UHGV virus genome: UHGV-1669857
Reading direction: 5' to 3' (one strand)
Origin: a virus
Length of the DNA stretch: 14,281 nt
In this document: piece by piece, positions 1 through 14,281 of the stretch
Position numbering within the stretch: the stretch's first letter is position 1
Layout of the letters: every line of letters starts with the position of its first letter
Notes under the pieces: generated by a model
What the model was told of the DNA's origin: nothing
The model's database searches: none
The model's input: only the letters and a program-made list of their open reading frames with translations
Program-made: the position numbers and the translations under genes

Positions 1-157
1 CAGAATAGCGCTGAGGTCTGCCTCGTGAAGAAGGTGTTGCTGACTCATACCAGGCCTGAATAGCTTCATCATCCAGCCAGAAAGTTATGGAGCCACGGTT
101 GATGAGGGCTTTATTGTAGGTGGGCCAGTTGGTGATTTTGAACTTTTGCTTTGCCAC
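1..157 (-). CDS. IS903-family transposase, N-terminal fragment; continues beyond the window start. Start codon uncertain (GTG at 155-157 or TTG at 200-202).
   Basis: Minus-strand translation reads ...(V/M)AKQKFKITNWPTYNKALINRGSITFWLDDEAIQAWYESATPSSRGRPQRYS with no stop before position 1. It is not in the ORF track because it is truncated by the window edge. Confidence 0.7.
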   Translation of the reverse strand, partial: MAKQKFKITNWPTYNKALINRGSITFWLDDEAIQAWYESATPSSRGRPQRYS

Positions 158-234
158 GGAACGGTCTGCGTTGTCGGGAAGATACGTGATCTGATCCTTC
201 AACTCAGCAAAAGTTCGATTTATTCAACAAAGCC
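1..234 (-). mobile_element. Left end of an IS903-family (IS5 family) insertion sequence; the element body lies to the left of the window. Terminal inverted repeat at 217-234.
   Basis: Reverse complement of 217-234 is GGCTTTGTTGAATAAATC, which I recognise as the IS903 terminal inverted repeat. The adjacent minus-strand reading frame encodes a transposase N-terminus. Confidence 0.85.
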
Positions 235-261
235 CCTCCAGTGCTCCAGATATTGAATGGC

Positions 262-864
262 CTATGCCTCCGGCAGTTCAGGCCAGATGACATCCGGCGC
301 GGTGCTGGTATCTGTTGCCACCACCGCGTCAATGTAATCCAGCACAGCGTTAAGTCTGGTTGTTTCTTCCTGCGTAAGTTTACGTCCGGCCTGTAATTTC
401 AGCTGAATCAGACCGACGGAATTCATTGCTGCATCAATCAGTGACTGGCGTTGGATTTCTGCCGCGTCCACTGCGGCGCTACATTGTGCCTCAGTATCCG
501 TCACCCATTTCTCACCATCCCATTTATCGTATGGTGTTAACGGGGCGATAGTGGTTGTATTTTCGGGGTAATCACCCAGAGATGTGATTTCTTTCGATTC
601 TCCTGTTTCGGTGCTATAGACCGTTTCACCGCGATGGTCTGACACATATTCCCATGAGTTTAAATCTACCGTTCGGCAGATTGCATAACCAGCTTTGTTT
701 GAGCCAGGAGCATCTAAACAGGAATGCGCCGGAATACCGACACCCACAGCAAGATACTCAGTTGATGTGGAAATATATTCCCGCGTTTCTCCGTTGTAGT
801 TATAAACGGTAATGAAGCCGGGTTCCGTGGCAATAAATTCACTGTTTAATTTTACCTGTGTCAT
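262..864 (-). CDS. G: Tail fibre assembly protein (chaperone), P2 gpG-like
   Basis: 200-aa ORF directly downstream of the tail fibre gene with a 1-nt start/stop overlap. C-terminus ...VIWPELPEA is typical of Tfa-family chaperones. Confidence 0.85.
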   Translation of the reverse strand: MTQVKLNSEFIATEPGFITVYNYNGETREYISTSTEYLAVGVGIPAHSCLDAPGSNKAGYAICRTVDLNSWEYVSDHRGETVYSTETGESKEITSLGDYPENTTTIAPLTPYDKWDGEKWVTDTEAQCSAAVDAAEIQRQSLIDAAMNSVGLIQLKLQAGRKLTQEETTRLNAVLDYIDAVVATDTSTAPDVIWPELPEA

Positions 865-2102
865 TATGCAGCCCTCACAATGTAGTTAAATGCAATGTTG
901 CGGGGGCGCGTTTCATTTCCGCCGGTGTCGCCGGTATCTCTGCCTGCATTACCGGAATAGTCGTATACAGCGCCAGTCCCTCCCCCTGCGGCATAGCCTG
1001 TAAAAAACGTAAATGAGTGGTGGTGCGCTTTAAATAAATCGGACTGCGCCGAGAGAAGCGCGCGCCCTGCATCCACCCCGCGCCCATCATCCCATCCACG
1101 AATAAACTCACCGCGTAAATCAGGTAATTTATTTGTTGGATAAGCCTTTGCCAGTTCCGGGTATTCTTCAGCAGAAAATGCCGCACCATTGCATTTCAGC
1201 CAGCCTGTTGGAGGAGTGGCTGAAGGCCACGGAACAGGTACACCAACGGGTAACGCTGAGCCTTCTCCCAAACCAAGGTATGTGAGAAGACCAGCTACAT
1301 CCTTTCCACTCAAATGAGTCAGCGTATTGTCCAGCGGTTGTTTACCTGCCAGCGCATTGTTAATGGTGGTACTGAATTTCGGGTCATTGTTAATGGCTGC
1401 GGCAATTTCTTTCAGTGTATCCAGCGTGGCAGGCGCACCGTTAATCAGAGCGGTAATAGCAGCCTGTACAAACGCAGTGGTCGCAATCCGCGTGGTGTTA
1501 TTTCCTGCGGCAGGCGTCGGCGCTTTTGGTTCTCCGGTAAATGTCGGATTATGTTTCTGTGCATACTGGGTATGAGGATCCTGTGCGGCAATGTGGTTTC
1601 TCATCTGTTCATCCACATACAGCCTTAATTCCAGGACTTCATCATCCACGTATTTACGGGTCGCCAGTACCACCGATGGGTCGATTTTCAGCGTAATAGC
1701 TTCGGTATTCGTGACAACCAGAATCATGCGGATAGTCTGGGTACGACCACTGCCTTCCTGCAACTGCGGTTTGTACGTTTCCGGGCAGTTCGCCACCGCA
1801 ATGAGTACGCCTTCATCATCATAAAGCCCAATCTCACGGATCCAGAATCCGCCCTCGTTCTCAGGGATGATTTGCTCCGCAATAATCTGGCTCTGGTTGT
1901 TCGGGTCAACACTCAGAAGATTCAGCGGTGCAATGCGTTTCTGATTAATCAGTTTTGTCTGTGCCGGGTCTGGTGTCGGCAAGACACCATTCGCATCACC
2001 AACGGCCATTTGCGTCAGATTCAGCTTACTGCCGAGCATCGTCGCGTTAGCCAGCCGTGCCGCGCCCTGATTAGTCAGAATGGCGTAGTATTTCACTGTC
2101 AT
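864..2102 (-). CDS. H: Tail fibre protein, P2 gpH-like N-terminus with a tail-collar type C-terminal domain; short form (412 aa)
   Basis: N-terminus MTVKYYAILTNQGAARLANA... matches the conserved baseplate-attachment region of P2 H as I recall it. The C-terminal region (PWPSATPPTGWLKCNG...PDLRGEFIRGWDDGRG...KAHHHSF...NYIVRAA) resembles the phage tail collar domain. Confidence 0.85.
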   Translation of the reverse strand: MTVKYYAILTNQGAARLANATMLGSKLNLTQMAVGDANGVLPTPDPAQTKLINQKRIAPLNLLSVDPNNQSQIIAEQIIPENEGGFWIREIGLYDDEGVLIAVANCPETYKPQLQEGSGRTQTIRMILVVTNTEAITLKIDPSVVLATRKYVDDEVLELRLYVDEQMRNHIAAQDPHTQYAQKHNPTFTGEPKAPTPAAGNNTTRIATTAFVQAAITALINGAPATLDTLKEIAAAINNDPKFSTTINNALAGKQPLDNTLTHLSGKDVAGLLTYLGLGEGSALPVGVPVPWPSATPPTGWLKCNGAAFSAEEYPELAKAYPTNKLPDLRGEFIRGWDDGRGVDAGRALLSAQSDLFKAHHHSFTFFTGYAAGGGTGAVYDYSGNAGRDTGDTGGNETRPRNIAFNYIVRAA

Positions 2103-2710
2103 GCGTTTACTCTCAGGTTATCAATTAAATGAATGGCCGAGGCCGGGAAATAATCCCCTCCGACAATAATGGCCTCCGGGGTGTAGGGATAAACCGTCAG
2201 GGCGTCGCCGTGATAGCATCCCGCACCGGCAAAAATGTTGCCGGTTGTACTTAAACTGATAGCCAGTCCCGTCAGATGGCGGCTTGCCGGTTTTGCATCA
2301 GCAACGAGGCGCTCCAGCTCCTGATACATTTCCTCGGTAATACCCTGCTCAAGCACGCCAACAACGATGCGGAACGTCCCCGGCTCCTCGTTGAGCTGCC
2401 ACCACTCCCTCACCTCAATCAGATAGCCGAGCGGCTCCACCACACGCCGGATTGCGCCTATAGTGCCCTTATGGCAGTGAATGAAATACGCATCGCGGAT
2501 AACAGCGCGTTTTGTCGCTTCCGGCCACTTATCATCCCAGCGGTCAACCGAAAATGACCACGCCAGCCACGGCAGCAGATTTGCCGGGCAGGTGTCCGGG
2601 TTCCACAGCTTACGAATACTGACCGGCGTTTTTTCAATTTCCGCACAGGCTTTTGCGGCAGCGACTTCAAGCGGTGATGAGCCGGTCGGCAGCAGTCGCG
2701 AATCACTCAT
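2099..2710 (-). CDS. I: Baseplate assembly protein I (P2 gpI-like)
   Basis: Position between J and H. The start may be over-extended: the ORF is 203 aa against roughly 176 aa recalled for P2 I. Confidence 0.8.
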   Translation of the reverse strand: MSDSRLLPTGSSPLEVAAAKACAEIEKTPVSIRKLWNPDTCPANLLPWLAWSFSVDRWDDKWPEATKRAVIRDAYFIHCHKGTIGAIRRVVEPLGYLIEVREWWQLNEEPGTFRIVVGVLEQGITEEMYQELERLVADAKPASRHLTGLAISLSTTGNIFAGAGCYHGDALTVYPYTPEAIIVGGDYFPASAIHLIDNLRVNA

Positions 2711-3611
2711 CCGAGCCTCCGGTCACGACGCTGTATTCGGTACAGAAAGACGCCTGCGTATTGTTGAGCACGATGTCGGCCAGCGGTGCAGCCAGTTCGA
2801 CACGCTGCACGCCTTCCACATGCAAAGCGGCATAAATGGCAGACAGTCGGATGTCGCGCCCCAGCCGGTGCTGTGCCGTGATATACGCTTCCAGTTTTTT
2901 CACGGCGGCAGCGCGAATGGGTTCGCTTTCGGGGCCAGGATAAAGGTAAAGCGTGGCATTTATCTGGTATTCAACGATGACGGCAGACTGCACGGTCACA
3001 CGGTCGGCCACCGGTCTGACGTCCTCACCATTAAGGGCGTTGCGCACCACCGCCAGCAGGTCTTCGGATGCCACACCGTTATTTTCACGTGACAGCACAG
3101 AGATGGTGACGCAGGCCGGAGACGGACTGGTGACAGAAATATCCGCGACACGCCCGTCGGCACTGCGACCATGATACTGATAGGCTCCCACCGACCCGGC
3201 GACGCTTAAGCCCTCAAACGCCTGCTGAATACGCAGACGATAATCGGTGTCAGACTCCATCACTGCCGGTGTCGGCGGGATGGTCGAATCATCTGCCGGG
3301 GTGATAATCAGGCGCGTGGTGTTGTAATTGGCACCAATCACATCAAGGTCATTACCGGCGGCACAGGCCAGCATTACCGCCCGTGCGGCCTCATTCACAC
3401 GCTGACGCCAGATAAGCTCACGATAAGCATTTTCCTCCAGCAGTTTGACGAGAGGCTCGGATTCCAGCGTCAGGGTACGGGCAACCGCCTCCTGCTGGTC
3501 TTCCGGGTAAAGGGAAATCAGTGTCGCCTTGCGTTCGGCAAGAATGGTTTCAAAGTCCAGCTCCTCGACCACATCCGGTGCGGGTAGCTGGTTCAGGTCG
3601 ATAATCGGCAT
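2703..3611 (-). CDS. J: Baseplate assembly protein J (P2 gpJ-like)
   Basis: 302 aa, same length as P2 J; sits in the W-J-I order; 8-nt overlap with I. Confidence 0.9.
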   Translation of the reverse strand: MPIIDLNQLPAPDVVEELDFETILAERKATLISLYPEDQQEAVARTLTLESEPLVKLLEENAYRELIWRQRVNEAARAVMLACAAGNDLDVIGANYNTTRLIITPADDSTIPPTPAVMESDTDYRLRIQQAFEGLSVAGSVGAYQYHGRSADGRVADISVTSPSPACVTISVLSRENNGVASEDLLAVVRNALNGEDVRPVADRVTVQSAVIVEYQINATLYLYPGPESEPIRAAAVKKLEAYITAQHRLGRDIRLSAIYAALHVEGVQRVELAAPLADIVLNNTQASFCTEYSVVTGGSDE

Positions 3612-3615
3612 GGTT

Positions 3616-3963
3616 TCAACTCACAGGGATGGTTAACGAAAGTGGCTGGCCGGTGTCGCTGTGCTGGCCGGTTAACGTGACCGTCATTCGCCCGTCAAAA
3701 CTGCGCTCAGTGGTGACGGATGACAGGGTGACGCGGGGTTCCCATTTCAGCACCGCCATGTAACAGGCGACCTTAATCTGCAACTCAAGCGCCGGGGTCT
3801 GCGGCTGGTCAATCATTGACGCCAGCAATGAGCCGTAATCACGACGCATCACCCGTGAGCCGACCGGCGTGCGCAGGATATCGCCGATACTCTGGCTGAT
3901 ATGCTCAAGGTCAGTGACAGTCAGGCCATCACTGCGATTCATTCCAAGATAACGCGCTGTCAT
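3616..3963 (-). CDS. W: Baseplate wedge protein W (gp25-like)
   Basis: 115 aa, between V and J; 4-nt overlap with V. Confidence 0.9.
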   Translation of the reverse strand: MTARYLGMNRSDGLTVTDLEHISQSIGDILRTPVGSRVMRRDYGSLLASMIDQPQTPALELQIKVACYMAVLKWEPRVTLSSVTTERSFDGRMTVTLTGQHSDTGQPLSLTIPVS

Positions 3964-4595
3964 AGAGGACTCCCGGTTGTGCCGCCGCTGTCGCCGGGGT
4001 GTTTATGGGTATGCAGTACCTTACCGTTTGATGAGAGTTCACCGCCGGTATGTTTAATGTTGCCGCGCATCGTCCCGCCCTTCTGCACTTCCAGCGTGCC
4101 GGTAATCAGTCTGTTGGTGCAGACCACCTCCGGGGTGTCCAGGGTGATGCGGGTTGACGCTTTCACCATGACCACCGGCACCGTGGCAGTAACAGAATCA
4201 GAAGCCGTCACGCTGGCCGTTTTAATTCCGCTTACCGTGAGTGCACTGGTTTCGGGTTCATACTCAATCACCGCCCCGTCAGGGAAACGGATATGCAGGG
4301 CATCCGCCGACGTAGACGGCGCGGGGTTATCGCCGGAATAAATCCCCGGCAGAACGAACGCCGTGTCGAGTTCACCGCCCACGGCCAGAATCAGCACCTG
4401 TTCCCCCACGGAAGGTGCCCACCATGTGCGCGAACGTCCGGCGCGATGGGTCAGCCACTGAAGCCAGTCGGTGCACATGCCGCCGGTCTGCACACGGCAG
4501 CGACCGGCGTTAAGGTCGGTTTCGACGATAATGCCGGTGCGGATCATGTTGCGCAGTGCGCGCGCGAGTTCCTGAATATTTGCGAGAGTGTTCAT
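3960..4595 (-). CDS. V: Baseplate central spike protein V
   Basis: 211 aa, same length as P2 V; Gly/Thr/His-rich C-terminal apex ...HTHKHPGDSGGTTGSPL. The Shine-Dalgarno sequence is weak. Confidence 0.9.
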   Translation of the reverse strand: MNTLANIQELARALRNMIRTGIIVETDLNAGRCRVQTGGMCTDWLQWLTHRAGRSRTWWAPSVGEQVLILAVGGELDTAFVLPGIYSGDNPAPSTSADALHIRFPDGAVIEYEPETSALTVSGIKTASVTASDSVTATVPVVMVKASTRITLDTPEVVCTNRLITGTLEVQKGGTMRGNIKHTGGELSSNGKVLHTHKHPGDSGGTTGSPL

Positions 4596-4661
4596 AACGG
4601 GAAGGATGCCGCCGGGTCATACCGGCGGCAATGTGCCGATGAGGTGTCGGGAATGGCACAA

Positions 4662-5114
4662 CTAACGGTCGAGGTGAGCCAGGATAATCTCTTCAATCAT
4701 CTGCACATCCTCACCGGTAAAGCCGAGCAGAGGACGCGCCGGATAATCAATTTTCTTACCGTCTTTCCGGTTTTCTTCCGACAGACCGAACTGATGCACA
4801 CTGGCGATTTTCGGCGACTTCCCGCCGTAAAACTCCATTGATGCCTGCTCCGGGCTGGCGCGGATATGCAAAAAACGACTGGTGATAAGTTTCGCAAACA
4901 TTTTTCGCTTAACGCGACCGGTCTTTTTTCTGGCGCTCTGCTGCTGGCGTGGCACGTAGGGTGTGCCGTCCGGGGCTTTCTGTGCCATCACCCGACGCTG
5001 CTGACTCTGCCGCAGACGTTTCGCCAGTTCGGCACTCAGTCGTCGACGCCCTGACGGTGACAGCGACTCAATCAGTCCGGTCAGCCGGTCTTCAAAACGC
5101 TTAAACTCATTCAT
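4662..5114 (-). CDS. S: Tail completion protein S
   Basis: 150 aa; 8-nt overlap with R; P2 gene order. Confidence 0.9.
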   Translation of the reverse strand: MNEFKRFEDRLTGLIESLSPSGRRRLSAELAKRLRQSQQRRVMAQKAPDGTPYVPRQQQSARKKTGRVKRKMFAKLITSRFLHIRASPEQASMEFYGGKSPKIASVHQFGLSEENRKDGKKIDYPARPLLGFTGEDVQMIEEIILAHLDR

Positions 5115-5574
5115 CCCACTTGCTCACCAGTTCGCCATTGATATAAAGCTCCATCGGGCGGGTGACCGGCTCCGGCGGCGTGGGTTCCGGGATATTCTTC
5201 ACATGCAGCGCGCCGTCCACCTCACTGACCAGCGTGCGCTCGGTCAGCATCAGGCTGATGCTGATATCAAAGCTGCTGTCATTGTTGATGTCTGCATAAA
5301 ACGTGAAGCCCTTTTTCTGACCTTCGTCAGTGGTCATGATGTCGGGCTGATTTTCCCGCAGCCACGCCAGCACCGGCACGATGAGCAGGTCAAAATCACC
5401 GGTAAAGTCGGTCACAATCACATTGAGCGTGTAACGCTTTTCGAACGACAGCGACGTCGCCAGCGTGGAGGCAATACTCCCGTTATCCACGAATATCCGA
5501 AGCATCTCTGGACTGGTTTTCAGCACCGTGACGGCATCAGTCAGCGCCCTGCGCAGGCTGTCGGGTTTGAGCAT
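5107..5574 (-). CDS. R: Tail completion protein R
   Basis: 155 aa; directly follows the lysis cassette as in P2. Confidence 0.9.
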   Translation of the reverse strand: MLKPDSLRRALTDAVTVLKTSPEMLRIFVDNGSIASTLATSLSFEKRYTLNVIVTDFTGDFDLLIVPVLAWLRENQPDIMTTDEGQKKGFTFYADINNDSSFDISISLMLTERTLVSEVDGALHVKNIPEPTPPEPVTRPMELYINGELVSKWDE

Positions 5575-5827
5575 CGTTTTCGTCCTGACAGTGTTTAATC
5601 ATTTTTACCTGGCTGGCACAGCGTGCCAGCGCGTTCTCAAGCTGCCGGATATCAGCACTTAAATCGCCGTTCGTCTCCGGGTCACTGCCCGGCATCGGGC
5701 AAAGGCTCACTTTCGGGCAGGCGTTGGCGACAATCACTGGCGTCGGTGCAGGCCGGGCGCTGGTGCAACCGGCGCACAGCATCAGGCAGGTCAGCACCGT
5801 ACCAGCGGCGAAAATCTTCGTTTTCAT
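5537..5827 (-). CDS. lysC: LysC, outer-membrane lipoprotein spanin (Rz1-like), nested out of frame in the 3' part of lysB and running into R
   Basis: N-terminus MKTKIFAAGTVLTCLMLCAGC carries a signal peptide and an LCAGC lipobox. The ORF is embedded in lysB in another frame, which is the P2 arrangement. Confidence 0.75.
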   Translation of the reverse strand: MKTKIFAAGTVLTCLMLCAGCTSARPAPTPVIVANACPKVSLCPMPGSDPETNGDLSADIRQLENALARCASQVKMIKHCQDENDAQTRQPAQGAD

Positions 5828-6107
5828 TCAGTAACCTCGTGATGGTTTTCTCGCGCTGTGCTTCACGCTTCGCGGCGTTTTCCAGCTCCTGACGCAGTGC
5901 CACCTGCGCCAGCTCGTTTTTGTCTGCCCTGGTGAGGGCAACATGAAGCTGATTTTTCAGCATGGTGATGGTCGTCTGCTGCCCGCTGGCGACGTTATTC
6001 GCCCTGTCCAGCGAGGCGCGCAGGCTGGCATTTTTGTGTTTCACCAGAAACAGACCGGACACCGCCAGCGATAACAACACGACCAGCACAATCATCAGCT
6101 TTGACAT
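5682..6107 (-). CDS. lysB: LysB, inner-membrane spanin (Rz-like)
   Basis: 141 aa with an N-terminal transmembrane helix (MSKLMIVLVVLLSLAVSGLFLV) followed by a charged, probably coiled-coil region. Confidence 0.85.
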   Translation of the reverse strand: MSKLMIVLVVLLSLAVSGLFLVKHKNASLRASLDRANNVASGQQTTITMLKNQLHVALTRADKNELAQVALRQELENAAKREAQREKTITRLLNENEDFRRWYGADLPDAVRRLHQRPACTDASDCRQRLPESEPLPDAGQ

Positions 6108-6520
6108 GGTTCCCGCCCCTCAAAACGCTGACGGCAGGCCGTGCGTATCAGCCGGAAAAACAGTGACGCCACGAGATAAATCAGCGCGGTAAAAATCCAT
6201 CCGGCGGCGACCAGCGAGATAAATGTCGCCACCATCACCACCAGAGCCGCCGCCCGTCTGCGCCACGGCACCGGCTGCAAAAACAGCGACGTGACAATCT
6301 TCACGGCCAGCGATTCCGGCGGCAGCTCCCGCCCGTAGCGTTCCAGCACATACTCCGTGGCATACACGCCGACACCACCGGCAACCACACAGATAACCGT
6401 CGCCAGAATCGCCCAGGCAGCGACAAAACTGACGGCCACGCTCTGCGGGTAAATCAGGGACAGTGCCAGCATCAGCGCCAGCGACACGTTCAGCATCAGT
6501 GAAAGGGATAATTTCTTCAT
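6095..6520 (-). CDS. lysA: LysA, multi-pass membrane lysis-timing protein (putative antiholin)
   Basis: 141 aa, strongly hydrophobic with several predicted transmembrane segments; located between K and lysB. Confidence 0.85.
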   Translation of the reverse strand: MKKLSLSLMLNVSLALMLALSLIYPQSVAVSFVAAWAILATVICVVAGGVGVYATEYVLERYGRELPPESLAVKIVTSLFLQPVPWRRRAAALVVMVATFISLVAAGWIFTALIYLVASLFFRLIRTACRQRFEGREPCQS

Positions 6521-6534
6521 GGTGTTTACTCCGT

Positions 6535-7032
6535 TTAAGCCGGTACGCCGCCAGCGGTACGCCAGACGGTGACCAGTTTTTCCAGTGAATGCTCACGCTG
6601 ACCGTAACCGGCACCCGGCAGGGACGCCCAGATATTGCGACAGCGTGAAATGGCGCGCTCAATGCGTCCCGCCCGGATGTCATCCAGTGCACCGCGTTCG
6701 CGGATCAACTGAATGGCAAGTCTGTCCTGTGACAACGGACTGAAATCCGGCAGGGCAAGCTGTTTGCGGTAATGCGGCCAGAACAGGTAAAGCTGCTGAT
6801 AGCGACCGGAGGCCGTGGATTTTTCACCGCGACGGTTAAACACCTTCGCCGGTCGGCCATGTGCGAACGGGTGGTCACTGTAGTCGGTGAAAATTTCCGG
6901 CTTCCCGTCCAGTCCGGTGACTATCACGTCATAGCCCCGGTTTTTCGTCAGCGGATGGTTTGCCGTCCCTTCGGACACGGCCAGCATGTCGAGAAAGGCG
7001 GCGATATTCTGATGCGTGTTAATAACCGGCAT
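6535..7032 (-). CDS. K: Endolysin (lysozyme-like murein hydrolase), P2 gpK-like
   Basis: 165 aa; immediately downstream of holin Y with a 1-nt overlap. Confidence 0.9.
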   Translation of the reverse strand: MPVINTHQNIAAFLDMLAVSEGTANHPLTKNRGYDVIVTGLDGKPEIFTDYSDHPFAHGRPAKVFNRRGEKSTASGRYQQLYLFWPHYRKQLALPDFSPLSQDRLAIQLIRERGALDDIRAGRIERAISRCRNIWASLPGAGYGQREHSLEKLVTVWRTAGGVPA

Positions 7033-7313
7033 TACGGTTTCCCCCTGCCCTTAAAGCGGCGCTGAATGGCAATCTCAATCACCTGATAACCGGCGATACC
7101 CAGCATGGAGCCGATACCGCACACCGCAGGCAGTGACAGGTCAGGAAACTGCACCAGAACAACACCGGCAACCATCGAGACAAAACCACCGAGCAACATG
7201 CGCCCGATAAACAGACGCGGGGTGATGGGTTCACCACCGGCAAGCACCTTGCCGACAACAATCAGCACCCCAATCATGAAAAGCGACAGGACGCTTTTTT
7301 CTTCTGCTGTCAT
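7032..7313 (-). CDS. Y: Holin, P2 gpY-like
   Basis: 93 aa small membrane protein with hydrophobic helices and a charged C-terminus (RRFKGRGKP). Confidence 0.9.
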   Translation of the reverse strand: MTAEEKSVLSLFMIGVLIVVGKVLAGGEPITPRLFIGRMLLGGFVSMVAGVVLVQFPDLSLPAVCGIGSMLGIAGYQVIEIAIQRRFKGRGKP

Positions 7314-7316
7314 GCG

Positions 7317-7520
7317 TTACTCCCACAGATTGACAGTTTCAGCCACGGGCGCGGTCTGAACGTCGGGCAGTTCGACGGCGGTGCCGTGTGGCAGCACCGC
7401 ACCCAGTTCAGCCAGTCCCGGATTTGCGGCGAGCACGGTCTCAACCACGCCCTCAGTGCGCCCGTAATACCGGACACAAATGGCGTCGAGCGTGTCGCCC
7501 TGTAGCGCAAAGGTCTTCAT
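7317..7520 (-). CDS. X: Tail protein X (LysM-like)
   Basis: The track ORF (7317-7589) is over-extended. The internal ATG at 7518-7520 (MKTFALQGDTLDAICVRYYG...) gives 67 aa and forms an ATGA overlap with the stop of L. Confidence 0.85.
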   Translation of the reverse strand: MKTFALQGDTLDAICVRYYGRTEGVVETVLAANPGLAELGAVLPHGTAVELPDVQTAPVAETVNLWE

Positions 7521-8029
7521 CAGATTTGACTCACGATGCAGCGCGGCTTGTCCTGGATGCGCGCCACTGCCCAGCGCATATCCCGCCACAGCTCATCAAT
7601 GGTGCTGTCAATGCTGTCGGCCTTCTTGTCGCCTTTCGCACTGGCATCCACACCGCGATAACGTTCATAAAGCGACGCGGTCGCCATCGCACACACGGCG
7701 CGCTCGTAGTAAAAAACTTTGATGCTTTCACCGTCGATGTCGTCCGCCGGGACGTCCGCCAGACGCGTAAAACCGGCGGCAATTTTCTGTTCGCGGTACT
7801 CGTACAGCTCCGCATTCGTCTCCGCCATGCCTGACTTGATGGCCTCACGCAGACGGGCGGGGGCGACGGTCTGCTCAAGGCGCATACGTTCCCGGACGCG
7901 CTTCGGGTCGATATCGGGAAAAAAGAACGTGTTTTTAATCACCGGCTCGTCGCCTGCCGGTTGCGGGATGACCACCGTACCCTCACCGGACACGGGAGCC
8001 TCCTTTCGCGGAATAATCAGCGTCATCAT
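7520..8029 (-). CDS. L: Head completion/stabilisation protein L
   Basis: The track ORF is over-extended. The start at 8027-8029 (MMTLIIPRKEAP...) is preceded by GAGG 8 nt upstream and gives 169 aa, the P2 L length. Confidence 0.9.
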   Translation of the reverse strand: MMTLIIPRKEAPVSGEGTVVIPQPAGDEPVIKNTFFFPDIDPKRVRERMRLEQTVAPARLREAIKSGMAETNAELYEYREQKIAAGFTRLADVPADDIDGESIKVFYYERAVCAMATASLYERYRGVDASAKGDKKADSIDSTIDELWRDMRWAVARIQDKPRCIVSQI

Positions 8030-8128
8030 GACTACCTCTGAAAAGTCGGGCGGTGGACGCCGGTGCAGTGTCAGGTGATTCACCCTCACTGACCGGCGTG
8101 CCGCCCTGGCGCGGGGCGCATTCGGTTG

Positions 8129-8866
8129 TTAACTGGCTTTCTTTTTCGGGCGTCCACGTTTTGCCGGGGGCGCACTCCGGGTCTTACGCGGGGCGCGGGT
8201 GACCGCTTTTGGCTCCGGCTTCGGTTTCAGCTCCCGCTCCAGTCGTTCAATCTCTTTTTTGACGCCTGCCTGACAGTCGAGCTGTGTCGCACGTTGCAGA
8301 TGCGCCAGCGCCCCTGCGGCATCACCAGCGTCACGCAGAAACAGACCGGTGATTTTGTGCAGCTTTGCGCGCACTTCATCAGGCATGTCAGCCGTGGCGG
8401 TCAGTTCAAGGGTCTCCGTCAGCAGGCGGGTATCCACAGACTCACCGGCAGCGTGAGCGCGCATGGCCGCAAGCGCGACCTCCTCGGTGAACATGTACGG
8501 CGGGGTACGGCGGTGTTTACCCGGCATGGTCAGACCGTACTTCAGGGCATAACGGGCAATCTCCAGCGCACCGGCAATATCGCCGGTATCCAGACGCCAC
8601 AGCATGACCGTCATCAGAATGTCATCCTGTGCACCTTTGCCCTGCTCCAGCACGCCGTTCACCCACGACAACCAGAACGGCAGCAGTTCGCGTTTTTTCG
8701 CGGCCTTCAGCTCTTTTGAATAAATCGCTTTCAGTGTGCGCTGGTCTGCGGCGAGCTTAACCAGCATCTGCTCATAGACAGTTGCATGTCGCAGCGGGGC
8801 GGCTTCCCGCTGCGCGGTCATCGCTGCCGAGACCCGCATCATGTGGCGCTGTGCGGGACTCGTCAT
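8129..8866 (-). CDS. M: Terminase small (endonuclease) subunit M
   Basis: 245 aa with a basic Lys/Arg/Pro-rich C-terminal tail; sits between N and L. Confidence 0.9.
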   Translation of the reverse strand: MTSPAQRHMMRVSAAMTAQREAAPLRHATVYEQMLVKLAADQRTLKAIYSKELKAAKKRELLPFWLSWVNGVLEQGKGAQDDILMTVMLWRLDTGDIAGALEIARYALKYGLTMPGKHRRTPPYMFTEEVALAAMRAHAAGESVDTRLLTETLELTATADMPDEVRAKLHKITGLFLRDAGDAAGALAHLQRATQLDCQAGVKKEIERLERELKPKPEPKAVTRAPRKTRSAPPAKRGRPKKKAS

Positions 8867-8869
8867 CGG

Positions 8870-9943
8870 TTACGCTCCCGGCTCTGCGGTCGCTTTAGCC
8901 AGTGTGGAGAAATCACCGACCTTAATTTTTTCCACCAGACAACCGGCGGCGTAGTCTTCCACCACGTAATCAATGTTCATTGACTCGTAGTTCTCCACGC
9001 GGTCGAGTTTCGGGTTTTCCTCAATCACGCGGCGATGGCTGTCATCCATGTAGTAGATGGACAGGTTTTCCAGCTTTGTGATGAGCATCGCATCCGCCGG
9101 GAAGTACGGGACGCGTACCGCCGGCAGGTTACCGATGCGTTTCTGGCTGATGATGACGTCAGCGGCCAGCATTTCGCTGTTGTCCTGCTCCTTGTTGACG
9201 ATGGGAAAATACTTGTCCGCCAGTAGCTGACGTCCCACAATCACCACAAGGTCAGGGTCTTCCTGATACCACGGCTCAATCAGGTTGTTGGTCGCATCCA
9301 TCACCAGTGCGTCAAGGCTGGCATAATCACCGCCCTTACCCACGCGGATAACCTCAGAGGTGGTGTGCCCTTCCTCGTCAGTGACCTTGCTCATCACGCG
9401 CGCCGGTGCTTCATTGCGGTATTTCTGCAGCCAGCCGACCGCCACATCCTGTAGCATCGGATTACTGCTGCGGTCAGAGGTTTCGGCACGCCTCACGCCG
9501 TTAAAACCGGCCATGATGAAATCAAGGGACTGGCGTTTGATAATGGCGTTACGGACACGGAGCTGGAAATCCTGATAACGCGCCCACAGGTCAAGCGTTT
9601 TGTAGCGGATATAAAAATCGAAGTTAATCTGGTCGCATTCGTACTTGTTTGACGCCAGCTTCGAGAAGTCCTTCGGCTGACGCTCGGTGCCACCGGCGGT
9701 GTCGCTGGTGCTGGCGATGGAGCCGGTGACACCAATACCAATTTTTTCCCCTTTCATTTCGCTGACCGGCACAATGTTGATGCGGGTCAGAAAGTCAGAG
9801 GACTCCTGCATGGTGTTCATCAGGGTCTGGGTGACCGACGGTTCAACGGTGAATTTTTTCGACACATCACCGGCGTCGATGCCGTTCAGTTCGGCAACAC
9901 GGGACAGGTAGGCATTAAATTTAAAGCGGGTTTCCTGGCGCAT
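8870..9943 (-). CDS. N: Major capsid protein N
   Basis: 357 aa, the P2 N length as I recall it; order O-N-M. Confidence 0.95.
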   Translation of the reverse strand: MRQETRFKFNAYLSRVAELNGIDAGDVSKKFTVEPSVTQTLMNTMQESSDFLTRINIVPVSEMKGEKIGIGVTGSIASTSDTAGGTERQPKDFSKLASNKYECDQINFDFYIRYKTLDLWARYQDFQLRVRNAIIKRQSLDFIMAGFNGVRRAETSDRSSNPMLQDVAVGWLQKYRNEAPARVMSKVTDEEGHTTSEVIRVGKGGDYASLDALVMDATNNLIEPWYQEDPDLVVIVGRQLLADKYFPIVNKEQDNSEMLAADVIISQKRIGNLPAVRVPYFPADAMLITKLENLSIYYMDDSHRRVIEENPKLDRVENYESMNIDYVVEDYAAGCLVEKIKVGDFSTLAKATAEPGA

Positions 9944-10001
9944 AGTTTTTCCTGAAATTAAGGGTTAATCGTGAAGGTTTTCCCGGACTGACTGACGCCG
10001 G

Positions 10002-10856
10002 TTAGCAGTTCGTCATCAGGGCGTCACCGCCACCGCCGGTGGCTTTACTGCGGCGCTGCTGGGTCAGACTTTCGGTGTGGTCGAGACTGTTTTTCAGGCG
10101 GGTGAATGCCTGACTGGTTTCATCCGCCCTGTCAGTCACATCCTGCTTAAGTGCGGAAAAGGCGGTTTCCATCTCAGCAAGGCGCTGCTCAGTGGCGCTC
10201 AGTTTTTCCTGCACATGCTCAGCGACAGCGGTCACCGCTTCATGCACGTCATTCAGACGGGCGTCATCGCTGGCCTGTTTGCGGCCAAAAATGGATTTCA
10301 CCTTTTCGGTCAGGGCTGTGAACACGGTTTCAGGCAGGTCTTCAAATTCCAGCTCAACAGGCGTTGCCACTGAAATCAGGTTTTCAGGGCTTAATTTGAA
10401 GCGGTTCAGGGGGTTGTGTTTTGCCGTGCGGCAGAATTCCAGGTATTCCGTGCCGAGGCTTGCCGGGTCATCGGTGACGGCCAGACCCACCAGATAACAT
10501 TTGCCGGTATTGGCAAAGTTCGGCTGAATTTCCATTGAGGTATAGACCTTCTGCGCGGCCTTGTTCATCGCGATAAGGTCATCGGTCGGGGTGATTTTCG
10601 CAAACAGCGCCCATTTGCCTTTCAGCGCCGAATCGTCGTCAATCTTTTCGGCCTTCAGTTCGGCCACATCACCATAACGTTTAAAAATACCGTCAGGCAG
10701 GATGCCGCGCAGATGTTCCAGGTTAATGCGGCAACCATAGACTCGCGGGTCAAAGGTTTCGGCCATTTCCTGAATATCCTGCGCACTGATGACACGCCCG
10801 TCACAGGTGTCACCCTCAACGCCGATACGAAAGAATTTTGAGACTTTTTTTGCCAT
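10002..10856 (-). CDS. O: Capsid scaffolding protein O
   Basis: The track ORF (to 10922) is over-extended. The ATG at 10854-10856 (MAKKVSKFFRIGVEG...) gives 284 aa with AGGA upstream. Confidence 0.9.
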   Translation of the reverse strand: MAKKVSKFFRIGVEGDTCDGRVISAQDIQEMAETFDPRVYGCRINLEHLRGILPDGIFKRYGDVAELKAEKIDDDSALKGKWALFAKITPTDDLIAMNKAAQKVYTSMEIQPNFANTGKCYLVGLAVTDDPASLGTEYLEFCRTAKHNPLNRFKLSPENLISVATPVELEFEDLPETVFTALTEKVKSIFGRKQASDDARLNDVHEAVTAVAEHVQEKLSATEQRLAEMETAFSALKQDVTDRADETSQAFTRLKNSLDHTESLTQQRRSKATGGGGDALMTNC

Positions 10857-11029
10857 TGTCAGGAGTCCTGAATAGTGATTAGAGGAGTCACATGTCGGCA
10901 TCAGTTTCCCGACGATGCGCATCCTCCGCCATCAGTCCCGGATGGCTTATCACTGACACAACAGCACCTTAGCGAATCGCGGGGCGCGACTAAGTAGCCT
11001 TGCCGTGTATTCATCACGGCGAGGTATTC
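10857..11029. promoter_or_regulatory. Divergent late-promoter region (leftward for the O operon, rightward for P-Q), expected to be Ogr-type activator dependent
   Basis: 173-bp non-coding spacer between divergently transcribed O and P, corresponding to the known P2 late-promoter location. I did not find an exact TGT-N12-ACA activator dyad by eye. Confidence 0.5.
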
Positions 11030-12802
11030 ATGACCATCACCACAGACACCACTCTTTTACACGACCCGCGTCGTCAGGCGGCGCTGCTGTACTGGCAGGG
11101 GTTTTCCGTGCCGCAGATTGCCGCCATGTTGAAGATGAAACGCCCGACGGTGCAGAGCTGGAAACAGCGCGACGGCTGGGACAGTGTTGCCCCCATCAGC
11201 CGTGTCGAAATGAGTCTGGAAGCGCGGCTGACCCAGCTCATCATCAAACCGCAGAAAACCGGCGGTGACTTCAAGGAAATTGACCTGCTGGGACGCCAGA
11301 TTGAACGACTGGCACGGGTTAACCGTTACAGTCAGACCGGCAACGAGGCAGACCTTAATCCGAACGTCGCTAACCGCAACAAAGGCGGGCGGCGCAAACC
11401 GAAAAAGAATTTTTTCAGTGACGAGGCCATCGAAAAGCTGGAGCAGATTTTCTTTGAGCAGTCTTTCGAATATCAGTTGCACTGGTATCGCGCCGGGCTT
11501 GAGCACCGCATCCGCGATATCCTGAAATCCCGCCAGATTGGCGCGACGTTTTATTTTTCCCGCGAGGCGCTGCTGCGCGCCCTGAAAACCGGCCATAACC
11601 AGATTTTTCTGTCGGCCAGTAAAACGCAGGCGTATGTGTTCCGTGAATACATCATCGCCTTTGCCCGTCTGGTTGACGTTGACCTGACCGGTGACCCGAT
11701 TGTCCTGGGCAATAACGGCGCAAAACTGATTTTTCTCGGCACCAACTCCAATACCGCGCAGAGCCATAACGGCGACCTGTACGTCGACGAGATTTTCTGG
11801 ATCCCGAATTTTCAGGTACTGCGTAAGGTGGCATCAGGTATGGCCTCACAGAGCCACCTGCGCTCGACCTATTTCTCCACCCCGTCCACGCTGGCGCACG
11901 ACGCCTACCCGTTCTGGTCGGGTGAACTGTTCAACCGGGGACGCGCCAGCGCCGCCGAACGCGTGGAAATCGACGTCAGTCATAACGCCCTTGCCGGAGG
12001 TCTTCTCTGTGCGGACGGCCAGTGGCGACAGATTGTCACCATTGAGGACGCCCTGAAAGGCGGCTGCACGCTGTTCGACATTGAGCAGCTCAAACGCGAA
12101 AACAGCGCCGACGATTTTAAAAACCTGTTCATGTGTGAATTTGTTGACGACAAGGCGTCGGTGTTCCCGTTCGAGGAGCTGCAACGCTGCATGGTCGACA
12201 CGCTGGAAGAATGGGAAGACTATGCGCCGTTTGCCGCCAATCCGTTCGGCTCCCGCCCGGTATGGATTGGTTACGACCCGTCACACCGTGGCGACAGCGC
12301 CGGATGCGTGGTGCTGGCACCGCCGGTGGTGGCCGGAGGTAAATTCAGAATACTTGAGCGTCACCAGTGGAAAGGCATGGACTTTGCCACTCAGGCGGAA
12401 TCCATCCGCAAACTCACCGAAAAATACAACGTCGAATACATCGGAATTGATGCCACCGGCCTCGGTGTCGGCGTGTTCCAGCTCGTGCGCTCGTTCTATC
12501 CCGCCGCGCGCGACATCCGCTACACGCCGGAAATGAAAACCGCAATGGTGCTCAAGGCCAAAGACGTTATCCGCCGTGGCTGTCTGGAATATGACGTCAG
12601 CGCCACCGACATCACCAGCTCGTTTATGGCTATCCGCAAGACCATGACCAGCAGCGGACGCAGTGCCACCTATGAGGCCAGCCGCAGCGAGGAAGCCAGC
12701 CACGCCGACCTCGCCTGGGCGACCATGCACGCCCTGTTAAATGAGCCACTCACCGCCGGTATCAGCACCCCGCTGACATCCACCATTCTGGAGTTTTACT
12801 GA
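11030..12802 (+). CDS. P: Terminase large (ATPase) subunit P
   Basis: The track ORF begins at a TTG at 11000. The real start is the ATG at 11030 (MTITTDTTLLHDPRRQ...) with GAGG 6 nt upstream, giving 590 aa. Confidence 0.95.
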   Translation: MTITTDTTLLHDPRRQAALLYWQGFSVPQIAAMLKMKRPTVQSWKQRDGWDSVAPISRVEMSLEARLTQLIIKPQKTGGDFKEIDLLGRQIERLARVNRYSQTGNEADLNPNVANRNKGGRRKPKKNFFSDEAIEKLEQIFFEQSFEYQLHWYRAGLEHRIRDILKSRQIGATFYFSREALLRALKTGHNQIFLSASKTQAYVFREYIIAFARLVDVDLTGDPIVLGNNGAKLIFLGTNSNTAQSHNGDLYVDEIFWIPNFQVLRKVASGMASQSHLRSTYFSTPSTLAHDAYPFWSGELFNRGRASAAERVEIDVSHNALAGGLLCADGQWRQIVTIEDALKGGCTLFDIEQLKRENSADDFKNLFMCEFVDDKASVFPFEELQRCMVDTLEEWEDYAPFAANPFGSRPVWIGYDPSHRGDSAGCVVLAPPVVAGGKFRILERHQWKGMDFATQAESIRKLTEKYNVEYIGIDATGLGVGVFQLVRSFYPAARDIRYTPEMKTAMVLKAKDVIRRGCLEYDVSATDITSSFMAIRKTMTSSGRSATYEASRSEEASHADLAWATMHALLNEPLTAGISTPLTSTILEFY

Positions 12803-13836
12803 TGAGCAAGAAAAAAGGGAAAACACCGCAACCTGCGGCCAAAAAAATGACCGCCAGCGCCCCGAAAATGGAAGCATTCACCTTTGGCGAGCCGGTACCG
12901 GTACTCGACCGCCGTGACATTCTGGATTACGTCGAGTGCATCAGTAACGGCAGATGGTATGAACCACCGGTCAGCTTTACCGGTCTGGCAAAAAGCCTGC
13001 GTGCTGCCGTGCATCACAGCTCACCGATTTACGTCAAACGTAATATTCTGGCCTCAACATTTATCCCGCATCCGTGGCTTTCCCAGCAGGATTTCAGCCG
13101 CTTTGTGCTGGATTTTCTGGTGTTCGGTAATGCGTTTCTGGAAAAGCGTTACAGCACCACCGGTAAGGTCATCAGACTGGAAACCTCACCGGCAAAATAT
13201 ACCCGTCGTGGCGTGGAGGAGGATGTTTACTGGTGGGTGCCGTCCTTCAACGAGCCGACACCTTTCACGCCCGGCTCCGTGTTTCACCTGCTGGAGCCGG
13301 ATATCAATCAGGAGCTGTACGGCCTGCCAGAATATCTGAGCGCCCTTAACTCTGCCTGGCTGAATGAGTCGGCCACGCTGTTCCGCCGCAAGTATTACGA
13401 AAACGGCGCTCATGCCGGATATATCATGTACGTCACCGATGCCGTGCAGGACCGCAACGATATCGAAATGCTTCGCGAAAACATGGTTAAGTCGAAAGGC
13501 CGCAACAACTTTAAAAATCTGTTTCTCTATGCCCCGCAGGGGAAAGCTGACGGCATTAAAATTATCCCGCTCAGTGAAGTGGCAACGAAGGACGATTTTT
13601 TTAATATCAAAAAAGCCAGCGCCGCTGACCTGCTGGACGCGCACCGCATCCCCTTTCAGTTGATGGGCGGCAAGCCGGAGAACGTCGGGTCACTGGGCGA
13701 TATTGAGAAAGTGGCAAAGGTCTTTGTCCGCAATGAGCTTATCCCGTTACAGGACAGGATTCGGGAAATAAACGGCTGGCTCGGTCAGGAGGTCATCCGC
13801 TTTAAAAACTACTCACTGGACACTGACAACGGCTGA
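12802..13836 (+). CDS. Q: Portal protein Q
   Basis: 344 aa; ATGA overlap with the stop of P; the gene next to cos, as in P2. Confidence 0.95.
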   Translation: MSKKKGKTPQPAAKKMTASAPKMEAFTFGEPVPVLDRRDILDYVECISNGRWYEPPVSFTGLAKSLRAAVHHSSPIYVKRNILASTFIPHPWLSQQDFSRFVLDFLVFGNAFLEKRYSTTGKVIRLETSPAKYTRRGVEEDVYWWVPSFNEPTPFTPGSVFHLLEPDINQELYGLPEYLSALNSAWLNESATLFRRKYYENGAHAGYIMYVTDAVQDRNDIEMLRENMVKSKGRNNFKNLFLYAPQGKADGIKIIPLSEVATKDDFFNIKKASAADLLDAHRIPFQLMGGKPENVGSLGDIEKVAKVFVRNELIPLQDRIREINGWLGQEVIRFKNYSLDTDNG

Positions 13837-13841
13837 ACATC

Positions 13842-13863
13842 GCCGCCTGCGGGCGGCTTTTTT
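13842..13863 (+). terminator. Rho-independent terminator downstream of Q
   Basis: GCCGCC-TGCG-GGCGGC stem-loop (13842-13857) followed by TTTTTT (13858-13863), 6 nt after the Q stop codon. Confidence 0.8.
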
Positions 13864-14005
13864 ACACCCCGTCATCACGCCCTCACACGCTCACCACAGC
13901 ACAAAACATCCCGCAAACACACCAACACCCCAACGGGCAGACTAAACGCCGCCACGACGCGCTCAGACGCTGAAAAAATAAAATCAGCACCACCGCCAGC
14001 GCGCA

Positions 14006-14024
14006 GTGCTTTCCCCGCCTCGCC
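14006..14024. other. P2-type cos site: 19-nt cohesive-end sequence
   Basis: Plus strand GTGCTTTCCCCGCCTCGCC, whose reverse complement GGCGAGGCGGGGAAAGCAC is the P2 cohesive end as I recall it; sits about 170 bp beyond Q, as in P2. Confidence 0.8.
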
Positions 14025-14166
14025 CGCCCGCTTCATGGGTCGGTTTGAATGCAGTTGAATTACAACTACCAAACCAAGCAATCCCTACTATTACGCAGAA
14101 AATGCATACTGAAATACCTCGTGCAAATTGATGCAGCTAAGTATGCATAGGTTTTATGCCTCAACG

Positions 14167-14281
14167 GGCTTTGTTGAATAAATCAGATTTCGGGTAAGTC
14201 TCCCCCGTAGCGGGTTGTGTTTTCAGGCAATACGCACGCTTTCAGGCATACCTGCTTTCGTCATTTTGTTCAGCGCTCGTA
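14167..14281 (-). mobile_element. End of a second IS903-family insertion sequence (the end nearest the transposase C-terminus); element body lies to the right of the window. Terminal inverted repeat at 14167-14184.
   Basis: Plus strand 14167-14184 is GGCTTTGTTGAATAAATC, the same inverted repeat as at 217-234 in opposite orientation. The minus strand encodes a transposase C-terminus. Confidence 0.85.
14223..14281 (-). CDS. IS903-family transposase, C-terminal fragment; enters from beyond the window end
   Basis: Minus-strand translation ...RALNKMTKAGMPESVRIA then stop at 14223-14225, matching the IS903 transposase C-terminus as I recall it. Confidence 0.7.
   Translation of the reverse strand, partial: RALNKMTKAGMPESVRIA

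Follow-up and report, generated by a model that had tools for sequence, protein, structure and literature searches.

The stretch of viral DNA analysed here (UHGV-1669857, 14,281 nucleotides; the window) is, with a probability of about 0.9, the central 13.9 kb of a complete E. coli P2-like (Peduovirus-type) prophage that carries IS903-group elements at both of its dispensable, variable loci. The 13,932 bp between the two insertion sequence (IS) ends (235–14166) consist of P2-like late genes and cos. The far sides of the source prophage are probably those found in assemblies 99.8–100% identical to the window (L025, L026/L047 and L038), in which the tail block FI-FII-E-T-U-D-ogr and the early block int-C-cox-B-A lie directly past the elements. 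An earlier note, made from the sequence alone, had pointed out that genes for the sheath, tube and tape measure and the early genes are missing; this is correct for the window, but they are missing because the window stops and not through loss from the genome. Both elements are passengers at sites where a P2-like phage tolerates change, and nothing suggests that the block acts as a unit. The prophage type is ordinary, and neither a remnant nor a circle nor a mobile unit bounded by ISs found any support.

Late genes and cos of the window

The late genes are arranged as in P2, with Q and P divergent from O-N-M-L-X-Y-K-lysABC-R-S-V-W-J-I-H-G, and open reading frames and Pfam gave matching protein families. 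Nucleotide identity to P2-like phages and prophages is 96–97.6% over 83–97% of the window. Pfam families were assigned via a 100%-identical contig and exact-protein look-ups, and RefSeq names for lysis genes were taken from relatives. All of the 20-odd genes are intact, with lengths equal to those of intact homologues.

On the minus strand, the left part of the window encodes the tail fibre assembly chaperone (P2 G or tfa, 200 aa, 262–864; Caudo_TAP_N/Caudo_TAP on the identical protein) and tail fibre H (412 aa, 864–2102; Phage_tail_fib and Collar). These are followed on the same strand by the baseplate genes I (2099–2710; Tail_P2_I), J (2703–3611; Baseplate_J), W (3616–3963; GPW_gp25) and V (3960–4595; Phage_base_V/spike) and the tail completion genes S (4662–5114; Phage_tail_S) and R (5107–5574; P2_Phage_GpR). 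The lysis cassette (5537–7313, minus strand) contains lysC (5537–5695/5782; LysC), lysB (5682–6107), lysA (6095–6520; LysA), endolysin K (6535–7032) and holin Y (7032–7313; Phage_holin_3_2). Still on the minus strand are X (7317–7520; Phage_tail_X), the head completion gene L (7520–8029; Phage_GPL), small terminase M (8129–8866; Phage_term_smal), capsid N (8870–9943; Phage_cap_P2) and scaffold O (10002–10856; Phage_GPO_N). The large terminase P (11030–12802; Terminase_5/6N/6C) and portal Q (12802–13836; Phage_portal) lie on the plus strand, and both were assigned by exact-protein look-up.

Next to Q, a single exact match to GGCGAGGCGGGGAAAGCAC was found at 14006–14024 on the minus strand (0 expected), the 19-nt sequence of the P2 cohesive ends. 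The phage records MET_P1_103_31, S164 and HQ103 have one of their termini exactly at window position 14024. The open reading frames, the Pfam families and the 19-nt cos thus bear out the earlier description of a 13.9-kb segment with cos, terminase, portal, scaffold, capsid, L, X, lysis, baseplate and fibre genes.

The two insertion sequences and their loci

The 18-bp IS903 terminal repeat GGCTTTGTTGAATAAATC occurs in exactly two exact copies, at 217–234 (minus strand) and 14167–14184 (plus strand), with 0 expected by chance. Positions 1–234 are 100% identical to positions 1–234 of annotated IS903B, reversed, and 14167–14281 correspond to the final 115 bp of IS903B, also reversed. Both elements therefore lie on the minus strand in direct orientation with their bodies pointing outward, which confirms what had been noted of the two edges and their minus-strand transposase fragments. 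The window itself holds only 234 and 115 bp of them; the full copies in near-identical genomes measure 1,056 bp (left element, IS-A) and 1,057 bp (IS903B, right element, IS-B). The 322-aa IS5-family DDE transposase matches NF033579 with 351 bits against a cutoff of 140. IS-A and IS903B are different isoforms; overall they are 89.6% identical, and only their first 235 bp are the same. That the IS lengths at the window ends mark points of isoform divergence was considered; the left end fits (234 bp, first difference at 236), the right end (115 bp) fits poorly, and the idea was not relied on.

IS-A is present as its left (IRL) end (1–234, minus strand; IS positions 1–234), with the N-terminal ~67 codons of the transposase at 202–1 and its body running past the window start. 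In near-identical genomes the complete element has one transposase gene of the IS5 family, and its closest full-length E. coli relatives are 98.3% identical. It abuts, at 234/235 and 27 bp downstream of the chaperone gene, a 3' remnant of tfa', the alternative tail-fibre-assembly gene (final 56 bp, 235–290, plus strand), with CCTCCAGTG as the inner flank. The remnant overlaps the end of tfa, and the annotation of L002/L003/L036 shows tfa and tfa' as convergent genes; homology to uninterrupted P2-like prophages reaches 235–237. On its far side in near-identical genomes, IS-A is joined to an 86-bp 3' remnant of the invertase gene. Missing at this site is about 1.33 kb of the invertible fibre segment, namely tfa', the alternative tip and the greater part of the invertase gene, and since only the two short remnants are left around IS-A, the fibre is locked in one orientation.

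No target-site duplication was found at IS-A when CCTCCAGTG was compared with the reverse complement of TTGGCCTGT in L038 and L047; this element is therefore not a simple insertion. The far side predicted for a simple insertion (tfa', CCTCCAGTG and IS end) was absent from the complete E. coli genomes searched, the real far side being the invertase remnant. Either an adjacent deletion of the IS903 type or recombination of two IS copies may have caused the loss, and the missing duplication is consistent with both. Adjacent deletions by IS903 have been described as common (PMC11708052). P2-like prophages that naturally have no invertible segment are also common (L033–L035, L037 and L040), and GPEC1189 offers an analogue in which an IS903-group element is inserted in tfa'. 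A separate idea, that IS-A is a hybrid formed on the spot from two different elements, was dropped because the 98.3%-identical relatives exist elsewhere; it is also countered by the first 235 bp, which are identical or differ by at most one position in the IS903-group copies compared.

The left far side was read from L038 and L047, which differ from the window in a 23-nt fibre-tip patch, no fetched locus of 100% identity spanning that region. Both have the order H(412 aa)-tfa-IS-FI-FII-E-T-U-D-ogr. The flank past IS-A consists of the 3' end of the invertase gene and FI, 98–99.7% identical to intact relatives, and E. coli chromosome follows ogr.

IS-B is IS903B, represented by its right (IRR) end (14167–14281, minus strand; IS positions 943–1057), with the last ~19 transposase codons at 14281–14223 and its body running past the window end. 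Its insertion point lies 142 bp beyond cos, within the variable cargo locus that separates cos from gene A. The start of this locus occupies 14025–14166, and the target of IS-B, GCCTCAACG, lies at 14158–14166. The homology of most relatives ends at about 14054–14067, and a few (30EVA1 type) reach 14166. The gpA-gpQ locus, equivalent to cos-to-A, is a hotspot of variation in P2-like phages (PMC9122126). L025 contains a full 1,057-bp IS903B with a perfect 9-bp duplication, GCCTCAACG, on both sides, followed by a 610-aa DUF7380/PDC-S39 gene and then A, B-region genes, cox, C and int. Some strains have at this place a 3.46-kb composite, IS903B-acyltransferase-IS903B, of which IS-B forms the first arm and which is bounded by the same duplication; in L026 the site reads GCCTCAACG, IS, a 1,342-bp Acyl_transf_3 segment, IS and GCCTCAACG. 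The IS-B end is identical to the first IS of L026/L028 and has one mismatch, at IS position 977, to the L025 type. An exact-pattern scan for junction B gave 0 matches in IMG/VR, GTDB representative genomes and the metagenome contig collection, and in a BLAST search of 5,426 complete E. coli genomes no match crossed it.

The earlier note had proposed, among other readings, two independent insertions in an intact prophage, with a 9-bp duplication at each and P2 neighbours beyond. The near-identical genomes support this in substance, with FI to ogr on the left and a cargo gene followed by A to int on the right, and IS-B has its duplication. On the left, however, IS-A has none and the 1.33 kb is lost; moreover, this phage type has no Z/fun gene, the place of which is taken by an invertase segment.

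Near-identical assemblies, the fibre cassette and alternative readings

L028 and L029 are 100% identical to the window over 1030–14281, and L025 is 99.985% identical. L026 and L047 belong to one 5.1-Mb contig of GCA_974498165.1 that is 99.96% identical to the window, and L038 matches 1–12710 with 23 mismatches, all inside 748–1016. The metagenome scaffold ERZ28596799 scaffold_1906 (14,040 bp; fetched for window 180–12102) is 100% identical over the compared 180–3000. It stops ~55 bp into the left IS, and its length would place its right end similarly far into the right IS. A Logan contig ends 30 bp into IS-B, and in 24 of the 32 index blocks with the terminase allele of the window the longest contig measures 10–20 kb. 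The window is thus probably a whole short-read or metagenome contig broken at multi-copy repeats, its ends falling inside the ISs because short-read assemblies break at repeated elements. Exact-protein look-ups with terminase, I and J reached isolate assemblies; those with H and tfa gave only metagenome contigs, because the isolate genomes differ in the 23-nt fibre-tip patch.

The H protein is a mosaic of a P2-type N-terminus and a C-terminal tip (864–1187) which the mismatch map showed to be 100% identical to a Mu-like-tail prophage contig. The identity to this contig, which came from another sample (L005/L024), extends over 180–1187 (1,008 bp), and the fibre-tip and chaperone allele is ~86% identical to typical P2-like relatives. 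The cassette of fibre tip, chaperone, 27 bp and IS end occurs in two unrelated backbones, that of P2-like prophages and that of prophages near argW or dacD which have a Mu-like tail and carry gtr. In both the IS is without a target duplication. The Mu-like-tail prophages have a truncated chaperone gene of their own next to the IS, and their IS is a mosaic in its own right, IS903B-like over the last 389 bp. The fibre/IS junction (junction A) was also found in argW prophages of three complete genomes. An exact-pattern scan for it gave 0 matches in IMG/VR and GTDB and, among metagenome contigs, only the Mu-like-tail NODE_2240; it was absent from the plasmids searched. From these sequence comparisons, IS903-group copies might act as portable homology arms by which co-resident prophages swap host-range cassettes, so that the IS beside the chaperone gene would be more than a passenger, a tentative idea that we consider rather unlikely to hold.

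Three other readings were weighed against that of a complete prophage. The deletion remnant named in the earlier note, in which the source would have lost its tail (FI-ogr) and/or early (A-int) region through IS activity and kept the head-lysis-baseplate-fibre block between two ISs, has little probability. It would accord with the left IS, which lacks a duplication and borders the 1.33-kb deletion, and a true IS-bounded P2-like truncation does exist in L048, ending after the invertase at IS6-family/DHDPS/IS6 and then chromosomal genes; the far sides of the source are moreover deduced and not read directly. Yet every near-identical contig that crosses an IS (L025, L026/L047, L027 and L038) continues directly into the supposedly missing P2 regions, the window genes are all intact, and the observed deletion removes only a dispensable module naturally missing in many P2-like phages. 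An assembly chimera, in which the left ~1 kb (fibre tip, tfa and IS junction) came from a co-resident Mu-like-tail prophage and was misjoined via shared fibre sequence, is extremely improbable. The shared 1,008 bp and the argW prophages could be read in this way, and the short contigs L007 (246–1187) and L008 (228–1143) resemble collapsed repeats that end at branch points. However, the same P2 H-tfa-IS-FI join is present in isolate assemblies, including 5.1-Mb and 63.6-kb contigs (L038 and L047 largely refute the chimera), and recurs in an independent metagenome scaffold.

A composite-transposon-like unit, in which the direct ISs would mobilise the 13.9-kb block with cos, or an excised circle of one IS and 13.9 kb, was also suggested by the earlier note and now carries only the slightest probability. 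The two elements that flank the block are indeed direct copies and share the same 18-bp terminal repeat, the transposase genes of both are intact in relatives, and contig ends entering one repeat family in consistent orientation formally fit a circular path. Against this, the inner flanks CCTCCAGTG and GCCTCAACG are not a duplication, so that a 14166-IS-235 joint could only be a recombination product; for the same reason a single IS inserted in a 13.9-kb circle was rejected. Nor do the outer flanks form a duplication, with ACAGGCCAA left of IS-A and GCCTCAACG or ATCAGTCAA right of IS-B (L038/L047 and L025/L026), whereas IS-B carries a duplication of its own and the two ISs are different isoforms. 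Among the matches listed for the terminase allele of the window, every IS-crossing contig continues within one and the same P2 context. Replication genes are absent from the block, and no record with both junctions was found in the 5,426 E. coli genomes or 72,556 plasmids.

A complete prophage with two tolerated insertion loci, the invertible fibre segment and the cos-to-A cargo locus, thus remains the preferred reading. Caution is called for where a short-read or metagenome contig seems to show a phage block bracketed by ISs, since such a block is usually no more than what lies between two repeats. The fibre-tip and chaperone cassettes with an attached IS, common to unrelated prophage types, extend the known theme of horizontal exchange of fibre genes.

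Comparison with known systems

Both elements resemble IS903 and IS903B in their 18-bp inverted repeats, length of 1,056–1,057 bp and single 322-aa transposase, and IS-B also in its 9-bp duplication; IS-A differs from IS903B as a diverged isoform with no target duplication. Tn903 consists of inverted IS903 copies around about 1 kb (aphA1). The window is similar in that two IS903-group elements flank a segment, and a genuine small composite with an acyltransferase gene occupies the right site of relatives. In contrast to Tn903, the copies around its 13.9-kb block are direct and of two isoforms, no duplication flanks them on the outside, and the block is found in a single genomic context.

With respect to invertible segments of the Gin/Cin/Pin type (Mu G, P1 C and e14 P), relatives of the window have, between G and FI, convergent tfa/tfa', an alternative tip and an invertase of the resolvase family, whereas the prophage of the window retains no more than the short remnants of tfa' (56 bp) and of the invertase gene (86 bp). 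The otherwise intact P2-like prophage of E. coli EC9952 (NZ_CP104595) has ISEc12 in the invertible segment and IS903B near cos in the cargo locus, with the 9-bp duplication TCGTTTGGG. Its insertion sites and its fibre-side IS differ from those of the window, and it keeps the invertible segment. P2 and P2-like prophages and phages (30EVA1, NZ_CP138423; phage pro483; Salmonella phage MET_P1_103_31) have the same gene order and 19-nt cos as the window. The rest of the P2 map (FI to ogr and A to int) is present in the near-identical genomes, and the prophage of the window is set apart from these relatives by its deleted invertible fibre segment and its two or three IS903-group insertions.

Gene content and the two IS ends

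Window positions 235–14166 (13,932 bp), between the two insertion sequences (ISs), hold a P2-type late region in reverse orientation. The order is tfa/G (262–864, minus strand), the mosaic tail fibre gene H (864–2102, minus), then I, J, W, V, S, R, lysC/B/A, K, Y, X, L, M, N and O, all on the minus strand, followed by P (11030–12802) and Q (12802–13836) on the plus strand. The 19-nt P2 cohesive-end sequence (cos) is matched exactly at 14006–14024, and position 14024 is the exact start or stop of three phage genome records. Pfam families were obtained from a 100%-identical contig and by exact-protein look-ups. All genes have the same lengths as their intact homologues, and the DNA is 96–97.6% identical to many P2-like phages and prophages of E. 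coli, Salmonella and Yersinia. The layout is the textbook one for P2.

The window has exactly two copies of the 18-bp IS903 terminal repeat, at 217–234 (minus) and 14167–14184 (plus). The left IS end (1–234, minus; IS-A) is 100% identical to annotated IS903B positions 1–234, reversed, and the right end (14167–14281, minus; IS-B) is the last 115 bp of IS903B, also reversed. These repeats and matches confirm the arrangement proposed in the earlier note, with two minus-strand ISs in direct orientation whose bodies point outward. Homology to uninterrupted P2-like prophages extends to both IS ends (235–237 and 14166). IS-A lies 27 bp beyond the tfa stop codon, within the last 56 bp of tfa'. In relatives, the interval between G and FI is a Gin/Cin-type invertible fibre segment, consisting of a convergent tfa', an alternative fibre tip and a resolvase-family invertase. 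IS-B lies 142 bp beyond cos, in the interval from Q/cos to gene A, where Rousset et al. (PMC9122126) describe a hotspot of variation and count 1,650 arrangements among 18,150 P2-like loci of E. coli. Both ISs are thus located in dispensable, variable loci of a P2-like phage.

The complete IS-A (1,056 bp) is 89.6% identical to IS903B overall; the first 235 bp are identical and the remainder is approximately 86% identical. Full-length relatives with 98.3% identity to IS-A are present elsewhere in E. coli, which rules out a local hybrid and marks IS-A as an established isoform. Judged by these sequences, IS-A and IS-B are different elements. In near-identical genomes, each of the two has an intact transposase gene that matches NF033579.

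Sequences beyond the ISs in isolate assemblies

Look-ups with the terminase, I and J recovered E. coli isolate assemblies carrying the same prophage. Two of them, GCA_033121805.1 (L028) and GCA_053655555.1 (L029), are 100% identical to window 1030–14281, and a 130.9-kb contig of GCA_025095635.1 (L025) has two mismatches. A 5.1-Mb contig of GCA_974498165.1, represented by two views (L026 and L047), is 99.96% identical, and a 63.6-kb contig of GCA_053654915.1 (L038) equals window 1–12710 save 23 positions, all within 748–1016. These 23 substitutions, the sole differences between the window and the L038 and L047 prophages, cluster where tfa begins and in the H tip, which suggests that a short patch of the receptor-binding region was exchanged by recombination.

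The earlier note had reasoned that P2 genes directly beyond each IS, each copy with its own 9-bp target duplication, would indicate simple insertions in an intact prophage. On the right, this is what was found. In L025, a complete 1,057-bp IS903B has GCCTCAACG on both sides and is followed by a gene for a 610-aa DUF7380 protein, and then by A, B-region genes, cox, C and int; the early region is intact and the IS a simple insertion. The DUF7380 cargo protein (L025 14213–16045) matches the PADLOC candidate defence family PDC-S39 (E = 1.8e-84), and in L026 its gene is broken into ORFs of 349 and 248 aa. In L026, L027 and L028, a 1,342-bp Acyl_transf_3 segment directly follows the same IS; in L026, this segment is followed by a second IS903B and then the same GCCTCAACG flank. 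An IS903B-acyltransferase-IS903B composite of 3,456 bp (L026 13138–16593) thereby occupies the cos-to-A cargo locus with a 9-bp duplication; its acyltransferase had no match in NCBIfam or PADLOC. The 115 bp of IS-B in the window are identical to the first IS of the composite and differ from L025's single IS at one site (IS position 977), so the source of the window probably carried the composite form.

On the left, the expectation held only in part: FI lies directly beyond the IS, but there is no duplication and a small neighbouring deletion is present. Gene order in L038 and L047 is I, H (412 aa), tfa, IS (322-aa transposase), FI, FII, E, T, U, D and ogr, with the E. coli chromosome adjoining ogr. 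In both assemblies, the IS lies between CACTGGAGG and TTGGCCTGT. The latter opens a stretch made up of the final 86 bp of the invertase gene and the 60-bp spacer before FI, which is 98–99.7% identical to intact relatives. Comparison with L036, a relative retaining the invertible segment, places the loss at 1,334 bp. The simplest origin would be either an adjacent deletion of the IS903 type or recombination of two IS copies; each is well known to leave ISs that lack duplications (PMC11708052). P2-like prophages naturally devoid of the invertible segment are common (L033–L035, L037 and L040), so its loss should lock the fibre in one orientation and do nothing more.

Weighing the readings of the IS-bounded segment

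That the window lacks sheath, tube, tape-measure and early genes is uninformative, since assemblies break at multi-copy repeats and IS903-group elements occupy up to 47 places per E. coli genome. An independent metagenomic copy, the 14,040-bp scaffold_1906 of ERZ28596799 (JIEZ17-1_SAMEA104142363), is 100% identical to the window over the compared 180–3000 (sequence retrieved for window 180–12102). One of its ends lies approximately 55 bp into the left IS; the other, judged from its length, should lie a similar distance into the right one. One Logan contig ends 30 bp into IS-B. The window's terminase allele was found in 32 index blocks, in 24 of which the longest carrying contig is 10–20 kb. 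A piece of approximately 14 kb is thus the habitual assembly product of this prophage.

The proposal that the 13.9-kb block is an IS-mediated deletion remnant is not supported, because every IS-crossing contig among the matches listed runs on into the missing P2 regions. Nor was a composite-transposon-like unit or circle borne out. A circle with a single IS is excluded by the inner flanks, CCTCCAGTG on the IS-A side versus GCCTCAACG on the IS-B side, which are not a duplication. Against a unit bounded by both ISs, the outer flanks are not a duplication either, IS-B already has a duplication of its own, the two ISs are different isoforms and a single genomic context was seen among the matches listed. 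Furthermore, neither the IS-B boundary (14166/14167) nor the two-junction unit was found in 5,426 complete E. coli genomes, 72,556 plasmids, IMG/VR, GTDB representative genomes or a metagenome contig collection. The window is therefore very probably part of a P2-like prophage of E. coli whose two accessory loci have received IS903-group insertions, viewed through a repeat-broken contig. The situation is ordinary and no new kind of element is involved. The P2 genome measures 33.6 kb. With its ISs, the prophage is estimated at approximately 31–34 kb, not above that size, and on this estimate may still be packageable.

Shared fibre cassette and other P2-like prophages

A contig of a Mu-like-tail prophage, obtained from another sample (L005/L024), matches window 180–1187 (1,008 bp) at 100% identity, and all differences begin at 1188. 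The shared stretch takes in 55 bp of IS, a 27-bp spacer, tfa and the final 108 codons of H; over it, typical P2-like relatives are only approximately 86% identical. An assembly chimera was largely refuted by the isolate assemblies with the same P2 H-tfa-IS-FI join. Three complete E. coli genomes (L010, L011 and L023) have the tfa-IS junction, at the same nucleotide and orientation, in Mu-like-tail prophages that carry gtrABC; the prophage lies beside argW in GDSC2239PM and MB30 and close to dacD in DLI.6n. In these prophages, too, the IS has no duplication (CTTCATGGC versus CCTCCAGTG); it adjoins a truncated native chaperone gene and is mosaic, its final 389 bp showing 99.7% identity to IS903B. 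It has long been established that P2, Mu, P1 and other phages exchange fibre tips and chaperones horizontally. IS copies may have served as one homology arm in such an exchange, which is perhaps worth a systematic look; repeated insertion at a preferred target may also account for the shared junction.

P2-like sequence also occurs in plasmid records. A Klebsiella IncC conjugative plasmid (NZ_CP025141, KP1768_p1; L003) carries a complete integrated P2-like prophage, spanning ogr through int, whose cargo gene encodes a reverse transcriptase, and the same 13.9-kb late-region match (96.9% identity) occurs on plasmids of approximately 204–210 kb from Enterobacter, Citrobacter, Providencia and E. 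coli (hits H41–H52; matches only). In the 66.8-kb 'plasmid unnamed2' of E. coli MS 198-1 (NZ_CP146689; L004), a P2-like prophage is surrounded by chromosomal genes (mdtC, baeSR, yegQ and the gat operon); the record is probably a piece of chromosome that was mislabelled.

Other P2-like prophages carry an IS66 between H and tfa' (L032), an ISEc12 inside the scaffold gene O (L021) or an IS903-group element in tfa' at a site other than that of the window (L022). In GCA_046589655.1 (L048, 14866–20909), the prophage is truncated after the invertase by an IS6-family/DHDPS/IS6 structure. EC9952 (L001) has an otherwise intact P2-like prophage at yegQ/yegR, with ISEc12 in the invertible fibre segment and IS903B, flanked by the duplication TCGTTTGGG, next to cos. 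Its IS events thus fall in the same two accessory regions as those of the prophage described here.

Follow-up and report, generated by a model that had tools for sequence, protein, structure and literature searches.

The window, by which we mean the whole stretch of 14,281 nt analysed here (virus genome UHGV-1669857), covers the late genes of a P2-like prophage from cos and Q to G, in reverse reading direction. With a probability of roughly 0.8, it derives from a P2-like prophage with a tail-fibre switch of the Gin/Cin/Pin type in which IS903B has entered the tfa' gene, leaving G and the expressed fibre tip untouched and the alternative state of the fibre damaged or lost. Such an insertion is an ordinary event, both the IS and the type of host-range switch that it entered being well known, as are all other components. 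Its main value is to correct the picture of the DNA after G, which in this widespread P2-like lineage holds a fibre inversion switch and not a cargo slot of the Z/fun type; hotspot scans anchored on G and FI will therefore meet invertase cassettes. For this particular prophage, the IS would probably disable or fix the host-range switch.

Insertion site and surrounding fibre genes

The left end of the window is the end of an IS903B element. Bases 1-234 are 100% identical (234/234 nt) to complete 1057-bp elements in four E. coli genomes (L001, L010, L011 and L017), and the annotation of the L017 element reads 'IS5-like element IS903B family transposase'. An exact copy of GGCTTTGTTGAATAAATC, the 18-bp terminal repeat of IS903, stands at 217-234 on the minus strand, with 0 occurrences expected by chance. 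The 52 N-terminal residues of the transposase, running from a GTG at 157 down to base 2, match PF13737 (E 1.4e-7), and the complete IS903B copy in L001 matches both PF13737 and PF01609. The preliminary description had the IS903 inverted repeat ending at 234 and G stopping at 262-264, with 27 bp (235-261) in between, and every one of these details holds. IS-free relatives cease aligning at 235-237, which sets the insertion point at 234|235.

Beside an IS903B end in strain 1368KP (L017, 6061-6070), 10 nt CCTCCAGTGC equal the flank seen in the window. This site was rejected as the same locus: IS903B lies there between a truncated tdcC and IS621, without phage context, and no target duplication surrounds that copy. 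The shared CCTCCAGTGC may have arisen by chance or may be left over from recombination between IS copies.

The bases next to the element are coding. Positions 235-290 read (x)cc-SSAPDIEWPMPPAVQAR-stop, i.e. two bases of a codon, 17 codons and TGA, and 25 of the 27 bases in the gap (235-261) are the same as in the tfa' gene of L012. Full-length tfa' encodes 146-147 aa (PF02413) with a C-terminus reading ...DTS(S/G)APDIEWPTPPAVQAR before the stop (4611-5054 in L007, 1786-2226 in L012); it converges on G, overlapping the end of G by 29 nt, and its end sits at the same place relative to G in L007, L008 and L012. From these alignments, tfa' is read as the second, silent-orientation tail-fibre chaperone gene of an invertible segment, and IS903B is placed inside it, 18 codons from its stop, instead of in an intergenic cargo slot. 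The view that the 27 bp are a cargo slot after G does not stand, as 235-261 and 262-290 together form the 3' end of the convergent tfa'.

Table 1. Features of the window (coordinates are those of the window unless another locus is named).
Feature	Position	Strand	Evidence or remark
IS903B, terminal 234 nt, transposase-start end	1..234	minus	exact inverted repeat; 100% identity; PF13737
tfa' 3' stump	235..290	plus	alignment to full-length tfa' of L007, L012 and L008
G, 200-aa tail-fibre assembly chaperone, intact	262..864	minus	Caudo_TAP PF02413, E 4e-31
H, variable distal part with collar domain (exchangeable cassette)	864..1262	minus	PF07484 Collar, residues 287-334
Invertase crossover site, 26 bp	1263..1288	none	one mismatch from the L007 inverted repeat pair
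H, constant N-terminal part (P2-like backbone)	1289..2102	minus	PF12571, residues 1-150
O, N, M, L, X, lysis genes, R, S, V, W, J, I, H, G		minus	
P and Q	11000-13836	plus	
P2 cos 19-mer GGCGAGGCGGGGAAAGCAC	14006..14024	minus	exact match; annotated cosL of NC_001895
IS903B, first 115 nt	14167..14281	minus	exact inverted repeat 14167-14184 (plus); same orientation as left copy
Region shared with L012, strain AHM21C2872I	1289-4600		99.2% to window
Region shared with L013, strain 64.1	1347-4600		99.7% to window
Region shared with L007, phage KC618326	1347-2300		98% to window
IS903B copy in SfV-like prophage L001	7178-8234 of L001		
IS903B copy in SfV-like prophage L010	6178-7234 of L010		
IS903B copy in SfV-like prophage L011	7004-8060 of L011		

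On the other side of the stump, the fibre genes themselves are in order. The stop of H and the start of G overlap at 864, with G directly 3' of H (864-2102) as in P2, the order V-W-J-I-H-G is the same as in P2-like loci, and the features of a gpG-type assembly protein are present; G is the chaperone of the cassette that is expressed. The constant part of H belongs to the P2-like backbone, 1347-2300 being 98-99.4% identical to L007 and L013 and 1063-2300 being 96.4% identical to L012. Between the stop of G and the element, the minus strand shows no terminator-like site, and G and the transposase gene point in the same direction, so that, judged from these features of the sequence, late transcripts would probably read from G into the transposase gene.

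At the junction of the constant and variable parts of H lies a crossover site for an invertase with the sequence TTCTCCCAAACC-AA-GGTATGTGAGAA, which encodes LGLGE. A 12-2-12 dyad with central AA is the layout of the hix, gix, cix and pix sites. The site is present in a single copy in the window (0 expected by chance); a second, inverted one was not found in the window, and the partner would lie past the IS.

In all four sampled P2-like relatives (L007, L012, L013 and the more distant L009), G is followed by convergent tfa', by Hv', a promoterless alternative fibre tip with a gp53-like C domain, by a serine recombinase and then, after 60-155 bp, by FI. Resolvase and HTH_7 domains make up this recombinase, which is Gin-like by its match to the invertase structure PDB 3uj3 (E 6e-94). 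In L007 the invertible segment is flanked by a perfect 31-nt inverted repeat pair (4201-4231 and 6065-6095), one arm of which is within H and the other beside the invertase. L013 expresses the 146-aa tfa' type and keeps the collar-type tip and a 197-aa chaperone silent, being thus in the reverse orientation to the window, L007 and L012; both orientations of the segment exist in nature. Experimental proof of invertible tail-fibre loci has been given for P2-like prophages of EPEC (PMC4272514). Among 5426 E. coli genomes, FI is adjacent to an invertase in 546, and the V-to-H backbone of the window is found in 637.

Neither Z/fun nor any other cargo gene lies between G and FI in any of the four sampled relatives. 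The alignment against related prophages that the preliminary description had proposed therefore shows tfa', the alternative tip and the invertase in four of four P2-like cases, without Z/fun. Occupancy by Z/fun was rejected, and the arrangement of P2 itself is not common to this lineage.

In the intact state, the order would be H-constant, crossover site, Hv, G, convergent tfa' and Hv', second crossover site, serine invertase and FI, and inversion would exchange which pair of tip and chaperone is joined to H. We infer that such a full switch once lay, or still lies, beyond the IS. The current fibre should still be produced because G and the expressed tip are intact, and the alternative state should at least be damaged because the conserved APDIEWP motif at the C-terminus of tfa' has been cut off. 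Should the remainder of the segment be present past the IS, the inverting piece would be about 1 kb longer and its inversion would give a truncated chaperone. If it is gone, the fibre would be locked in one state; the alternative state may be wholly lost where IS-mediated deletion or IS-by-IS recombination took the rest.

Other ISs are frequent in the close relatives. L012 carries ISCro1 inside G (2198-5507), and ISEc12 is found near head genes or the fibre segment in L013 (12941-15243), L019 (1-2095) and L022 (11318-13620). IS decay appears to be common in this prophage lineage.

Both ends of the window and the far side of the element

The right end of the window resembles the left one. The cos 19-mer, which marks the end of the packaged genome, lies 170 bp after the portal gene Q, and a second IS903B end begins 142 bp past cos, on the side of the old/tin hotspot, and fills the window from there on. 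The alignment with IS-free relatives, at 100% identity, breaks off after 14166. The window is consequently bounded by two IS903B ends in direct orientation that bracket the whole 13.9-kb cos-to-G block (235-14166), and their flanks differ (CCTCCAGTG on the left, GCCTCAACG on the right) with no shared duplication. Direct IS903B copies around this block could make the whole late region a unit of recombination or transposition.

Elements of the IS903 group also lie just past cos in other P2-like prophages, namely EC9952 (L019), 23CRST029 and strain 4114 (L022), the last of which has its element adjoining DprA-containing cargo. This suggests that the region just past cos is a recurrent target of the IS903 group. 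A further variable position is seen inside the block: the gap between S and V measures only 66 bp in the window (4596-4661), and some relatives have an extra plus-strand gene there, encoding a DUF2971 protein in L009 (12109-12978) and a hypothetical protein in L019 (7709-8302). The S-V gap may be another small cargo site of P2-like phages.

Both ends of the contig are assembly breaks inside IS903B, a multi-copy repeat of the kind that short-read assembly cannot cross. What the window shows of IS903B is 234 nt at one end and 115 nt at the other, belonging to two copies or possibly to a single one, and the contig is the unique DNA between two IS903B copies or between both ends of one circle-borne copy. 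A single copy on a circle of 14,989 bp may give both contig ends, although the two visible flanks do not form the target duplication of such a copy.

In a less favoured but real possibility, the IS is the end-point of a deletion or rearrangement. Adjacent deletion by IS903B, or recombination between its copies, would have removed everything from tfa' onward (Hv', the invertase and possibly FI to ogr), and 235-14166 would be what remains of a prophage, or a segment bracketed by IS903B, with the fibre frozen in one state. The direct orientation of both IS903B ends with their unlike flanks CCTCCAGTG and GCCTCAACG is consistent with a deletion, and so are L001, L010 and L011, in which the same right junction occurs without target duplication and is joined to an unrelated tfa fragment. 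In addition, the corresponding left junction, tfa'...CCTCCAGTG|IS, is absent from 5426 E. coli genomes, JGI metagenomes and IMG/VR. A synthetic query of tfa' plus IS gave no match covering at least 80% of its length in the 5426 genomes, the predicted junction with a 9-bp duplication had 0 matches in JGI metagenomes or IMG/VR, and no truncated tfa' ending in ...SSGLC occurs among the best 120 of 925 protein homologues, eight of which were fetched and read.

The missing left junction is weak evidence for a deletion, however, as the right junction in a P2-like context is equally missing from these collections. The exact 45-mer of the right junction had 0 matches in IMG/VR or GTDB genomes, and a shorter query in JGI metagenomes returned only an SfV-like contig and no P2-like one. 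Two independent simple insertions would, moreover, yield an identical contig, and simple insertion into tfa' does happen. In L009, an IS5-family element in tfa' is cleanly flanked by the 9-bp duplication TTGCTGAAG, and the locus keeps its invertase and FI. This insertion is independent of that of the window and belongs to another P2-like prophage, and it makes a simple insertion plausible for the window as well.

The exact G protein occurs in four metagenome contigs, with both P2-like prophages and prophages with Mu-like tails represented among their contexts, and none of the four gives sequence from the far side, all ending in or beside the IS. L004, a metagenome scaffold of 14,040 bp assembled independently (ENA ERZ28596799, SAMEA104142363), agrees with the window at 100% identity over 180-2300 and on the side of G contains 55 nt of the IS before it breaks off; its size implies that it does likewise at the other end. 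In a P2-like context, the junction is thus carried by the window and L004, which are metagenome assemblies, and by no complete genome.

The shared junction in SfV-like prophages

An identical junction of IS, 27 bp and G is present in three complete E. coli genomes (DLI.6n, GDSC2239PM and MB30) and in the metagenome contig L003, and in all of these it belongs to prophages with Mu-like baseplate and tail genes. The three genome copies adjoin gtr O-antigen modification genes, two of them beside argW-intS, and no invertase was found in the three genome prophages or in L003. In these genome prophages (L001, L010 and L011) the element has no 9-bp target duplication; its left flank is CTTCATGGC and its right flank CCTCCAGTG. 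The left flank is a C-terminal fragment of the prophage's own chaperone gene, which is intact in the IS-free relative L016. The SfV-like junction is a hybrid of a native chaperone fragment and a foreign tfa' stump.

Homology between the window and these loci runs through IS, stump, G and Hv without a break and ends at 1287, inside the crossover site. Over 180-1287 the identity to L003 is 98.9% (12 differing positions), and over 1-1287 the identity to L001 is 95.2%. In the base-by-base alignment, the variable side of the window clusters with the SfV-like loci that bear the IS and the constant side with the P2-like loci, and the homology switches just after the central AA-GGT of the crossover site. 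The SfV-like fibre genes of L001, L003, L015 and L016 natively carry a crossover-like site, ATCTCCCAAACCAAGGTTTTCGAGAG, with no invertase nearby.

The cassette and its IS junction have evidently passed between phage types. The simplest reading of these alignments is a single insertion of IS903B, into the tfa' gene of a phage that had an invertible segment, and a later exchange of cassette and junction between phage types, one exchange point being at the invertase site and the other in or past the IS. The junction common to two phage types is in this respect a small example of fibre-cassette exchange at an invertase site, of minor evolutionary interest, and opens no new question. One step further, the block of crossover site, Hv, G, tfa' stump and IS903B could be a transferable host-range cassette that moved between P2-like and SfV-like phages, with the common IS acting as portable homology that spreads a frozen half-segment. 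We put this forward tentatively and consider it rather unlikely.

Alternatively, the position might be a target hot spot that IS903B struck twice, once in a P2-like and once in an SfV-like prophage. Insertions of the IS903 group do recur nearby, with another in tfa' (L009) and three just past cos in other P2-like prophages. The SfV-like carriers, however, have neither the remainder of tfa' across the IS nor an invertase. Possession of the stump without the body of tfa' indicates that the stump arrived together with the IS and makes an independent insertion improbable, and the unbroken identity from IS through stump and G to Hv, ending within the crossover site, speaks against it too.

An assembly chimera, in which Hv, G and IS of a co-resident SfV-like prophage were joined to a P2-like H around the crossover site, could be imagined for what is evidently a short-read metagenome contig, given that SfV-like prophages with the exact junction exist and that short contigs from other samples (L005 and L006) are the cassette assembled apart, but it is very unlikely because L004, from another sample, is identical, because the two contexts have about 17-30 bp in common at the site, which is below typical k-mers, and because the cassette has 12 differences to that of the SfV-like contig; P2-like prophages with the same cassette type occur in complete genomes (L007 and L012) as well.

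Likeness to the Z/fun locus and to known fibre switches

The left end of the window can be compared with the locus for which it was first taken. In P2 itself, G is followed by a terminator, by fun(Z) on the opposite strand and then by FI. The preliminary description was right that P2 has fun(Z) after G, and equally in calling the interval between G and FI a variable region of P2-like phages; it is a recognised hotspot, of mixed purpose, that often contains a DNA invertase with inverted neighbour genes (bioRxiv 10.1101/2024.10.15.618418). Both points agree with a Z/fun cargo slot taken by the IS, the cargo (Z/fun or a replacement such as a defence gene) being displaced or deleted. We nevertheless give this reading hardly any weight, as the DNA abutting the IS is the 3' end of tfa' and neither intergenic nor cargo, and as the sampled P2-like relatives hold nothing but the invertible half and the invertase in the interval. 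Compared with the P2 Z/fun hotspot, the map position is equal, whereas at the visible flank of the window both a homologue of fun(Z) and a terminator after G are missing, the end of G is overlapped by a chaperone gene that converges on it, and the interval of the relatives is filled by a switch and its invertase.

The IS itself, as seen in its two ends, has no feature that distinguishes it from known IS903B (IS5 family, IS903 group): the terminal repeat is identical and the N-terminus matches the DDE transposase.

Likeness is also found with the Mu G, P1 C and e14 P segments, which are inverted by members of the Din family (Gin, Cin, Pin and Min). As in these segments, the window has a 26-bp dyad site with central AA in a fibre gene, and a tip and chaperone cassette that is followed by a convergent second chaperone gene. 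A Gin-like serine invertase beside the segment and the occurrence of both orientations are features of the relatives. The window differs in holding half of such a segment only, the second chaperone being severed by the IS 18 codons before its end; the partner site and the invertase are not in the window and may be gone.

Further counterparts are the invertible loci of P2-like phages, described in EPEC E2348/69 (PMC4272514) and present in 'Escherichia phage P2' KC618326 (Peduovirus magyaro). Backbone, gene order and cassette types are equal between these loci and the window, and the crossover site is equal but for one mismatch. The loci of EPEC E2348/69 and KC618326 are intact, whereas that of the window is interrupted by IS903B.

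Follow-up and report, generated by a model that had tools for sequence, protein, structure and literature searches.

IS903B ends flank the late-gene arm and cos region of a P2-like prophage

Results

Gene content of the window

The DNA analysed here (the window; 14,281 nt, UHGV-1669857) is one complete short-read metagenome contig and, judged from its gene content and order, is the late-gene arm, from a tail-fibre assembly gene to the portal gene Q, together with the cos site of a P2-like (Peduovirus) prophage (Table 1). The arm runs reversed relative to the standard P2 map, with the tail-fibre gene H followed by I, J, W, V, S, R, the lysis genes, X, L, M, N and O, all on the minus strand, and with terminase gene P and then portal gene Q, both on the plus strand, closing the late-gene order before cos. 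The P2-type assignments come from Pfam matches (GPO, P2 capsid, terminase, portal, baseplate J/W/V and others) on an identical scaffold. Each of the late genes called on that scaffold, deposited at ENA, is full length (19/19), P and Q are full length in the ORF list of the window, and the terminase genes M and P are intact in the window. Neither an Rfam scan nor a tRNA scan revealed an RNA gene in the window.

Table 1 Features of the window, with positions on the 14,281-nt stretch and offsets counted from cos
Feature	Position	Strand	Basis or remark
Left IS903B end: IRL and N-terminal part of the transposase	1-234	-	Exact IR; runs off the window start
18-bp terminal repeat GGCTTTGTTGAATAAATC, left copy (IRL)	217-234	-	Exact
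tfa' 3' remnant (alternative tail-fibre assembly gene); last 17 codons and stop at 237-290	235-290	+	Translation
Tail-fibre assembly gene	262-864	-	ORF list
Tail fibre H, 412 aa	864-2102	-	ORF list
Portal gpQ, 344 aa, last late gene before cos	12802-13836	+	ORF; PF04860 Phage_portal; P2 Q position
Terminator-like hairpin and T-run, P2 tQ equivalent	13842-13867	+	Terminator scan
68-aa ORF crossing cos	13875-14081	-	Probably spurious
Terminator-like hairpin and T-run abutting the Q side of cos	13987-14002	-	Conserved in relatives
cos core, P2-type cohesive-end 19-mer GGCGAGGCGGGGAAAGCAC	14006-14024	-	Single exact match
Cargo-side cos flank CGCCCGCTTCATGGGTCGGTTTGAATGCAGTTG	14025-14057	.	Common to P2, P4 and all relatives examined
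Phage DNA between cos and IS, 142 bp	14025-14166		Last phage base 14166
Three phased TGCA boxes	14122-14125, 14132-14135, 14144-14147	.	+98, +108, +120
Predicted 9-bp IS903B target GCCTCAACG	14158-14166	.	Junction read directly; second copy expected past the IS
Right IS903B end: IRR and last 18 transposase codons, stop 14223-14225	14167-14281	-	Exact IR; starts at +143
18-bp terminal repeat GGCTTTGTTGAATAAATC, right copy (IRR)	14167-14184	+	Exact

The exact gpQ protein is very common in E. coli prophages (4538 blocks), and 1392 complete E. coli genomes hold most of the late arm of the window. The 412-aa tail-fibre H is rare, the versions of relatives being 428-444 aa long, and the exact protein is recorded on two contigs only, both of 10-20 kb; outside H, the late arm shares ~97% identity with prophages common in E. 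coli. This identity, the one basis of the host assignment, suggests that the host was E. coli or a close relative.

Two IS903B ends in direct orientation

Both ends of the window lie inside an insertion sequence. The 18-bp terminal repeat is exact at both positions (chance expectation 0.01), and the window start agrees (234/234) with the final 234 nt of the 1057-bp IS903B copy annotated in E. coli EC9952, which RefSeq lists at the equivalent place as 'IS5-like element IS903B family transposase'. The right end is identical to the same element at 114/115 positions and to the IS of E. coli strain 4114 at 115/115. Translation of the left end gives the N-terminus of the IS903B transposase (...KQKFKITNWPTYNKALINRG...) and that of the right end its C-terminus (...RALNKMTKAGMPESVRIA*; ...MTKAGMPESVRIA*). 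By these matches the element is IS903B, a 1057-bp IS of the IS5 family (IS903 group) that is multi-copy in Enterobacteriaceae; the terminal repeats and transposase termini match those of known copies, with 99-100% identity over the 349 nt of the two ends, whereas the window holds only the two ends and the annotated copies are full 1057-bp elements. Since the transposase is on the minus strand at both ends, the two IS copies are direct repeats. The IS903-type end that the initial annotation had placed 142 bp from cos was thus borne out, with an exact terminal repeat that begins on the base after the last phage base.

An uninterrupted relative reads ...GCCTCAACG followed directly by TATACGTTATC... 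at the right junction. The 9 bp inside the segment differ between the two junctions (CCTCCAGTG on the left, GCCTCAACG on the right), and the related IS903-group copies in EC9952 and strain 4114 are each 1057 bp long with 9-bp duplications.

At the left junction, the window encodes SSAPDIEWPMPPAVQAR*, matching the C-terminal end of tfa' (148 aa) in E. coli 30EVA1, so that the left IS903B cuts tfa' 17 codons before its stop. The tfa' gene belongs to the invertible tail-fibre segment, which is of the Cin/Hin type; the genes for the invertase, tail sheath and tail tube are expected past the left IS, outside the contig.

One of the two contigs with the exact H protein, an ENA metagenome scaffold (scaffold_1906, ERZ28596799, sample SAMEA104142363, 14040 bp), showed 0 mismatches to the window over the 11923 nt compared and, judged by its length, corresponds to window positions 180-14219, so that its ends lie 55 and 53 nt inside the IS. 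Two assemblies that each halt a k-mer's length inside the same element indicate repeat-induced contig breaks: both contig ends are assembly breaks inside IS903B, and the assemblies stop at both copies because IS903B is multi-copy in Enterobacteriaceae. The IS portion alone matches at least 5000 plasmid records. A contig that ends in an IS says nothing on the loss of genes beyond it.

The right phage-IS junction, searched as an exact sequence, was absent from species-representative genomes, JGI metagenome contigs and IMG/VR, and the whole window with an identical junction was found neither in 72,556 PLSDB plasmids nor in 5,426 complete E. coli genomes, where the best matches were ~97% identical.

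A conserved cos module that extends into the cargo side

The cos 19-mer occurs once in the window with 0 mismatches (0/200 shuffles match) and equals the annotated cosL/cosR of P2 (NC_001895) and the end of P4. It lies ~170 nt past the Q stop, with the terminator in between, and the same Q-terminator-cos spacing is seen in P2 (cos 1-19, tQ 160-181, Q 187-1221). About 16 (15-16) cos regions were compared with the 19-mer as anchor: those of the window, of P2 and of P4, of eleven prophages in E. coli chromosomes or plasmids, and of four phages recorded from Escherichia, Yersinia or Salmonella hosts. The Q side is conserved throughout the P2-like sequences but not in P4. The cargo side is conserved from +1 to ~+33 in all of them including P4, no fewer than 13 of the 15 sequences agreeing at most positions from +1 to +29, and is unalignable between cargo types from +37 to +95. 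The flank of the window agrees with the consensus of P2, P4 and their relatives for the right end.

Beyond the unalignable stretch, TGCA or a one-base variant recurs at +97-99, +107-109 and +117-121 in ~13 distinct flanks that otherwise do not align, P2 and P4 included. An exact TGCA lies within one base of +98 in 10 of the 13 distinct flanks against a chance expectation of ~0.012 per flank (3-position window), and this recurrence is therefore not due to chance. The boxes are present in P2 (L016/L015), P4 (L017), L001, L003-L010, L014 and L018-L023. Spaced about one helical turn apart, they may be a distal component of the signal that terminase recognises. An apparent hairpin at 14103-14148 was considered as a terminator and rejected, as it merely consists of the TGCA boxes. 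Because the boxes are kept across ~13 unalignable cargo flanks, the 'variable' hotspot would really start only after ~+125, and IS or cargo insertions may be tolerated only beyond that point, with the TGCA boxes setting the true inner boundary of the hotspot.

The minimal P2/P4 cos is ~125 bp. The homology between P2 and P4 at cos is cited in PMC9594776 as '55-bp'; secondary sources add that transduction improves with longer flanks. In the window the IS starts 19 nt past the last TGCA box, and the whole conserved module is present. As the insertion splits no coding sequence and leaves the module whole, a P2-type terminase (gpM/gpP) should still recognise and cut this cos. The suggestion of the initial annotation that packaging recognition may survive is hence reasonable, but it had relied on the Q-side flank, and the flank that matters is the one on the cargo and IS side, the elements of which are intact.

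Two further features adjoin the core. The 68-aa ORF that crosses cos would be split in virion DNA, and its counterparts are annotated as 'hypothetical protein' in some records (for example 69 aa in L006 and L011). The hairpin on the Q side of cos could halt transcripts that run from the cargo/gpA side across cos.

The cos-proximal hotspot and its probable cargo

The interval between gpA and gpQ, beside cos, is described as a defence hotspot by Rousset et al. 2022 (PMC9122126), and transposable elements are stated to be almost absent from the cos-adjacent hotspots of P2-like and P4-like elements in NAR 2026 (PMC13586616). In P2 (NC_001895) tin and old occupy 30684-33380, adjoining cosR, in the interval between gene A/orf91 and cosR. 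Ten prophages with a portal identical to that of the window carry differing cargo at the hotspot, for example a DEAD helicase, a DNA methylase, FRG with a reverse transcriptase, or an M78 peptidase; further phages carry VbhT, ParaMORC (ParaMORC3) or DprA. The placing of the old/tin cargo position in the right arm of P2 next to cos thus agrees with the reference record, the hotspot literature and the varied cargo of these ten prophages.

The window holds the hotspot position and a cargo-specific flank, and neither the cargo nor gpA lies within it. The 142 bp after cos are identical (142/142) to E. coli 30EVA1, in which the sequence goes on TATACGTTATC... and a minus-strand gene of 610 aa, whose stop codon lies 10 nt beyond the point at which the IS begins in the window, is followed by gpA. 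The 610-aa protein matches PF24098 DUF7380 (4e-39) and the PADLOC candidate PDC-S39 (2e-84), and weakly DUF4209 (20 bits, under the 22.3-bit cut-off), which is presented in PMC3710099 as a domain of the HEPN superfamily. A query made of the flank plus this gene was covered by at least 80% in 55/55 matching complete E. coli genomes, and none of the complete E. coli genomes matching it had the flank without the DUF7380 gene. Because the flank is always accompanied by this gene in the 55 genomes, the sequence points to a window lineage of the DUF7380/DUF4209 (PDC-S39 candidate) cargo type and not of the old/tin type. The old and tin genes, named initially as the cargo of this position in P2, are therefore not what the retained 142-bp flank points to; it is the flank of prophages carrying the DUF7380/DUF4209 gene. 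It had also been proposed that any cargo is outside the window, separated from cos by an IS, or gone; any cargo must indeed lie outside the window, but 'gone' and 'beyond the IS' are indistinguishable, the contig ends being assembly breaks.

The window and P2 share the 19-mer, the order P, Q, terminator, cos and cargo, the flank of ~33 nt and TGCA at +98/+108/+120. In P2 old and tin are transcribed away from cos and the interval has no IS, whereas the flank type of the window is linked to a DUF7380/DUF4209 gene that reads towards cos, and cos is separated from the cargo position by IS903B. Compared with the P2-like and P4-like hotspots of PMC9122126 and PMC13586616, which occupy the same gpQ/cos-gpA position, the window is a rare IS-bearing case in which the cargo is not visible.

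IS insertions near cos in other prophages

A search of 5,426 complete E. coli genomes was performed using a chimeric query (the cos region joined to either IS end), and showed an IS903-group end within ~700 bp of a P2-like cos in four strains. EC9952 and 23CRST029, which represent one event, carry it at +158 from cos (duplication TCGTTTGGG) and strain 4114 at +96 (duplication TTTTTTACA), in each case in the same orientation as in the window; in T16R an IS903B end lies within ~400 bp of cos, the opposite way round and farther from cos than in the window. In all of them the IS is of the same group and on the same side of cos as in the window. Target sequences and cargo flanks differ, and on this ground the insertions in EC9952/23CRST029, 4114, T16R and the window are independent events. 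Such insertions are rare (~4 strains against 1392 genomes with most of the late arm), in agreement with the near absence of transposable elements stated for these hotspots (PMC13586616). An orientation bias of IS903 near cos was considered and dropped, as three of the four independent events being the same way round is not significant, and so was a target bias, GCCTCAACG (predicted), TCGTTTGGG and TTTTTTACA having no common motif.

The insertions differ in their position relative to the conserved module. In the window and in EC9952 the IS lies past the TGCA boxes, whereas in strain 4114 it lies between the cos core and the boxes. The 4114 element (L014 6282-7338, NZ_CP071328.1) is a 1057-bp IS903-group copy at +96, and the boxes resume right after it; its cos, as read from this arrangement, is probably packaging-dead. 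The same prophage also carries ISEc12 in gpO, a scaffold gene.

ISEc12 (IS21-like) recurs in E. coli P2-like prophages at varied positions (L001 5578-7880, L003 15208-17510, L011, L012 5439-7741 and L014 468-2770) and was commoner than IS903B in the small sample examined.

Plasmid matches were examined as well. IncC KPC plasmids matching 235-14067 were considered as carriers of an IS-bounded fragment and rejected, since they hold a complete P2-like prophage with no IS903B junction. One of these, pEC316_KPC (L018, NZ_CP018956.1; IncC, E. coli), has a reverse-transcriptase cargo at the cos hotspot and ~97% late-arm identity, and ~12 more plasmids of 120-216 kb (Klebsiella, E. coli, Enterobacter, Citrobacter and Providencia) give the same late-arm match.

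Discussion

The window is most probably a P2-like late arm with its cos, bounded on both sides by IS903B, the right copy having transposed into the spacer between cos and cargo. This short spacer would have had the cos recognition module on one side and the 3' end of the cargo gene on the other. The IS903B transposase makes 9-bp target duplications, here predicted to be of GCCTCAACG, and the insertion point falls between the last TGCA box (19 nt) and the stop of the DUF7380/DUF4209 gene (10 nt, as placed in uninterrupted relatives), so that no coding sequence is split and the cos module is left whole. A simple insertion predicts that the far side of the right IS reads IRL ...TTCGATTTATTCAACAAAGCC, then GCCTCAACG, then TATACGTTATCAAACAG..., where the DUF7380 gene ends; for a simple insertion on the left, the predicted order is the tfa' 5' portion, CCTCCAGTG and the IRR end GGCTTTGTTGAATAAATCAG.

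What lies past the right IS is a separate matter, and simple insertion, with the cargo gene and gpA retained, appears to have a somewhat better than even chance. The main competing account is a decayed prophage in which one or both IS903B copies mark deletions that removed the cargo, gpA and the early region and orphaned the 13.9-kb late arm with its cos, between two IS copies, in a chromosome or plasmid. Both segment ends abut direct-orientation IS copies, as it would require; the inner 9 bp differ, so that the duplication cannot be checked, and IS-disrupted P2-like prophages are common among the relatives (ISEc12 in L001, L003, L011, L012 and L014). Neither junction, however, splits an essential gene, the right one being in the intergenic DNA that separates the cos module from a stop codon and the left one lying in the silent tfa', and the ends of random deletions in a phage that is ~90% coding would seldom fall in this way. 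Every late gene called on the segment is intact, and the comparable IS903-group copies examined in complete genomes (3/3) are simple insertions with 9-bp duplications. A deletion remnant is thus possible, though doubtful. A phage that received two simple insertions and may still be viable is modestly favoured: a related complete prophage of ~30.5 kb would with two IS reach ~32.6 kb, which is under the 33.6 kb of P2, and this, together with the full-length late genes and the lack of a split essential gene, makes such a phage plausible.

The complementary IRL and IRR of an IS in a single orientation at the two ends are also what would be expected of one IS on a circle of ~15 kb (13,932 + 1,057 bp), or of a composite-transposon-like unit with a packageable cos. 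Any multi-copy IS yields the same picture in a short-read assembly, however, and genes for replication or maintenance are lacking from the segment; the differing 9-bp junction sequences are moreover at odds with a single insertion into a circle. Neither the 72,556 plasmids nor the 5,426 E. coli genomes yielded a late arm bounded by IS903B, the best matches among the plasmids being complete prophages that lack this junction, and this arrangement is very unlikely. It is more improbable still that the phage-IS junction is chimeric and absent from any genome: the window does come from a short-read metagenome assembly with both ends in a repeat, but two assemblies of differing length share identical junctions, and phage sequence gives way to IS sequence precisely where the terminal repeat begins, as in real insertions, and not within shared sequence.

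The direct IS903B pair has only a slim chance of making the 13.9-kb cos-bearing segment mobilisable, as an IS-IS circle or composite transposon, into plasmids or other replicons. If it did, resident P2-like phages could package the recipient replicons, and hotspot cargo otherwise regarded as devoid of transposable elements could be exchanged through IS homology.

The case is that of a known IS in a known, non-essential and permissive spacer of a known phage family; it is an ordinary insertion, of little weight in itself, and not a new kind of element. The positional rule at cos, with TGCA boxes to ~+125, may be the sole mildly new material, and may perhaps be found in older literature. The practical lesson is that a contig end in an IS repeat should not count as loss of the adjoining genes. 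IS-bearing hotspots are among the few places in which transposon-mediated exchange of cargo can be examined. For P2-like phages and P4 satellites, the conserved cos module reaches ~125 nt into the cargo side, which would give a simple packaging rule for insertions and deletions near cos: the module is intact in the window and in EC9952, and split in strain 4114.
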